Below are positions 1 through 64,000 of a stretch of 64,000 bases of DNA, piece after piece (positions within the stretch are counted from its first letter, which is position 1; every line of letters begins with the position of its first letter). Both the position numbers and the translations under genes were made by a program. Location: positions 16,042-80,041 of the forward strand of contig CAZCLW010000003.1 in the NCBI GenBank assembly GCA_964499685.1. Reading direction: 5' to 3'. This DNA is from an uncultured Planctomycetales bacterium (GTDB taxonomy: Bacteria; Omnitrophota; Gorgyraeia; Zapsychrales; GWA2-47-8). The notes under the pieces are model-generated. The model was not told where the DNA came from. It searched no databases and saw nothing but the letters and a program-made list of their open reading frames with translations.

Positions 1-681
1 ATGAACGCTGTACCAAACCAAAATAACAACGAGGAAATGCCAGCCTTAAAAATCCTCAAGCAGATAGATAGCGGTGAGTTGATCCCAAAGGAATTAACCG
101 TGCAACAGCGCAGGCAGTGTGTGGAGGTCTTGAAGTTAGAAGGACGGTCTTATGCAGCAATTGCAAAGATGCTCGACTGTTCGGAAAAGACGATTCAAAG
201 AGATTGGGATGAAATTTGCAAAAAGAATGCACAGAAACCGTCCCCCGAGCTTGCCTTAAAATTGATCGCTCAGTTGATTATGAAGGCAAACGCGAAAGAA
301 GATTATTTAACCAGATTGGCTAATTCGAAGGACGGTTCCATGCAGGAGAAAGCGCAGGCAATGTATTATGCCAGCAAAGTCCTGCTTGAAACAATTCAGC
401 TTCTGCAAAGCATGGGGTACGTTCCGACACAGCCGGCACAGATTGTTGGGGACATCTATCATCACACGGATGAGGATATCGCTCTTGATGATTTGAAAAA
501 AGAAGTGGTCAAGATTGAGAAGATCATTAGCGAAGAAGGTATTGATAACCCGGCTATCAAGCAAAAATTAGAGGCGCTCAAAAATAAAATCGAACAAGGT
601 GAAATTAACCAAGGGATAACTGACTTGAAGAAGGAAGTAAGCGAGCAAGTTAAAATCCCGGAGGAGGATTCAAATGAATAA
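1..681 (+). CDS. terS: phage terminase small subunit-like protein (HTH N-terminus, coiled-coil C-terminus); may be 5'-truncated by the window edge
   Basis: ORF overlaps (8 nt) and immediately precedes a terminase large subunit. HTH-like segment RSYAAIAKMLDCSEKTIQRDW. Charged coiled-coil C-terminal half typical of TerS oligomerisation regions. Confidence 0.5.
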   Translation: MNAVPNQNNNEEMPALKILKQIDSGELIPKELTVQQRRQCVEVLKLEGRSYAAIAKMLDCSEKTIQRDWDEICKKNAQKPSPELALKLIAQLIMKANAKEDYLTRLANSKDGSMQEKAQAMYYASKVLLETIQLLQSMGYVPTQPAQIVGDIYHHTDEDIALDDLKKEVVKIEKIISEEGIDNPAIKQKLEALKNKIEQGEINQGITDLKKEVSEQVKIPEEDSNE

Positions 682-2374
682 TATCAACCAGTATTTAACC
701 AGTGTCAACCGTGAGCTTGGAAGAGAGTCGATCATGGCCTTTGCCAAGACGTATCTATCGCATTATTTAAAGAAAGACCCGTGCAATTTCCATCGGGAAC
801 TATGCGATTTATTGGAGTCATTGTCTCAAGAACGCGGCGGGCATGTGGCTGTTGCCGCTCCACGCGGGCATGCGAAAAGCACATTTGCTAGCCAGATTTA
901 CGTTTTGTGGTGTATCTGTTATTCGCTGGAAAGTTATATTGTTCTTCTTTCTGATACCAGAGACCAGGCTGAGACGATGCTTTCGCATATTAAGGAAGAA
1001 CTGGAAAATAACGAATTGTTGCAACGCGATTTTCCGGATGCCTGTTGGTCATTGGAAGATAAAAAATCAGTATGGAAAAGAAGTGAAGTATTCACTAAAA
1101 ATAGAATCAAAATAACCGCCTTGGGTGCCGGTCAGAAGATTCGCGGCCGTAGAAATAAACAGTTTAGACCAACGCTCATCATTCTGGATGATGTGGAAAA
1201 CGATCAGAACACCCGGACGGTTGAGGCTAGGGAAAAACTATTTGAGTGGTTTACCAAGGCTGTTTTAAAAGCGGGGAATCCAGATACAAACGCCATCGTT
1301 GTGGGGACAATCCAGCACGACGATTGTCTTTTGGCTCAACTGCTTAAGAAAGAAACCTCGGGATGGAAAAAGAAGTTCTATCAGGCGGTGATTCGTTTTG
1401 CCAAGCGAGATGATCTATGGGCCAAGTGGGCTTCGATTTATCATGGCTTGGAATTCTATAAAGGTGAGACCGGCTCGTCTGCCGGGGAAGTTTTCTTTAA
1501 GGATAATGAAGCACAGATGCTTGAAGACGCGGAAGTTTTATGGCATAAGCAAGAGAACTACTATTATCTGATGACCTTAAAAGAAAATGATGGCGAGGTC
1601 AGTTTTAACTCTGAAAAACAAAATTCACCTTATAATCCTAAAGATGCGATCTTCAATCCGGAGAAATTTCAATTTTGGGATGCTAGTTACAAAACGGAAG
1701 AGGAGCTTATTAGCGCTTGTGCTGGCAAGCTGGAATTCTACGCCGCTTGTGATCCCAGCCTTGGCAAACTTAATCGACAGGGCGATTTCTCGGCAATAAT
1801 TGTCATTGCAAAACATATCGAGACGAACAAACGATATGTTTTAGTCGCTGATATTGCCAAGCGCAATCAAAACGAATTGATCGATGCTATCTTACAGGTC
1901 GCAAGAGACTACCAGCATTGTCTGAAGAAGTTCTGTATCGAATCCAATGGTTTTCAAGAATTGATAGTTGATGAAGTTCGAGAAAGGGCGTATGAAGAAG
2001 GGATCAACGTTAATTTCGAAGCCGTTAATCACAGCGGCAATCAGGATAAATTCGGACGCATACAAACTCTGCAAGCGTCAGTAAATAGCGGTAAATTGCA
2101 GTTTTTACCTAACCAAAGGCTGTTGTTGGATCAGTTGAAACATTACCCTAAAGGCAGACACGATGACGGCCCGGACGCGCTGGCCATGGCTGCCAAAGAA
2201 GCTGCCACAGGGAAACGGGTTACCTTTATGCCCTTGGTTGGTGGAGAAGAATTTTTAGATGAAGAGTTCAGAAGAGAGCTGGATAATATAAATATAAGAG
2301 ATTCGCAAGGCAGGGATATCAACCACATCGACTTTGGCCGCCCAGCGATATCTTCAGATTGGCGTGATGATTAA
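674..2374 (+). CDS. terL: phage terminase large subunit (ATPase + nuclease)
   Basis: Walker A-like AAPRGHAKST and Walker B-like LIILDDVEND in the N-terminal ATPase. C-terminal RNaseH-like nuclease region with acidic motifs (ACDPSLGK...DFSAIIV, HDDGPDAL). Length 566 aa typical of TerL. Confidence 0.8.
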   Translation: MNNINQYLTSVNRELGRESIMAFAKTYLSHYLKKDPCNFHRELCDLLESLSQERGGHVAVAAPRGHAKSTFASQIYVLWCICYSLESYIVLLSDTRDQAETMLSHIKEELENNELLQRDFPDACWSLEDKKSVWKRSEVFTKNRIKITALGAGQKIRGRRNKQFRPTLIILDDVENDQNTRTVEAREKLFEWFTKAVLKAGNPDTNAIVVGTIQHDDCLLAQLLKKETSGWKKKFYQAVIRFAKRDDLWAKWASIYHGLEFYKGETGSSAGEVFFKDNEAQMLEDAEVLWHKQENYYYLMTLKENDGEVSFNSEKQNSPYNPKDAIFNPEKFQFWDASYKTEEELISACAGKLEFYAACDPSLGKLNRQGDFSAIIVIAKHIETNKRYVLVADIAKRNQNELIDAILQVARDYQHCLKKFCIESNGFQELIVDEVRERAYEEGINVNFEAVNHSGNQDKFGRIQTLQASVNSGKLQFLPNQRLLLDQLKHYPKGRHDDGPDALAMAAKEAATGKRVTFMPLVGGEEFLDEEFRRELDNINIRDSQGRDINHIDFGRPAISSDWRDD

Positions 2375-2487
2375 AGGCATTTACGAACGTTAAAGTTCGA
2401 AAAATCGTCAGATGTCCAGGGACATAAGGTGGACATCCTGCAAGCCGTGTAAACGTAAAGACTTACGTTTATTCTCCCGACGAGAAA

Positions 2488-2535
2488 CAGGACAAAAATA
2501 CCGGGAATTTCAGCTGTTTGTCCTGTTTTTGTCCA
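2488..2535 (+). terminator. hairpin (GGACAAAAATAcc...CTGTTTTTGTCC) downstream of terL; putative terminator
   Basis: Inverted repeat ggacaaaaata / tttttgtcc read directly in sequence 115-160 nt after the terL stop. Confidence 0.35.
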
Positions 2536-2537
2536 CT

Positions 2538-2611
2538 AAATTTATCTCTCTATTTCTGAAAATGCCGGATTTCCATAGTATAATAAAGTCGGTTTTTTGA
2601 GAGATAAATTT
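2538..2611. repeat. perfect 13-bp inverted repeat AAATTTATCTCTC ... GAGAGATAAATTT with 48-nt spacer
   Basis: Read directly at 2538-2550 and 2599-2611. Lies in the hairpin-rich spacer after the terminase genes. Confidence 0.6.
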
Positions 2612-2747
2612 CAGACTGCCACCAATCCAGGCAGCTTCTTTCCATCTTAATCCTTTTTTAATTCTCCCTTAATTCCAATAATCCTAAAATTAGTCCGTAA
2701 ATACTCTTAACGAAATCTAGAGCAGATTTCAGGAAAGGAGAGTTTTT

Positions 2748-3128
2748 ATGGACTATCAAACCCTTATTCGCGAAGTACGGACCCTGGATTTTATTAAAGA
2801 TGACGAAATGGCGGATGCTTTTATCAAGGCCGTCTTAGGCATTTTGGCCAGCGAATTAGAAGTCGAGCCCGCCCATCAGATGACCGACCAGCTCCCCGAG
2901 CCCTTGACTTTTGAACGCTTACGCAGTCATCAGGCACGGCCGTTGAACATTTCTTTCCAAGAAAGCATTGCCGAGATCAGCCATCAATTCAATATCCGAC
3001 CGGACCTTGCACAGAAAGCCGTCAAAAGGGTCTATCATGTACTCAAGCTTGCCCTTGAGCCATCCTCCATTGACGGGATCAGAAACGGACTGCCCGCTGA
3101 GTGGGCCCATGCTTTTTCCAGGGCCTGA
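2748..3128 (+). CDS. DUF2267 family protein
   Basis: Two internal repeats of the DUF2267-like pattern (...AVLGILASELEVEPAHQMTDQLPEPL... and ...VYHVLKLALEPSSIDGIRNGLPAEW...). RBS AAAGGAGAG 6 nt upstream. Confidence 0.55.
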   Translation: MDYQTLIREVRTLDFIKDDEMADAFIKAVLGILASELEVEPAHQMTDQLPEPLTFERLRSHQARPLNISFQESIAEISHQFNIRPDLAQKAVKRVYHVLKLALEPSSIDGIRNGLPAEWAHAFSRA

Positions 3129-3152
3129 GAAAAATTTTTACAGGAGGCTAAA

Positions 3153-3839
3153 ATGGACAGAACAAATACGCTGGTTGAAGAACTTCCCGTTGAGATCCCT
3201 TTTCAAGAAGGGGCATTGCGGGGAAGCTTGATCAGGCCCGGAGCGCCCAAAGGCCTTGTGCTTTTTGCTCACGGGAGCGGGAGCAGCCGGCTCAGCCCCC
3301 GCAACCGCTGGGTGGCGCAGCATCTGAACCATGAAGGATTTGCGACCTTCTTATTCGATCTTCTGACCGGTGACGAAGAAAATATAGATGAGAGAACCAG
3401 AAAACTGCGGTTTGATATAGGGCTTCTTTCCCGGCGGTTGATCCTCGCCACGGATTGGGCGCAAGGTCATTTTGATCTTTTCAATTTACCCGTCGGTTAT
3501 TTTGGGGCGAGTACCGGCGCGGCAGCGGCCTTGGTGGCCGCAACGCACAGACCCAACATTGTCAAAGCGGTTGTTACACGGGGCGGCCGGCCGGATTTGG
3601 CCGGCGCTGCTTTATCCTTGGTCAAAGCGCCGACACTTTTTTTGGTCGGGGAAAACGATCCCGTGGTCATTGAGATGAACCAGGAGGCATTGAGGCGGCT
3701 CCAGACAAAAGAAAAGAAATTGAAGATCATTCCCCATGCTTCGCATCTCTTTGAGGAGCCGGGGGCCTTGGAGCAAGCCGCGAAGCTCGCCCAAGAGTGG
3801 TTTGACCGGTATTTAGCTTTGGATGATCGCAGCCGTTAA
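3153..3839 (+). CDS. alpha/beta hydrolase, dienelactone-hydrolase-like
   Basis: Nucleophile elbow GASTG, HGSGSSR oxyanion-region motif, C-terminal PHASHLFEEPG catalytic His region. RBS CAGGAGG upstream. Confidence 0.7.
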   Translation: MDRTNTLVEELPVEIPFQEGALRGSLIRPGAPKGLVLFAHGSGSSRLSPRNRWVAQHLNHEGFATFLFDLLTGDEENIDERTRKLRFDIGLLSRRLILATDWAQGHFDLFNLPVGYFGASTGAAAALVAATHRPNIVKAVVTRGGRPDLAGAALSLVKAPTLFLVGENDPVVIEMNQEALRRLQTKEKKLKIIPHASHLFEEPGALEQAAKLAQEWFDRYLALDDRSR

Positions 3840-4210
3840 AGGCGATGACGGTTACGGGAGACCATATCGTACGCCCGGTCGGAGATCCAGGCAAAGGGCA
3901 GAAATTTTTGATAAAGCCACAGCGGGCCGGAAAAGCCCTTTCTATGGGCCATGGCCTTATAGGCCGCGGCCGCACCCGAATAGGCTGTTCCGGAGATGTC
4001 AATAAATTGAACATACTGGCGCATCGTTTCTTCCGGGATCTCCGGAAAACGCTTGGTATTGTCCTGATAAGGAGCATAATCGATTTCCTGCCGGACAAAG
4101 GCATGCAGACGTTTGGCCCACCGCAGGCAGAATCCGCATCCACCGTCATAAAGAAGTAGCGGTCGGGCAGGAAGCTGAGATACTTTATTTTTCTGGATAT
4201 GAAGTCTCAT
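3836..4210 (-). CDS. DCC-family thiol-disulfide oxidoreductase (DUF393)
   Basis: N-terminal LLYDGGCGFCLRW motif characteristic of DCC1-like proteins. About 120 aa. Confidence 0.7.
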   Translation of the reverse strand: MRLHIQKNKVSQLPARPLLLYDGGCGFCLRWAKRLHAFVRQEIDYAPYQDNTKRFPEIPEETMRQYVQFIDISGTAYSGAAAAYKAMAHRKGFSGPLWLYQKFLPFAWISDRAYDMVSRNRHRL

Positions 4211-4300
4211 TAAAATTCATTCTATTTTAATCTTCTTTTAATGGCCTCTAAGGAAGAATAGGGTGCAAGTAGATTATAACCGCAAATAAGGAGAGCGAAT

Positions 4301-4597
4301 ATGAAATTAAATCGAATATTAATCCTAACGGTGTTCGTTTGTGGCATGGCCTCCCCGGCCATCGCCGACAAAATGAGCGTCGATGAAAGCGTGCAAAAGA
4401 TGCAGGACAAGCTCAATTTAAGCGAAGAGCAGGCCGATCAGATCCGGCCGGTCCTTGAAGAGTATAACGACGGCATGAAAGAATTAAAGCAGGAAAAGAA
4501 AGAAAATCTCAGCGGCATACTCTCCGGAGAGCAGATGGATGAGTTGAAAAAGATGGAAAAAGAAGAGTATTCTGATAAAGAAAAAGATTTTCTCTAA
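4301..4597 (+). CDS. small secreted periplasmic protein, LTXXQ/Spy-like helical repeat
   Basis: Signal peptide MKLNRILILTVFVCGMASPAIA. LNLSEEQADQIRPVLEEY and SGEQMDELKKMEKEEY repeats resemble the LTXXQ motif. RBS AAGGAGAG. Confidence 0.4.
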   Translation: MKLNRILILTVFVCGMASPAIADKMSVDESVQKMQDKLNLSEEQADQIRPVLEEYNDGMKELKQEKKENLSGILSGEQMDELKKMEKEEYSDKEKDFL

Positions 4598-4616
4598 AAA
4601 ATAACAAGGAGCCTTT

Positions 4617-4904
4617 ATGAAAACCAAGGCCATGCCCAATGTCCTTTTCTGTAATGTGACAGAGTGCGCCTATAACAATCTCGAAAAATGCCACGCCGGA
4701 GGGATCACGGTCGATGGTCCTGAGCCTTTGTGTGATACGTTTTTTCAAAGTCAGCGTAAGGGCGGCGTTGAGCCTCTGGGAACAGTCGGCGCCTGCAAGA
4801 ACGATGTATGCGTCCATAACGACTCTTATGAGTGCACCGCCTCTGGCATCCAGGTATCGCTCCACAGTCAGAAACCGGAATGTGATACTTTCAGTCCGAA
4901 ATGA
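4617..4904 (+). CDS. DUF1540 domain-containing cysteine-rich protein
   Basis: Two copies of the CxV(T/H)xCxYN...C...V.G....C.TF cysteine pattern. RBS AAGGAG. Confidence 0.6.
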   Translation: MKTKAMPNVLFCNVTECAYNNLEKCHAGGITVDGPEPLCDTFFQSQRKGGVEPLGTVGACKNDVCVHNDSYECTASGIQVSLHSQKPECDTFSPK

Positions 4905-4975
4905 GGCGACCGATGAATAAAAATAACCGGAACGATGAACGGTCAAAATATGATTGAAGAGGTCAAGGTCTCAAG

Positions 4976-5722
4976 ATGATACGCCGACATGCAACATTCG
5001 CGCACGGACAGGGCTCTGCCCCTCAGCACGATGATTTTACAGGCGATCAAAAGCACTTGGACCATTTTTTATTCTCCTATGAGCGCAAACTCTTGGGCGC
5101 TTTTCTCCCTTTGGTCCCCTTAAAGATGAGCACTGTGCATTTGACCCTGATGACGGTTGCATGGTCCGGATTTATCATTCTGTTCGGCTATCTCTCGGCG
5201 AGAGATCTTTATTGGTTGTGGGGGACAAACGCCTGCATATTCCTTCAGCATGTGACGGACATGCTCGACGGCGAAATCGGCCGCAAGAGAAATGAGGGGC
5301 TGATCAAATGGGGCTTTTACATGGACCATTTTCTAGATTATGTCTTTCTCTGTTCCATTGTCATCGGTTACTCGTTTATTCTGCCGCTTTCTTACTCTCT
5401 TTTGGTCTTGTTGTGCTTAACGATCTCGGCCGGCTTTATGATCCACACTTTCATGGATTTTTCGATCACCAAAGACCTTAAGATCAGCTTTAACCGATTC
5501 GGCGTTGCCGAGGTCCGTTACATTTTGATATTGTTCAACATTCTTTTAATGATCGTGGGCAGAGAGCTGTTGGTGGCGGCCTTTCCCTGGGTCGTTCTGA
5601 CGGGGTTTTTCGCCTTGGCTTTTGTCGTGTATAAGTCTCAAGGGATCTATAGGCGCTTGGACCGGCTCCAGATGAAACAGGACCAGGCTTATAAGGCAAA
5701 GCACAGATTGCACCAGCGCTAA
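4976..5722 (+). CDS. CDP-alcohol phosphatidyltransferase family membrane protein
   Basis: Motif D-x2-DGEIGR-x8-G-x4-G-x3-DHFLD matches the DG(x2)AR...G(x3)G(x3)D(x3)D signature with an A-to-G variant. Multiple TM helices. Confidence 0.5.
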   Translation: MIRRHATFAHGQGSAPQHDDFTGDQKHLDHFLFSYERKLLGAFLPLVPLKMSTVHLTLMTVAWSGFIILFGYLSARDLYWLWGTNACIFLQHVTDMLDGEIGRKRNEGLIKWGFYMDHFLDYVFLCSIVIGYSFILPLSYSLLVLLCLTISAGFMIHTFMDFSITKDLKISFNRFGVAEVRYILILFNILLMIVGRELLVAAFPWVVLTGFFALAFVVYKSQGIYRRLDRLQMKQDQAYKAKHRLHQR

Positions 5723-5970
5723 TGAAAATAAATATTCTTAAAACGGTGATCATGTGGATATTTCTTGGCCTTGCCAGCGGCAATTTATACGCTCAGCCGA
5801 TCACCGATCCCGAGTCACTGCGCGAAGTGGCGCCGGGAGGACAAAGTGTTGAACAGGCCCGGGAAAACCTTGTAACGCTCTTTGTGATGTTCGTGACAGC
5901 CATGGGGATTGTGGCTTTTCTGGTTTATCTGTTCAAGGGCCCGGCCAAGGATCGAAACCGGTCCCCTTAA
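5722..5970 (+). CDS. small membrane protein, hypothetical
   Basis: ORF with signal peptide/TM at the N-terminus and a second TM helix. TAATG overlap with the upstream gene. Confidence 0.3.
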   Translation: MKINILKTVIMWIFLGLASGNLYAQPITDPESLREVAPGGQSVEQARENLVTLFVMFVTAMGIVAFLVYLFKGPAKDRNRSP

Positions 5971-5999
5971 CCATATTTTAGATAAGAAAGGAGCGCGAT

Positions 6000-6908
6000 A
6001 TGATTCAACGCGAAAAAGTAGGTAAAACATTAGAAATGGAACAAGAGGCTTATGTTATTCACGATCGTCTTCCTCATCCGGTCTGGGGTGCTATCTTTGC
6101 AGGGGTCGTGGCGATCTTAATTGTTCAGTTCACTCTTTCTCTATTGGGGGCCGCTATCGGACTGGGTACGGTGAATCCGACGCAGGAAAATGAAAATTTC
6201 AGGGCCTTGGGGGCGGGCGCCGCGATCTGGTGGATCGTAAGCGGATTGGTCGCGCTTTTTTGCGGAGGCTGGGTGGCTGGCCGTCTTTCAGGGATCCCCC
6301 GACGTATCGATGGATTGCTGCACGGGCTTTTGGCCTTCGGGACCTCTACCTTATTGCTCATCCTATTTTTGACGACCTCCGTTGGGATTTTCTTGGGCGG
6401 CGCCTTTAATTTTTTAAAGCAGGGAGGCCAGACGGCCATGTCATCGGGTACCGCCATGACCGCTACATTGAACACTTTAAGACAACAAAGTCCGGAAGTG
6501 GCCGGAACGATCGATGAGATCCGTTCCGAAGTCAGTCAGATCCTGCAAAATAGAGGCACCCAGCCGCAAGCCGCCGCAATGGAAGCGCAAATAATGGCCG
6601 GTGTAGGCGCTGTCGCGATCGCCCCGGGTGATCAGGAAGCTCAAATACAACCGCTGGTCACGATCTTGACCACTAATACCAACCTTTCCAACGAAGAAGC
6701 GGAAAGTACCGTTAACCGCTGGGTACAAAACATTCGTGAGGTCAGACCCGAGGTCCAGCAAGGTATAGAAAATGTTTCGGAAAGGGTTTCAAATGTCGGC
6801 ACGACCGCGGCATGGGCTTCTTTCTTCATGCTTGTGCTTGGCGGCGCGGCCGCCGCTTGGGGAGGCTTTGCGGGAACCCCGCATCGGTTCGAGAAAGAAA
6901 TGGCTTAA
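6000..6908 (+). CDS. hypothetical polytopic membrane protein
   Basis: RBS AAGGAGCG. Four predicted TM segments with a central Gln/Thr-rich soluble insert. No recognisable motif. Confidence 0.4.
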   Translation: MIQREKVGKTLEMEQEAYVIHDRLPHPVWGAIFAGVVAILIVQFTLSLLGAAIGLGTVNPTQENENFRALGAGAAIWWIVSGLVALFCGGWVAGRLSGIPRRIDGLLHGLLAFGTSTLLLILFLTTSVGIFLGGAFNFLKQGGQTAMSSGTAMTATLNTLRQQSPEVAGTIDEIRSEVSQILQNRGTQPQAAAMEAQIMAGVGAVAIAPGDQEAQIQPLVTILTTNTNLSNEEAESTVNRWVQNIREVRPEVQQGIENVSERVSNVGTTAAWASFFMLVLGGAAAAWGGFAGTPHRFEKEMA

Positions 6909-6932
6909 GCTTGGTTTAATGAGAGCAAAGAG

Positions 6933-6962
6933 AGCCCCGGTAAACGCCGGGGCTTTCTTTTT
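6933..6962 (+). terminator. rho-independent terminator (AGCCCCGG-taaacg-CCGGGGCT + TTCTTTTT)
   Basis: Perfect 8-bp GC-rich stem, hexaloop, U-tract, 25 nt after the stop of the 6000-6908 gene. Confidence 0.7.
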
Positions 6963-7062
6963 GACCGTCGAGAAAACCCCTTTAATCCTAAATTAATGCT
7001 CTCTTAATTTCTTATCTTGTATATATAAGACCGGATTCTTAACCGCCAACAAGGGGGCTTGA

Positions 7063-8190
7063 ATGAAAAACAGGTGGTTTCTGGGTCGTGTGGGATGTGT
7101 GTTTGCTGTGGTCATGTTTTTTTCCGTTTCTCCTTGTCATGCCAAGACCGACCTCGATATCATCGGTTCCGCGGGGGTGGCCTATGACGATAATGTTACG
7201 CTGGCCGAAACCGACCCCGAAGAGGATGTCGTCAATAATTTGAGGGCGGGATTGGGATTGAAGCATATCGGAAAGACACATTCTTTGGCCCTCGAGGGCG
7301 GCATCACCCAGCAGCTTTATAGTGACAATGATGATTTTAATAATCTGTCTCAAGACCTTAAGCTGGAAGCGAATAAAGACCTTACGGAATATGACCGCTT
7401 TAAAATCACGGAAAGTTTTATCCACGCCGAAGAGCCCACCAGTTTTGAGGATGCTTTCGGCCGTACCGCCGGAAGATACAGCTCATACAAGAACAGGCTG
7501 AGCGTTGTCCGGGAGCACGACTTTTCGAAACAATACTCGGGCGAGCTCCATTACCACAATGCGTTGAATTTTTATTCGCGGGACGACATCAATGATTCGG
7601 TCTTGCACCGGTTCGGGGGAGGCACGACCTATACGCACAGCTCCAAGACTTCCTTTCAGGGCGTATACGATCTTACGTATCATCATTTTTTGAAGCAACC
7701 GGACGTCATTATCAATTCTCTGACGCCCGGATTACGGTATTACTTGACCCCGCAACTTTTTGCCGATTTCAAGGCCGGCGTGGACCTTATCGATTCTTTC
7801 GACGACCGTTTTTATGCCAGGCCCTTATTTTCCTTTGAATTGGCCAATCAAGCCGACGAGAACACGGAATTAAGTCTGAAGTTCGATCAGCGGCACATAA
7901 CCAGCGCTTCCCGCCTTGATCTTTTTGATTCCTGGCGGACGTCACTCCGCTTCAACAGAAAAATGTCGGAAAGAACAGAAGCATTCTTGAACGGCTTTTA
8001 CGGCGAAGGAGAATACATCAATCTCGACATTAAAGAGGTATTGCAAGGCGTGGGGACGGGTATCACCTATGCGCTGAACCGAAGTTTGAAGGCAACATTG
8101 CAATATTCATACACAAATTCCGACAGCGATGATAATAGCGACGATTACCACCGGAATTATTCATCACTCGCCCTTGCGTTAATTTTTTAA
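7063..8190 (+). CDS. EPS-locus-associated outer-membrane beta-barrel protein (putative)
   Basis: Signal peptide ending CHA. Alternating beta-strand pattern. C-terminal aromatic residue (…LALALIF) typical of OM barrels. First gene of the polysaccharide locus. Confidence 0.5.
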   Translation: MKNRWFLGRVGCVFAVVMFFSVSPCHAKTDLDIIGSAGVAYDDNVTLAETDPEEDVVNNLRAGLGLKHIGKTHSLALEGGITQQLYSDNDDFNNLSQDLKLEANKDLTEYDRFKITESFIHAEEPTSFEDAFGRTAGRYSSYKNRLSVVREHDFSKQYSGELHYHNALNFYSRDDINDSVLHRFGGGTTYTHSSKTSFQGVYDLTYHHFLKQPDVIINSLTPGLRYYLTPQLFADFKAGVDLIDSFDDRFYARPLFSFELANQADENTELSLKFDQRHITSASRLDLFDSWRTSLRFNRKMSERTEAFLNGFYGEGEYINLDIKEVLQGVGTGITYALNRSLKATLQYSYTNSDSDDNSDDYHRNYSSLALALIF

Positions 8191-8198
8191 AGGTTATT

Positions 8199-9608
8199 AT
8201 GCTCGAACAATACTCGACCATATTGCGGCGCCTCACGATCGCTTTGGACGCGTTCCTCGTCTCGGCCTGTTTCTTTATATCCTATTGGGTCCGCGATCAT
8301 TTTAAGGCCGGGCTGGAAAACGTCGGCTTTTATATAAAACTGTGGCCAGTGATCGTCACGCTTTGGGTGGCGGCCCTCTTTATCCTGGGCATGTACGAGT
8401 CCCTGCGTTTAAAGACATTCCGGCAAGTGTTGGAGACCATTATTAAAGCCATGCTCATGGCCTTTATTTGGTTCAGCGCGGCGATGTATCTTTTCAAGAT
8501 CGTGGGCGTCAGCCGCACCTTCATGCTTTTCGTCTTCAGCCTTTCCACCTTAGTCCTCATTGTGGAAAAATTCATCCTGATGTTCGCGCTGCATCATATC
8601 CGCCGGCGCGGATTTAATTTTAAGAACGTCCTGATCGTGGGGACCAATAACCGTGCCAAGCGTTTTATCCGCCGCCTGGATTATCATCGCGATCTGGGAT
8701 TGAAAGTCGTCGGGATCGTTGACGAGGACCCTTCTTTTAAGGGACAAAACATCTACGGTCATCCCGTCTTGGGAACGCCGCAGGACCTGCCCGAAGTCCT
8801 CACTCAACAGGCCATCGACCAGGTATTTTTTATTATCCCGCGTTCTTCTCTACAGAAAATAGAACCGCTGATCCATCATTGCGAGATCACCGGAACGACC
8901 GCAAGCGTGGCCGTCGATCTGTTTGATCCGCTGAAATTCGCACGGTGGAAAGAAGAAAGCATTGTCAATTTACCGCTCATTACCTTCCGGACCGTCCCGG
9001 ACAAAGTTGGGCAACTTCTCTTTAAAAGAATGATCGACATCGCGGTCTCGACCATAGCCTTGATCATCATCTCGCCGGTCTATTTGCTGGTGGCCTTGCT
9101 TATCAAGATGACATCGCCGGGTCCGGTTTATTTTATCCAGGAGCGCCTGGGGTTGCAGGGGAGAAAGTTCAAGCTTTATAAATTCCGCACCATGATGGTC
9201 AATGCCGAGCATCAATTGAAGGATCTTCTGGAGAAAAATGAAATGCAGGGGCCGGTCTTTAAGCTTAAGAACGATCCGCGAATCACCGCGATCGGCAGAT
9301 TTTTGCGCAAGTTCAGTATCGATGAATTACCGCAACTGTGGAATGTCCTGCATGGCGATATGAGCCTCGTGGGACCGCGGCCCCCCATCGCCCGTGAAGT
9401 GGAACTCTATGACCATTGGCAGAGGAGAAGGCTGAGCATGCGGCCCGGCCTGACCTGTTTATGGCAAGTCAACGGAAGAAATAAGATCGTCAACTTCGAT
9501 GAATGGGCACAATTAGATCTTGATTACATCGACAACTGGTCCTTAGGCCTGGATTTGAGGATTCTGATGCAGACGCTGCGAACGGTGGCTTCGGGCAATG
9601 GCGCCTAG
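8199..9608 (+). CDS. undecaprenyl-phosphate sugar phosphotransferase (WbaP/EpsB-type initiating glycosyltransferase)
   Basis: Four or five N-terminal TM helices plus a C-terminal Bac_transf domain with the hallmark [12 protein letters not shown] and ELPQLWNVL motifs. Confidence 0.85.
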
Positions 9609-9627
9609 CGGGTAAGGAGAAAGAAGT

Positions 9628-10266
9628 ATGCAGATAAATAAATTTTTATTTTTTTCAGCTGTTTTTCTATTTGTTCTTACGGACGCCGGCCAGGCGCAAG
9701 GCGTTAAATCTTCACCGCTTTCTTCGATCCAGCGGCAAAAAGAGGCGCATGACCAAGAGGAAGCGAGCGAGTACCTAATCGGCGTAAGCGACATTCTCGA
9801 AATAACGGTCCTGCAGCCTCAACAACTCAGAAATATCGTGACGGTGGCGCCTGACGGAAGAGTTACGTTCCCGTATATAGGCAGCGTCCCGGCCAAAGAC
9901 CGCACTTTGACTGAGGTTCAGGAAGATATCCAAAAACGATTGGCCGACGGATATATGAAATATCCCGTCGTTGCCGTATCGCTTAAGGAATCGCGCAGTC
10001 AGAAATTTTTTGTGTACGGTGAAGTGATGGAGCCGGGGGCGTTCCCGTTGGAAGAGGACATGACCGTCTTGGGCGCTATCTCCATGGCGGGAGGATTGAG
10101 CGAATTCGGGTCGTCGAGCCGCGTTAAGATCCTCAGGCCTAAAAAAAATGCGCCCGGATATGAAGTGATAAAGGTGAACATCAAGGCCTTGATGAACGGT
10201 CACCCCAAGGCCGATATTACGGTGGACCCAGGGGACATCATCATTGTTTCAGAAGGCATATTTTAG
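9628..10266 (+). CDS. polysaccharide export protein, Wza-like (Poly_export + SLBB)
   Basis: Signal peptide. GVSDILEITV...PDGRVTFPYIGSVPAKDRTLTEVQEDIQKRL matches the Poly_export PES motif region. Strong RBS AAGGAGA. Confidence 0.8.
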   Translation: MQINKFLFFSAVFLFVLTDAGQAQGVKSSPLSSIQRQKEAHDQEEASEYLIGVSDILEITVLQPQQLRNIVTVAPDGRVTFPYIGSVPAKDRTLTEVQEDIQKRLADGYMKYPVVAVSLKESRSQKFFVYGEVMEPGAFPLEEDMTVLGAISMAGGLSEFGSSSRVKILRPKKNAPGYEVIKVNIKALMNGHPKADITVDPGDIIIVSEGIF

Positions 10267-10296
10267 ATCAACTCTTGGCAAACGAGGGATTTTAAA

Positions 10297-11850
10297 ATGA
10301 ACGAATTGACCTTTCGGGATTATATAAAGATATTTTTCCGTCAAAAAACCGTTATTCTGCTCTGTATTTTCAGCGTAATGGTCACAGTGGTCCTGGGGCT
10401 AAAATTCAAGACGCCGGTTTACGCCTCTCAGACGAAAATGCTGATCACGGCGCAAAAGCAGGCTGAGGCGACCTATTACCGGGATATCATCGATTATGAG
10501 AACGCCCATCTGGCCCTGACCCAAAGCGAGATCGTCAAATCCACACCCGTCGTGGAGCGTGCCCTCCAGGCCGTGCTGGCTTCCTATAATCCGCTTTCAA
10601 ATTTTCTGACCTATGAAAAGCGGTTTGCTTCGCCGTTGAAGCGTCGATGGATAGATCATCAGATCAGGCAGCTGAATGAACGTTTTGAAAGGTTTGATTT
10701 TACGGAAGAACAGAGGCAGGCGTTTATTTACCGCATGGCGCTGGAAGATTTAAGAAAGCGTATTACGGTCGAACCGCTGCGCAACACCAATATTTTTACC
10801 ATCTCCGTGACCGATTACGATCCCATAGGGGCGGCCCTGATCACTAATATCGTCAGCCGTTCATACGTGATCTTCGACATGGAACAGCAGATGGCGGAGA
10901 TGCAATTAAAGTATGGCGAGAAACATTTGGCCGTATCGCAATTGAAGGACAACATTCAGACCATGATCAAAAGCCTTAACGGGCAACCCATTTCCGACAT
11001 TGAAGCCATTGGCCCGGCGAGTGTCAAGATCATTGAGCAGGCCTTACCGGCCATCAGCCCGATGGGCCCTCCCCGGCGCCTCATTCTTCTCTTGGCTTTC
11101 GGAGCAAGTTTGGTCTTAGGGGCTGTCCTGGCGCTGGTCCTTGATTATCTTGATCAAACGTTTAAATCGCCCCGGGATATTGAACGCAGTCTGGGCGTTC
11201 TGTTTTTGGGCGGAGTGCCCAACAAGCCGCCTAGCGTCGTCGCCTATAAAAATTTGGCCGAACAAGTATATCTACAGATGAAAGAAAAAGGGCTGCAAAT
11301 ATTGGTCTTGACGGCCTCCCGCAACGGGGAAGGGGTCACGACAGTAAGTCATAACATCGGAAGATATATTGCTTCAACGCTGGGACACCGCGTGCTCATC
11401 ATTGAAGCGAACCCCCGGCACCTTTTATACAAAAAGAAACATAAATTAAGCACCGGTCCCGGACTTTTTGACGTACTTGAGGAAAATGCCACCCTGGACC
11501 AAGCGGTAAAAAACGTGGGAGATAAACTTTACGTCCTGCCGGTGGGGAAAACAGAGCTTAATCCGAATATCCTTTTGGAATCTCATAGGATGGCCGAGGT
11601 TTTTCAGGAAGCCAAGGCCGAATATGAACTTATTTTGATCGACAGTGCCAGCCTAAGCGCCTCGAAAGACGCGCTCAAGCTATTGAGCGTGGCCGAAGCG
11701 GTCGCCATCATCATCAGCGAAGGTCATGTACGCCGGCATGCGGTCAAGGCGGCGCTGGATAATCTCAATGTCCGCAAGATCAATGTACTGGGCGCCATTC
11801 TTAATAAGCGTATATTTCCCATTCCGCAATTCGTGTATGAAAGGGTCTAA
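10297..11850 (+). CDS. Wzz/Wzc-like chain-length determinant with degenerate C-terminal BY-kinase-like domain
   Basis: Two TM helices flank a periplasmic coiled-coil region. The C-terminal P-loop-like region reads TASRNGEGVTT (Lys missing). The Walker A' equivalent is VLIIEANPRH (DxD replaced by ExN). Walker B-like LILIDSASL is retained. There is no C-terminal Tyr cluster. Confidence 0.7.
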   Translation: MNELTFRDYIKIFFRQKTVILLCIFSVMVTVVLGLKFKTPVYASQTKMLITAQKQAEATYYRDIIDYENAHLALTQSEIVKSTPVVERALQAVLASYNPLSNFLTYEKRFASPLKRRWIDHQIRQLNERFERFDFTEEQRQAFIYRMALEDLRKRITVEPLRNTNIFTISVTDYDPIGAALITNIVSRSYVIFDMEQQMAEMQLKYGEKHLAVSQLKDNIQTMIKSLNGQPISDIEAIGPASVKIIEQALPAISPMGPPRRLILLLAFGASLVLGAVLALVLDYLDQTFKSPRDIERSLGVLFLGGVPNKPPSVVAYKNLAEQVYLQMKEKGLQILVLTASRNGEGVTTVSHNIGRYIASTLGHRVLIIEANPRHLLYKKKHKLSTGPGLFDVLEENATLDQAVKNVGDKLYVLPVGKTELNPNILLESHRMAEVFQEAKAEYELILIDSASLSASKDALKLLSVAEAVAIIISEGHVRRHAVKAALDNLNVRKINVLGAILNKRIFPIPQFVYERV

Positions 11851-11851
11851 T

Positions 11852-12385
11852 ATGCTTCGCTTCATTTGCTGCAGTCTTTATTATGGCTTCGCCCAATGGC
11901 TGCCTTCTTCTTATATAAAGGGGTGCAGGATCTGCGGCAGGATCCGTTCGTTTTTCTGCCGGGGAATGTTCTCCTATTGCGGCAAGGATGTCCTTATCCA
12001 GCGACAAGCCTTTTTTTATTCCGGCCGGAATATACGTATCGGGAACCGTTCTTCGATCGGAGAAAGGGCCAGCTTGTCGGGCAGCATCACCCTGGGCGAT
12101 GACGTCATGATGGGAGAAGATGTCCTGATGATGACGCGTAACCACGAATTTTCCCGGATGGATGTTCCCATGAACCAGCAGGGTTTCCAAGGGGAGAAGC
12201 CTATTTTCGTCGGGAGTAATGTTTGGATCGGCGCGCGGGTGATCGTATTGCCGGGCGTGACCATAGGCGACGGCGCTATCATCGGCGCCGGTGCGGTCGT
12301 TACAAAGGATATCCCGGCCTGGACCGTGGCCGTGGGGAATCCGGCCAAAGTGATCAAAGACAGAAGAGAGACGATCAAGGTATGA
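11852..12385 (+). CDS. hexapeptide-repeat O-acetyltransferase (WcaF/maltose-acetyltransferase-like)
   Basis: Left-handed beta-helix hexapeptide repeats (IGSNVWIGARVIVLPGVTIGDGAIIGAGAVV). Confidence 0.75.
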   Translation: MLRFICCSLYYGFAQWLPSSYIKGCRICGRIRSFFCRGMFSYCGKDVLIQRQAFFYSGRNIRIGNRSSIGERASLSGSITLGDDVMMGEDVLMMTRNHEFSRMDVPMNQQGFQGEKPIFVGSNVWIGARVIVLPGVTIGDGAIIGAGAVVTKDIPAWTVAVGNPAKVIKDRRETIKV

Positions 12386-13815
12386 GCTTAAGACAGAAAA
12401 CCATCGCAGGCCTATCCTGGTCAGCCGTTGCCCAAGGAGGCAAGCAGTTGAGTCAATTTATCATCACGGTGATCCTGGCCAGGCTTCTGGCGCCCACGGA
12501 TTTCGGGCTTTTGGGCATGGCGATGGTCTTTACCGGGTTCATTGCCATTTTCAGCGAACTGGGGTTAAGTGGGGCGCTGATCCAAAAACAGAATGCCGAT
12601 GAGGGACACTATTCTTCGGCTTTTTGGCTGAACGTCTTGGTCGGCGTGGTTTTGACCATCGGATTTATTTTCGCCGCACCCGTTATTGCGGCCTTCTATC
12701 GCCGGCCGGAACTGGAGAGCATTCTGGTCGTCCTGGCTTTTAATTTCCTCCTGTCTTCTTTTACCATTGTTCAGCAGGCGATCCTGACCAAGAACATGGA
12801 TTTTAAAGCGCTGATGGTCAGAGACTTGGCGGCGGTCATTGCCGCCGGTATCGCCGGCATTTTTTTTGCTTATCGTGGATTCGGCGTCTGGAGCCTGGTC
12901 ATACAATTATTCGTATTTACCTGCGTAAATAATATTTTATTGTGGTCTTGTTCGTCCTGGCGGCCCAAATGGGTATTTCGTCTGGAATCCCTGAAAGATA
13001 TTTTTCACTTCAGTTCACACATGACCGGGTTTCAGATCGTAAATTATTTTGCGCGCAATGTGGACAGTTTGCTGATCGGCAGATTCTTAGGGTCACAGGC
13101 CCTGGGTTATTATACGCTGGCCTACAAGCTCATGATGTTTCCCATTCAGAACTTTACCTGGGTCTTGAACAAGGTCATGTTCCCGGCTTTTTCGATGATC
13201 CAGCGGGAACTGGAAAAGGTGCGGATTAATTACCTGAAAATGATCAAGACCGTGACCTTGATCGCTTTCCCGGTCATGGCATTTTTGTTCATAGCGGCGC
13301 CCGATCTGATCGTCCTACTTTATGGTGAGCGCTGGAAGGAGGCTGTGCCTTTGGTCCAGATATTCTGTTTTTGCGGAATGATCCAGGCGATCGGTTCGTC
13401 GGGAGGGGTCGTTTATCTTTCCCAGGGCCGGGCGGATGTCCAGTTCAAAATGAGCGTCGTGAGCATTTTTCTTCTTTCCGGCACGCTGCTGTTCGCCGTC
13501 CGTCACGGTGTGGAAGCAGTGGCCTTGGCTTACACGGTTTATTATCTGCTTTGGACGCAAGTGTCCCTGTGGGTCGTTTCCCGCTTGATTTCCTTGAATG
13601 TGTCAAGAGTTTACAAGACGGCCATGGCTCCTTTTGCCATGAGTATGGCGTTATTGCTGGCAGCGGCGGGCTTTGGCGAATTGATCAGTCTGGAGCCGGC
13701 ATGGAAGATGGTTATTATAGGAACATTGGGTATAGTGGCCTACCTTGCGTTTGTTTTTCTGGCCAAACAGATCATTATTTTGGATAACCGGCAACTTACC
13801 TTAAAAGAGGTATAA
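12382..13815 (+). CDS. wzx: Wzx-type polysaccharide flippase (MOP/PST family)
   Basis: About 12 TM helices. N-terminal GGKQLSQFIITVILARLLAPTDFGLLGMA typical of the polysaccharide biosynthesis protein family. ATGA overlap with the acetyltransferase. Confidence 0.75.
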   Translation: MSLRQKTIAGLSWSAVAQGGKQLSQFIITVILARLLAPTDFGLLGMAMVFTGFIAIFSELGLSGALIQKQNADEGHYSSAFWLNVLVGVVLTIGFIFAAPVIAAFYRRPELESILVVLAFNFLLSSFTIVQQAILTKNMDFKALMVRDLAAVIAAGIAGIFFAYRGFGVWSLVIQLFVFTCVNNILLWSCSSWRPKWVFRLESLKDIFHFSSHMTGFQIVNYFARNVDSLLIGRFLGSQALGYYTLAYKLMMFPIQNFTWVLNKVMFPAFSMIQRELEKVRINYLKMIKTVTLIAFPVMAFLFIAAPDLIVLLYGERWKEAVPLVQIFCFCGMIQAIGSSGGVVYLSQGRADVQFKMSVVSIFLLSGTLLFAVRHGVEAVALAYTVYYLLWTQVSLWVVSRLISLNVSRVYKTAMAPFAMSMALLLAAAGFGELISLEPAWKMVIIGTLGIVAYLAFVFLAKQIIILDNRQLTLKEV

Positions 13816-13818
13816 GGC

Positions 13819-14769
13819 ATGCATAACGCCGTAGTGACAGAGAAAGCCCAGGAAAACATTATCTCACGACAAGTCTTCGATGTATTCCGCCGATTTGTGG
13901 ACAGGCATATTGTTTTTGTCGAACCGGGCGGGAATCATGGCGACCATCTTATTTATAAAGGGGCGTATAAGCTCGCCCGTCTGGCCAATATCAAGTATAC
14001 GATCTACGATTTTGATGCCTTTCAGGCCGAAAAATTCCTTCCCGAACAAGTCGTCTATGTGCATGGGGGCGGCGGCTTTGTTCCGTGGTGGTCGGGAAAG
14101 ACCATGCAGATCTTAAAGAAACTGACTTCTGAATTCCGGGGCAGTTTTATACTGGGGCCGACGACCTTCTCGGACAACAGAGAATATTTGCGCAAGATTC
14201 TCGACGATTGTCTGGGAGGGAACGATTTTAGGGGGCTTTATGTTTTCACCCGCGATAGGTCCTCTTACGAAATTCTTAAAGCTTATATGCCCTGCGCCGG
14301 AGAGATCATCTGCGATCACGATACGGCCTTAAATCTTGTGCGTTCCGATCTTTTGCCGGAACCGCCTGCCGGGAAATATGTCTTTTATGCCCTACGCGAC
14401 GACAAGGAGCGTTCCTTTGAACAGGATTACGATTATTTAAGATGGGTGGACCCGGTCAAAGTTTCTTCAACGTTCGAAAAATGGCTGTATCTTCACGCCC
14501 GCGCCAAGAAATTGATAACCAACCGCACCCATTCCGCCATTTTGGGGAGCATATTGGGTATACCAACGGTCATGCTGCCCAACAGTTACCACAAGAACCG
14601 GTCCGTCTGGGAATTCTCCCTGGCCGAGCGGGGGGTGGAATGGCAGGAGAAAATCTCGCGTTCCCCCTGGAACAATTTTATCGGGAAAAACAAATGGCTG
14701 AAGGCCGTTTGCACCTCCCGCGGGTTCAAAAAAGCCGTTATCTACAGATTAAAGCTCTTGGGTTTTTAA
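13819..14769 (+). CDS. polysaccharide pyruvyl transferase family protein
   Basis: Size and motifs (ITNRTHSAILGSILGIPTV, GGGG...) resemble the PS_pyruv_trans (CsaB/WcaK) family. Confidence 0.55.
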   Translation: MHNAVVTEKAQENIISRQVFDVFRRFVDRHIVFVEPGGNHGDHLIYKGAYKLARLANIKYTIYDFDAFQAEKFLPEQVVYVHGGGGFVPWWSGKTMQILKKLTSEFRGSFILGPTTFSDNREYLRKILDDCLGGNDFRGLYVFTRDRSSYEILKAYMPCAGEIICDHDTALNLVRSDLLPEPPAGKYVFYALRDDKERSFEQDYDYLRWVDPVKVSSTFEKWLYLHARAKKLITNRTHSAILGSILGIPTVMLPNSYHKNRSVWEFSLAERGVEWQEKISRSPWNNFIGKNKWLKAVCTSRGFKKAVIYRLKLLGF

Positions 14770-14795
14770 ACGCTTTTAAACAGTACGGAGAAAAA

Positions 14796-15737
14796 ATGGA
14801 TTTAACGGTATTGATCTCCACCTGGAATAATTCCCGCTGTCTTGAGATGACCTTAGAGGCGTTCAGGGAATGCCTCATACCGGATGGTCTCAGGTGGGAG
14901 CTCATTATCGTGAACAACAATTGCACGGATGACACCGATCAAGTCATCGCAAAGTATGCGGACGCCCTGCCTATTTATTATGTGCGCGAGCCTGTCCAAG
15001 GACTGAGCCGTGCCAGAAACACCGGAGTGGCTGTTGCCAGCGGTGACTTCATTATATTTACGGACGATGACGTCAAGCCTTGTCCGGAATGGATAAAAAT
15101 TTACTGGCAGGCTTTCCGTAAAGGCGATCCGGCAAAATATTTTTGGGGCGGGCCCATTGAAAGCGAATTTGAAAGCAATGAGCCTGATCAGGATCTTTTG
15201 GCTGTTTCTCCTTCTTCCGTCAGGGGCCTGACGTTCGGCACTCAAAAACGCCTTTTGTCGAAGAATGAATACTTTGTTTCCATCAACTGGGGGACTTCTT
15301 TGGATATTATCAGGAAGGCCGGCGGTTTTGACATCCATAAAGGCCTCGGCGCATCGAAGGCCCTAAGTACGGGCGAGGAAACCGGTCTTATGGACAAACT
15401 GCGGTCCCGCGGATTGATGGGAATATATCTTCCGGATGCCATGGTCAAGCATTATGTCCCGCTGGAAAAATGCACCGCCGAGCATATTTTAAAACGCTGT
15501 GAAGCGGGAGCTTTGGATGGATATGACCGTTACTATTTCCGTTTGAAACAGTGGGTTTGGTTCAACCGGCCGGTAGGATTGTATGTGCATGCCGTTGTCG
15601 CTTTCGGAAGATATTTATGGAAGAAATTCTCCTTCCAAGGCGGCATGGCTGAATATATACGGTTCCGCATCGTGACGGCCATAACACAAGGATACACGAA
15701 CAACCTCAGAAAAAATCAGGTCAAACTGACCGGCTAA
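14796..15737 (+). CDS. glycosyltransferase family 2
   Basis: VLISTWNN...LIIVNNNCTDDT...FTDDDV (DXD) motifs. Confidence 0.75.
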   Translation: MDLTVLISTWNNSRCLEMTLEAFRECLIPDGLRWELIIVNNNCTDDTDQVIAKYADALPIYYVREPVQGLSRARNTGVAVASGDFIIFTDDDVKPCPEWIKIYWQAFRKGDPAKYFWGGPIESEFESNEPDQDLLAVSPSSVRGLTFGTQKRLLSKNEYFVSINWGTSLDIIRKAGGFDIHKGLGASKALSTGEETGLMDKLRSRGLMGIYLPDAMVKHYVPLEKCTAEHILKRCEAGALDGYDRYYFRLKQWVWFNRPVGLYVHAVVAFGRYLWKKFSFQGGMAEYIRFRIVTAITQGYTNNLRKNQVKLTG

Positions 15738-15747
15738 AGGAGATGCG

Positions 15748-16719
15748 ATGATCTCTGTCATCATCCCCACCTATAATTGCGGCAAATACGTGGCCAATGC
15801 GATCAAAAGTGTCTGCGCGCAGACCTATACCCATTTTGAGATTATCGTCATTGATGATGGCTCGACGGATAATACAGAAGAGGTTGTCCGATCGATCGCC
15901 GATCCGCGCCTACGTTATATCAAAAAGGCACAGGAGGGGAATTATTTTGCCCGTAACCGCGGCCTTGCCGAAGCAAGGGGAGAGTATGTCGTCTTTTTGG
16001 ACGCGGATGATATTATTTTGCCCAATAAATTTGCCGTACAACTGGAGAAATTCTTGCAGGACCCGGAACTGGGGTTATGCTGCACGAGTTTCTATGTCCA
16101 GTTCGCCGACCAGGAGGACCGGTCCTTCGTGGATACCTCCTTTTCTTTTTCCAGTGACTTTAATACGGAAAGCGGTTTTATCGAGAGGGCCTTGGAGAAT
16201 AATTTTATCCTGACATCGACCATCATGGTCCGACGTGAATGCGTCGAACGGCTTGGGGATTTCGACACGCGCTTTCAAAACGCGATGGATTATGAATTTT
16301 GTCTGCGGATGGCCTTTCATTATAAGGCCTGTTATCTCAGCGAAAGGCTCACGGTTCGCCTGGAGCATTCCGCCAATATCAGCAAGAACAAGATCAATAC
16401 TTACAGGGCTTTGCTCTATATTTTCAGTCATTGCGTGCCCCGTTTTTCCCGAGGGAGGTTTTATGAGCCAAAGCATGCGGCGCTGATCCAGCGCAAATGG
16501 CAAAAAAGCCTGTATTATCTGGGACTGGAACACCTCATGCTGCGTCATTTTGCGGACGCGGACCGGTGTTTGCAGCGGTGCCGATATGCCGAGAAATCAC
16601 TTTTTAAAATGATCGCGATCATTGCTGCCCGCTTTCGCTCTGATTTCTTGGCTTCTTTGATATCGTCCTATCGTTGGAAAAGGCAGCAGGAAAGGTTATT
16701 CCCGGTGCTAAAACCATGA
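15748..16719 (+). CDS. glycosyltransferase family 2
   Basis: ISVIIPTYNCGKYV...IIVIDDGSTDNT...FLDADD motifs. Confidence 0.85.
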   Translation: MISVIIPTYNCGKYVANAIKSVCAQTYTHFEIIVIDDGSTDNTEEVVRSIADPRLRYIKKAQEGNYFARNRGLAEARGEYVVFLDADDIILPNKFAVQLEKFLQDPELGLCCTSFYVQFADQEDRSFVDTSFSFSSDFNTESGFIERALENNFILTSTIMVRRECVERLGDFDTRFQNAMDYEFCLRMAFHYKACYLSERLTVRLEHSANISKNKINTYRALLYIFSHCVPRFSRGRFYEPKHAALIQRKWQKSLYYLGLEHLMLRHFADADRCLQRCRYAEKSLFKMIAIIAARFRSDFLASLISSYRWKRQQERLFPVLKP

Positions 16720-17873
16720 AAAACATTAAAGTCCTTCACATCATTAAAAATCTCCGGTTAGGCGGTGCTGAGATCAACCTATTTAATCTCTTGAACACGT
16801 TGCGGCACGATAATTTTGAGTTCCATGTCGCTTATGCTTACGGCGGCGAGTTGGAGCCAAGATTCCGAGCGGCGGGCTTCCATCTGTTTAAATATGCCGA
16901 TGAAGATCACAAGGTCGGCAGTTTAGCCACATTCGGGATCATCGGCCGTTTGATGCGGTATATTTGGCAAAACAGGATCGATATCATCCACACGCATACG
17001 TTCAGTGCGCACATTTGGGGGAGCATGGCCGCGAAATTGACGCGCTGCAAGATCGTCGAACATGTGCATGACTTCCGTTATCTGGATAGGGAAGAATTTG
17101 CCCGCCGACGGGGTTTTAACAAACAGTACCGTTTTATCAGGAATTTCAGGAACCTTTCCGACCGCGTGGTCGTATTGACCAAGCAGAACCGTGATTTTCT
17201 GCTTCGAGAGGACATGTATCCTCCGGAGCGCATTTATCAGTATCAAAACGGCATACCTTTGCCCGACGAGTCAGAGAAAAAGGCAGGGGCCAAGGCCAAG
17301 CTCGTGAGAAAGTTCAGTCTACCCGCAGATCCGGTCTTGATCTTTACATCGATACGCATCGCCCCTGAAAAAAATATTGACCTTATCCTGCGCATTGCCC
17401 CGAAAGTCATCGCGCAGGTCCCCAATGCCGTATTTTTGATCGCCGGAGACGGTCCGCTTTATTGTAAGACCTTTAATGAGATCAAAAACAGCGGCTTTAA
17501 GGACAACATCCGTCTAATCGGTTATGCCGCCAATATCCGTTCCCTGTTGGAAGCTGCGGACATTTTTCTGCTTCCCTCGTTTTTGGAACTGCATTCGATC
17601 GCGCTTTTGGAGGCCATGAGCATGAGGGTGCCGGTCGTTATTTCGCGCAATGTCGGATGTCATAACGAATTTATCGATAGTTGGGAAAACGGCGTCCTCC
17701 TGGACCCCTTTCAGGATGAGGGGTGGGCCGAGGCCCTGGTTGAGTTATTGGAGAATCCGCACTTACGCCGTACCGTAGGCGATAACGGTTACCGGACCTG
17801 TCAGCAAAAGTTCGATATTCGCGATACCGCGAAAAGGTTCGAGGAAATGTATGCTGAACTTATGGCGATATAA
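16716..17873 (+). CDS. glycosyltransferase family 4 (GT-B, RfaG-like)
   Basis: N-terminal LHIIKNLRLGGAE. C-terminal E-x7-E region (LPSFLELHSIALLEAMSMRVPVV). Confidence 0.85.
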   Translation: MKNIKVLHIIKNLRLGGAEINLFNLLNTLRHDNFEFHVAYAYGGELEPRFRAAGFHLFKYADEDHKVGSLATFGIIGRLMRYIWQNRIDIIHTHTFSAHIWGSMAAKLTRCKIVEHVHDFRYLDREEFARRRGFNKQYRFIRNFRNLSDRVVVLTKQNRDFLLREDMYPPERIYQYQNGIPLPDESEKKAGAKAKLVRKFSLPADPVLIFTSIRIAPEKNIDLILRIAPKVIAQVPNAVFLIAGDGPLYCKTFNEIKNSGFKDNIRLIGYAANIRSLLEAADIFLLPSFLELHSIALLEAMSMRVPVVISRNVGCHNEFIDSWENGVLLDPFQDEGWAEALVELLENPHLRRTVGDNGYRTCQQKFDIRDTAKRFEEMYAELMAI

Positions 17874-19233
17874 TTTATCTTTCGGTTTTGTTGCCTTAAT
17901 GGGTGTTTTGACGGGATACGCCGTTCTTTATGCCGTTCCTATCTTGACCGAAAAACCGGCCTTGATTGCCGGTTTAACGGCGGTCGCTGTTTATTTTTTA
18001 GTGATGGTCATGGCGCCTGAAACGGCGCTGGCGATTTTGCTCTTATGCCGGGCGTTTTTGGACCCGGTCCTGGAATCCACCCGCGTCGACGCTGCCGCGC
18101 AGGGTATGGGCTTGGGGGCGCTGATCAATCTCGCGATCATTGTCTTGACATTTTTTTTGTGGATCAGGAACCGCTCGGGTGTCATAAAGAAGAGTTTCAC
18201 GGTCATGTGGTCCCTGTTCTTGGCGGTTACGTTCCTATCCGCCTTTTACAGCCCTGAAACAGGACGGGCCTTGCGTCTTTGGCTTAACTTTGTCACTTAC
18301 TTTTGTATGTTCAGCCTCCCTTTTTTAGTGGCTCTGACGCCGGAGAAACGGCGCTTTTGGTGGATTATCCTGCTGGTTTCCTTTATTGCGCCCGTTGCTG
18401 TCGCTGATATAGAGCTCTTGGGGGGCGGCTACGATGCCGGGGCGGCCGCGGGCATGCGCATCGCAGGCACCTTTATGCATCCGAATATCTTGGCCTTTTA
18501 TGTCGGTCTGGGGCTAGTTTTGGTCGCCTATTCCTTGCAGCAAAAGAGTTGGGGGCTCAGCCGTATCCAAAGGAATTTCCTGAAATTGTTGGCGGTAAAC
18601 CTGGCCGTGCTTTTGTTGATGACCAAGACCCGTAATGCATGGCTGGCCTTTTGGACAACATTTTTTATATACGGCCTTTGGAAAGACAGGCGGCTGGCGT
18701 TGTTCCTGATTTTTTTGCCGCCTTTGGCGCTGCTCATCCCACCGGTGGCTGAGAGAGTGTTCGATCTTTTTCAGCCGGAATATCTGCGGGCTTACCATGG
18801 CGACGATTCATTGTCATGGCGCATTCATTTATGGGAAAGCAGTATTCCCTGGATTTGGAAAAGTCCGCTCATTGGCCATGGGCTTTCATCCTTTATCCCT
18901 TTATCGGTGAATTTTTTTGAATCCGTTTCCGGGGTGGGAGCTCACAGCGTTTTTATCGAACTTTTATTCGAAACCGGTCTGATCGGCCTGATCAGCTATT
19001 TGGGTATTTTCACTGTGCTTCTTAAGAAAGGTTTTTTTCAAAGAAACACAGCAGGGGTGGCAAACGATAGGGCCACCGCCCTCGCGGCAGTCTTTGTCAT
19101 CGGCTACTTAGTGATCAATATGGCGGATAATCTTTTGCATTACCTGGTTTTTAACTGGTACTTCTGGTTTTTCGTCGGCCTGGCTCTTGTGGAGGAAAAG
19201 CTATGGCATACGGAACAACCGTCTCCTTTATAG
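17851..19233 (+). CDS. O-antigen ligase/Wzy-like polymerase (Wzy_C family membrane protein)
   Basis: About 10-12 TM helices with a large periplasmic loop containing conserved R/H (TKTRNAW...H). Located within the Wzx-dependent locus. Confidence 0.7.
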   Translation: MLNLWRYNLSFGFVALMGVLTGYAVLYAVPILTEKPALIAGLTAVAVYFLVMVMAPETALAILLLCRAFLDPVLESTRVDAAAQGMGLGALINLAIIVLTFFLWIRNRSGVIKKSFTVMWSLFLAVTFLSAFYSPETGRALRLWLNFVTYFCMFSLPFLVALTPEKRRFWWIILLVSFIAPVAVADIELLGGGYDAGAAAGMRIAGTFMHPNILAFYVGLGLVLVAYSLQQKSWGLSRIQRNFLKLLAVNLAVLLLMTKTRNAWLAFWTTFFIYGLWKDRRLALFLIFLPPLALLIPPVAERVFDLFQPEYLRAYHGDDSLSWRIHLWESSIPWIWKSPLIGHGLSSFIPLSVNFFESVSGVGAHSVFIELLFETGLIGLISYLGIFTVLLKKGFFQRNTAGVANDRATALAAVFVIGYLVINMADNLLHYLVFNWYFWFFVGLALVEEKLWHTEQPSPL

Positions 19234-20129
19234 TCCCATCGTATAATTCCTGTTCCACGATCGGCGCGACTTTGGAAAGCATCCGCCAGCAGTCCGTGTG
19301 GGATCGGGTTAAAGAGGTCATTGTGGTCGACTCGTCTGAAGACGGGGAGACCCGGCCGCTTCTTAACGCGTATGCCCAGGATCCCAAGTTCCGGATCAAC
19401 TTTTTGGACAAGAAATTGTCTCCGGCCAATGCACGGAATTTCGGTTTTCAGCAGTCGTCCGGTGATCTTTTGTGCTTTATTGACAGCGATACCTGTTTAG
19501 CCGAGGATTGGCTGAAGGAGATCCTGGAGGCTTGTAAGCGTAATTGCCGGGCCGGAGGAGGGTCCATTTCGCTGTTTAAATTCCAGCGGAAAAACGTCCT
19601 CGCGCTGGCTCAATTATATCTGCAATGCAATGAATTCCTCAACGTCGGTTCCCAGCGTCAAAAACTCTTCGTGCCTTCCTGCAATATGTTTTGCCACCGG
19701 ACTGTATTTGAAAAAGCGGGAGGCTTCCCCAACATTCGGGCCTCCGAGGACACTTTATTCTTCCTGCAGATAAAGGATGCTAAGGTCCATTTTATTCCTT
19801 CGGCGCAGAGTTACCATATTTTCCGTCAGGACTGGAAGTCCTTTGTTGAGAACCAATGTCTTCTTGGGAAATATGTGAGCATTTATCGTCGCCGACATTA
19901 TTCCAGTCTCTTGTATAAAGGGATCGTGCCGGTCCTTTTATCGCCTGTCTTCCTCGCGATCAAATTTTTCCGCATGTGCCGGCGGGTCGCGAAAGCGGGA
20001 TCAGGACATGTGAGGGATTTCTTGAGGGCTTTCCCCTTTTTCTGTTTAGGTTTTCTTATATGGTCTTATGGGTTTATCGCCGGTTTTTTGGAGCGAAAAA
20101 ATGCGGATCTTGGGAATCAATTATCATAA
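19203..20129 (+). CDS. glycosyltransferase family 2
   Basis: VSFIVPSYNS...VIVVDSSEDG...FIDSDT motifs. Confidence 0.75.
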   Translation: MAYGTTVSFIVPSYNSCSTIGATLESIRQQSVWDRVKEVIVVDSSEDGETRPLLNAYAQDPKFRINFLDKKLSPANARNFGFQQSSGDLLCFIDSDTCLAEDWLKEILEACKRNCRAGGGSISLFKFQRKNVLALAQLYLQCNEFLNVGSQRQKLFVPSCNMFCHRTVFEKAGGFPNIRASEDTLFFLQIKDAKVHFIPSAQSYHIFRQDWKSFVENQCLLGKYVSIYRRRHYSSLLYKGIVPVLLSPVFLAIKFFRMCRRVAKAGSGHVRDFLRAFPFFCLGFLIWSYGFIAGFLERKNADLGNQLS

Positions 20130-22896
20130 TGTCACTTTTCGGGAGGCCTTGGACATTGCTTTTAAGATGTTCGAGACGACATCCAAGGGAGAGATATATT
20201 TTCTGAACTTGGACTGTCTGTACAGATCGGTGCGCGACCGGGAATACCGAAGGGCGCTGAACAGGGCCAGCCTTGTCCTCTCCGACGGGGTAGGTCTTAA
20301 GGTCGCCACATGGCTCTTCGGCGGGAAGATGAGGGAAAACTGCAACGGCACCGATTTTTCGCCGTTTTTCATGGAAGAGATCGCTCGTAACGGTTATGGG
20401 GTCTATCTGCTCGGCGGAAAAGACAATGTTGCCTCCGCGGCGGCGGAAAACCTCCGTCAAATGTTCCCGCGTCTTCTCATCAAGGGAACACACGACGGTT
20501 TTTTTGACAACGACGATGAGATCATCGACGATATCAATAGATCCGGCGCGGAAGTCCTTTTTGTCGCCATGGGGGCGCCGTTGCAGGAAAAATGGATCGC
20601 GCGCAACCGTCATCGGCTTAATCCCCGCATTTGCCTGGGCGTGGGAGGTTTATTGGATTATTTATCGGGATATAAAATACGCGCGCCTCATCTTTGGCGG
20701 AGTCTGCATTTGGAATGGCTGTGGCGGGTTTTCCGGGAGCCGCAGCGTCTGTTTAAACGCTATTTTATGGAGGATATGGGCTTTATGATCTATTTACTTT
20801 ATATCATTATAAAAAGGAAATTCGGTGTTCTATGGGGAAAGAAAATGCGCAACCCCGCCATTTTTATTTTTTTCTTTTTGACACTTATTTTCACGCGGAT
20901 AGCTTTCGCGCAGCAGGGTAATTGGAGTTTTGCCGGCTGGTACGGCGGAGGCTGTTACCCCAACATCGTGTTCGACCCGAATGTCAGGAATAGGGTGTAT
21001 CTCACGTCAGATGTGGCCGGTGCCTGGCGGAGTGATAACGGCGGTGAACAATGGCATTTTATCAATCAAGGTCTTAATAGTTTGAATGTGGCCCAATTGG
21101 CGGTCGCCAAGGCCAATTCCAATGTGCTGTATGCCGCGACGGTACGGGGGATTTATTATTCTCTCAATGCCGGCTCGTCCTGGCAGAAGGCGGATGACGC
21201 CGGAGGGGCCCTGGTGTTTCAGCGGCCGCAAAGCCACCGGCCCATAACCATTTCGGCGCGGAATGCCGGTAAGGTGTGCGCGGGCACTTCCAAAGGCGAG
21301 GTTTTCTGCTCGCAAAATTACGGAAAAAGTTGGGTGCCGATCCCCGCCTATCTCGGCAAACCGACCCCGATAACATCCCTGTCCTTTGTTTCCGGGGATA
21401 ACGGTTTGCTCGTCGGCAATACCACAGGTCTGCTTAAATACAGTTTTAATACCAAAACCTGGTATCCGTATTTTTCATTCAATCATCCTGTCACGGATTT
21501 TACCATCTCCCAAAAAAAGCCTGGGATGCTGGTCGTGGCCGGTGAAAAATACCTTTTGATCACTTTAGATAACGGAAAGACTTGGCAGAGATCGGCGGAT
21601 ATCCCCGAGGGGAAGAGCTACCGCGTCATCCTGGACGATTCTAAAACAAGTCCCGTTATTATTGTGGCTTGGCTGCAGGATTGGAACGGCGGCCTTGTCA
21701 TTTCCAGCGACGGAGGGGTTTCCTGGAAGAAGTTTGACGGAAAATTTTTCCCCGATACCGTCGGAAACCCGACGCGAAGTTGGGCGGCTTTAAAGACCCG
21801 TCCGACAGCGGTCCGGATAGACCCTTTCGATCCCGAGCGTTTTTTCCTTACCGACTGGTGGGGCGTGTGGCGCACGGACAACCGGGGTTATTTCTGGGTC
21901 GAAAAGATCAAGGGTGCGCCCAACAGCGTGGGTTCGGATATTTTTATGTCGGCGCAAGGGGATCTTTATGTGGCCACCATGGATAACGGGCTTTTAAGAA
22001 GCAGCGACGGAGGCAAGACCTATCAGATGCTTTTCCCGAAGAAGGGATACAGCACCGAGATCAACGGTCATTTGTGGCAGGTCTTGGTCGTGGGGAATAA
22101 TCGCATCGTCGCGACTTCTTCTCCATGGGGAGCGAATATCAATCAAGTCATTATCAGCGATGACGGCGGCCAGAATTTTCGCATAGCCCGGGCCGGTTTG
22201 CCGGCACAGAGGCCCAAAGGCAATACCATGTGGGGACAAGGATATCCACGCGGACTGGCGGTCGATCCGGCCAATGCCAATGTCCTCTACTTGGGAATGG
22301 ATGGCGATGATCTGGGCGGTATTTTCCGGTCACAGGACGCCGGTTCTTCTTGGGCCCGTCTGCCCGGACAGCCCAGTTCCAAAAAGATATATAACGGTCT
22401 GCTTGTCGATAAAGATTCTTCTGACACTTTATTCTGGGCAGCTTGCGGACCCGGCGGAGGAATCTACAAATCCGTAGACCGCGGACAGACTTGGAAAAGA
22501 ATTTTTTCAAGGACCTTTTGTATTTTGGACCTTGAGATGGGGTCCGATGGGGCCTTGTATGCGGCGGGGTCTGCTCCGCGGCCGGTGCTTTATGTTTCCA
22601 GGAATAAAGGGTTGAATTGGACGGAGCTCGGTCAGTTCACCGCGCCGGGGGCCTCGGCGGCGGAGGCGATCGCGACCGCCTTCAATAATCCGCAGCTGAT
22701 CGCGGTCAGCACGGTCAGCTGGAGCCAGGTGGGCTCCCAGAAAATATTCTTAAGCCGTGATGCTGGTAAAACCTGGACGGATATCTCGACGGATCTTCCG
22801 GCGGGAGCCGGCGCTGCGGCCATGACCTTTGACCGCGACGGACGTTTTTTGTATATCACCCGTTATGCGGGGTCTGTGTATAAGTACAGTTTATGA
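20101..22896 (+). CDS. fusion: WecB/TagA/CpsF (GT26) glycosyltransferase + signal-anchor TM + large BNR/Asp-box beta-propeller domain (GH74/sortilin-like)
   Basis: The N-terminal 250 aa match GT26 end-to-end, including the C-terminal LEWLWRVFREPQRLFKRYF. Then a hydrophobic segment AIFIFFFLTLIFTRIAFA. Then at least 11 Asp-box repeats (SDNGGEQW, NAGSSWQK, DNGKTWQR, SDGGVSWKK, SDGGKTYQ, DDGGQNF, DAGSSWAR, DRGQTWKR, RDAGKTWTD ...). No in-frame stop between domains (checked codon by codon, 20761-20940). Confidence 0.65.
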   Translation: MRILGINYHNVTFREALDIAFKMFETTSKGEIYFLNLDCLYRSVRDREYRRALNRASLVLSDGVGLKVATWLFGGKMRENCNGTDFSPFFMEEIARNGYGVYLLGGKDNVASAAAENLRQMFPRLLIKGTHDGFFDNDDEIIDDINRSGAEVLFVAMGAPLQEKWIARNRHRLNPRICLGVGGLLDYLSGYKIRAPHLWRSLHLEWLWRVFREPQRLFKRYFMEDMGFMIYLLYIIIKRKFGVLWGKKMRNPAIFIFFFLTLIFTRIAFAQQGNWSFAGWYGGGCYPNIVFDPNVRNRVYLTSDVAGAWRSDNGGEQWHFINQGLNSLNVAQLAVAKANSNVLYAATVRGIYYSLNAGSSWQKADDAGGALVFQRPQSHRPITISARNAGKVCAGTSKGEVFCSQNYGKSWVPIPAYLGKPTPITSLSFVSGDNGLLVGNTTGLLKYSFNTKTWYPYFSFNHPVTDFTISQKKPGMLVVAGEKYLLITLDNGKTWQRSADIPEGKSYRVILDDSKTSPVIIVAWLQDWNGGLVISSDGGVSWKKFDGKFFPDTVGNPTRSWAALKTRPTAVRIDPFDPERFFLTDWWGVWRTDNRGYFWVEKIKGAPNSVGSDIFMSAQGDLYVATMDNGLLRSSDGGKTYQMLFPKKGYSTEINGHLWQVLVVGNNRIVATSSPWGANINQVIISDDGGQNFRIARAGLPAQRPKGNTMWGQGYPRGLAVDPANANVLYLGMDGDDLGGIFRSQDAGSSWARLPGQPSSKKIYNGLLVDKDSSDTLFWAACGPGGGIYKSVDRGQTWKRIFSRTFCILDLEMGSDGALYAAGSAPRPVLYVSRNKGLNWTELGQFTAPGASAAEAIATAFNNPQLIAVSTVSWSQVGSQKIFLSRDAGKTWTDISTDLPAGAGAAAMTFDRDGRFLYITRYAGSVYKYSL

Positions 22897-22908
22897 GAGG
22901 AGGACAAT

Positions 22909-23334
22909 ATGGATAGGGATACAAAATCGATCATTATCAAGGGCCATGCCCCACGACTTTATAATTTATGGACGGATTTTGAAAAATTCCCCCACTTTAT
23001 GAAATATATCAAATCCGTCCGCAAGACCAGCGACAAGACCAGTCACTGGGTGATGGAGGGCCCCCTGGGCAAAGACCTGGAGTGGGATGCTGAAATTACC
23101 GATGCCATGGAGAACAAGCGCTTGGGTTGGCACAGCACACAAGGCGACATCAAGACCAGCGGTCAAGTGACCTTCAATGAACTGGATCACGGGGAAACAC
23201 AGGTCACGGTCCAGTTAAAATATATCCCGCCGGCGGGTGCCGTAGGGAAGGCCGCGGCGCATGTATTTGATAATCCGGGAAAAAAATTGGAAGAAGACCT
23301 GCGCGAATTCAAGAAATATGCGGAAACACAATAA
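22909..23334 (+). CDS. SRPBCC (polyketide cyclase/dehydrase-like) family protein
   Basis: About 140 aa with a START/Bet v1-like pattern (W..FEKFPHFM...V.L.Y.PP). RBS GAGGAGGA. Confidence 0.55.
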   Translation: MDRDTKSIIIKGHAPRLYNLWTDFEKFPHFMKYIKSVRKTSDKTSHWVMEGPLGKDLEWDAEITDAMENKRLGWHSTQGDIKTSGQVTFNELDHGETQVTVQLKYIPPAGAVGKAAAHVFDNPGKKLEEDLREFKKYAETQ

Positions 23335-24040
23335 CCACAGCCATCCTAATTCCAACGGGGAAAAACCGGACAGGCCCCGACGCTCAAGCGGGGAGAACCG
23401 CGAGTGGCCCGCGGGTTCCGTTTCTCCCAGAGGCGTTCTCCAGCACCTTCGCAAATATATTTTTAACGGTCTTTTGGCCATCATTCCGCTTCTCTTGTGC
23501 GTTTTGGCCGTTCAGTTGCTGTACAGCTTGATCGACAGGCGCGTCCTTGAATTCTTGAATGTGCGTCAAATTCCCGGGCTGGGGATCCTCTTACTCCTGA
23601 TCTCGTTATATATTATCGGCCTGGTCGTCAGCAATGTTCTCGGACACGGTTTTCTTAGGTTCCTCGAAAATATCACGCGCCGTATACCGTTGATCGGGTC
23701 TATCTATAATGTCGGCAAACAGCTTTCTCAGAGTATCATCGCCAACGGTTCACAAAAGCAGTCCTTCAAGAAAGTCGTTCTTATGCGGCTTGATACGCAC
23801 CATGAAGTGTGGTGTCCGGTCTTTGTTATGAGCTCCTCGACGGACTCCCAGACCGGAGAGGAATTGTTCTTTGTCTTTGTTCCCACCGCGCCTACGCCGG
23901 CGGGAGGATTGGTCTTTGTCACCAAGGCCTCTCAGACGATCGATCCGGGCTGGAGCGTGGAAGAAGGCCTCAAAATAATCCTTTCCATGGGCCTTATTTC
24001 CCCGAAAGAGCTGGACCTGGAAGCCCTTTCCGGCAAGTAA
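23318..24040 (+). CDS. DUF502 family membrane protein
   Basis: Two TM helices followed by RRIPLIGSIYNVGKQLSQS and ...FVFVPTAPTPAGGLVFV, characteristic of DUF502/COG2928. Start uncertain (ATG at 23318 overlaps the upstream gene by 17 nt). Confidence 0.55.
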   Translation: MRKHNNHSHPNSNGEKPDRPRRSSGENREWPAGSVSPRGVLQHLRKYIFNGLLAIIPLLLCVLAVQLLYSLIDRRVLEFLNVRQIPGLGILLLLISLYIIGLVVSNVLGHGFLRFLENITRRIPLIGSIYNVGKQLSQSIIANGSQKQSFKKVVLMRLDTHHEVWCPVFVMSSSTDSQTGEELFFVFVPTAPTPAGGLVFVTKASQTIDPGWSVEEGLKIILSMGLISPKELDLEALSGK

Positions 24041-24114
24041 ACGGTATATTGAAAAATTTATAATTTGTTTTAAGATATGTTTAGGTACAAGAAAAGTCCA
24101 ACCAGGAGGGGATC

Positions 24115-24552
24115 ATGAAAAAAGTATTTATTATGTTCGCCATGCTGTTCTTAAGCAGTCATTTGGTCTTGGCCCAAGATTCATCTTCCGGCCCCATGAT
24201 GGAAAAAGCGAAAATGGGCTATGGAATGATGGATGGTCAGCGAAAGAAGATGTGCCCTATGCACGGCATGATGATGAAATCCATGATGAAAATCGAACTG
24301 GTTGCAACCTCCGACGGGGGCATTGTTGTTCTGACCGGCAATAAATTGACCAAATATGATAAAAACTTGAACGTGGTCAAGGAAACCGAGATCCAGTCCG
24401 GCGAAGACGCCATGCACAAAATGATGATGAAGATGAAAGAGCAATGCCGGATGTGCCCCATGATGAAAAAGGGCATGCCGAATTCTGATGATGCCGCGGA
24501 TGTGGGCGACGAGGGGACACAAGGCGCCGAAGACCACGAAAGTCACCACTGA
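24115..24552 (+). CDS. secreted methionine-rich putative Cu(I)-binding protein
   Basis: Signal peptide. Two Met/Cys/His clusters (KKMCPMHGMMMKSMMK and KMMMKMKEQCRMCPMMKKGM) flank a beta-rich core. His-rich C-terminus EDHESHH. RBS AGGAGG. Confidence 0.5.
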   Translation: MKKVFIMFAMLFLSSHLVLAQDSSSGPMMEKAKMGYGMMDGQRKKMCPMHGMMMKSMMKIELVATSDGGIVVLTGNKLTKYDKNLNVVKETEIQSGEDAMHKMMMKMKEQCRMCPMMKKGMPNSDDAADVGDEGTQGAEDHESHH

Positions 24553-24589
24553 GCCCATCCCGGGCCTCAGGGAAGCGCCTCGACTTCGG

Positions 24590-26212
24590 TCATGGGATGT
24601 ACGGCACCTCGGCCAGCAAAAAGGCGCGCAGCTCAGGCGGTGCCGGAGATACGGTAGAATCAAAAAAGGCGGGATTTTTCCGGTTTTTCCATGCTTCCCA
24701 TGTTATCTTGAAATTGCTTTCAGGGACATTCAGCTTGTTCCAAAGCCCGCGCCTGCCTTCTAGGAAATGCTTTTCATATACTTCCCATCGGTGATATTGG
24801 TTCGTCCACATGTCGAGTTCCCAATAAGGCTCGCGGAAGTGTAGTGCCAGCCAGGCATAATTGAGCATCCGGACATTGTGAAACGAATTGATCATAAGGC
24901 TGACCAGAAAGACGTAAACCAGAAGATCTTTCCATTTTATCTTGGCGATAATAAGTTTTAGCCCCGTTCCCGCCGTGACGGCAAAAAGCGCGCTGAAACC
25001 GGCACCGTAGTATCCGCACCCCGATAAAATATTATTTGTGATATGCAAAACGCTGAAAAAGATGCTGAAGATGATCAGTGCTGCTCCGGATTTGAGGAAG
25101 TATCCCCGCACTTCGTGCTCCGATGGCGATCGTTTATACAGCGACCACAGGAAGACAGCGGTCAACGCGGCGGCCACGCCGTTGTGAAACACCTGGAAGG
25201 GCGCGGTGTATTTGTCGTTCAGCACGCTTAATCCCAGCCGTATATTATCACCATTGAGAAGGCGGTTAGTGACCGAGAAAAATTCCGTTACCCGTACACT
25301 GAGGGACGGATCTTTTAAGTAGGCCGTGAATCCGGCCAGGAGATTGTCGTGCAGAAGAAGGAAGAAGTTAACTGTTATGGCCCAAAGATCAACCGCTGGG
25401 AAGTTCCGGTCGACTGTAATGCGCCTGAAGAAATCAAATCCAGGATGGCCGGTCAGTGTGTAGATTTTGGGGAGAAAAAACATGAGGGCCGCATAGTAGA
25501 GGACCGGAATAAGCAAATAGGAAATGATTGCAAAGGCCCGGTGCGACCGCTGCCAAAATAAGCCGGGGTAAAAAAGGGGAATAAGGACAAAAAGAAAAAG
25601 GGAATATTCGTCGAAAAATAAGGCGGCGGTCACGGTCAATACAAGGAGACTGAAGCGAAGGCGGAAATTTCCGGAGCGATTTTTGACAAGACAAGAGCCC
25701 AGATATAAACAATAGATGTAAAAGAAATTAGAAAATACCTTCCCTGGATGGAAGAGCATTATAATGGGGATGAGCGCGCCCGGCGTGATGATATAAATAA
25801 AGGCGCTGATAATCCCGGCATTCCGGTCGCCGGTCAGGTTCCGTACAAGTTTATACAGAAAATGCGGGCACAGGCCTAAGGCCACCAACCAGGTAAGGGA
25901 GAGGCTGGGATGGGGCGGAACAAATTGGAATAACCAGTTCCGGAGCAGGATATTGATAGTCTGGAAGAGATTGGAAAATATCCGGCCGCGGCTGTTGGGG
26001 ACCCCATTGTATTCCCCTTCAAAAAGCTGCCAGTCGAAAAGTTGGATAAACCGGCCGCTCCAGGAGTCATACCCCGCCAAGATTGTTTGTGTCATCACGG
26101 CGACTTCTTTGTGCATCCATGCGTTTTCATAATTGAGCAGGACGCCAAAAATATATATGTAGGCCAGGACAAACAGGATTTTTAGAGAGGAATCCCGGAC
26201 AATCAGGTTCAT
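24590..26212 (-). CDS. large polytopic membrane protein, possibly GT-C-fold glycosyltransferase-like
   Basis: 540 aa with more than 10 TM helices. Acidic/aromatic first extracytoplasmic loop (NYENAWMHKE). Trp-rich soluble C-terminal domain about 100 aa. No confident family assignment. Confidence 0.45.
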   Translation of the reverse strand: MNLIVRDSSLKILFVLAYIYIFGVLLNYENAWMHKEVAVMTQTILAGYDSWSGRFIQLFDWQLFEGEYNGVPNSRGRIFSNLFQTINILLRNWLFQFVPPHPSLSLTWLVALGLCPHFLYKLVRNLTGDRNAGIISAFIYIITPGALIPIIMLFHPGKVFSNFFYIYCLYLGSCLVKNRSGNFRLRFSLLVLTVTAALFFDEYSLFLFVLIPLFYPGLFWQRSHRAFAIISYLLIPVLYYAALMFFLPKIYTLTGHPGFDFFRRITVDRNFPAVDLWAITVNFFLLLHDNLLAGFTAYLKDPSLSVRVTEFFSVTNRLLNGDNIRLGLSVLNDKYTAPFQVFHNGVAAALTAVFLWSLYKRSPSEHEVRGYFLKSGAALIIFSIFFSVLHITNNILSGCGYYGAGFSALFAVTAGTGLKLIIAKIKWKDLLVYVFLVSLMINSFHNVRMLNYAWLALHFREPYWELDMWTNQYHRWEVYEKHFLEGRRGLWNKLNVPESNFKITWEAWKNRKNPAFFDSTVSPAPPELRAFLLAEVPYIP

Positions 26213-26589
26213 TGGGAGAGTTTGAAACTTATGGCCCGCCAGTTGCCTTTATCGAGCACCATTTCCCCGACCCAGGTCCTCTCTGACGGGAGAACGTTGC
26301 CCGGAGGAAATTCAAGCTCGACCCAAAACTGGGCTGTCTTTTTCCCGTTGACGGAACCAAAACGTTGCGATTTAATCGTGTAGGATTTCAGGTCGTAGAT
26401 GGGGGGAGACTGTTCGGGTTCCATGAAATACTTGGCTGCGGCAACCGCGTCGTCTTTGGCCCAGTTTTCAAGAATGGCCTTGACGGTCGCGGAGGCCTTC
26501 TGCCGGCTGATAAACGGGATCAGGACAAACTGCAGGAGCAAGAATGCCGCTATACCACCCGCAATATATCTGATATATTTAGGGTCCAT
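26209..26589 (-). CDS. membrane-anchored hypothetical protein (translationally coupled to the downstream membrane protein)
   Basis: Single N-terminal TM plus a soluble domain. ATGA overlap with the 24590-26212 gene. Confidence 0.4.
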   Translation of the reverse strand: MDPKYIRYIAGGIAAFLLLQFVLIPFISRQKASATVKAILENWAKDDAVAAAKYFMEPEQSPPIYDLKSYTIKSQRFGSVNGKKTAQFWVELEFPPGNVLPSERTWVGEMVLDKGNWRAISFKLSQ

Positions 26590-26658
26590 AGGGTTGTCCG
26601 AAGGAACAAGGCGATTATAACACCGGCGATATCCCGGAGCAAATATTAAAGGAATTTT

Positions 26659-27198
26659 ATGACGTATCCTTACCGATTCATTTCCGCCGTATTAATGATT
26701 TTCGTTTTGTCGCTGGCAGGCTGCGACTTTATTTACAGTCTCCTGCAACGGGAAGGTGCGGAAGAAAAAAAACTGATCGGCGAGACTATTCCGAATGAAC
26801 CCAACCCAAGGGTCATCGAGGTCCAAAAGCTTTTGTCCCTTTTTGGCTACAAGCCGGGCACGATCGACGGCGGGCTCGGACCCTATACGCGCAAGGCCAT
26901 TGAGGATTTTCAAAAAGCCAATAACATCAAGCCCAGCCGTTTTGTGGACTATGCCACATGGGACAGGCTGCATATGTTCGATAAAAGCGGCCTGGTGGTA
27001 AACGGCGAGGTCAATATAAAGGCCGTGCAGCAGGCCTTGAAGAACGCCGGTTTCAGTCCCGGGAAGATAGACGGTAAGCCCGGGCCACAGACGAATGAGG
27101 CCCTGAAGAAATTTCAAAAGGCCATGGGATTAAAGCCCGACGGGGTCATAGGATTCAAGACCTTAAGGGAGCTGTATGATTTCCTTCCTGCCGAGTAG
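26659..27198 (+). CDS. lipoprotein with two peptidoglycan-binding (PG_binding_1) domains
   Basis: Lipobox LSLAGC. Two repeats of the GY.PG..DG..G..T..A...FQ pattern. Confidence 0.65.
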   Translation: MTYPYRFISAVLMIFVLSLAGCDFIYSLLQREGAEEKKLIGETIPNEPNPRVIEVQKLLSLFGYKPGTIDGGLGPYTRKAIEDFQKANNIKPSRFVDYATWDRLHMFDKSGLVVNGEVNIKAVQQALKNAGFSPGKIDGKPGPQTNEALKKFQKAMGLKPDGVIGFKTLRELYDFLPAE

Positions 27199-27228
27199 GC
27201 GGCCGAGGTAATCTTCCGTTAAAAAATC

Positions 27229-27256
27229 TTGATTTAAGCTTCGTCGGGAGTATAGT
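27229..27256 (+). promoter_or_regulatory. sigma70-like promoter TTGATT-N16-TATAGT upstream of sucC
   Basis: Hexamers read directly in sequence, 36 nt upstream of the sucC ATG. Confidence 0.4.
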
Positions 27257-27291
27257 AATATCTTATATTTTGAACAGGTTTACATGCCGTT

Positions 27292-28422
27292 ATGAAGATC
27301 CACGAATATCAAGCCGCGGAATTATTTAAGAAATTCAATATCCCTGTCTTGCCGGGCCAGGTGGCCGCCGAGGCCGCGGAAGCCAAGACTATTGCCGACA
27401 AAATTGGTTATCCCGTTGTTTTAAAATCACAAGTCCTGGTCGGCGGCCGCGGCAAGGCCGGCGGCATCAAAATCGTCAAAAAGTCCGAAGATCTTGAGCC
27501 CACTTTCATCCAGCTCAAAAAGCTGGTCATTAAGGATTATCCGGTAGAGCGTATCCTGATCGTCCGTGCCATTGATATCAAAAAAGAATATTACGCGGCG
27601 GTCACCATGGACCCGCTGCACAATGATGTCGTCTTGATCGTCAGCCCCGAAGGCGGCGTGGACATTGAAGAGACCGCCAAAAAGAAACCCCAGGCCATCC
27701 ATAAGTTTTATCTTCAGCAAGAACGGACGCTGGATAAAAAAAGATGGCCGGCTTTTATCGCCGGCGTCTTTCCCGACAAGTCTTCGCAGGAGACCATCAC
27801 GCAGATCTTCCAGAATTTGGTGAATCTATTCTTTGCCTACGACTGTTCTCTGGCCGAGATCAATCCGCTGGTCATTGATGCCAAAGGCCATTGGTACGCG
27901 GCCGATGCCAAAGTCAATTTTGATGACAATGCCTTGTTCCGCCATGAAGATGTCCAGGCCATGCGCGATATGAAGTACGAAGAGGCTGACGAGCTGGAGG
28001 CCAAGCAATACGGCCTGAGTTTCGTCAAACTCGATGGAAATGTCGGCTGCATTGTCAACGGCGCGGGGCTGGCCATGGCGACCGTGGACATCGTCAAACT
28101 CTTCGGCGGGGACCCGGCCAATTTTTTGGATGTAGGCGGGAGTTCCAGCCCGGAGAAGGTCCTTAACGCGATGAAGATCATTCTGCGCAATCCCAAAGTA
28201 AAGGCCATCCTGGTCAATATTTTCGGCGGTATCACCCGCTGTGATGACATTGCCAATGGAATTATCGCCGCGCGGCGAGAATTGAAGATGAACGTCCCGA
28301 TGGTCGTACGCCTGACCGGAACCAATGAAGAGCAGGCCAAGGCCATCCTGGCCAAGGAAAATATCAATACCTATTCTTCCATGCGCGAGGCCATCAAAAA
28401 AGTCGTGGAGCTGGTCCAATGA
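27292..28422 (+). CDS. sucC: succinyl-CoA synthetase (ADP-forming) beta subunit
   Basis: [12 protein letters not shown]...[14 protein letters not shown]...[11 protein letters not shown]...[10 protein letters not shown], near-collinear with canonical SucC. Confidence 0.9.
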
Positions 28423-29288
28423 GCGTCCTGATCGACCAAAATACGCGTTTGCTTGTGCAGGGCATCACCGGCCGCGACGGGTCGTTTCATGCCCAGAAAA
28501 TGAAGGAATACGGGACCAAGGTCGTCGCCGGCGTGACACCCGGGAAAGGCGGCCAGGAAGTTTCCGGCATTCCGGTCTTTAACACCGTGGCGGAAGCCAA
28601 AGAGAAGACCGGCGCCAATGCGGCGGTCATCTATGTACCGGCCAAATTCGCAAAAGGCGCCATGCTCGAAGACATCAAGGCTGGGATTGAATTGATCGTC
28701 TGCATCACCGAAGGGATCCCTGTTATCGATATGGTCGATGTCATGCATGCTTTAAGGGGGACAAAGTCGCGGCTGATCGGCCCGAACTGTCCAGGGCTTA
28801 TCTCTCCAGGGAAAAGCAAGGTGGGTATCATGCCCGGCCACATCCATCAGCCCGGCCCTGTCGGCGTTATTTCGCGAAGCGGTACCCTGACCTATGAAGT
28901 GGTCTATAATCTCACGCTGAATAAATTAGGACAATCGACCTGTGTTGGGTTAGGCGGCGACCCGATCGTGGGCCTGCGTTTTGTGGATGCCCTGGCCCTG
29001 TTTATGCGGGACAATGAGACCAAAGCGATCGTCCTTGTCGGCGAGATCGGCGGAGAGGATGAACAGGCCGCGGCCGAATACATCAAAAAGAACCCGGCCA
29101 AACCCGTAGTCGGTTTTATCGCCGGCAAGATGGCCCCCAAGGGCAAACGCATGGGCCATGCCGGAGCGATCATTTCCTCGGGGGTCAGCACCGCCGAGGC
29201 CAAGATCAAGGTCCTTCAGGAAGCCGGCGTCACCGTTGTCAACGCCCCTGATGAGATCCCCGCCATTCTTGCAAAAAAGTTAAAGTAA
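28419..29288 (+). CDS. sucD: succinyl-CoA synthetase alpha subunit
   Basis: [19 protein letters not shown], CoA-binding and catalytic His region (GHAGA). ATGA overlap with sucC. Confidence 0.9.
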
Positions 29289-29343
29289 ACTCCTTTTCCC
29301 CGTACTATAATAAGAGCATTATTTTTTAATCTCCGAGGTTTCC

Positions 29344-30450
29344 GTGGTCAAAAGAAAATCCGTCAAAAAGATATTCCTTTCCTCCATACACCAGAATGCC
29401 GGCAAGACCACTATCGCCCTGGGCCTTTACAACATGTTAAAGGGCCGGAAGGTCAAAACAGCGTTCATGAAGCCGGTCGGCCAGCAATATGTCCACGTCG
29501 GGGAATACGACATCGATAAGGACTCTTACCTCATCAGCTCCATTTACCATTACCGCAAAAATATCAAGGCCATGAGCCCGGTCACCATCGGCAAAGGCTT
29601 TACCGAAAAATATGTCTTTAATCCGCATAGCGAGGACCTGCGCAGCAAGATCCTGCAGTCGTTCAACAGTCTGGTGCGCGGCAAAGACGCCATTATCATC
29701 GAGGGGACCGGGCATGCGGGAGTGGGGTCGATCATCGACTTTTCCAATGCCGATGTGGCGAGCCTCCTGGGGGCCAAGGTCATCATCGTCAGTGAAGGCG
29801 GTATCGGAAAAAGTATCGACGAGATCATGCTGAACAAAGCCCTCTTTGACCTCAAAGGCGTGGAAGTCCTCGGGGTCATCGTCAACAAGGTCCGCCCGGA
29901 AAAATATGACAAGATCAAAAAGACCGTGGATCAGGGATTAAAGAACAAGAACATGCGGCTGCTCGGCGTTCTTCCGGAAGACCCGCTTTTGAAGGCTCCG
30001 ACCATCGACCAGATCATCGCGCCCCTGGACCTAAAGCTGTTGTGCGGGGAAGAAAGCCTGCACCGGCGTTTTCACAGCACGATCGTTGCCGCCATGGAAC
30101 CGCATAACATGATCAATTATCTTAAAGAGGGGACACTGGTGCTTATCTCCGGCGATCGCGTCGATAACATTATGGTAGCGGTCAGTTCCTATCTTATCAC
30201 GCGTGGCCAAGTCAATTTGATCGCCGGTGTTATCCTGACCGGCGACCTGCTGCCTAACCCCAAGATCCTGGAAATGCTTAAAAAAAGCCATGTGCCCGTC
30301 CTGCTGGCCCAGGCCGATACTTATACGGTCGCGGCCAAACTCGAACATCTTATCTGCAAGATACAAAAGACCGACAAGGATAAGATCAAAGAGGCCGTGG
30401 AGCTGGTCAAAAAACACGTCGATATTGATATGATCCTCAACCACGTCTGA
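29344..30450 (+). CDS. standalone phosphotransacetylase-N-terminal-like protein (AAA_26 P-loop domain + DRTGG domain); GTG start
   Basis: P-loop SSIHQNAGKTTIALGL (BioD/CobQ-like). C-terminal LISGDRVDN matches the DRTGG motif. No Pta catalytic domain follows. Confidence 0.55.
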   Translation: MVKRKSVKKIFLSSIHQNAGKTTIALGLYNMLKGRKVKTAFMKPVGQQYVHVGEYDIDKDSYLISSIYHYRKNIKAMSPVTIGKGFTEKYVFNPHSEDLRSKILQSFNSLVRGKDAIIIEGTGHAGVGSIIDFSNADVASLLGAKVIIVSEGGIGKSIDEIMLNKALFDLKGVEVLGVIVNKVRPEKYDKIKKTVDQGLKNKNMRLLGVLPEDPLLKAPTIDQIIAPLDLKLLCGEESLHRRFHSTIVAAMEPHNMINYLKEGTLVLISGDRVDNIMVAVSSYLITRGQVNLIAGVILTGDLLPNPKILEMLKKSHVPVLLAQADTYTVAAKLEHLICKIQKTDKDKIKEAVELVKKHVDIDMILNHV

Positions 30451-30454
30451 AACA

Positions 30455-31171
30455 ATGCTGATCGAAGAAGACAAGAATTATTTCATTAATAACCCGATCT
30501 TCGTCAAATATAAGATCGGCTTTGATTTTGCGAAGTTTGCGCGCGTGAAGTCGCTAAAGTCCGTTTTCATCAATGAGCGGATCATTGAGATCCCCTTCGC
30601 CATCAGTTGTCTGCAGGGAATCCCCAGGGACAGCCGCGTGCTGGATTTAGGCTGCACGGAAAGTGTGTTGCCGCTTAATACCGCTTGCCTGGGGTATAAG
30701 ATCACAGGGTTGGATTATAGGCCCTATCCTTATTATCATCCCAACCTGACCGTCGCCCAGGGCGATATTTTAAAACTGCCTTTTAAAAATGAAACGTTCG
30801 GGGCGGTCTTTTGCATTTCCACGATCGAACACGTCGGGATCGGTTTTTATGCGGATCCCGCCATGGCCGCCCAGGCGGATAAAGAGGCCATTAAGGAAGT
30901 TTACCGGATCCTGAAACCCAAAGGGCTTTTAGTGCTGACCGTACCGTTCGGGAAGCCCCAACAGACGCCTCAGCAGCGCATCTATGACCGCGAAAAATTG
31001 CGGGAATTGTTGCGTCATTTCAAAATTTGGGAAGAGCGTTTCTTCGGTAATTTTGTCAAGAACGGGAACCAGGCCAATTTTTGGAAAGAGATCGAGCGCC
31101 AGGAAGCCGAGCAGGTCAGTTCGCCCGCCAGGACGGAATGCGTTTGTCTGCTTAAGGCTTTCAAAGCGTAA
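30455..31171 (+). CDS. class I SAM-dependent methyltransferase
   Basis: Motif I-like VLDLGCTES. Post-motif-II ETFGAVFCISTIEHV. Confidence 0.55.
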   Translation: MLIEEDKNYFINNPIFVKYKIGFDFAKFARVKSLKSVFINERIIEIPFAISCLQGIPRDSRVLDLGCTESVLPLNTACLGYKITGLDYRPYPYYHPNLTVAQGDILKLPFKNETFGAVFCISTIEHVGIGFYADPAMAAQADKEAIKEVYRILKPKGLLVLTVPFGKPQQTPQQRIYDREKLRELLRHFKIWEERFFGNFVKNGNQANFWKEIERQEAEQVSSPARTECVCLLKAFKA

Positions 31172-31199
31172 ACATCCTTCCAATTTGTCGAAAAATTCA

Positions 31200-31228
31200 T
31201 TGACGCGATTTTGGCGATATGTTACGAT
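31200..31228 (+). promoter_or_regulatory. sigma70-like promoter TTGACG-N17-TACGAT for the nqr operon
   Basis: Hexamers and spacing read directly in sequence. Confidence 0.5.
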
Positions 31229-31261
31229 GCAGTCTCAAATTCGTAGCAATTGACAATCAAT

Positions 31262-31281
31262 GACTGATCGATAGATCAGTC
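31262..31281. promoter_or_regulatory. perfect palindrome GACTGATC-gata-GATCAGTC (candidate operator) between the promoter and nqrA
   Basis: Seen directly. 8-bp arms, 4-bp spacer, 20 nt before the nqrA ATG. Confidence 0.5.
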
Positions 31282-31301
31282 TCTTTATTTTAGAGGTATG
31301 T

Positions 31302-32651
31302 ATGGGCACTTTTTATATCCGCAAAGGCAAGGATATAAAGCTTAAGGGCGCCGCAGAAAAAAGGATCGTCCCTTTCTCCGTTCCGTCGAGAGTAGCTATT
31401 CAGCCCCCTGATTTTACCGGTTTTAAGGCCCGCGTTTTGGCCAAAGAGGGGGATTTGGTCAAAGTAGGAAGCCCGCTTCTGGAGGATAAACAGGCTCCCG
31501 AAGTCAAGGTCGCTTCTCCGGTCAGCGGCAAGGTCATAGCTATCGTCCGGGGCGAAAAACGCGCTCTTCTGCAGGTCATCATCGAAGCGGATGGACGTCA
31601 AGAAGCCCACCTTTTCCACAAATATTCTTCCGGCGAGATCCGCAGCTTAAACCGCGAAACAGTCGTCAAGCAGTTATTGGAAGGCGGCCTGTGGCCGGTC
31701 ATCCGCCAGCGCCCGTTCACGAAAATAGCCCATCATCACGATTCCCCCAAATCCATTTTTGTCCATGCCATGAACACGGAACCCCTGGCCGCCGACATCG
31801 ATTTTGTTTTGGAAGGCCGGGAAAACGATTTTCAGGCCGGCTTGAACGCCTTGGGCCGGCTGACCAAGGGAGAGGTACATCTGTGCGTTGACCTTAAGGC
31901 CAAATCTAAAGCCCTGACCCAATCCCAGAACGTCCAGATCCATAAATTTTCAGGCCCGCATCCGACGGGGAATATCAGCACGCATATCCATTATGTCGAT
32001 CCGGTTAAAAAAGGCGATATTGTCTGGTTTGTGGAAGCGCAGGATGTCCTGCGCATCGGCAAACTGTTTGTCGATGGAGTTTCTTCGGGTGAGCGTATCG
32101 TGGCCGTGACCGGTGAGGGGGCCGAGAACCGGGTTTATGCCAAGACCATTATCGGCGCTTCCATCCACAGCCTGCTGGGCGGCAAATTAAAAGCGGAGAT
32201 GCGGTATATATCGGGCAGTATATTTAAAGGAATGGATGCCGGTCATAACGGTTTTTTGGGCTACTATGATTCTCAGATAACGGTCATTCCCGAAGGTGGA
32301 AAGAGGCAGCTCTTGGGCTGGCTCACGCCCGGTTTTGGGGTGTACAGTTTGTCCAAGACCTTTGCATCTTCGTTCCTGCCGGAGCGCCCCGTCACCCTGG
32401 ATACCGATACGCACGGCAGCCATCGAGCCATCGTCATGAACCATGTCTACGATGCCTATGTCACGATCGATGTCATGACATTTTTTTTATTGCGCGCGGT
32501 CATCAGCGGCGATATCGAGGAAGCGGAAAGACTCGGGATTTTGGAATGCGATGAAGAGGATTTTGCGCTGTGTTCGTTTGCCTGCCCGTCGAAGACCGAC
32601 GTGGGGGCGATCATCCGGCAAGGGCTGGACGTCATCGACCGGGAAGGATAA
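31302..32651 (+). CDS. nqrA: Na+-translocating NADH:quinone oxidoreductase subunit A
   Basis: Collinear similarity to Vibrio NqrA (…SPVSGKV…RG…R…; GPHPTGN; LGILECDEEDFALCSFACPSK). RBS AGAGG. Confidence 0.85.
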   Translation: MGTFYIRKGKDIKLKGAAEKRIVPFSVPSRVAIQPPDFTGFKARVLAKEGDLVKVGSPLLEDKQAPEVKVASPVSGKVIAIVRGEKRALLQVIIEADGRQEAHLFHKYSSGEIRSLNRETVVKQLLEGGLWPVIRQRPFTKIAHHHDSPKSIFVHAMNTEPLAADIDFVLEGRENDFQAGLNALGRLTKGEVHLCVDLKAKSKALTQSQNVQIHKFSGPHPTGNISTHIHYVDPVKKGDIVWFVEAQDVLRIGKLFVDGVSSGERIVAVTGEGAENRVYAKTIIGASIHSLLGGKLKAEMRYISGSIFKGMDAGHNGFLGYYDSQITVIPEGGKRQLLGWLTPGFGVYSLSKTFASSFLPERPVTLDTDTHGSHRAIVMNHVYDAYVTIDVMTFFLLRAVISGDIEEAERLGILECDEEDFALCSFACPSKTDVGAIIRQGLDVIDREG

Positions 32652-32655
32652 TCCT

Positions 32656-33840
32656 ATGAAGTGGCTGGAAAATCTTCTGCATAAAGTAGGGACGAATTTC
32701 GAAAAGGGGAAGCCTTTGGCGAAATTCTATCCGCTTTTCGAGGCCATGGATACCTTCCTGCTCACGCCGGGCAAGATCACCCGTAAAGCGCCGTTCGTGC
32801 GCGATGCCGTTGATATCAAGCGGGTCATGGTCTTTGTCATCATTGCGTTGATCCCCGCGACAGTGATGGGCATTTACAATGCGGGGTATCAAATGTTGTT
32901 GGCCCAGAACCAGCCTTTGGATTTTTGGCAGGCCATGCTCCTCGGCGCGCAGAAAGTCCTGCCTATTATCTTCGTTTCTTATGCGGCCGGCGGCGTCTGG
33001 GAGGTCGTTTTCGCAGTCACGCGTAAACATGAGATCAACGAAGGATTTTTGGTCACCGGTCTTTTGTTTCCATTGACACTGCCGCCGGACATTCCTTTAT
33101 GGCAGGTGGCTGTCGGGATTTCCTTCGGGGTTGTGTTCGGAAAAGAAATTTTCGGCGGCACGGGGATGAACGTCTTTAATCCGGCGCTTGTGGCCCGGGC
33201 CTTTGTTTTCTTTGCCTATCCGGCACAGATGTCGGGCTCGACGGTATGGGTAGCGGTAGATGGTTACACAAAAGCCACACCGTTGGCCGTGGCGGCCGAA
33301 ACCGTGCGCGGTGGTTCCGCGGTCCAGGCCCTGACCAGCGCGGGGTTCACCTTTGAAAATCTTTTTTGGGGCTTTGTGCCCGGTTCTATCGGCGAAACAT
33401 CGGCCGCGGCTTGCTTGATCGGCTTAGCGTTTTTATTAATTACGCGGGTGGCGAGCTGGCGGACCGTGGCCGGATGCGTCCTGGGCCTTCTGGCGATAAG
33501 CGGTTTATTCTATATACTTCGCGGACCGGAGCGGTTAGGGTTTTTCAATCTGCCGCCTCATTGGCATCTGGTCCTGGGCGGTTTTGCCTTTGGCGCGGTA
33601 TTCATGGCGACGGATCCTGTTTCTTGCTGTGCGACCGATATCGGACGCTGGATCTACGGATTTTTGATCGGCGCTTTAACGGCGGTCATCCGGGTCCTGA
33701 ACCCGGCCTACCCGGAAGGCGTTATGCTGGCCATCCTGTTCATGAACATGTTTGCCCCGCTGATTGATCACTTCGTTGTTAATGTCCATATAAAGAAACG
33801 CAATGAACGGTTCCAAACAGCAACCGTAAAAACAAAATGA
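32656..33840 (+). CDS. nqrB: Na+-NQR subunit B
   Basis: Polytopic NqrB/RnfD family. FMN-attachment region GGTGMNVFNPAL and conserved TM pattern. Confidence 0.85.
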   Translation: MKWLENLLHKVGTNFEKGKPLAKFYPLFEAMDTFLLTPGKITRKAPFVRDAVDIKRVMVFVIIALIPATVMGIYNAGYQMLLAQNQPLDFWQAMLLGAQKVLPIIFVSYAAGGVWEVVFAVTRKHEINEGFLVTGLLFPLTLPPDIPLWQVAVGISFGVVFGKEIFGGTGMNVFNPALVARAFVFFAYPAQMSGSTVWVAVDGYTKATPLAVAAETVRGGSAVQALTSAGFTFENLFWGFVPGSIGETSAAACLIGLAFLLITRVASWRTVAGCVLGLLAISGLFYILRGPERLGFFNLPPHWHLVLGGFAFGAVFMATDPVSCCATDIGRWIYGFLIGALTAVIRVLNPAYPEGVMLAILFMNMFAPLIDHFVVNVHIKKRNERFQTATVKTK

Positions 33841-34571
33841 TTTTTAACATCAAAAAAGACAATCCCGCCTATCCCTTTATTTTCGCATTGATCGTGTGCG
33901 TTGTTTGCGGTGTCCTGCTTTCCTTCTTTTCGGAGGCTCTGCGGGAAAGGCAAGAGCTTAATGTCGAACTGGATATCAAAAAGAACATCCTCAAGGTCGT
34001 GGGGTTAAGAGAACCTATTCCCGCTGAAGCCGCTCCCCAAGAGGTCCTCAAGATCTACGAAGAAAAAATACATGGTCTGGTCATTGACGAGCAGGGCAAT
34101 GTGGTGGAAGGACGTAAGCCTGACGATATCAAAGAAGGCGAAAACAACCTTCACCCGCTCTATATTTATAAAGAGGGGGAAGAGGTCGTTGCTTACGCGT
34201 TTCCCATGGTAGGCCAGGGGTTGTGGTCGACCCTGTATGGATATTTTTCTTTGGAAAAGGATGCGATAACCGTACGCGGGATCACCTATTATAAACATGG
34301 GGAAACACCGGGCCTGGGCGGGGAGATCGAAAAGGACTGGTTCCAGAGCAATTTCAAAGGAAAGACCATCTATTCTCTCCAGGAAAATAAGCTGACTCCC
34401 ATCGTCGTGGCTAAGGGAAAGGCCGAAGGCCAGGTCTCGGAGGAGAAATTGAAACATTATGTCGACGGGATCACCGCCGCCACGATTACGGGCGCCGGTG
34501 TGACACAGATGATCGAAAGAACTTTGAAGATCTATGAGACTTATTTCAGCAAAGTCCGTCAGGGGGCGTAA
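33837..34571 (+). CDS. nqrC: Na+-NQR subunit C
   Basis: N-terminal TM plus C-terminal FMN-binding domain with DGITAATITGAG (flavinylation Thr motif). Confidence 0.85.
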   Translation: MIFNIKKDNPAYPFIFALIVCVVCGVLLSFFSEALRERQELNVELDIKKNILKVVGLREPIPAEAAPQEVLKIYEEKIHGLVIDEQGNVVEGRKPDDIKEGENNLHPLYIYKEGEEVVAYAFPMVGQGLWSTLYGYFSLEKDAITVRGITYYKHGETPGLGGEIEKDWFQSNFKGKTIYSLQENKLTPIVVAKGKAEGQVSEEKLKHYVDGITAATITGAGVTQMIERTLKIYETYFSKVRQGA

Positions 34572-34640
34572 GGGCACTCGCATCGCATTTTTATCGTGCT
34601 ATAATAGTTTTAGATTGAAATAAGATTTTAAGAAAGAGAG

Positions 34641-35282
34641 GTGGCTGATATGCCAAACACACTTTTATCGAAAACAGAGAAAAAGATCGTCCGTGACGGG
34701 CTATGGGACACCAATCCCATTACGTTCCAGATCCTCGGTATTTGTTCGGCCTTGGCCGTTACCACACAGTTAAAGACATCCCTGATCATGGCTTTGGGCT
34801 TGACGTTCGTGACCTCCATGTCCAACGTGGTCATTTCTCTCATCCGTAATTATATTCCGTCGCAAATCCGTATCATCGTGCAGCTGACCGTTGTCTCCAG
34901 CCTGGTCATCAGCATTGACCAGATCCTGAAGGCCTATTCGTATGAAGCCAGCAAACAGCTGAGCGTTTTTGTCGGATTGATCATTACCAATTGCATCGTT
35001 ATGGGGCGCCTGGAGGCTTTCGCCATGGGTAATCCACCGCGGAAAGCTTTTTTGGACGGCTTGGCCAACGGGCTGGGTTACAGCGCGGTCTTGATCAGCA
35101 TAGGCATCATCCGTGAGATCTTCGGTTCCGGGACTTTGCTGGGGTTTCGCGTGATCCCGGAAGCGGCCTACGCGAGCGGATATGTCAATAACGGCATGAT
35201 GGTTTTGGCGCCGGGGGCATTTTTCTTGCTGGGCATCGTTGTCTGGATCCAGCGTGCTGTTTCCGGATATTCGGAAACTTAA
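34641..35282 (+). CDS. nqrD: Na+-NQR subunit D
   Basis: NqrD/RnfE family: [18 protein letters not shown] and conserved Cys. Confidence 0.9.
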
Positions 35283-35297
35283 AAAAAGGAAAATACA

Positions 35298-35921
35298 ATG
35301 GATATCGTGCATTACGTGAATTTAGCGATCAAAGCTATATTTGTGGAGAATATCCTTTTGGCGTATTTTTTGGGGAACTGTTCTTATATCGCGTGTTCAA
35401 AGAAGATCGAGACCGCTCTGGGTTTAGGTATCGCCGTTATCTTTGTCATGGTCATCTGCACGCCGGCCTGCTGGGCTATAAAATACTTTCTTCTCCAAAA
35501 AGGCGCCCTGGCCTGGACCGGTATCCCGGCATTGGCTTCTTTGGATATGGCCTTCCTGGTCTTCATTAGTTTCATTGCGGTCATTGCCGCCATGACCCAG
35601 CTGGTCGAAATGCTCGTCGAAAAATTTTCTCCGGCGCTGTACAATTCCCTGGGTATCTTTTTGCCGCTCATCGCCGTCAACTGCGCCATTTTGGGCGCCG
35701 CGCTCTTTATGGACCAGCGCAATTATAATTTTATGGAATCGGTCATTTTCGGCCTTGGCGGCGGTATCGGCTGGGCCTTGGCCATCGTTTCCATGGCCGC
35801 GGTGCGCAAAAAATTGGCTTATTCGAACATCCCGGCCCCTCTGCGCGGGCTGGGGATCACGATGTTGATCAGCGGGCTGATGTCCCTCGGCTTTATGTGT
35901 TTTGCCGGAATACGGTTATAG
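35298..35921 (+). CDS. nqrE: Na+-NQR subunit E
   Basis: NqrE/RnfA family pattern. About 200 aa, 6 TM. Confidence 0.9.
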   Translation: MDIVHYVNLAIKAIFVENILLAYFLGNCSYIACSKKIETALGLGIAVIFVMVICTPACWAIKYFLLQKGALAWTGIPALASLDMAFLVFISFIAVIAAMTQLVEMLVEKFSPALYNSLGIFLPLIAVNCAILGAALFMDQRNYNFMESVIFGLGGGIGWALAIVSMAAVRKKLAYSNIPAPLRGLGITMLISGLMSLGFMCFAGIRL

Positions 35922-35933
35922 AAAAGGAATGTC

Positions 35934-37169
35934 ATGCACCTTTTATTTTATGTCCTGGTTAGCACGGTAGTTTTTACGCTCCTCATCATTCTGCTTGTGG
36001 CCATCCTGTCTTTCATCCGGGCCAAGGTCGTTTCCACCAAGGATTGCAAGATCATTATTAACGACGACCCGGAACCGCTCCATGTGAAGGCGGGCAGCAA
36101 TTTGCTGTTCAGTCTGGCCGACAGCAAGATATTCCTGCCCTCGGCGTGCGGCGGCGGCGGAAGCTGTGCCATGTGCAAATGCCAGGTCTTGGAGGGCGGC
36201 GGGAGTATTTTGCCGACGGAGACAGGTCAAATTAATCGTCGCATGCAAAAGGAACATTACCGCCTAGCCTGCCAGGTGAAGGTGCGTAACGACATGAAGA
36301 TCCGCATTCCCGACGAGGTCTTTCATATCAAGAAATTTGACTGCAAGGTGCGGTCCAACCGCAATGTGGCCACTTTCATCAAGGAGTTGATTCTCGAACT
36401 GCCTGCGAACGAACCCCTGGATTTCAAACCAGGCGGGTATATCCAGATCGACATTCCCGAATACAAAGACTTAAGTTTCAAAAATTTTAGCATCGAAAAG
36501 GAATATCACCCGGATTGGGACAAGTTCAAGTTGTGGGACCTTAAAGCAACCAACGAAGAGGAGATTTTCCGGGCCTATTCCATGGCCAATCATCCGGGCG
36601 AAAAAGGCGTTGTCATGCTCAATGTGCGTATTGCCACACCTCCGCCGAATGACATGTCGCTCCCTCCAGGCAAGGCCTCTTCCTATATTTTTAATCTAAA
36701 GCCGGGCGATAAAGTCACGATCAGCGGTCCATACGGCGAATTCTTTATCAAGGACACCAAGCGCGAGATGATCTATATCGGCGGCGGTGCCGGTATGGCG
36801 CCTTTACGCAGTCATTTGTTCCATTTGTTCCACACCCTTCAGAACCGAGACCGCAAGGTCAGTTATTGGTATGGGGCCCGTTCCAAACGGGAAATGTTTT
36901 ATACAGAAGATTTTGAGAATATCGAGAAGAACTTTTCCAATTTCAAATACAATGTGGCCCTTTCCGCGGCCCTTCCGGAAGATAATTGGAAAGGCATGAC
37001 CGGCTTCATCCACCAGGCCTTGTATGACAACTATCTGAAAAATCATCCCGAACCGGAAGAGATCGAATATTACCTGTGCGGCCCGCCCATGATGATCGCG
37101 GCCGTGCAGAAGATGCTCGATTCCCTGGGTGTGCCCAAGGAAATGATCGCCTTCGATTCATTCGGTTGA
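35934..37169 (+). CDS. nqrF: Na+-NQR subunit F (2Fe-2S ferredoxin + FAD/NADH reductase)
   Basis: N-terminal TM. Ferredoxin cysteines [22 protein letters not shown]-binding motif. [12 protein letters not shown]-binding motif. Confidence 0.9.
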
Positions 37170-37175
37170 TACAGA

Positions 37176-37213
37176 AGAAAACCCTGCACTTAAGGTGCGG
37201 GGTTTTCTTGTTT
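37176..37213. terminator. intrinsic terminator after nqrF (gaaaaCCCTGCAC-ttaag-GTGCGGGGttttc + T-rich), potentially bidirectional
   Basis: 8-bp GC stem with one G·U, extended by A:U pairs, U-tract on both strands. Begins 7 nt after the nqrF stop. Confidence 0.65.
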
Positions 37214-37378
37214 AGGAGAGTTGGCGTCGCATTCCGCGGCCTTTTGAGGGTCGTTCTTGCACAGGCACTCCGGGCCCAAGGAACATCCGCGCTTGAGGAC
37301 TTTTTTGGTGAGGACAAAGCCGATGCCCATCAAGAGAAAGCATCCGGCCAAAATAAGAATGGCGAAGAGTGTATTCAT
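37190..37378 (-). CDS. candidate small Cys-rich membrane protein, NqrM/FeoB-associated-like (unannotated micro-ORF; uncertain)
   Basis: 62-aa ORF from the ATG at 37378. TM helix NTLFAILILAGCFLLMGIGFVL followed by KRGCSLGPECLCKNDPQKAAEC (4 Cys). No obvious SD. Convergent with nqrF. Confidence 0.3.
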   Translation of the reverse strand: MNTLFAILILAGCFLLMGIGFVLTKKVLKRGCSLGPECLCKNDPQKAAECDANSPKQENPAP

Positions 37379-37407
37379 AATTTTAGTATAGGCCAATTTA
37401 AATCAAA

Positions 37408-38673
37408 ATGCAACAGAGCACAAAGTCCACTACATCCTCCCGCCTTTCGAACAATAAGAAACTGCAGATCAGCCAGTCGGAAGAGCTCAAGATCCTGCGC
37501 AAGGTCGTGGATATCACAAGCTCCGCCCTGGAATTGAGCCTTGTCCTGAAGGAAGTGGTCAAGATCGTGACCGAAATGACCTCGGCCGACTCCGTCTTTA
37601 TCTATCTTTTCGACGAGAACCGCGAGCATCTGGTCCTGATGGCCTCCAAAACCCCGCATAAAGAACAGTTGGGGAAAGTGCATTTGAACGTCGGGGAAGG
37701 TATCACGGGATGGGTCGCCAAGGAAAGTAAACCCGTTGCCATCGCGCAGAACGCGTACAGGGACTCGCGCTTTAAGAATTTTGATGTCCTGCCCGAAGAT
37801 AAATACGAAGCGTTTTTGTCGGTTCCCATTATCTACCAGAACCGTGCCATCGGTGTCATCAACGTCCAGCACCGCCGGCCGCATGCCTATGCGGCGAACA
37901 CCGTCAGCCTGATCGTGACGATCGCCAAACAGGTCGGCGGCGTCATCGAACACGCCCAGCTCTTCGAACAGATGAAGAAAAAGGCGACCCAGTTCGACAG
38001 TCTGGTCAAGGTCAGCCAGTCCATCACCTCCGAAGATTATTTGGACGAGATCTTGAGTCTCATCGTCGTGGTCACAGCTGAGATGCTCAATTCCAAGATA
38101 TGCTCCATCATGCTTTTGGACGAAAAAGGCGAAGAACTGGCCATCAAGGCGACCCAAAGCCTGAGCGTGGATTACCGTAAGAAGCCAAATGTCAAAGTGG
38201 ATGCGAGCTTAAGCGGAGAGGTCGTCAAAACCAAGAAGCCCATGGCGGTCTATGATGTCCGGGAGGAGAAGCGCTATTTTTACCGGGATTTGGCCATCAA
38301 GGAGGGATTGACCTCCATGCTGGCCGTTCCCATGATTGTGAAAGAAAAGGCCGTGGGCATCATCAATGTGTACACGCAAAAACCGCACCGCTTTGCGGAA
38401 GATGAGATCAATGTCCTGCAAATGGTAGCCAACCAGGCGGCGGTCGCGGTCCAGAACACGAAATTGATGGAAGAGGCCCTGAAGGCCAAAGAATCTCTGG
38501 AGACACGCAAGGTGGTCGAGCGGGCCAAAGGGATCCTGATGCGGATGAATAATCTGAGCGAAGAAGCGGCCTACAAGGTCATCCACCGAAAAAGCATGGA
38601 TTCCTCCCGTTCCATGAAAGAAATTGCTGAATCCATCATTCTTTTGGATGAACTGCAGAAGGACAAGAAATAA
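37408..38673 (+). CDS. GAF-GAF-ANTAR RNA-binding antitermination regulator
   Basis: Two GAF-like modules (…VFIYLFDE…LVLMASK…GEGITGWVAKESKPVAI… and …ICSIMLLDEKGEELAIKA…GEVVKTKKPMAVYDV…). C-terminal ANTAR-like helix bundle LETRKVVERAKGILMRMNNLSEEAAYKVIHRKSMDSSRSMKEIAESII. Confidence 0.7.
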   Translation: MQQSTKSTTSSRLSNNKKLQISQSEELKILRKVVDITSSALELSLVLKEVVKIVTEMTSADSVFIYLFDENREHLVLMASKTPHKEQLGKVHLNVGEGITGWVAKESKPVAIAQNAYRDSRFKNFDVLPEDKYEAFLSVPIIYQNRAIGVINVQHRRPHAYAANTVSLIVTIAKQVGGVIEHAQLFEQMKKKATQFDSLVKVSQSITSEDYLDEILSLIVVVTAEMLNSKICSIMLLDEKGEELAIKATQSLSVDYRKKPNVKVDASLSGEVVKTKKPMAVYDVREEKRYFYRDLAIKEGLTSMLAVPMIVKEKAVGIINVYTQKPHRFAEDEINVLQMVANQAAVAVQNTKLMEEALKAKESLETRKVVERAKGILMRMNNLSEEAAYKVIHRKSMDSSRSMKEIAESIILLDELQKDKK

Positions 38674-38719
38674 TTTCTCGACGGGAAAAAGTCTTCCGCT
38701 GTTTCGTTAAATTTTTTTC

Positions 38720-38748
38720 TTGACAAAAAACGCGGTGTGGCGTATATT
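38720..38748 (+). promoter_or_regulatory. sigma70-like promoter TTGACA-N17-TATATT upstream of the amt1 leader
   Basis: Consensus -35 and near-consensus -10 with 17-nt spacer read directly. Confidence 0.5.
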
Positions 38749-38786
38749 TTGGTTGCTTAAGTCAATGAAGATTTAAGGCCTTATCC

Positions 38787-38800
38787 GGACAGAGAAGTCC
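38787..38800 (+). promoter_or_regulatory. hexaloop hairpin GGAC-AGAGAA-GTCC (A1/G4 loop; candidate ANTAR recognition element) overlapping the 5' arm of terminator 1
   Basis: Seen directly. The 3' arm GTCC shares nucleotides with the CCCGC arm of the downstream terminator. Confidence 0.35.
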
Positions 38801-38830
38801 CGCCGTCAACGACGCGGGATTTTTTATTTT
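38799..38830 (+). terminator. leader terminator 1 (CCCGCcGTC-aac-GACGCGGG + ATTTTTTATTTT)
   Basis: 8-bp GC-rich stem with 1-nt bulge followed by a U-tract. Confidence 0.55.
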
Positions 38831-38857
38831 GTACGGAAATATTTTTGGGCAAAGACG

Positions 38858-38907
38858 TCCGATGATTTTCTGAAAAGGCAGTCAGAAAGGTCATCGGATT
38901 TTTTTAT
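38858..38907 (+). terminator. leader terminator 2 (TCCGATGATTTTCTGA-aaaggcag-TCAGAAAGGTCATCGGA + TTTTTTTAT)
   Basis: About 15-bp stem (one bulge/G·U) followed by 7 U. Confidence 0.65.
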
Positions 38908-38923
38908 GGGATTCGGGCGCTGA

Positions 38924-38970
38924 GGCCCTCTTGAACAGAGCAAGGACGTTCAAGGGGGCCTTTTGTGTTT
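38924..38970 (+). terminator. leader terminator 3 (GGCCCTCTTGAAC-agagcaaggac-GTTCAAGGGGGCC + TTTTGTGTTT)
   Basis: 13-bp stem with a single G·U followed by a U-rich tract. About 110 nt upstream of amt1. Confidence 0.55.
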
Positions 38971-39082
38971 AAGTTTGCCTGAGGGAGACAGGGGAGGTGA
39001 ATATGAACTGACAACACATCTAGCGATTAACCACGAAGTGGAAGTGGTCTTACTTATATCAAAAAATGGAGGATACAAAACA

Positions 39083-40423
39083 ATGTTTAAACAATTTGGC
39101 AAAAAATTCTTAAGTATATTCATGGGCGTGTTGTTCGCGACCCTGGCGTTCAGCCTGCCGGCCATGGCGGCCGATGTTACGGCGGCCGATGCCATGTTCA
39201 CGGTGAACAATACGTGGATGATGGTTTCAACGTTCCTGGTCTTTATCATGCATTTGGGTTTCGCGACCCTGGAATCGGGGCTGACCCGGGCCAAAAACAC
39301 CACGAACATTCTTTTTAAGAATGTCTCGATCGTGGCGATCGGCCTTTTGACCTATGCGGTCTTGGGCTTCAACCTCATGTATCCGGGTGATTCCTGGATC
39401 TTCGGTAAATGGTTTGGGTTCGGCGGCTTCGGAGTTTCTTCACCGGAAGGTGCCGCAGGGCTCATTGAATATGCCGACGGCAAATACACCTACTGGACGG
39501 ATTTTCTTTTCCAGGCGATGTTCGCGGCCACCGCGGCCACGATCGTCTCAGGGGCCGTTGCCGAAAGGATCAAGTTACACAGCTTTTTATTTTTCTCCAT
39601 TTTCTTTGTCGGGCTGGTCTATCCCTTTATCGGAAGCTGGAAATGGGGTGCCGGTTGGCTCAATGACAAAGGGTTCTATGATTTCGCCGGTTCGACCCTC
39701 GTCCACTCTGTGGGCGGTTGGGGCGCCTTGGCCGGAGCGCTTATCCTGGGCCCGCGTCTGGGCAAATACAATAAAGGCAGTGTCAAAGCCATTCCCGGGC
39801 ACAATATGCCTTTGGCAACCATCGGTGTTTTTCTCCTATGGTTGGGATGGTTTGGTTTCAACGGCGGGTCGGTGCTTTCAGCTGATCCCGGCGCTGTTTC
39901 CTACGTTTTGGTGACCACCTCTCTGGCAGCGGCCGCCGGTATCGTCGGCGCCATGCTGGCCTCGGAGCTTTATTTAAAGAAACCGGACCTATCTATGGTC
40001 TTAAACGGTTCTCTGGCCGGTTTGGTAGGCATCACGGCCGGAGCTGACACTGTTTCGGTCCTTTCCGCGATTATCATAGGCCTGATCGCCGGTATTTTGG
40101 TCGTTTTGGCGGTCGTTTTCATTGATTCTAAACTGAAGATCGACGATCCCGTGGGGGCCATCTCGGTCCACTTGGTCTGCGGCATCTGGGGCACATTGGC
40201 CGTCGGGATCTTCAGCACCAAGCCAGAGCACACGTTCTGGATCCAGTTGTTGGGCGTCATTGCGTGCGGACTTATGGCGTTTCTTTCGGCTTTTCTCATC
40301 TTCAGCGTGGTCAAGGCCCTGATGGGCATGCGCGTTCCGGAAGAAGAAGAGCTGAAGGGACTGGATATTGGGGAACACGGTATGGAGGCATACGAAGGTT
40401 TCCAGATCTTTACGACCCAATAA
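39083..40423 (+). CDS. amt: ammonium transporter (Amt/MEP/Rh family) with cleavable signal peptide
   Basis: RBS GGAGGA. Signal peptide …SLPAMAADV. Conserved Amt motifs (…D.AGG.VVH..GG..AL.GA…; FGFNGGS). Confidence 0.9.
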   Translation: MFKQFGKKFLSIFMGVLFATLAFSLPAMAADVTAADAMFTVNNTWMMVSTFLVFIMHLGFATLESGLTRAKNTTNILFKNVSIVAIGLLTYAVLGFNLMYPGDSWIFGKWFGFGGFGVSSPEGAAGLIEYADGKYTYWTDFLFQAMFAATAATIVSGAVAERIKLHSFLFFSIFFVGLVYPFIGSWKWGAGWLNDKGFYDFAGSTLVHSVGGWGALAGALILGPRLGKYNKGSVKAIPGHNMPLATIGVFLLWLGWFGFNGGSVLSADPGAVSYVLVTTSLAAAAGIVGAMLASELYLKKPDLSMVLNGSLAGLVGITAGADTVSVLSAIIIGLIAGILVVLAVVFIDSKLKIDDPVGAISVHLVCGIWGTLAVGIFSTKPEHTFWIQLLGVIACGLMAFLSAFLIFSVVKALMGMRVPEEEELKGLDIGEHGMEAYEGFQIFTTQ

Positions 40424-40453
40424 TCCTTATCAATCAAAAGGGAGGTTATAAAA

Positions 40454-40795
40454 ATGAAATATATTGTTGCCATGATCCAGCCTCACAAGCTGCCTGATGT
40501 CAAAAAGGCTTTGTTCGAGGCCGATGTCCATAAGATGACCGTGACCAACGTCGTGGGTTGCGGGCAACAGCGCGGTTTTAGTGAGACCTACCGCGGTGTT
40601 GTACATGAAGTGAACCTGTTAAAGAAGGTCCGTATTGAAATTGGCGTCAATGACGAGTTCGTGAAGCCGACCATCCGTGCCATTATCAAAGGTGCCAAAA
40701 CGGGAAATATCGGCGATGGCAAGATCTTTGTTTTTGATCTTCCCCAATGTATCCGTATCCGCACCGAAGAAGAGGGCGGCAAGGCCATTGGTTAA
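40454..40795 (+). CDS. glnK: PII nitrogen regulatory protein, divergent T-loop
   Basis: 112-aa PII fold ([13 protein letters not shown]…DGKIFVFDL…IRIRT). T-loop reads [14 protein letters not shown] instead of the canonical G(R/H)GRQKG…YRG. Confidence 0.85.
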
Positions 40796-40814
40796 GTAAG
40801 CTGTGGTTGTCCAC

Positions 40815-40901
40815 GAGGGAGAAGGTGGTTAAGGCTAAAAGCAGCCTCTCTTCTCCCTCCTTAAAATATCAGCGCGATGATTTTTAAGGAAAGAGGCTGC
40901 T
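40815..40901 (+). promoter_or_regulatory. two mutually exclusive 10-bp helices (GAGGGAGAAG/CTTCTCCCTC and AGCAGCCTCT/AGAGGCTGCT) in the glnK1-amt2 spacer
   Basis: Perfect complementarities read directly. Each helix sequesters one arm of the other, like an attenuator switch. Confidence 0.4.
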
Positions 40902-41060
40902 CAATTTATAAGAAAGGCAGCGCTTACTATGCACTCCCTCTGGGGGCTGTATGATTCTTTGGGAAAAGCTACATGGGTGTTCATCATCTCGATGTTCGTC
41001 TTCGAGGTTTGCCTGAGCATTTATGGGCTGATGTCCTTTTAGTCGTCGCTTTAAAAAACC

Positions 41061-41089
41061 TTGACATCAAAATGGGATGATTGTATACT
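41061..41089 (+). promoter_or_regulatory. sigma70-like promoter TTGACA-N17-TATACT upstream of amt2
   Basis: Read directly. Lies 84 nt upstream of a strong leader terminator. Confidence 0.5.
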
Positions 41090-41172
41090 CACCTCAATTC
41101 TAAAGGCACTGGCGTCTTTAGAAAAAAATCGGTCGCACGCATGCATAGCCGGCCGATCAAGGGCATGGAAGT

Positions 41173-41222
41173 CCTCAAGAGACCAAAACAAGAGAAGGTC
41201 TCGTTTGAGGGCTTTTTTTTTG
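41173..41222 (+). terminator. leader terminator before amt2 (CCTCAAGAGACC-aaaacaagagaa-GGTCTCgtTTGAGG + GC + T9)
   Basis: 12-bp stem with 2-nt bulge followed by nine consecutive T. Located 80 nt upstream of the amt2 start. Confidence 0.65.
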
Positions 41223-41302
41223 GACAACGGCGTCCGTAACATGCACAGGTAAAGATCTCGTTGCAGAAGCAGTAATAACACAATGTGAAGGGAGAACACA
41301 TT

Positions 41303-42538
41303 ATGGACATGATCAATGCAGGTGACACAGCGTGGGTTTTGATTTCCTCAGCCCTTGTCATGCTTATGACGCCGGGCCTGGCCTTCTTTTACGGAGGCAT
41401 GGTAAGACGTAAAAATATTTTAGGCGTTTTAATGCAATGTTTTATCGTTCTTTGTGCGTTAAGTCTTCATTGGGTCTTGATCGGCTATAGCCTTTCCTTC
41501 AGCTCAGGGAATCCTTTTATCGGCGGATTGCAATGGGCCGGCCTCAACGGTGTCGGTCAAGAGCCTAATCCCGATTATGCCGCGACGATCCCGCATCAGG
41601 CCTTTATGATCTTTCAGGCTATGTTTGCCGTCATTACCCCGGCTTTGATCATCGGCGCCTTTGCCGAGCGCATGAAATTTTCAGCTTTTCTGTTATTCAC
41701 CCTTTTATGGGCCACATTCGTGTACGCGCCCGTGTGCCACATGGTCTGGGGTCTCGGCGGATTTATCCGCAGCATGGGAGCCTTGGATTTTGCCGGAGGC
41801 ACGGTCGTTCATATCAATGCCGGTATCGCGGCTTTGCTGACCGCTATGATGATCGGCAAAAGGACCGGCTATGCGAATAAACCGACGCCTTTGCATAATA
41901 TCCCGTTCACGGTATTGGGTGCGGCGCTGCTCTGGTTCGGCTGGTTTGGTTTCAATGCCGGAAGCGCTTTGGGTGCCGGCGGTCTGGCCGCCGCGGCTTT
42001 TGTCACGACCAACACGGCCGCCGCCGCTGCAGGTCTTACATGGGCGATTTTAGAATGGAAAATGACCGGTAAACCGACGATGTTCGGAGCGGTGACCGGC
42101 GCTGTTGCGGGTCTGGTTGCCATCACACCGGCAGCCGGTTTTGTTACGCCCGTATCGGCCATTATCATCGGTGTTGTCGTCAGCCTGCTATGTTTCTTTA
42201 TGGTCGGTATTGTCAAACCGAAGTTGGGCTACGATGATTCTTTGGATGCCTTCGGCGTCCATGGTATCGGCGGGATCTGGGGGGCTCTGGCCACGGGGTT
42301 GTTCGCGACGACCTCGGTCAATTCGGCCGGTGCCGACGGGCTTTTCTATGGGAATCCCGGATTATTGTTTATTCAGTTGAAAGCCGTTCTGGTGACCATT
42401 ATTTACTGCCTTATTGTGACAGCCGTCATTTACAAAATTGTCGATATGATCATCGGCATGAGGGTCTCACAAGAAGATGAGGCGATCGGTCTGGATTTGA
42501 CCCAGCACCATGAACGCGCCTACACCATGCTGGAATAA
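41303..42538 (+). CDS. amt: ammonium transporter (Amt family), no signal peptide
   Basis: RBS AAGGGAGAA 7 nt upstream of the ATG at 41303 (the ATG at 41285 lies in the RBS). Conserved Amt motifs (FGFNAGSAL, VVHINAGIAAL). Confidence 0.9.
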   Translation: MDMINAGDTAWVLISSALVMLMTPGLAFFYGGMVRRKNILGVLMQCFIVLCALSLHWVLIGYSLSFSSGNPFIGGLQWAGLNGVGQEPNPDYAATIPHQAFMIFQAMFAVITPALIIGAFAERMKFSAFLLFTLLWATFVYAPVCHMVWGLGGFIRSMGALDFAGGTVVHINAGIAALLTAMMIGKRTGYANKPTPLHNIPFTVLGAALLWFGWFGFNAGSALGAGGLAAAAFVTTNTAAAAAGLTWAILEWKMTGKPTMFGAVTGAVAGLVAITPAAGFVTPVSAIIIGVVVSLLCFFMVGIVKPKLGYDDSLDAFGVHGIGGIWGALATGLFATTSVNSAGADGLFYGNPGLLFIQLKAVLVTIIYCLIVTAVIYKIVDMIIGMRVSQEDEAIGLDLTQHHERAYTMLE

Positions 42539-42575
42539 CCTAACGAGAAAACAATAATTCAAGGGAGAAGAAGAT

Positions 42576-42917
42576 ATGAAATTAATCATTGCGATCATTC
42601 AGCCTCATAGATTAGAGGAAGTAAAAAAGGCCTTGTATGAGGCCGACATTAATTTGATCACGGTCAGCGAGGTCTTGGGCCACGGCCGTCAAAAAGGCAT
42701 CGATGAGTTCTACCGCGGTTCCAAGGAAACCGGCAATCTCCTGCGCAAGATAAGGCTGGAGATCGCCGTTAACGAGAACTTCGTGGACCCCACGATCAAG
42801 GCCATCATCAAGGGCGCCCGTACTGGAAAGATCGGTGATGGGAAGATCTTTGTCGTTGATCTGCCGCGATGCATCCGCATTCGTACAGGAGACGAGGGCT
42901 CACAGGCCATCGGTTAA
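42576..42917 (+). CDS. glnK: PII nitrogen regulatory protein (canonical T-loop)
   Basis: [16 protein letters not shown]-loop with Tyr. [16 protein letters not shown]. Confidence 0.9.
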
Positions 42918-42952
42918 AAGCGTTCGGAAATGGGGGTTTTCCGGATAAATTT

Positions 42953-42990
42953 CCTTCCCCGGGCGTGCCCGGGGAAGGGGATTTATTTGG
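42953..42990 (+). terminator. intrinsic terminator after amt2-glnK2 (CCTTCCCCGGG-cgtg-CCCGGGGAAGG + T-rich)
   Basis: Perfect 11-bp GC stem, tetraloop, followed by GATTTATTTGG. Confidence 0.65.
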
Positions 42991-42991
42991 G

Positions 42992-43020
42992 TTGACGCTT
43001 AGAGGAAAGATTGCTAGAAT
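42992..43020 (+). promoter_or_regulatory. sigma70-like promoter TTGACG-N17-TAGAAT for glnN, embedded in the inverted repeat TTAGAGG…CCTCTAA
   Basis: Hexamers read directly. 7-bp IR arms at 42999-43005 and 43023-43029 bracket the spacer and -10. Confidence 0.45.
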
Positions 43021-43090
43021 TGCCTCTAAATCTAACCCGCTGAAAATAAATTAGTTTAAACCCTAATAAATAATTGAGGAGAGAAGGAAT

Positions 43091-45265
43091 ATGCGACGAT
43101 TATCAGAAGTAAACGCAGCAGCTAATTCTGTCTCAGATGCACAAAAAACTGCCGCAGAAGGTGGAAATGGAGGGCTTGCAAACGTGAAAGGTGCTCAATC
43201 GATCATCGATCTTTACGGTCAAAATGTGTTCAGTCTCAAAGTCATGCGCAATTATCTTTCGGAAAAGGCCTATAAATCCATCAGCACGACGATAAAAGAA
43301 GGCGGCCGGCTCGATCCGGAGATCGCCGACGAAGTCGCCGATGCGATGAAGAACTGGGCTGTTTCCAAAGGCGCCACGCACTTTACTCATTGGTTCCAGC
43401 CGTTGACCGGCACCACGGCCGAAAAACATGATTCTTTTTTGTCTCCCGATGGTGAAGGCGGGGCCATTCTGCATTTTTCCGGAAAAGAATTGATCCAGGG
43501 TGAGCCGGATGCTTCCAGCTTCCCCTCAGGCGGCTTGCGTGCGACTTTTGAAGCCCGCGGTTATACAGCCTGGGACCCGACCAGCCCGGCTTTCATCAAG
43601 GAAGGGCCGGAAGGGGCAACGCTGTGTATCCCGACGGTTTTCTGCGGTTATCACGGTGAAGCGTTGGACAAAAAGACCCCGCTTTTGCGTTCCATGGCGG
43701 CCTTGTCCAAGCAGGTTTGCCGTTTGGGAAGACTCTTCGGCATCGACACCAAAGGGAAAAGGGCCTACGCCACCTTAGGCGGCGAGCAGGAATATTTCCT
43801 GATCGACAAGAATTACTATCTGCAGAGAATGGACCTTATTCAGACCGGACGCACTTTGTTCGGCCGTAAACCCGCCAAACATCAGCAGATGGAAGACCAT
43901 TATTTCGGCGCTATCAAGAGCCGTATCATTGCTTACATGGAAGACCTGGACCGCGAACTCTGGAAACTGGGCGTTCCGGACAAGACCCGTCATAACGAGG
44001 TCAGCCCGGCTCAATATGAGGTCGCTCCGGTCTTCGAAGAGCTGAATATCGCCGTTGACCACAACCAGATCACCATGGAGCGCATGCGCGCTGTGGCTGA
44101 GAAGCACGGTTTGGTCTGCTTATTGCACGAAAAACCGTTCGCCGGCGTCAATGGTTCGGGTAAGCATAACAACTGGGCCATCGTCGGACCCGATGGAAAG
44201 AACTGGTTCTCGCCGGGCAAGAACCCGCATGAAAATGCGAAATTTTTGACCATGCTTTGCGCGACCATTCAGGCCGTGGATGAGTATGCCGCTATCCTGC
44301 GCGCGTCCGTTGCCTCGGCCGGTAATGATCACCGTCTGGGCGCCAACGAAGCTCCGCCCGCCATCATCTCCATCTTCCTGGGTGAGCAGTTGAGCAATAT
44401 CATCGAGCAGATCGAAAAAGGCGGCGCCAAGAGCTCGACCTCCGGTGGTACGATCGAGATTGGGGTCGATTCTCTGCCTAAACTGCCGCGCGATGCCACC
44501 GACCGTAACAGAACTTCGCCGTTTGCTTTCACCGGGGCCAAGTTCGAATTCCGCGCCGTGGGTTCCAACATGAGCCTGGCCGGTCCGAACGTTGTCCTGA
44601 ACACGATCATGGCCGATGCCCTGGATGATATCTGCGCCAAGTTGGAAGAGGCCCAAAAATCCAAGAAGGATTTCAACGCCTCCTTGCAGAAGATCCTTCA
44701 GGAAGTCATTAAAAAGCATAAGCGCGTTCTCTATAACGGAGACAACTATACTCCGGAATGGCATGCCGAAGCCAAAAAGCGCGGCCTGCCCAATCTTAAG
44801 ACCACACCGGAAGCGCTTGCTGTGCTCAAAGAAGAAAAGACCATCAAGCTCTTTGAAAAGCACGGTGTTTTGACCAAAAAAGAGCTGCTTTCCCGTTATA
44901 ACATCTACATGCATACCTACGACACCATCGTTCAGCTGGAAGGCAATTGCGCTCTGCAGATCGCCAGAACGCAGGTTATCCCGGCTGCTTTGGCGTATCA
45001 GCAGGAACTGGCCGAGACGATCAAGATCGTCGGTACAGCCGGTAAAACGGTCCAGGCTAAGAAACTGCTTAAAAGAGTTTCGGGCTACACCGAAGATGGC
45101 CTGGCCGCAAGCGATCAGCTAGAAACAGCGGTAGACAAGCATGATTCCGCCAAGACTTTGGCGGCCATGGTCAAGCTCCGCGAAGCTGTCGACGAGCTTG
45201 AGGCTATTGTTCCCGAACAAAAGTGGCCGTTGGCCTCTTATGCTGAAATGTTATCTGTTTTTTAA
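43091..45265 (+). CDS. glnN: glutamine synthetase type III
   Basis: 724 aa. N-terminal GSIII-specific domain (…[20 protein letters not shown]…) and catalytic domain. Collinear with Bacteroides-type GlnN. Confidence 0.9.
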
Positions 45266-45293
45266 TTAACATAGAACATAAGAACGAACCATT

Positions 45294-45335
45294 AAAGCGG
45301 TTAGGGGCAAAAGCCCCTAACCGCTTTGCTCTATC
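45294..45335 (+). terminator. intrinsic terminator after glnN (AAAGCGGTTAGGGGC-aaaa-GCCCCTAACCGCTTT)
   Basis: Perfect 15-bp stem, tetraloop, then GCTCTATCTT. Confidence 0.65.
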
Positions 45336-45350
45336 TTAAGAAAAGGAAAG

Positions 45351-46070
45351 ATGATCCTCTTTATCAAGCACATCGACATCGAAGGTCCCGGGACGATCGA
45401 GACCTATTTCCGCGGCAAAGAGTTCGCCTTAAAGACTGTCGACCTCGGCCGGGGAGAAAAATTGCCGGAAAATTTTTCGGACATCGAGGCGATTGTCTGC
45501 CTCGGCGGGCCCATGAACGTTTATGAAGAAGATAAATACCCTTTTTTAAAAGAAGAGGATAAATTCATCAAGGACGCACTCAAAGAAGAGGTTCCTTTCC
45601 TGGGTATTTGTCTGGGATCGCAGCTCTTGGCCAAGGCCTGCGGCGCCAAGGTCGGAAAATCGCCGGTCAAAGAAGTAGGGTGGTTCAAGGTCAATTTGAA
45701 AGATGAAGGCCAAAAGGACCCGCTGTTCAAAGGGATCGATCCCAGCTTTGATGTTTTCCACTGGCATGAAGATATGTTCGAGATCCCGCAAGGGGCGAGG
45801 TTTTTAGCTACCGGTACGGGATGTCCTCATCAGGCGTTTAAGGTGGGAAAAAATGCTTACGGTATCCAATTCCATGTGGAAGTAACTAAGCCTATCATTG
45901 CGAATTGGTGTAAGGCTTATTTGGCCAGCGACGATCTGCAAAAGCAGAGTCAGGCCAAGGACATGCTGGCCGTCTATCACAATAAGGAAGAAAGTTTTAA
46001 CCGGCAATCAGATGTCATCTATAAGAATTTTAACGATCTGATCGCCCAAAGAAAGCTGGTCAACCCATAA
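45351..46070 (+). CDS. class I glutamine amidotransferase-like protein (GATase1)
   Basis: Nucleophile elbow FLGICLGSQLL (Cys) and HVE catalytic pair (QFHVEV). Confidence 0.7.
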   Translation: MILFIKHIDIEGPGTIETYFRGKEFALKTVDLGRGEKLPENFSDIEAIVCLGGPMNVYEEDKYPFLKEEDKFIKDALKEEVPFLGICLGSQLLAKACGAKVGKSPVKEVGWFKVNLKDEGQKDPLFKGIDPSFDVFHWHEDMFEIPQGARFLATGTGCPHQAFKVGKNAYGIQFHVEVTKPIIANWCKAYLASDDLQKQSQAKDMLAVYHNKEESFNRQSDVIYKNFNDLIAQRKLVNP

Positions 46071-47749
46071 TGCTGCGCATCGCTTTAGCCCAGATCAACA
46101 CGACCGTCGGCGACCTGGAAGGGAACCGTCAGAAGATCACGGATTACCTTGTCCGTGGCCGGGAAATGAACGCGGATGTGGTCGCTTTTCCCGAACTGGC
46201 TGTCACCGGTTATCCCCCCGAAGACCTTTTGTTTAAAAAGCATTTTGTCGACGATAATATCAAGGCCTTGAAAAAGATCATCCCGCAGACGGCCAATATC
46301 ACGGCCATTGTCGGCTTTGCGGATCTTAAGAACGGAGAGTTGTTCAACGCGGCGGCGATCATCCATGATAAAAAGCTGGTGGGGGTTTACCATAAAGCGG
46401 CCCTGCCCAATTACGGGGTTTTCGATGAGAAGCGTTATTTTGTTCCGGGAGATTCCAACCCTATCTTTTCGCTCAACGGTATCAAAGTCGGTGTGAACGT
46501 CTGCGAGGACATTTGGTTGCCGCATGGGCCCTGCGAGGCCCAGCTCAAGGCCGGGGCACAAGTGCTCATCAATATTTCTTCATCGCCGTACCATTTTGCG
46601 AAATGGAAGCAGCGCGAGAAAGTCCTGAAACAATGGATCAAGAACAATAATATCTTTGTCGGCTATGTCAACCTGGTGGGCGGCCAGGATGAGCTGGTTT
46701 TCGATGGAGGAAGCGTTATCCTCGACCCTAAAGGCCGCCGCGTTGCCGTCGGGAAACAGTTTGAAGAAGATTTTGTCGTAGCCGATATCCAGCCCGGCAA
46801 AACAAAGAAAACGGCGCGGAAGGTGAAGGTCGTGCTGGTCAAAGATCTCCCCGGCCATGACAGCCGCCTTCCCATCAAAGGGAAAGTTGAACCATACCTC
46901 GAGCCGAATGAGGAGATATTCAAAGCATTGGTCGTAGGAACAAGGGATTATATCGTTAAGAATGGATTCAAAAAGGTTGTCATAGGCCTAAGCGGCGGCA
47001 TCGACTCTTCGCTGGTCGCGGTTATCGCCAAAGAAGCGATCGGAAAGGAAAACGTGATCGGCATCACCATGCCGTCGCGTTTTTCTTCGGCCGGGACCCT
47101 GAGCGATGCTAAACAGCTCGCCCAGAATTTGGGCATCCGCTGTCTCGAGGCCCCTATCGAAAATATTTTTAAAAGTTATCTCGAGAGTTTAGAGAAGGAT
47201 TTTGCCGGACAGCCGCCTAATATTGCCGAGGAGAACCTGCAGGCACGCATCCGGGGGACCATCCTGATGGCCTTTTCGAACAAATTCGGGTGGTTGGTCC
47301 TGACGACCGGGAATAAGAGCGAATTTGCGGTCGGTTATTGCACCCTTTACGGGGACATGTCCGGCGGCTTTGCGGTCATCAAGGATGTTCCCAAAACACG
47401 CATCTACGCCCTGGCGGCGCTGGTAAATAAAAAATGGCCCGGCACCATTCCCGAAAGCGTCATTCAAAGAGCCCCTTCGGCTGAATTGAGGGAAAACCAG
47501 AAAGACCAAGACAGCCTGCCGCCCTATGAGGTTTTGGACCCGATCCTGCAGTCCTATGTGGAAGAGCATAAAGGCTGGGCTGACCTAATGAAGCATTATC
47601 ATGATAAAAAGACCGTGGAAGACGTGATGCGGATGGTGGATTATAGTGAGTATAAACGCCGGCAAGCGCCCCCGGGTGTTAAGATCACGGCCAGGGCTTT
47701 TGGGAAGGACTGGCGCTTACCTATCACTAACAAATACAAGGGGTTTTAA
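46070..47749 (+). CDS. nadE: glutamine-dependent NAD+ synthetase (CN-hydrolase + NAD synthase domains)
   Basis: N-terminal nitrilase-like domain (LRIALAQIN…FPELAVTGY…CED). C-terminal SGGIDSS PP-loop. 559 aa. TAATG overlap with the upstream GATase. Confidence 0.9.
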   Translation: MLRIALAQINTTVGDLEGNRQKITDYLVRGREMNADVVAFPELAVTGYPPEDLLFKKHFVDDNIKALKKIIPQTANITAIVGFADLKNGELFNAAAIIHDKKLVGVYHKAALPNYGVFDEKRYFVPGDSNPIFSLNGIKVGVNVCEDIWLPHGPCEAQLKAGAQVLINISSSPYHFAKWKQREKVLKQWIKNNNIFVGYVNLVGGQDELVFDGGSVILDPKGRRVAVGKQFEEDFVVADIQPGKTKKTARKVKVVLVKDLPGHDSRLPIKGKVEPYLEPNEEIFKALVVGTRDYIVKNGFKKVVIGLSGGIDSSLVAVIAKEAIGKENVIGITMPSRFSSAGTLSDAKQLAQNLGIRCLEAPIENIFKSYLESLEKDFAGQPPNIAEENLQARIRGTILMAFSNKFGWLVLTTGNKSEFAVGYCTLYGDMSGGFAVIKDVPKTRIYALAALVNKKWPGTIPESVIQRAPSAELRENQKDQDSLPPYEVLDPILQSYVEEHKGWADLMKHYHDKKTVEDVMRMVDYSEYKRRQAPPGVKITARAFGKDWRLPITNKYKGF

Positions 47750-47857
47750 CTCTAAAGAAAGGCTACTTTAAGAAAAATAGGATTGCATAATTCACAAAAA
47801 TGGATAAAATGATAATTCGACCCACCAACAAAATAATGTAGTTTTTGGAGTGTATTA

Positions 47858-50800
47858 ATGGATCCGTTTTTACCTAAAAAACAAGGATTATATAACCCGC
47901 AATTTGAGCACGACAGTTGCGGTGTCGGTTTTATTGTCAATATAAAGGGCAAAAAGTCGCACGACATTGTCCGTAACGGCCTTAAGATCCTGGAAAATTT
48001 GACCCATCGCGGCGCCTGCGGCTGCGATCCCGAGACCGGTGACGGAGCCGGTATCATGGTGCAAATGCCGGATGCGTTCCTGCGCAAGGAATGTGCCAAG
48101 CTCAATATCACGCTGCCGCCGGAAGGCCAGTACGGCGCGGGTATTGTCTTTTTGCCGCCCAATCCCGCCGACCGCAATGTTATGGAGGAGTGGACGGAAC
48201 ACATCATCCATGAGGAAGGGCAGAAGTTCCTCGGCTGGCGCGAAGTCCCCCATGATCCCAATAAGATCGGTAAAGTCGCCCGTTCGGTCATGCCGGAATT
48301 CAAGCAGCTCTTTATCGCCAAGGGTAGAAACACAAAGCCAGAAGAGTTTGAACAGAAACTCTATGTCATCCGCAAACGGCTTTACAACAAGGTCCAGCAG
48401 TCTACTCTAAATCAAAAGAATTATTATTATTTCTGCAGCCTTTCCTCAAAGACGCTCGTTTACAAGGGGCAGCTGATGGCGGAGCAGGTGGACCGTTTCT
48501 TTCCCGACCTGGCGGATCCGGCCATGGTTTCCGCCTTGGCCATGATCCACTCGCGTTACAGCACGAACACTTTTCCGACGTGGGCCCTGGCGCACCCTTA
48601 CCGCATGATCGCGCACAATGGCGAGATCAATACATTGCGCGGGAATATCAACTGGATGCACGCGCGCGAAAAACAATTTTCCACACCGGCTTTCGGCAAA
48701 GACATTCAAAAGATCCTTCCCATTGTTGTGCCGCACGGAAGCGATACCGCGACGTTCGACAATGTTTTAGAGATGCTGGTCTTAAGCGGACGTACGCTGC
48801 CGCATGCGGTCTTGATGATGATCCCCGAAGCCTGGAGCGGCCATGAGAGTATGCCGGAAGAAAAAAAGGCTTTTTACGAATATCATTCCTGCATCATGGA
48901 GCCGTGGGACGGTCCGGCATGCATCGCATTTTCCGACGGACGCTATATCGGTGCGGTCCTGGACAGGAACGGCCTGCGCCCGTCGCGTTTTTGCATCACG
49001 AACGACGATACCGTCATTCTGGCTTCAGAAACCGGTGTCCTGGAAGTCCCGCCGCAAAATGTCCTTCAAAAGGGACGCTTGCAGCCGGGCAAGATGTTTC
49101 TCGTCGACACTCGGGAAGGCCGCATTATCGATGACGCTGAGCTTAAACATACTTATGCCTCCCGCAAACCGTACGGTCAGTGGATCAAAGAGAATGTCGT
49201 TGATCTCAAAGATCTGGCCGAGCCCAAAAAGGTCCATGGCCTGGACCAAGAGACCTTGCTGGATCGTCAGCGCGCCTTCGGTTATACCCTGGAAGATCTG
49301 AAGATCCTTATGCAGCCGATGGCTGTCAACGGCGAAGAGGCGGTTGGTTCCATGGGGGCGGACACGCCGCTCGCCGTCTTAAGCTACCGTCCGCAGCTTT
49401 TGTTCAATTATTTCAAGCAATTGTTCGCGCAGGTCACGAATCCGCCCGTCGATGCGATCCGAGAAGAGGTCATCATGGCGGAGAATGTAATGCTCGGTGC
49501 GGAAGGGAATCTTTTGGACGAAGCCCCTGAGCATTGCCACCGCCTGCGGCTTCCCCGGCCTATTTTGAGCAATAAAGAACTGGAGAAGATTCGTCATGTC
49601 TATCAGGGAAATTTAAGGGCGACTACTCTTTCGACGGTCTTCAGCAAGTCCGACGGGACCAAAGGTTTGACCGAGGCCCTGGAAGACCTGTGTAAAGCCG
49701 CTGACCGGGCGATCAAACGGGGCTATTCCATCCTGGTCCTTTCGGACCGCAAGGTGAACAAGAATAACGTCCCGATGCCGTCGCTGTTGGCCTGCTCTGG
49801 GTTGCATCATCACTTGATCCGCCAGGGAACACGCACCAAGGTGAGCATTGTCGTTGAGACCGGCGAGGCGCGGGAGATGCATCATTTTGCCGTTTTGATC
49901 GGTTACGGCGCCAATGCCATCAATCCTTATCTGGCGCTGGAGACGATCGAAGCGGAAATAAAGCGCGGGGTTTATCCGCCGGAAGTCACGTATAAGGAAG
50001 CGGAAAAGAATTATCTTAAGTCCACCCGTAAGGGGCTGTTCAAGATCATTTCCAAGATGGGCATTTCCACCATCCAGTCGTATTGTGGGGCGCAGATCTT
50101 CGAAGCGGTCGGTCTGGGTGAAGAATTCATCGCTAAGTATTTTACCGCCACGCCTTCGCGTATCGGCGGCGTGGGCATAGAAACGATCGCCGAAGAAATG
50201 CTGCGCCGTCATGAACAGGCTTATCCGGCCTACAATGTGTACGATCAAATGCTGGATGAAGGCGGCGATTACCACTGGCGCCGCGACGGAGAGCATCATC
50301 AGCTCAATCCGCAGACCATCGCCATGCTGCAGCATTCGGTGCGCAGCAATGATTACAATATTTACAAAAAATATGCCTCGCTGGTCAACAACCAGTCGAC
50401 GAATTTAGCCAATATCCGCGGCCTGCTTAAATTCAAGAAAGGAAATCCCATTCCGCTTGAGGAAGTCGAGCCGACGGCCAACATCGTTAAGCGCTTCGCG
50501 ACAGGCGCGATGAGCTACGGTTCGATCTCGAAAGAAACGCATGAGACCCTGGCGATCGCGATGAACCGTTTGGGCGGGTTTTCGAACACCGGGGAAGGCG
50601 GCGAGGACCCCGAGCGTTTTAAGCGCGACCCGAACGGCGATTGGAGAAGGAGCCGCATCAAGCAAGTCGCCCAGGGACGCTTTGGCGTGACGATTGAATA
50701 TTTGGTCAATGCTGATCAGCTGCAGATCAAGATGGCCCAGGGCGCCAAGCCCGGCGAAGGCGGCCAGCTTCCCGGACATAAAGTCTCCAAAGAGATCGCT

Positions 50801-52396
50801 AAGACGCGGTATACGACACCGGGCGTCCAGCTTATTTCTCCTCCGCCGCATCACGATATTTATTCCATCGAGGATCTGGCCCAACTTATCCATGACCTTA
50901 AGAATTCCAACCCGAAAGCGGATGTGAGCGTCAAGCTTGTCTCCGAGATCGGGGTGGGTACGATTGCCGCCGGTGTTTCCAAAGGGAAGGCGGATCATGT
51001 TCTGATCAGCGGTTTCGAAGGCGGAACCGGTGCTTCGCCGCAAACCTCCATCAAGCACGCGGGGCTGCCCATGGAACTGGGCATTGCCGAAACGCAGCAG
51101 GTCCTGGTCATGAACGATCTGCGCGGCCGCATCCGCGTGCAGACCGACGGCCAATTAAAGACCGGGCGCGATGTCGTTATCGCCGGGATGCTCGGCGCGG
51201 ATGAATTCGGTTTCTCGACGGTGCCTTTGGTCACTATGGGATGCATTTTGCTGCGCAAATGCCATTTGAACACCTGCTCGGTCGGTATCGCGACCCAAGA
51301 TCCGGAATTAAGGAAAAAATTCGCCGGTAAACCGGAGTATGTGGTCAACTTTTTTACTTTTATTGCCCAGGAAGTGCGCGAGATCATGGCCGAGCTTGGT
51401 TTCCGTAAATTCGATGATCTGGTCGGGCGCGTGGATATGCTGGAGACCCAGGATGTCATCGATCATTGGAAGGCTAAGGGCTTGGATTTGACGAATATTT
51501 TGCACAAACCGGATGTGCCGCCGCATATCGCTATCCATCATGTTGACCGTCAAGATCATGGGTTGGAAAAGGCCCTAGACAATCAACTTATCGAAAAATG
51601 CAAGCCGGCCCTGGAAAACAAGACGCCGGTCAAGTTCGATTGCGTTATCAAAAATATAAACCGTACCGTCGGGACTATGCTGAGCTCCGAACTGGCCCGG
51701 CGTTACGGACTGGCCGGCCTGCCGCAAGATACGATCCAGGTCAGTTTCAAGGGGTCAGCCGGGCAGAGCTTCGGCGCGTTTCTGGCGCACGGCATTACCT
51801 TCCGGCTCGAAGGTGACGCGAATGATTATGTCGGGAAAGGTTTATCCGGCGGACGAGTGATCATTTATCCGCCCAAGGAATCGCCTTTTGTCCCGGAAGA
51901 GAACATCCTTGTCGGCAACGTCGTTTTATACGGTGCTATTTGCGGCGAGGCGTATTATAGGGGTTTGGCCGGTGAACGTTTTGCCGTGCGCAACAGTGGC
52001 GCGCATACGGTCGTTGAGGGCGTGGGCGATCACGGCTGCGAATACATGACCGGCGGCCGCGTGGTTGTCCTTGGTCCGACGGGGCGTAATTTTGCGGCCG
52101 GCATGAGCGGCGGCCTCGCGTATGTGTTTAACGAAGACGGCAAATTCGCCACCCGATGCAACATGGGAATGGTCGACCTTTTTGCCGTGGAACAGAAAAG
52201 CGACATCGAAGAATTACGCGCCTTGATCGAAAACCATGCGCAGTATACCGGAAGTCCGGTCGCCAAGAAGATCTTGGATAACTGGAATAAAACCTTGCCT
52301 AAGTTCGTCAAGGTCTATCCGCGTGATTACCGGCGGGTCCTTGAAGAATCTCAAGCGATAACCAAATCAGAAGGCGAGATGGTGGGGCACAAGTAA
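47858..52396 (+). CDS. gltB: glutamate synthase large subunit
   Basis: 1512 aa. N-terminal Ntn amidotransferase Cys1 (CGVGF), FMN and 3Fe-4S central domains, C-terminal GXGXG beta-helix domain. Confidence 0.95.
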
Positions 52397-53844
52397 TGGG
52401 TGACGTTAAAGGGTTCATGAAATACGACAGGAAAGATTTCAAGAAAGAACCTGTCCAAGAACGCGTTAAGCACTGGAAAGAGTTTTACCTGGAGATGACC
52501 CAGGAGGAACTGCAAAAGCAGGGCGCCCGCTGCATGGACTGCGGGGTACCATTCTGCCAGTCCGGCTGTCCTATCGGCAACATCATCCCCGACTGGAATG
52601 ACCTCATCTATCGCGACCGCTGGCAGGAGGCCATCGAGCGCCTGCATAAGACCAACAACTTCCCGGAATTCACCGGCCGCGTCTGTCCGGCTCCGTGCGA
52701 AAATGCCTGCGTTCTGGCCATCAATCAGCCGGCCGTTACGATCAAGAACATCGAGGTTTCCATCGTCGAGCACGCCTATAATAAAGGTTGGATCCAGCCC
52801 AATCCGCCCAAACACCGCACGAAAAGTAAAATTGCCGTTATTGGCTCCGGCCCTGCGGGCTTGGCCTGCGCTGACCAGTTGAACAAAATGGGTCACCGCG
52901 TGACGGTTTATGAAAAAAATGAAGCGATCGGCGGTCTGCTTGTTCTGGGGATCCCGGACTTCAAGATGGAAAAATGGGTCGTTGAGCGCCGCGTCAAGCG
53001 CATGGAAGAAGAAGGCGTTAAATTCAAGACCAAGATCAATGTGGGCGTTGATATTTCCGCCCAAGAACTGACCAAAAAATATGACGCGGTCGTTTTGGCC
53101 GGCGGCGCCGAACAGCCGCGCGATATCCCCATACCCGGACGGGAATTACAAGGTATTCATTTTGCCATGACGTATTTGACCCAGCAGAACCGTCTGAATA
53201 TGGGACAAAAGCTCGATCCTCAAGAACGGATCAGCGCCGAAAGAAAGAAAGTGGTCGTTTTAGGCGGCGGCGATACCGGTTCCGACTGTATCGGGACCGC
53301 CAACCGTCAGGGCGCGGTTTCCGTGACCAATTTTGAATTGATGCCCCGCCCGCCCAAAGAGCGGGCCAACGATAATCCTTGGCCGAATTGGGCCTTTATC
53401 GAACGCACCTCCACTTCGCATGAAGAAGGGGTCGCGCGGGATTATGCCATTATGACCAAAAAGTTCTCCGGCGAAAACGGAGTGGTCAAAAAATTGCATG
53501 CCGTGCGCCTGGAATTCGGCCCCAAGGATCCCAAGACCGGCCGCAGTGAAATGAAAGAAGTCCCGGGTTCGGAATTTGTTGTCGAAGCTGATCTGGTTTT
53601 GTTGGCGCTGGGATTCTTAGGTCCGGTCAAAAAAGGCATGATTGAGCAGCTGGGTATTGCCCTGGATGAGCGCGGCAATGTCAAGACCGACAAGGATTGC
53701 ATGAGCAGTGTTCCGGGCGTTTTTGCCGCCGGTGATATGCGCCGGGGGCAGTCCCTGGTGGTCTGGGCCATTAATGAAGGACGAAAAGCCGCCGAAGGTG
53801 TTAACCGGTATCTGGCGAGTGCTGTTGTAGCGGAAAAAAAATAA
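52396..53844 (+). CDS. gltD: glutamate synthase small subunit (NADPH)
   Basis: 4Fe-4S cysteine clusters (CMDCGVPFCQSGCP; CPAPCENAC) and FAD/NADPH Rossmann motifs (VIGSGPAGLA; VLGGGDTGSD). Confidence 0.9.
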   Translation: MGDVKGFMKYDRKDFKKEPVQERVKHWKEFYLEMTQEELQKQGARCMDCGVPFCQSGCPIGNIIPDWNDLIYRDRWQEAIERLHKTNNFPEFTGRVCPAPCENACVLAINQPAVTIKNIEVSIVEHAYNKGWIQPNPPKHRTKSKIAVIGSGPAGLACADQLNKMGHRVTVYEKNEAIGGLLVLGIPDFKMEKWVVERRVKRMEEEGVKFKTKINVGVDISAQELTKKYDAVVLAGGAEQPRDIPIPGRELQGIHFAMTYLTQQNRLNMGQKLDPQERISAERKKVVVLGGGDTGSDCIGTANRQGAVSVTNFELMPRPPKERANDNPWPNWAFIERTSTSHEEGVARDYAIMTKKFSGENGVVKKLHAVRLEFGPKDPKTGRSEMKEVPGSEFVVEADLVLLALGFLGPVKKGMIEQLGIALDERGNVKTDKDCMSSVPGVFAAGDMRRGQSLVVWAINEGRKAAEGVNRYLASAVVAEKK

Positions 53845-53876
53845 TGACGACCAACCTTGAGCGAAGGGGGAAAGTT

Positions 53877-54383
53877 ATGAATAAAATGTTCATTCTGGCA
53901 GGACTGATATTTTTGATAGGATGCGGTCAAACGGAAGAGCCTTCCCAGCAAAGCCAAGCCATGCCGGCGGCCCAAGCTCCGGTCAGCGTCGTCGGGGAAA
54001 ACAGAGAAACAGCCTCCGACCGGCTCATTGAAGAAGGCAAAGAAGACCTGGAGAGCGGAGAGATCCTTTCCGCCATCCAGAATTTTGATGAAGCCATCCG
54101 CCGCGACCCCCGCGATCCGGGCAATTATATGGTCCTGGGAGAGACTTATCTCCATCTTAAAAATTATGATAAAGCCATCGATACGTTTTCAGCGGTATTG
54201 ATGTTCGAGCCGGAAAACGGCCCTGCCCATTACATGCTGGCCTTAGCCTATAATTTCCGCGGTGACAAAGATCAGGCCATCCAGCATGCCCAAAAGAGCA
54301 CACAGATCTTCCAGGATGCCGAAGATCTGGATAATTTTCGCAAGTCACTTGTTCTGCTGCAAGGATTGACACAGGCTCAATAA
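53877..54383 (+). CDS. TPR-repeat lipoprotein
   Basis: Lipobox LIGCGQ. Three TPR-like repeats (…NYMVLGETYLHLKNYDKAIDTFSAVL…). Start could alternatively be 53844. Confidence 0.5.
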   Translation: MNKMFILAGLIFLIGCGQTEEPSQQSQAMPAAQAPVSVVGENRETASDRLIEEGKEDLESGEILSAIQNFDEAIRRDPRDPGNYMVLGETYLHLKNYDKAIDTFSAVLMFEPENGPAHYMLALAYNFRGDKDQAIQHAQKSTQIFQDAEDLDNFRKSLVLLQGLTQAQ

Positions 54384-54432
54384 TCCGCGGCGTATCCGTT
54401 TTCGGGGTTGATTTTCCCTCCAGGAGGCCTAT

Positions 54433-55926
54433 TTGAGTAAACGGTATATTCTGTCCATCGACCAGGGTACCACGGGTTCGAGAGTTTTTATTTTTAACGA
54501 TCAAGGCAAGATCGTCTCCAGCGCCTACCGGGAATTCAGGCAATATTTCCCCAAACCCGGATGGGTCGAGCATGACGCTCAGGAGATCTGGCAGTCCTGC
54601 GTTGATGTCATCTGTTCGGCGATCAAGCGCGGCAAAATCTCTGCTTCTCAAATAGCCGCCATCGGCATCACCAATCAGCGCGAAACAACCATTCTTTGGG
54701 ACAGAAAAACCTCCCAACCCATTCATCATGCCATCGTCTGGCAATGCCGGCGTACCGCGGCTTTTTGTGCGAGCCGATCATTACAATCTAAAAAAGGACT
54801 TTTCCGCCGGAAAACAGGCCTTGTTCTGGACGCTTACTTCTCCGGCACCAAAATAAAATGGCTTCTCGATCAAGTCCCGGGCGCGCGTCAAAAAGCCAAA
54901 CAGGGAAAGATCTGTTTCGGCACCGTGGACAGCTGGCTGATCTGGAAATTGACCGGAGGAAAAGCGCATGTGACGGACATGACTAATGCCTCACGCACGC
55001 TTTTGTTCAATATCCGCAGCAAACAATGGGACAATGAACTGCTCAAAATCCTCAATGTTCCCAAAAATATTTTACCCAAAGTCCTCAAATCCGGCGCCTT
55101 GTTCGGACACACCGCCAAGAACGTGGCCGGCCTGCCGCCGGGTATTCCCATTATGGCGGTCATGGGCGATCAGCAGGCGGCCCTTTATGGACAAGGGTGT
55201 CATGAGCCGGGAACCAGTAAAAATACCTACGGCACGGGCTGTTTTCTTGTTGTTAATACGGGAAAGAAGTTGATCTATTCCCAAAAAGGTCTTTTGACGA
55301 CGATCGCTGCCGATGAAAACGGCGATCCGGTCTACGCGATGGAAGGCGCGATCTTCATTGCGGGCGCGGTCATTCAGTGGGTGCGTGACCAGCTGGGTTT
55401 CATCAAGAATTCCGCCGATTCCCAGAAGTTCATCAAAGGCCTGAAAGATACGAACGGTGTTTATCTCGTCCCCGCCTTTGTCGGTTTGGGGGCGCCATAC
55501 TGGGACGGTCAGGCGCGCGGAATCATTTGCGGATTGACGCGCGGGGCCAACGCCCGGCATATTGTCCGCGCGGCCCTGGAATCGATCGCTTATCAGACCA
55601 AGGATGTGTTTGATATCATGCAGAAGGAATTCGGCCGCACCATCCGGGATCTCAAGGTCGACGGCGGCGCGTGTAAAAATGATTTCTTGATGCAGTTCCA
55701 GGCCGATGTGCTCAACTGCCGGATCATCCGCCCGGTGATGACCGAATCCACGGCGCAAGGCGTTGCCTATTTGGCCGGAAAAAAGACAGGCCTCTGGAAG
55801 CATAACGACCTGCGGAAACTTCAGAAGGTCGAAAAGACGTTCTTTCCGCGCATGGATAATTCCACCCGTGCCGGACTTTACAGTGGCTGGCTGAAAGCGG
55901 TCGCCAAAGCCCAAACCCATTCTTAA
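54433..55926 (+). CDS. glpK: glycerol kinase (TTG start)
   Basis: ILSIDQGTTGSRVFIF…GTGCF…GGGACKN FGGY-family motifs. RBS CAGGAGG. Confidence 0.9.
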   Translation: MSKRYILSIDQGTTGSRVFIFNDQGKIVSSAYREFRQYFPKPGWVEHDAQEIWQSCVDVICSAIKRGKISASQIAAIGITNQRETTILWDRKTSQPIHHAIVWQCRRTAAFCASRSLQSKKGLFRRKTGLVLDAYFSGTKIKWLLDQVPGARQKAKQGKICFGTVDSWLIWKLTGGKAHVTDMTNASRTLLFNIRSKQWDNELLKILNVPKNILPKVLKSGALFGHTAKNVAGLPPGIPIMAVMGDQQAALYGQGCHEPGTSKNTYGTGCFLVVNTGKKLIYSQKGLLTTIAADENGDPVYAMEGAIFIAGAVIQWVRDQLGFIKNSADSQKFIKGLKDTNGVYLVPAFVGLGAPYWDGQARGIICGLTRGANARHIVRAALESIAYQTKDVFDIMQKEFGRTIRDLKVDGGACKNDFLMQFQADVLNCRIIRPVMTESTAQGVAYLAGKKTGLWKHNDLRKLQKVEKTFFPRMDNSTRAGLYSGWLKAVAKAQTHS

Positions 55927-55927
55927 T

Positions 55928-57439
55928 ATGCTTCGTGACATTAAACGTTTATCCAAGCGGGAATATGATCTGCTGGTCATCGGCGGCGGCATCAACGGTG
56001 CTGCCATCGCGCATTTGGCGGCCCAGGCCGGCCTAAAAGTCGCTTTGCTCGAAAAAGGCGATTTCGGTGCCGGCACTTCGACAAAGACAACAAAATTGAT
56101 GCACGGGGGGCTTCGATATCTGGAGAATTTTGAGTTCGGCCTTGTCCGCGAGGCCCTGCATGAACGCACCCTTCACCTTAAAGTCGTTCCTTATCTCGTC
56201 AAGCCGTTAAAATTCATCATCCCTGTTTACAAAAGAGAAGGCCGTCCGCTTTGGATGATCAGATTCGGCGTTTGGCTTTATGACCTTTTATGCGGCAAAC
56301 AGATCATCCAGAAGCACCAGAAACTGACTTATCAGGAAGTTCTCGATGCCGCGCCGGGCATAAAGAGCGAAGGCTTGATGGGCGGAGTGGCCTACTATGA
56401 TGCTCAGATGGATGATGCCCGTGTGTGTTTGGAAAATGTCCTGATGGCCCAAAGCAAGGGTGCCCATGTGGCCAATTATGTCGAGGTCAGCTCTTTCATT
56501 AAAAAAGTCGGCAAAGTCATCGGCGTTCGGGCGCGTGACCTTGTGACCAACACCCCCTTGGACGTGATGGCCCGCAAGATCGTCTGCGCCGTGGGTCCGT
56601 GGTCGAATTCAATCCTGACGCTGGATAATCCTCACACCAAACAAAAATTGCGCACCACCAAGGGCATCCATATCGTTTACCGCGGACAACTGGCTTCCGA
56701 CGCCTTGTTCATTCAGACGCATAAGTCCAGCCGGATCTTTTTTATCATCCCCTGGAAGGGAAATTCCCTGATCGGCACGACCGACACGGATTATTTAGGC
56801 CAGGCTGACCACGTAAAAGTAGGGGATGCGGATATCAAATATCTGTTTGAAGAAGCTTCCCGCATTTTCCCCGAAAGAAAATTCCAAAAAGAAGATATCA
56901 TTACCACTTTCGCGGGTTTGCGGCCGCTGGTGTATGAAGAGGGGAGCCCGTCGGAAGTTTCCCGTAAACACGTGATCCACGAATCGTTTTCTGGCGCGTT
57001 TTACGTGATGGGCGGCAAATACACAACGTACCGCCGTATCGCCATCGACTGTCTTAAGAAGATCTACGCCACCCGGTTTAATTTCGAGGAGGACTTTACG
57101 CTCTATGGCAGCGGGGAACTGCAGGATCCGATGGATGAGTTGGTGCGCGAATATGAAACGGACACGGCGACCGTGGAATACCTCAAGAATATCTACGGCA
57201 CGCACTGTCTGGATGTCCTGAAACTGGCGAAAGAGGACCCTGATCTGCGGAGGACCTTGTGCCGCTGTTCTCCGGCGATCGCCGCCCAGGCCGTGTATGC
57301 CATCCAGAACGAAATGGCGCAAAAAGTTGAAGACGTATTTTCCCGCCGGCTGGGATTGTCCTATGCGGATTGCCCGTCGAAAGAGTGCCTGCACAACATC
57401 GAGGAAATTTTCGCTAAATTCAAAAAAACATTATCCTAA
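55928..57439 (+). CDS. glpA: FAD-dependent glycerol-3-phosphate dehydrogenase
   Basis: YDLLVIGGGINGAAIA dinucleotide-binding motif. Collinear with GlpD/GlpA. Adjacent to glpK. Confidence 0.8.
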   Translation: MLRDIKRLSKREYDLLVIGGGINGAAIAHLAAQAGLKVALLEKGDFGAGTSTKTTKLMHGGLRYLENFEFGLVREALHERTLHLKVVPYLVKPLKFIIPVYKREGRPLWMIRFGVWLYDLLCGKQIIQKHQKLTYQEVLDAAPGIKSEGLMGGVAYYDAQMDDARVCLENVLMAQSKGAHVANYVEVSSFIKKVGKVIGVRARDLVTNTPLDVMARKIVCAVGPWSNSILTLDNPHTKQKLRTTKGIHIVYRGQLASDALFIQTHKSSRIFFIIPWKGNSLIGTTDTDYLGQADHVKVGDADIKYLFEEASRIFPERKFQKEDIITTFAGLRPLVYEEGSPSEVSRKHVIHESFSGAFYVMGGKYTTYRRIAIDCLKKIYATRFNFEEDFTLYGSGELQDPMDELVREYETDTATVEYLKNIYGTHCLDVLKLAKEDPDLRRTLCRCSPAIAAQAVYAIQNEMAQKVEDVFSRRLGLSYADCPSKECLHNIEEIFAKFKKTLS

Positions 57440-57455
57440 CGGCCCAAAATTCACG

Positions 57456-57484
57456 TTGACAAAAGAGGGTTATGCCGATATATT
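57456..57484 (+). promoter_or_regulatory. sigma70-like promoter TTGACA-N17-TATATT upstream of carA
   Basis: Consensus hexamers read directly about 70 nt upstream of carA. Confidence 0.45.
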
Positions 57485-57555
57485 ATTCCAGGCTTCAGTA
57501 GTTACTATCTCGCCCAAGAACATCATTCCCAGTTTAAAAAGTTCGCCAAGGTTGC

Positions 57556-58653
57556 ATGAAAGATGCGATTCTATATTTGGAAGACGGCACAAGCTTTCTA
57601 GGCCGATCGCTTGCTGCCACCGGAGAAACTGCAGGAGAAGTTGTCTTTAATACCGCCATGAGCGGTTATCAGGAGATCCTCACCGACCCTTCCTACGCCG
57701 GCCAGATCGTTGTGATGACCTACCCCTTGATCGGCAACTACGGCGTCAACGAAGAAGATGTTGAATCCAAGGGCATCCACGTCAAAGGCTTTGTCGTCAA
57801 AGAATTCTGCCGGCGCCATTCCAATTTCCGCGCCACCAAAAGCCTGACCGCATACCTCAATGAACGCAATATCATCGCCATCGAAGGGGTGGATACCCGT
57901 GCCCTGACCCGTCATCTGCGTCTGCACGGGGCCATGAAGGCGATCATCTCCACCGAAGATTTCGACAAAAAGAGCTTGGCTAAAAAACTGAAGGCCGTGC
58001 CTTCCATGGAAGGCGCCGATTGGGTCAAAGAAGTCACCACTAAAGAAAAGTATGTCTGGCCGGCAGATAAGTCTTTCCCCAAGCCGAAATACAAGGTCGC
58101 GGCCATCGATTGCGGTATCAAGTTCAATATCCTGCGCATCCTGGCCAAACTGGGATGCGAGATCCATGTGTTCCCGTCCACGGCCAAACCTCAGGAAATC
58201 TTGGCCATCAATCCCGACGGGATATTCCTGTCCAACGGCCCCGGTGACCCGGCGGCGGTCACCAGCGTCATAAGCACAGCCAAGGCGCTTTTCGGAAAGA
58301 AACCGATGTTTGGCATCTGTCTGGGCCATCAGATCATCGGTCTGGCCCTGGGCGGACAGACCTATAAATTGAAGTTCGGCCATCACGGTGCCAATCATCC
58401 GGTCAAAGATATGCTGGATAATCGCATCGGTATCACGTCGCAAAATCACGGCTTTTGCGTGGATGTCAAAAGTTTTAAGGACGGTGACGTCGATATCATC
58501 GATGTGAATTTGAACGATCAGACCGCGGAAGGTTTGCGCCATAAAAAGATCCCGCTTTTTTCAGTCCAACATCATCCGGAAGCCTCGCCGGGTCCGCATG
58601 ATGCGCAGTATCTGTTCAAACATTTTGTCGCCATGATGGAGAAAAATGCCTAA
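57556..58653 (+). CDS. carA: carbamoyl-phosphate synthase small (glutaminase) subunit
   Basis: CPSase_sm N-domain plus GATase1 with GICLGHQ (Cys) and HHPE. Confidence 0.9.
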
Positions 58654-61600
58654 ACGCACGGACATAAAGAAGATTCTGTTGCTGGGATCGGGCCCGATCG
58701 TCATCGGTCAGGCCTGTGAATTCGATTATTCCGGCACGCAGGCCTGCAAGGCCCTGCGTGAGGAAGGCTATGAGATCGTCCTGGTCAATTCCAACCCGGC
58801 GACCATCATGACCGATCCCGAAATTTCCGACCACACCTATATCGAGCCGCTCACTCCCGAGTTCGTGGAATACATTATCGCCAAAGAACGTCCCGACGCT
58901 ATTTTGCCTACTCTCGGCGGCCAGACCGCGCTTAACATCGCCATGAAACTTTGTGAGAACAAAGTCCTGGAAAAATATAATGTCAAAATGCTGGGCGCCA
59001 ATTATGAGGTCATCAAGAAGGCCGAAGACCGTGAGTGCTTTAAAGAAGCGATCGTCAAGATCGGGCTGGATGTTCCCCGGAGCGGTTTTGCCTATAATCT
59101 GGAAGAGGCCAAAAAGGTCGCGGAAGGGATCGGCTTTCCGGTCATCGTGCGCCCGAGTTTCACCCTCGGCGGAACCGGCGGCGGGATCGCGGTAAATATG
59201 GAAGAATTCGAACGCATCGCCTCCTTGGGCATCGAAAGCAGCATGATCAACGAAATATTAATAGAGGAATCGATCGTCGGATGGAAGGAGTTCGAGCTCG
59301 AGGTCATGCGTGATAACAAGGACAACGTGGTCATTGTCTGTTCGATCGAGAACCTCGATCCCATGGGTGTGCACACCGGCGACAGTATCACGGTCGCCCC
59401 GGCCCAGACTTTGACCGACAAAGAATATCAGGAGATGCGTAACGCCGCTCTGGCCATCATCCGCGAGATCGGTGTGGAAACCGGCGGATCGAACATCCAG
59501 TTTGCGGTCGATCCGAAGAACGGCCGCATGGTCGTCATCGAGATGAACCCGCGCGTTTCCCGCAGCTCCGCTCTGGCGAGCAAGGCCACAGGGTTCCCCA
59601 TCGCCAAATTTGCCGCGAAACTGGCGGTCGGCTATTCGCTGGATGAGATCCAGAACGACATCACCCGCGAGACGCCGGCCTCGTTTGAGCCCACGATCGA
59701 TTATTGTGTCGTCAAGATCCCGCGTTTTACCTTCGAAAAATTCCCCGAGGCCAAGGATATCCTGGGCGTTTCCATGAAATCCGTCGGCGAGACCATGGCC
59801 ATCGGCCGGACCTTCAAAGAAGCCCTGCAAAAGGGTTTGCGCGGCCTGGAAATAAAGCACATCGGTTTGGACAATAAACAGGATTATAAAGAGATCCCGG
59901 ATGAGAAAATCCGCCTGCGCCTGGAAGAGCCCAACGCCTCGCGCATCTTTTATATCAAATATGCCCTGCAGAAGGGGATGACCGTCGACGAGATCGCGCA
60001 GATCAGCAAGATCGACCCATGGTTCATCGACCAGATGTCGCAGATCGTGGAATTTGAGAACGAACTGAACGCTGTTTTCCAGAACGAAAAATCCTTGCCG
60101 GAGAAATTGCTGCGCCGCGCCAAGGAATACGGCTTCAGCGATGCCCAGCTTGCCGAGATCATGGGCATGAACGAAAAAGAGGTCCGGACTTTGCGTAAAA
60201 AAATGCATATCACGGCCACCTTCAAGGTCGTGGACACGTGCGCGGCGGAATTCGAGGCCTACACGCCTTACTTTTATTCGACGTATGAAACCGAAGACGA
60301 AGCGGTCCTTCAGAATAAAAAGCTTACCCAACAGACTAAGGGAAAACGAAAAAAGATCATGATCTTAGGCGGCGGCCCCAACCGCATAGGCCAGGGGATC
60401 GAGTTTGACTATTGCTGCTGTCATGCCTCGTTTGCTTTGAAAGATCTGGGTTATGAAACGATCATGGTCAATTCCAATCCCGAGACCGTCTCGACGGATT
60501 ATGACACCTCGGACCGGCTGTATTTTGAGCCGCTTACCTTCGAAGATGTTATGAACATCATCGATGTGGAAAAGCCCGATGGGGTCATTGTGCAGTTCGG
60601 CGGTCAGACGCCGCTGAACCTGGCAAGGCGCTTGAAGCAGGCGCATGTGCCCATTATTGGTACGTCCGTTGATTCGATCGATCTGGCCGAGAATCGCGAA
60701 AAATTCGCCCAGTTGGTCAATAAACTCGGGTTAGCCCAGCCCGAAAACGGTTCGGCCAAGTCCGTCGAGGAAGCAGTGAAAATAGCGACCCGCATAGGAT
60801 TTCCGGTCCTGGCGCGCCCGTCGTATGTCTTAGGCGGCAGGGCCATGCGCATTGTTTATGATAAAGAATCGCTGTTGTCATTTGGGGAAGAGGCCAAAGA
60901 GGTCTCCAGCGGCCATCCGATATTGATCGATAAATTCATCGAAGACGCCTTGGAAGTGGATGTGGACGCGATCTGTGACGGCAAGGAAGTATACGTGGGC
61001 GGGATCATGGAGCATATCGAGAACGCCGGCATTCATTCCGGCGATTCGGCCTGTGTTTTGCCGCCGCATACGCTCAGCGAAGAGATCATTGACGATATCG
61101 AAGAGCAGACACGCAAGCTGGCCGTTGCCCTCAATGTGGTGGGCCTGCTCAATATCCAGTTTGCCATCAAGGGAAGCAAGGTTTATATTTTAGAGGTCAA
61201 TCCGCGGGCTTCGCGGACCGTTCCGTTCGTCAGCAAGGCACGCGGCATCCCTCTGGCCAAGATCGCCGCCCAGATCATGACCGGCAAGAAATTAAAAGAT
61301 TTTGCGCTGCCCGTGAACGATGAACCCAAGCATTTTTCCGTCAAGGAATCGGTCCTGCCGTTCTCACGCTTTTCCGGGGTCGACATAGTCCTCGGCCCGG
61401 AAATGAAATCGACCGGCGAGGTCATGGGCATTGCCAACACGTTCGGCGAGGCCTTCGCCAAATCACAGATCAGCGCCAATTCTTCGCTCCCCAAAAAGGG
61501 AAAAATATTCTTAAGCGTCAAGGATGAGGACAAGCGTCACGTTGTTTTTCTGGCCAAAGAGTTGGCGGCATTAAATTTTAAATTGATCGCGACCAAGGGA

Positions 61601-61957
61601 ACTGCCAAAGTCCTTTCTTCCAGCACCGTTCCGGTGGAAACAGTTGATAAACATGGGGAAGGGAAAAACAACTTATTGACATTAATCAAAAAAAATGAGA
61701 TAAACTTAATTATTAACACACCTTCAGGAAAGAAGAGCCAGTCCGATATGCGGGCCATTCGCGCAGCAGCGATTCTGCATAATGTACCCTGTATCACCAC
61801 TCTCCAAGGGGCATGGGCCGCTGTCAACGGTATAGAATCAACTTTGAAAAAAGAATTTACGGTCCGGTCGTTGCAGGATTATTATTCGGATTTAAACAAT
61901 CATCCCCTGACATTCAATTCCGGCCAAGAAAAAAGCCCTCACTCATCCCAGGTTTAA
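58646..61957 (+). CDS. carB: carbamoyl-phosphate synthase large subunit
   Basis: 1103 aa. Duplicated ATP-grasp halves ([21 protein letters not shown]… / [21 protein letters not shown]…). C-terminal MGS-like domain. Confidence 0.95.
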
Positions 61958-62013
61958 TTTTTAACGGGGAAAAAGGGTAAGGGCAACGGGGATCGTTTTT
62001 TTAGAGGTGGGAT

Positions 62014-63405
62014 ATGTGCGGCATCATCGGTGTTTCCAATCATAAAGAAGCGGCAAAAATAGCCTTTCTGGGGCTCTATGCCCTGCAGCACCGCGGTGAA
62101 GAAGCCGCCGGAATCGCCTCCTACGACGGCAAGGACATTCATATCATCAAGAATCCTGGACTGGTCGAGGATTCGCTGGATGAAAAGGCGATCGGTACCT
62201 TGAAAGGCAACGTGGCGGTCGGCCATTGCCGGTACTCGACGACAGGTTCCAGCAACTTTAAGAATATCCAGCCCTTTTTGGTAACCCATAAGAACCGTCC
62301 CATTGCCATTGCCCATAACGGGAATTTGACCAACACGGAAACACTTTATAAGCGGCTCGAAGAAGAGGGGTCCATCTTTCAGACATCCATGGATTCCGAG
62401 ATCATCGTGCATCTTCTAGTCAAGACCAAGAACGGCGATCTGGCGAAATGGTTCTCCAATGTCCTTTCGCAACTGGAAGGCGCTTTTTCACTGGTCTTTT
62501 TGGTGGGTGACGCGATCGTCGGTGCTCGGGACCCTTATGGTTTCCGGCCGTTATGTCTGGGAAAACTTGATAACAGTTATATCTTGGCCAGTGAAACCTG
62601 CGCCTTGGACCTGATCAAGGCCCAATTTGTACGCGAAGTAGAGCCCGGTGAGATCATTGTGATCCGCGGGGATAAGATCGAAACGGCCCGTATCCCTCAC
62701 AAAAACAAGAATTGCGCGCATTGTATCTTTGAGAATATTTATTTTGCCCGGCCCGACAGCAACATATTCGACGATAACGTGTACAAGGTGCGCCAGAGAT
62801 TGGGTGAGCAGCTGGCCAAAGAACACCCTGTCAAGGACGCGGATCTTGTCATGCCCATTCCGGACTCAGGGATGTACGCAGCCTTGGGCTATGCCCGTCA
62901 GTTGAGTCTGCCGTTTGAGGTGGGGATGATCCGCAACCACTATATCGGCCGGACCTTCATTCAGCCGACCCAGTTGACGCGCGATTTCCGTGTACGGATC
63001 AAACTCAACCCCATTAAGAATATCTTAAAGGGCAAAAAGATCGTCGTGATCGAAGATTCGATCGTCCGGGGAACGACCAGCCGCAGCCGTATCGAAGCCC
63101 TGCGCTCGGCGGAACCCAAGGAGATTCACATGCGCATCAGTTGCCCGCCGATCAAGTCACCGTGTTTTTACGGCATAGATTTCCCGAGCCGGGCGGAGTT
63201 GATTGCGGCCAATAATTCGGTCAAGAAGATCGCGGACTTCATTAAAGTGGATTCGCTCGAATATTTGAGCCTGGAAGGGATGCTCTCGGTCATGAAGACG
63301 CCCAAGGATTTTTGTTATGCGTGTTTCACGGGCCAGTATCCCGTTCCCATACCCAAAAATACCAGTAAATACCTGTTGGAAGGCAAAGCCGCAAAGAACG
63401 GTTAA
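62014..63405 (+). CDS. purF: amidophosphoribosyltransferase
   Basis: MCGIIGV N-terminal Cys nucleophile. PRT motif [12 protein letters not shown]-terminal Fe-S cysteines. Confidence 0.9.
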
Positions 63406-63407
63406 CT

Positions 63408-64000
63408 ATGAGCAAATTCATTTTTGTTACCGGTGGTGTTGTTTCAAGCTTAGGGAAAGGCATTGCCGCGGCCTCGATCGGGAAGCTTCTCGAATCGCGG
63501 GGTCTGCGCACCACCATGATCAAATGCGACCCCTATCTCAACGTCGATCCCGGGACCATGAACCCCTATCAGCACGGGGAAGTGTATGTCACGGACGACG
63601 GCGCGGAGACCGACCTTGATCTGGGACACTATGAGCGTTTTACCCATGCGGAAGTCGGCAAAGATAGCAATATTACGACGGGAAAAATATATTACTCCGT
63701 CATCACCAAGGAACGTAAAGGCGATTATCTGGGTAAGACCGTTCAAATTATCCCGCACATCACCGATGAGATCAAAGACAGCATTAAAAAGGTGGCTCAT
63801 CATCAGAACGTGGATGTGACCATCGTGGAGATCGGCGGTACCGTCGGCGACATCGAAAGCCTTCCCTTCTTGGAAGCGATCCGCCAATTGCGCTGGGAGA
63901 TGGGCGAAAGTTATGCCCTTAATATCCATGTGACCTTGCTGCCGTTCATCAAGTCTGCCGGGGAGCATAAGACGAAACCGACCCAGCACAGTGTCGGGCG
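63408..64000 (+). CDS. pyrG: CTP synthase (glutamine hydrolysing), 3'-truncated by window end
   Basis: [29 protein letters not shown]…[38 protein letters not shown]: canonical PyrG N-terminus. Not in the ORF track because it runs off the window. Confidence 0.85.

What the first reader, a model, noticed from the sequence alone, without database searches (positions are those of the whole stretch)
40796..41302. 507-bp glnK1-amt2 spacer with switch-like alternative helices, an internal promoter and a T9 terminator
Seen: two perfect 10-bp complementarities (40815-40824 with 40850-40859; 40840-40849 with 40892-40901) whose arms interleave, so only one helix can form at a time. Next comes TTGACA-N17-TATACT (41061-41089). 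Then the terminator CCTCAAGAGACC…GGTCTCgtTTGAGG-GC-T9 (41173-41222) lies 80 nt before amt2. The second amt-PII pair therefore has its own conditional transcription unit, not simple read-through. The alternative-helix element could be a processing/attenuation site or an sRNA.
Basis: seen in the sequence. Interest (0 to 1): 0.55.

Follow-up and report, generated by a model that had tools for sequence, protein, structure and literature searches.

The report
ANTAR antiterminator leader plus small ORF
The "spacer" between two ammonium-transporter gene pairs of an uncultivated Omnitrophota bacterium holds a small membrane-protein gene, a conserved promoter and a protein-controlled stop signal of a known type (ANTAR antitermination), so it is a tidy new example of a known nitrogen switch rather than a new kind of RNA element.

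Summary
What they mean differs in part.

**3' half.** This is a conserved unit made of:
- a sigma-70-type promoter (41061-41089);
- two hairpins with six-base loops (P1 at 41098-41123, loop ACUGGC; P2 at 41160-41175, loop AUGGAA);
- an intrinsic terminator (41171-41221) whose 5' arm overlaps the 3' arm of P2.

That is the published recognition motif of ANTAR antiterminator proteins. A GAF-GAF-ANTAR gene lies 2.4 kb upstream, in synteny conserved across Omnitrophota. A covariance model built without this site finds it at E = 1e-5. All 79 hits in 1.3 Mb of related loci are on the coding strand, mostly upstream of amt genes.

**Middle.** 40929-41042 is a 37-aa hydrophobic ORF. It has syntenic homologues and is already a called gene.

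**5' part.** Helix B aligns significantly with an ANTAR-controlled terminator in one relative (L006). In this window, and in the matching hairpin of the closest relative (L161), there is no U-tract. Helix A occurs only in this genome. A functional switch here is not shown.

**Verdict.** New member of a known kind; moderate interest.

The parts
37408..38673 (+). GAF-GAF-ANTAR regulator gene, the presumed trans-acting antiterminator
   Evidence: Pfam: two GAF domains plus ANTAR (E = 1.9e-19). The GAF domains are most similar to the N-terminal GAF of PtsP/EI-Ntr and the GAF of NifA. 69-81% identical orthologues sit in 80 Omnitrophota loci next to amt/glnK/glnN.
38720..38962 (+). amt1 leader: promoter TTGACA-N17-TATATT followed by three tandem hexaloop-hairpin/terminator modules. 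It is the sister element to the amt2 leader.
40815..40859 (+). Helix A: GAGGGAGAAG (40815-24) paired with CUUCUCCCUC (40850-59). Specific to this window.
   Evidence: Pairing probability is about 1 in the nested ensemble. No counterpart in L161.
40840..40901 (+). Long hairpin made of helix B (40840-49 with 40892-901) and apical hairpin C (40859-40889). Read as an ex-terminator without a U-tract.
   Evidence: -26.9 kcal/mol. Local alignment to the L161 post-glnK1 hairpin gives z = 5.96, and to the third ANTAR-controlled terminator of L006 z = 4.09, both 0 of 300 shuffles. Two compensatory pair changes against L161.
40929..41042 (+). 37-aa hydrophobic small ORF (MHSLWGLYDSLGKATWVFIISMFVFEVCLSIYGLMSF)
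   Evidence: L015 homologue: 43% identity, same length, syntenic; P0154, present among NCBI-sourced predicted proteins, on a 114,868-bp contig; P0174 and P0175; L168 has the sORF directly upstream of amt2.
41061..41089 (+). Sigma-70-type promoter TTGACA-N17-TATACT with an upstream A-tract. Predicted start near 41096.
   Evidence: 11 of 12 matches; hexamers and A-tract are invariant in 8 leaders while the spacer varies.
41098..41123 (+). P1 hairpin UUCUAAAGGC[ACUGGC]GUCUUUAGAA, with A at loop position 1 and G at position 4
   Evidence: -10.3 kcal/mol. Covariation in relatives.
41128..41157 (+). Hairpin inside the P1-P2 linker. If formed, it leaves about 6 single-stranded nt between P1 and P2.
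   Evidence: -10.8 kcal/mol. L006 has an analogous linker hairpin.
41160..41175 (+). P2 hairpin AGGGC[AUGGAA]GUCCU. Its 3' arm is the base of the terminator stem.
   Evidence: -5.0 kcal/mol.
41171..41221 (+). Intrinsic terminator: stem 41171-41212, U9 at 41213-41221
   Evidence: -18.7 kcal/mol. With the P2 arm removed, only an upper stem of -8.6 kcal/mol remains, separated from the U run.
41221..41236 (+). Third, post-terminator hexaloop hairpin UGGAC[AACGGC]GUCCG. Function unknown.
   Evidence: (weak model hit 41178-41235). Present in several related amt2 leaders.
41288..41305 (+). amt2 ribosome-binding site GAAGGGAG and ATG at 41303

Best explanation
The 507 bp hold four things in a row.

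(1) A stable stem-loop region directly after glnK1. Its core, helix B plus hairpin C, looks like a descendant of an ANTAR-controlled terminator that once preceded the small ORF. It now lacks a U-tract. It most likely acts only as a 3'-end or inter-cistronic hairpin that lets transcription run on. Helix A, which only this genome has, pairs with the strand next to the old terminator arm and is the favoured fold.

(2) A 37-aa single-helix membrane-protein gene. Here it has no promoter of its own, so it is probably read as the third gene of the amt1-glnK1 transcript.

(3) A strong, conserved sigma-70-type promoter.

(4) A leader RNA that starts at P1 and by default folds into a terminator, so transcription stops 81 nt before amt2. 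When the neighbouring GAF-GAF-ANTAR protein is active, presumably under nitrogen limitation sensed through its PtsP/NifA-like GAF domains, it binds the two hexaloops P1 and P2. Holding P2 closed removes the five base pairs at the foot of the terminator, and RNA polymerase reads into amt2-glnK2. Read-through transcripts from upstream meet the same gate.

Shown here: the sequence anatomy, conservation, covariation, strand bias, synteny with the ANTAR gene, and the energetics. Inferred: protein binding, the ligand, the transcription start site, the direction of regulation, and the role of the 5' hairpins and of the small protein.
For: - **Motif in the window.** The combination 'hexaloop ANNGNN hairpin whose 3' arm overlaps a terminator' occurs 3 times, all on the + strand and all in the amt1 and amt2 leaders, and 0 times on the - strand.
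- **Motif in relatives.** In 80 related loci the count is 109 on + against 7 on -.
- **Independent model.** Covariance model R1 was built from 17 dual hairpins that exclude this site. All pairs form and 8 of 11 pairs show double changes (0-1 of 500 shuffles reach the observed measures). It scores 41101-41174 at 27.9 bits, E = 1.2e-5.
- **Strand and position of hits.** Across 1.3 Mb searched on both strands, all 79 hits at E <= 0.01 are on the + strand. 62 of them lie within 1.2 kb upstream of an amt gene.
- **Loop consensus.** A at position 1 in 79% (L1) and 92% (L2); G at position 4 in 99% and 100%. This matches the published ANTAR determinants (PMC3369931).
- **Default state is off.** The leader folds at -47.9 kcal/mol with the terminator and -42.7 with P2 enforced.
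- **Regulator.** The ANTAR gene is adjacent and syntenic.
- **Promoter.** It shows a phylogenetic footprint.
- **Small ORF.** Homologues at the same position.
- **Origin of the 5' hairpin.**
Against: - No expression, end-mapping or binding data exist for this uncultivated organism.
- The P1-P2 linker is 36 nt. For EutV, linkers of 3 or 14 nt impaired induction. The proximity argument rests on a predicted linker hairpin.
- No GAF-ANTAR protein has been characterised, so the signal and its sign are unknown.
- The relic reading of the 5' element rests on two pairwise alignments (z = 4-6) and two compensatory pairs. Retention of a strong hairpin in both the window and L161 could equally mean a live function.
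- The window-type small ORF shows only weak evidence of selection (pN/pS 0.45 with saturated pS).
Confidence: 0.75

Rival explanations
1. The helix A / helix B element is a working RNA switch, a repurposed ex-terminator. It would gate read-through or translation of the small ORF, or direct processing between glnK1 and the sORF.
For: The two folds are nearly equal in energy, -55.1 against -52.3 kcal/mol. Two perfect 10-bp stems never arose in 3000 shuffles. GAGGGAG can alternatively pair with CUCCCUC at 40935-41 inside sORF codons 3-5. A strong hairpin is retained, with compensatory changes, in L161.
Against: Helix A is absent from L161. No homologue was found in 168 loci. There is no U-tract, no Rfam match and no identifiable ligand or protein site. 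Helix A dominates the ensemble, so no trigger for switching is evident.
Confidence: 0.2
2. The terminator is simply the constitutive end of the amt1-glnK1(-sORF) operon. The promoter is an unrelated constitutive internal promoter, and the hexaloop hairpins are incidental.
For: No other terminator lies between glnK1 and 41221, so read-through transcripts must end there or continue.
Against: The terminator lies downstream of the promoter, so an unregulated terminator would silence amt2. The promoter-P1-P2-terminator order is conserved in relatives that have no upstream amt1-glnK1 (L003, L006, L015, L056, L073). The strand-specific enrichment and covariation of the hairpins also argue against chance.
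Confidence: 0.05
3. The leader is a metabolite-binding riboswitch, for example for glutamine, acting without a protein.
For: Nitrogen-gene context. A terminator is preceded by alternative structure.
Against: No Rfam family matches even at E <= 10. The conserved parts are two simple hairpins with a variable linker of 5-47 nt, with no ligand-pocket-like conserved core. An ANTAR gene is always adjacent.
Confidence: 0.03
4. The prematurely terminated leader of about 125 nt (41096-41221), possibly together with the orphan third hairpin, acts in trans as a decoy that titrates the ANTAR protein. EutX/Rli55 would be the model; that comparison is from my own knowledge and was not retrieved here.
For: The terminated leader carries a complete P1/P2 site. 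Orphan P2-like hairpins just after terminators recur in relatives.
Against: This is a by-product of every attenuator. Nothing here indicates a separate function, and there is no independent promoter or terminator for such an RNA.
Confidence: 0.1

Closest known systems
ANTAR-target dual-hairpin antiterminators: EutV/eut leaders of Enterococcus faecalis, NasR/nasF, AmiR/ami, and the predicted nitrogen regulons of Desulfotomaculum and Pelobacter (Ramesh et al. 2012, PMC3369931)
   Same: Two stem-loops with hexanucleotide loops carrying A at position 1 and G at position 4. The 3' arm of P2 overlaps the 5' arm of an intrinsic terminator. They lie upstream of ammonium-transporter, PII, GS and GOGAT genes. 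Several modules occur per genome.
   Different: The regulator has tandem GAF sensor domains. Ramesh et al. 2012 noted this architecture as uncharacterised, unlike the REC, NIT or AmiC-partnered types. The linker is 36 nt with an inserted hairpin, against 5-12 nt in eut. An extra hexaloop hairpin follows the terminator. The phylum is Omnitrophota. No Rfam model matches.
GnfK/GnfR antitermination of nitrogen-fixation genes in Geobacter sulfurreducens (Ueki & Lovley 2010, PMC2995071)
   Same: An ANTAR protein is proposed to relieve premature terminators in the leaders of glnK-amtB and nif operons. The conserved site CAGGCAANGGCGCC resembles the hexaloop hairpins here, for example GGAC-AACGGC-GUCC.
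   Different: GnfR is a response regulator phosphorylated by GnfK, and its promoters are activated by GnfM. Here the regulator is a one-component GAF-GAF-ANTAR and the promoters are near-consensus sigma-70 type.
sP36, the small protein that mediates GlnK1-dependent inhibition of AmtB1 in Methanosarcina mazei (PMC10714827)
   Same: A small protein encoded in a nitrogen-regulated context that acts on an ammonium transporter. It sets a precedent for the sORF next to amt2.
   Different: sP36 is an archaeal small protein and no sequence relationship to it was tested here. From my own knowledge it is soluble and about 61 aa; that was not read from the paper. The ORF here is a 37-aa hydrophobic helix of unknown function, with no Pfam or NCBIfam family.

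Membership tests
ANTAR-target dual-hairpin antiterminator RNA | Two neighbouring stem-loops, each with a six-nucleotide terminal loop | tested here: met
   P1 at 41098-41123 and P2 at 41160-41175.
ANTAR-target dual-hairpin antiterminator RNA | A at loop position 1 and G at loop position 4 in both loops | tested here: met
   L1 is ACUGGC and L2 is AUGGAA. Family consensus: A1 79% and 92%, G4 99% and 100%. The criterion comes from PMC3369931.
ANTAR-target dual-hairpin antiterminator RNA | The 3' arm of P2 overlaps the 5' arm of a correctly oriented intrinsic terminator | tested here: met
   GUCCU at 41171-41175 is shared. Terminator -18.7 against P2 -5.0 kcal/mol.
ANTAR-target dual-hairpin antiterminator RNA | Short P1-P2 linker (5-12 nt in eut; 3 or 14 nt impaired EutV) | tested here: inconclusive
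   The linker is 36 nt. A predicted hairpin at 41128-41157 leaves about 6 nt single-stranded. Linkers in the Omnitrophota family range from 5 to 47 nt, median 11.
ANTAR-target dual-hairpin antiterminator RNA | An ANTAR-domain protein is encoded in the genome | tested here: met
   GAF-GAF-ANTAR at 37408-38673, syntenic in 80 or more loci.
ANTAR-target dual-hairpin antiterminator RNA | Match to a covariance model of the family built from other sites | tested here: met
   R1 excludes this site and scores it at 27.9 bits, E = 1.2e-5 with filters off. No Rfam family matched at either threshold.
ANTAR-target dual-hairpin antiterminator RNA | Protein binding and signal-dependent antitermination | not testable with these tools
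   Needs EMSA, in vitro transcription or reporters.
Rho-independent terminator | G+C-rich stem-loop immediately followed by a U-tract | tested here: met
   41171-41212 followed by U9.
Rho-independent terminator (applied to helix B / hairpin C, 40840-40901) | U-tract after the stem | tested here: not met
   The stem is followed by CAAUUUAUAAG. The hairpin it aligns with in L006 has U6.
Sigma-70-type promoter | -35 and -10 hexamers at 17-bp spacing, conserved among orthologous leaders | tested here: met
   11 of 12 matches. Hexamers are invariant and the spacer varies in 8 leaders. The start site is not testable here.
Conserved RNA switch or riboswitch (5' element) | Both alternative helices conserved, with covariation, in relatives | tested here: not met
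   Helix B has two compensatory pairs against L161. Helix A has no counterpart. No other homologues were found. No Rfam hit.
Small membrane-protein gene (window-type sORF family) | ORF of conserved length and sequence at a syntenic position in other genomes | tested here: met
   L015 (43% identity, 37 aa), L001, L006, P0174, and P0175/L168, all upstream of amt2-type genes.
Small membrane-protein gene (window-type sORF family) | Purifying selection on the protein sequence | tested here: inconclusive
   Window against L015: pN/pS 0.45 with pS saturated. The analogous FWA-type sORFs give 0.09-0.12, but hhalign finds no homology between the two types.

The most novel reading that the evidence does not exclude
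The 37-aa hydrophobic protein, and the analogous 'GLFWAxKxHxV' small proteins that sit in the same place in other Omnitrophota, would be a dedicated small subunit or regulator of the signal-peptide-less Amt2-type ammonium transporter, expressed under ANTAR control. In this genome the helix A / helix B ex-terminator would then have been repurposed to gate its expression from the upstream amt1-glnK1 transcript.
Probability: 0.2. Interest if true: 0.6.

Novelty: new member of a known kind. Interest (0 to 1): 0.35.

Why it matters
The finding gives uncultivated Omnitrophota a concrete, testable model of nitrogen control. A single GAF-GAF-ANTAR protein would gate amt, glnK and, in many relatives, GS genes through one to three tandem terminators per leader.

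It also extends the 2012 prediction that ANTAR regulons manage nitrogen metabolism. The extension covers another phylum and a sensor architecture that has never been characterised.

Finally, it flags two unnamed families of small membrane proteins that are specifically linked to one class of ammonium transporter.

Tried and rejected
- **Rfam.** A scan of the whole window and a permissive scan of 40700-41400 gave nothing meaningful.
- **Homologues of the 5' element.**
  - blastn of the spacer against 160 loci matched only the promoter plus P1 in L003 and L015.
  - Regions downstream of glnK1 in about 25 relatives are not alignable to it.
  - Four further amt1-glnK1 loci (L164-L167) showed no significant similarity.
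  - The shared CTCCCTCC motif occurs in only three loci, so I did not pursue it as a motif.
- **20-codon ORF (GTG at 40825).** It follows the SD-like GAGGGAGAAG. It has no family, and the corresponding L161 sequence shows no start codon after its SD-like GGAGAAGG. Dropped.
- **Uniting the two sORF types.** hhalign probability was 0.1%, so they are treated as analogous only.
- **Exact look-ups.** Searches for glnK1 and the sORF in the contig index found nothing. The sORF is nevertheless in the protein collection as P0154.
- **Wrong frames.** My first synteny map used wrong reading frames for amt1 and amt2. It was redone.
- **NqrM idea.** I recalled NqrM for the small minus-strand ORF at 37190-37396. 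Pfam did not confirm it.

Full report
**Context**

The window comes from a Candidatus Omnitrophota genome. The GAF-GAF-ANTAR protein at 37408-38673 is 69-81% identical to proteins in 80 loci; nearly all are Omnitrophota/Omnitrophica MAGs, or MAGs labelled 'uncultured Planctomycetales'. The amt1 product is 100% identical to P0001, a protein held by NCBI on a 114,868-bp contig.

The gene order is nqrA-F, GAF-GAF-ANTAR, amt1 (39083-40423), glnK1 (40454-40795), the 507-bp region, amt2 (41303-42538), glnK2, type III glutamine synthetase, a GATase, NAD synthase and gltBD. The order ANTAR, amt, glnK, glnN, GATase, nadE, gltB is conserved across the phylum. Most genomes carry either an amt1-type or an amt2-type pair. 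The window and L161 carry both types.

**Checking the observation**

- Both perfect 10-bp complementarities are exactly where stated. Of 3000 dinucleotide-preserving shuffles of 40796-40930, 42 gave one such stem and none gave two.
- The region folds at -52.4 kcal/mol, z = -5.0.
- TTGACA-N17-TATACT at 41061-41089 is an 11-of-12 match. It ties with the amt1 promoter as the best in an 11-kb scan.
- The terminator is real at -18.7 kcal/mol. Its U9 run spans 41213-41221 and ends 81 nt before the amt2 ATG.

The two helices share no nucleotides. However, hairpin C (40859-40889) lies between them, and only AA links its 3' arm to the 3' arm of helix B. By my own geometric and energetic estimate, helix A and the long B+C hairpin then behave as alternatives. 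Nested folds give -55.1 (A) against -52.3 kcal/mol (B), and A dominates the ensemble.

**The 3' half is an ANTAR antiterminator leader**

Between the promoter and the terminator lie two hairpins with six-base loops:
- P1: UUCUAAAGGC[ACUGGC]GUCUUUAGAA, 41098-41123.
- P2: AGGGC[AUGGAA]GUCCU, 41160-41175.

Both loops have A at position 1 and G at position 4. The 3' arm of P2 (GUCCU, 41171-75) forms the foot of the terminator stem. This is the architecture that Ramesh et al. showed to be the recognition element of ANTAR proteins. They also found it bioinformatically upstream of PII, ammonium-transporter, GS and GOGAT genes (PMC3369931).

Enrichment and strand bias support the assignment:
- A mechanical scan for 'ANNGNN-hexaloop hairpin overlapping a terminator' finds 3 sites on the + strand of the 64-kb window, all in the amt1 and amt2 leaders, and 0 on the - strand.
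- In the 80 related loci the same scan gives 109 on + against 7 on -.
- P2-like hairpins as a class number 338 on + against 55 on -.

A covariance model adds an independent test. I built it from 17 dual hairpins and deliberately left out the window's amt2 leader.
- In the seed, all cells pair and 8 of 11 pairs show double changes. 0-1 of 500 shuffles reach the observed measures. The seed was chosen for pairing, so the 100% figure is by construction. The covariation is not.
- With filters off, the model scores 41101-41174 at 27.9 bits, E = 1.2e-5, despite a 29-nt insertion.
- Apart from one weak intragenic hit (20517-20557, E = 0.03), every hit better than E = 0.2 lies in the amt1 or amt2 leader.
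- Over 83 sources (1.3 Mb, both strands) all 79 hits at E <= 0.01 are on the + strand. 62 of them lie within 1.2 kb upstream of an amt gene.
- The loop consensus is A1 79% and 92%, G4 99% and 100%.
- P1 shows double changes at all seven pairs across the 79 hits. That alignment is fitted to the model.

By energy the leader is off by default: -47.9 kcal/mol with the terminator against -42.7 with P2 enforced. Removing the P2 arm leaves only an upper stem of -8.6 kcal/mol, detached from the U run.

The P1-P2 linker is 36 nt, longer than the 5-12 nt of eut leaders. It folds into its own hairpin at 41128-41157 (-10.8 kcal/mol), which leaves about 6 nt single-stranded. L006 has an analogous linker hairpin, and linkers in the family range from 5 to 47 nt.

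**The promoter is real by phylogenetic footprint**

In eight homologous amt2 leaders the A-tract, TTGACA and TATA(C/U)T are invariant. The 17-bp spacer and the 8-10 nt before P1 vary freely. The transcript therefore starts essentially at P1.

The amt1 leader is a sister element. It has a TTGACA-N17-TATATT promoter, P1/P2 at 38756-38800, and three successive P2/terminator modules.

**The regulator**

NCBIfam places the first GAF domain closest to the N-terminal GAF of PtsP/EI-Ntr (residues 27-192, E = 6e-44). It places the second closest to the NifA GAF (residues 195-385, E = 5e-27). Both hits fall far below the whole-protein cut-offs, so they are domain resemblances only. Those GAF domains are known, from my own knowledge rather than from any test here, to respond to glutamine and 2-oxoglutarate. 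This makes a nitrogen-status signal a reasonable inference. Ramesh et al. noted that no GAF-ANTAR protein had been characterised. The nearest experimentally studied system on glnK-amtB leaders is Geobacter GnfR (PMC2995071).

**The middle is a gene**

40929-41042 encodes MHSLWGLYDSLGKATWVFIISMFVFEVCLSIYGLMSF. Homologues of the same size sit at the same place upstream of amt2-type genes:
- L015: 43% identity, tblastn E = 7e-5.
- L001.
- L006: weak similarity.
- P0174 and P0175, the only further matches among 1.84 billion representative proteins.
- In L168 the P0175 gene lies between two ANTAR modules and amt2.

The window's ORF is already in the protein collection as P0154, from NCBI and unnamed. 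No Pfam or NCBIfam family matches.

Many other Omnitrophota have a different hydrophobic sORF (consensus ...AQxALAxGLFWAxKxHxV) in the same position. That type is under strong purifying selection, pN/pS 0.09-0.12. hhalign finds no homology between the two types.

The positional association is specific. 14 of 34 amt2-type genes have such an ORF within 300 nt upstream, against 0 of 25 amt1-type, 1 of 42 glnN and 3 of 82 ANTAR genes.

In L015, L006, L001 and L168 the sORF has its own promoter and ANTAR modules. In the window no promoter-like site was found between glnK1 and the sORF. It is probably transcribed from the amt1 promoter.

**The 5' element**

No homologue turned up in blastn or local-alignment comparisons against the loci available at each step, 160 of the 168 loci eventually fetched, with two exceptions:
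- The post-glnK1 hairpin of L161: z = 5.96, 0 of 300 shuffles.
- The third ANTAR-controlled terminator that precedes the sORF in L006: z = 4.09, 0 of 300 shuffles.

The arms of helix B covary between the window (GCAGCC/GGCUGC) and L161 (GCGGCC/GGCCGC). In the window and in L161 no U-tract follows the hairpin, whereas the aligned L006 terminator has U6. L161 also lacks the sORF, and its hairpin runs straight into the amt2 promoter.

Helix A has no counterpart in L161. There the pyrimidine tract pairs within the hairpin instead.

Strong but non-homologous hairpins directly after glnK1 occur in several other relatives.

My reading is that helix B plus hairpin C is an ex-terminator, now serving at most as a 3'-end or inter-cistronic hairpin, and that helix A is a lineage-specific addition. 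A live switch is not excluded. One pointer is that GAGGGAG can also pair with CUCCCUC in sORF codons 3-5. Beyond that, nothing comparative supports it.

**Comparison with known systems, and verdict**

Every testable defining feature of an ANTAR-target antiterminator is met except the short linker, which is inconclusive. Binding and regulation cannot be tested here. This is a new member of a known kind, in a new phylum and with an uncharacterised sensor type.

The unexplained extras are the post-terminator hexaloop hairpin (41221-41236, recurrent in relatives), the window-specific helix A, and the function of the small protein.

Interest is moderate to low for the RNA element itself. It would be higher if the small protein proves to be an Amt partner.

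Noticed in passing
window 38720-39082: The amt1 leader carries a near-consensus promoter followed by three tandem hexaloop-hairpin/terminator modules: T1 at 38798-38819 with U6, T2 at 38858-38898 with U7, and T3 at 38924-38962. That is one more module than the scan first showed.
   Followed up: partly
window 41221-41236; also L003, L006, L015, L016, L034, L056: A third hexaloop hairpin, UGGAC[AACGGC]GUCCG, sits directly after the terminator U run and is not followed by another terminator. Similar orphan hairpins recur in related amt2 leaders. Their function is unknown. They resemble the Geobacter GnfR consensus CAGGCAANGGCGCC.
   Followed up: partly
L007 11484-11582, L017 11503-11625, L018 6681-6803, L023 11788-11913, L033 16065-16184, L047 11810-11929 and others: A second, unrelated family of 30-42 aa hydrophobic ORFs (...GLFWAxKxHxV) lies between the ANTAR terminators and amt2-type genes. 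It is under strong purifying selection (pN/pS about 0.1). A mixed profile of both sORF types matched 53 database proteins, each unnamed or labelled 'hypothetical protein'.
   Followed up: partly
L006 11282-11313, L007 11325-11360, L067 8060-8093, L072 12825-12854, L076 12806-12835: In tandem modules, the apical loop of the upstream terminator is itself often an ANTAR-like hexaloop (AAUGAC, AAUGUU, AUAGUU, AAUGAA). The terminator hairpin could therefore double as P1 for the next module.
   Followed up: no
L166 1057-3276: One relative (GCA_975969145.1) carries ptsP (GAF plus PEP-utilising domains, EI-Ntr) between two amt-glnK pairs. This is the same GAF type that the ANTAR regulator's first GAF domain most resembles.
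   Followed up: no
window 42918-43090: glnN has its own promoter (TTGACG-N17-TAGAAT, 42992-43020) and no ANTAR module. Many relatives do have modules upstream of glnN, for example L007, L017-L019, L060-L062, L067 and L074. A strong hairpin at 42950-42975 ends the amt2-glnK2 unit.
   Followed up: no
window 40935-40941: A third copy of the pyrimidine motif (CUCCCUC) lies in codons 3-5 of the small ORF. When helix B is enforced, it pairs with GAGGGAG (40815-21).
   Followed up: partly
window 37190-37396 (- strand): A 68-aa ORF with one hydrophobic helix and a Cys-rich tail lies between nqrF and the ANTAR gene. Unannotated minus-strand genes are called at the same place in L161 and L163. Pfam gives no significant family, so my recollection that it might be NqrM-like is unconfirmed.
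   Followed up: partly
L161 7734-7984: L161 is the only other locus with both amt-glnK pairs. Its spacer is 251 bp and has no small ORF. Its post-glnK1 hairpin runs straight into the amt2 promoter, which is consistent with a deletion of the sORF.
   Followed up: partly
window 20517-20557: A weak hit of the dual-hairpin model (15 bits, E = 0.03) lies inside a 942-aa ORF. It is probably chance.
   Followed up: no
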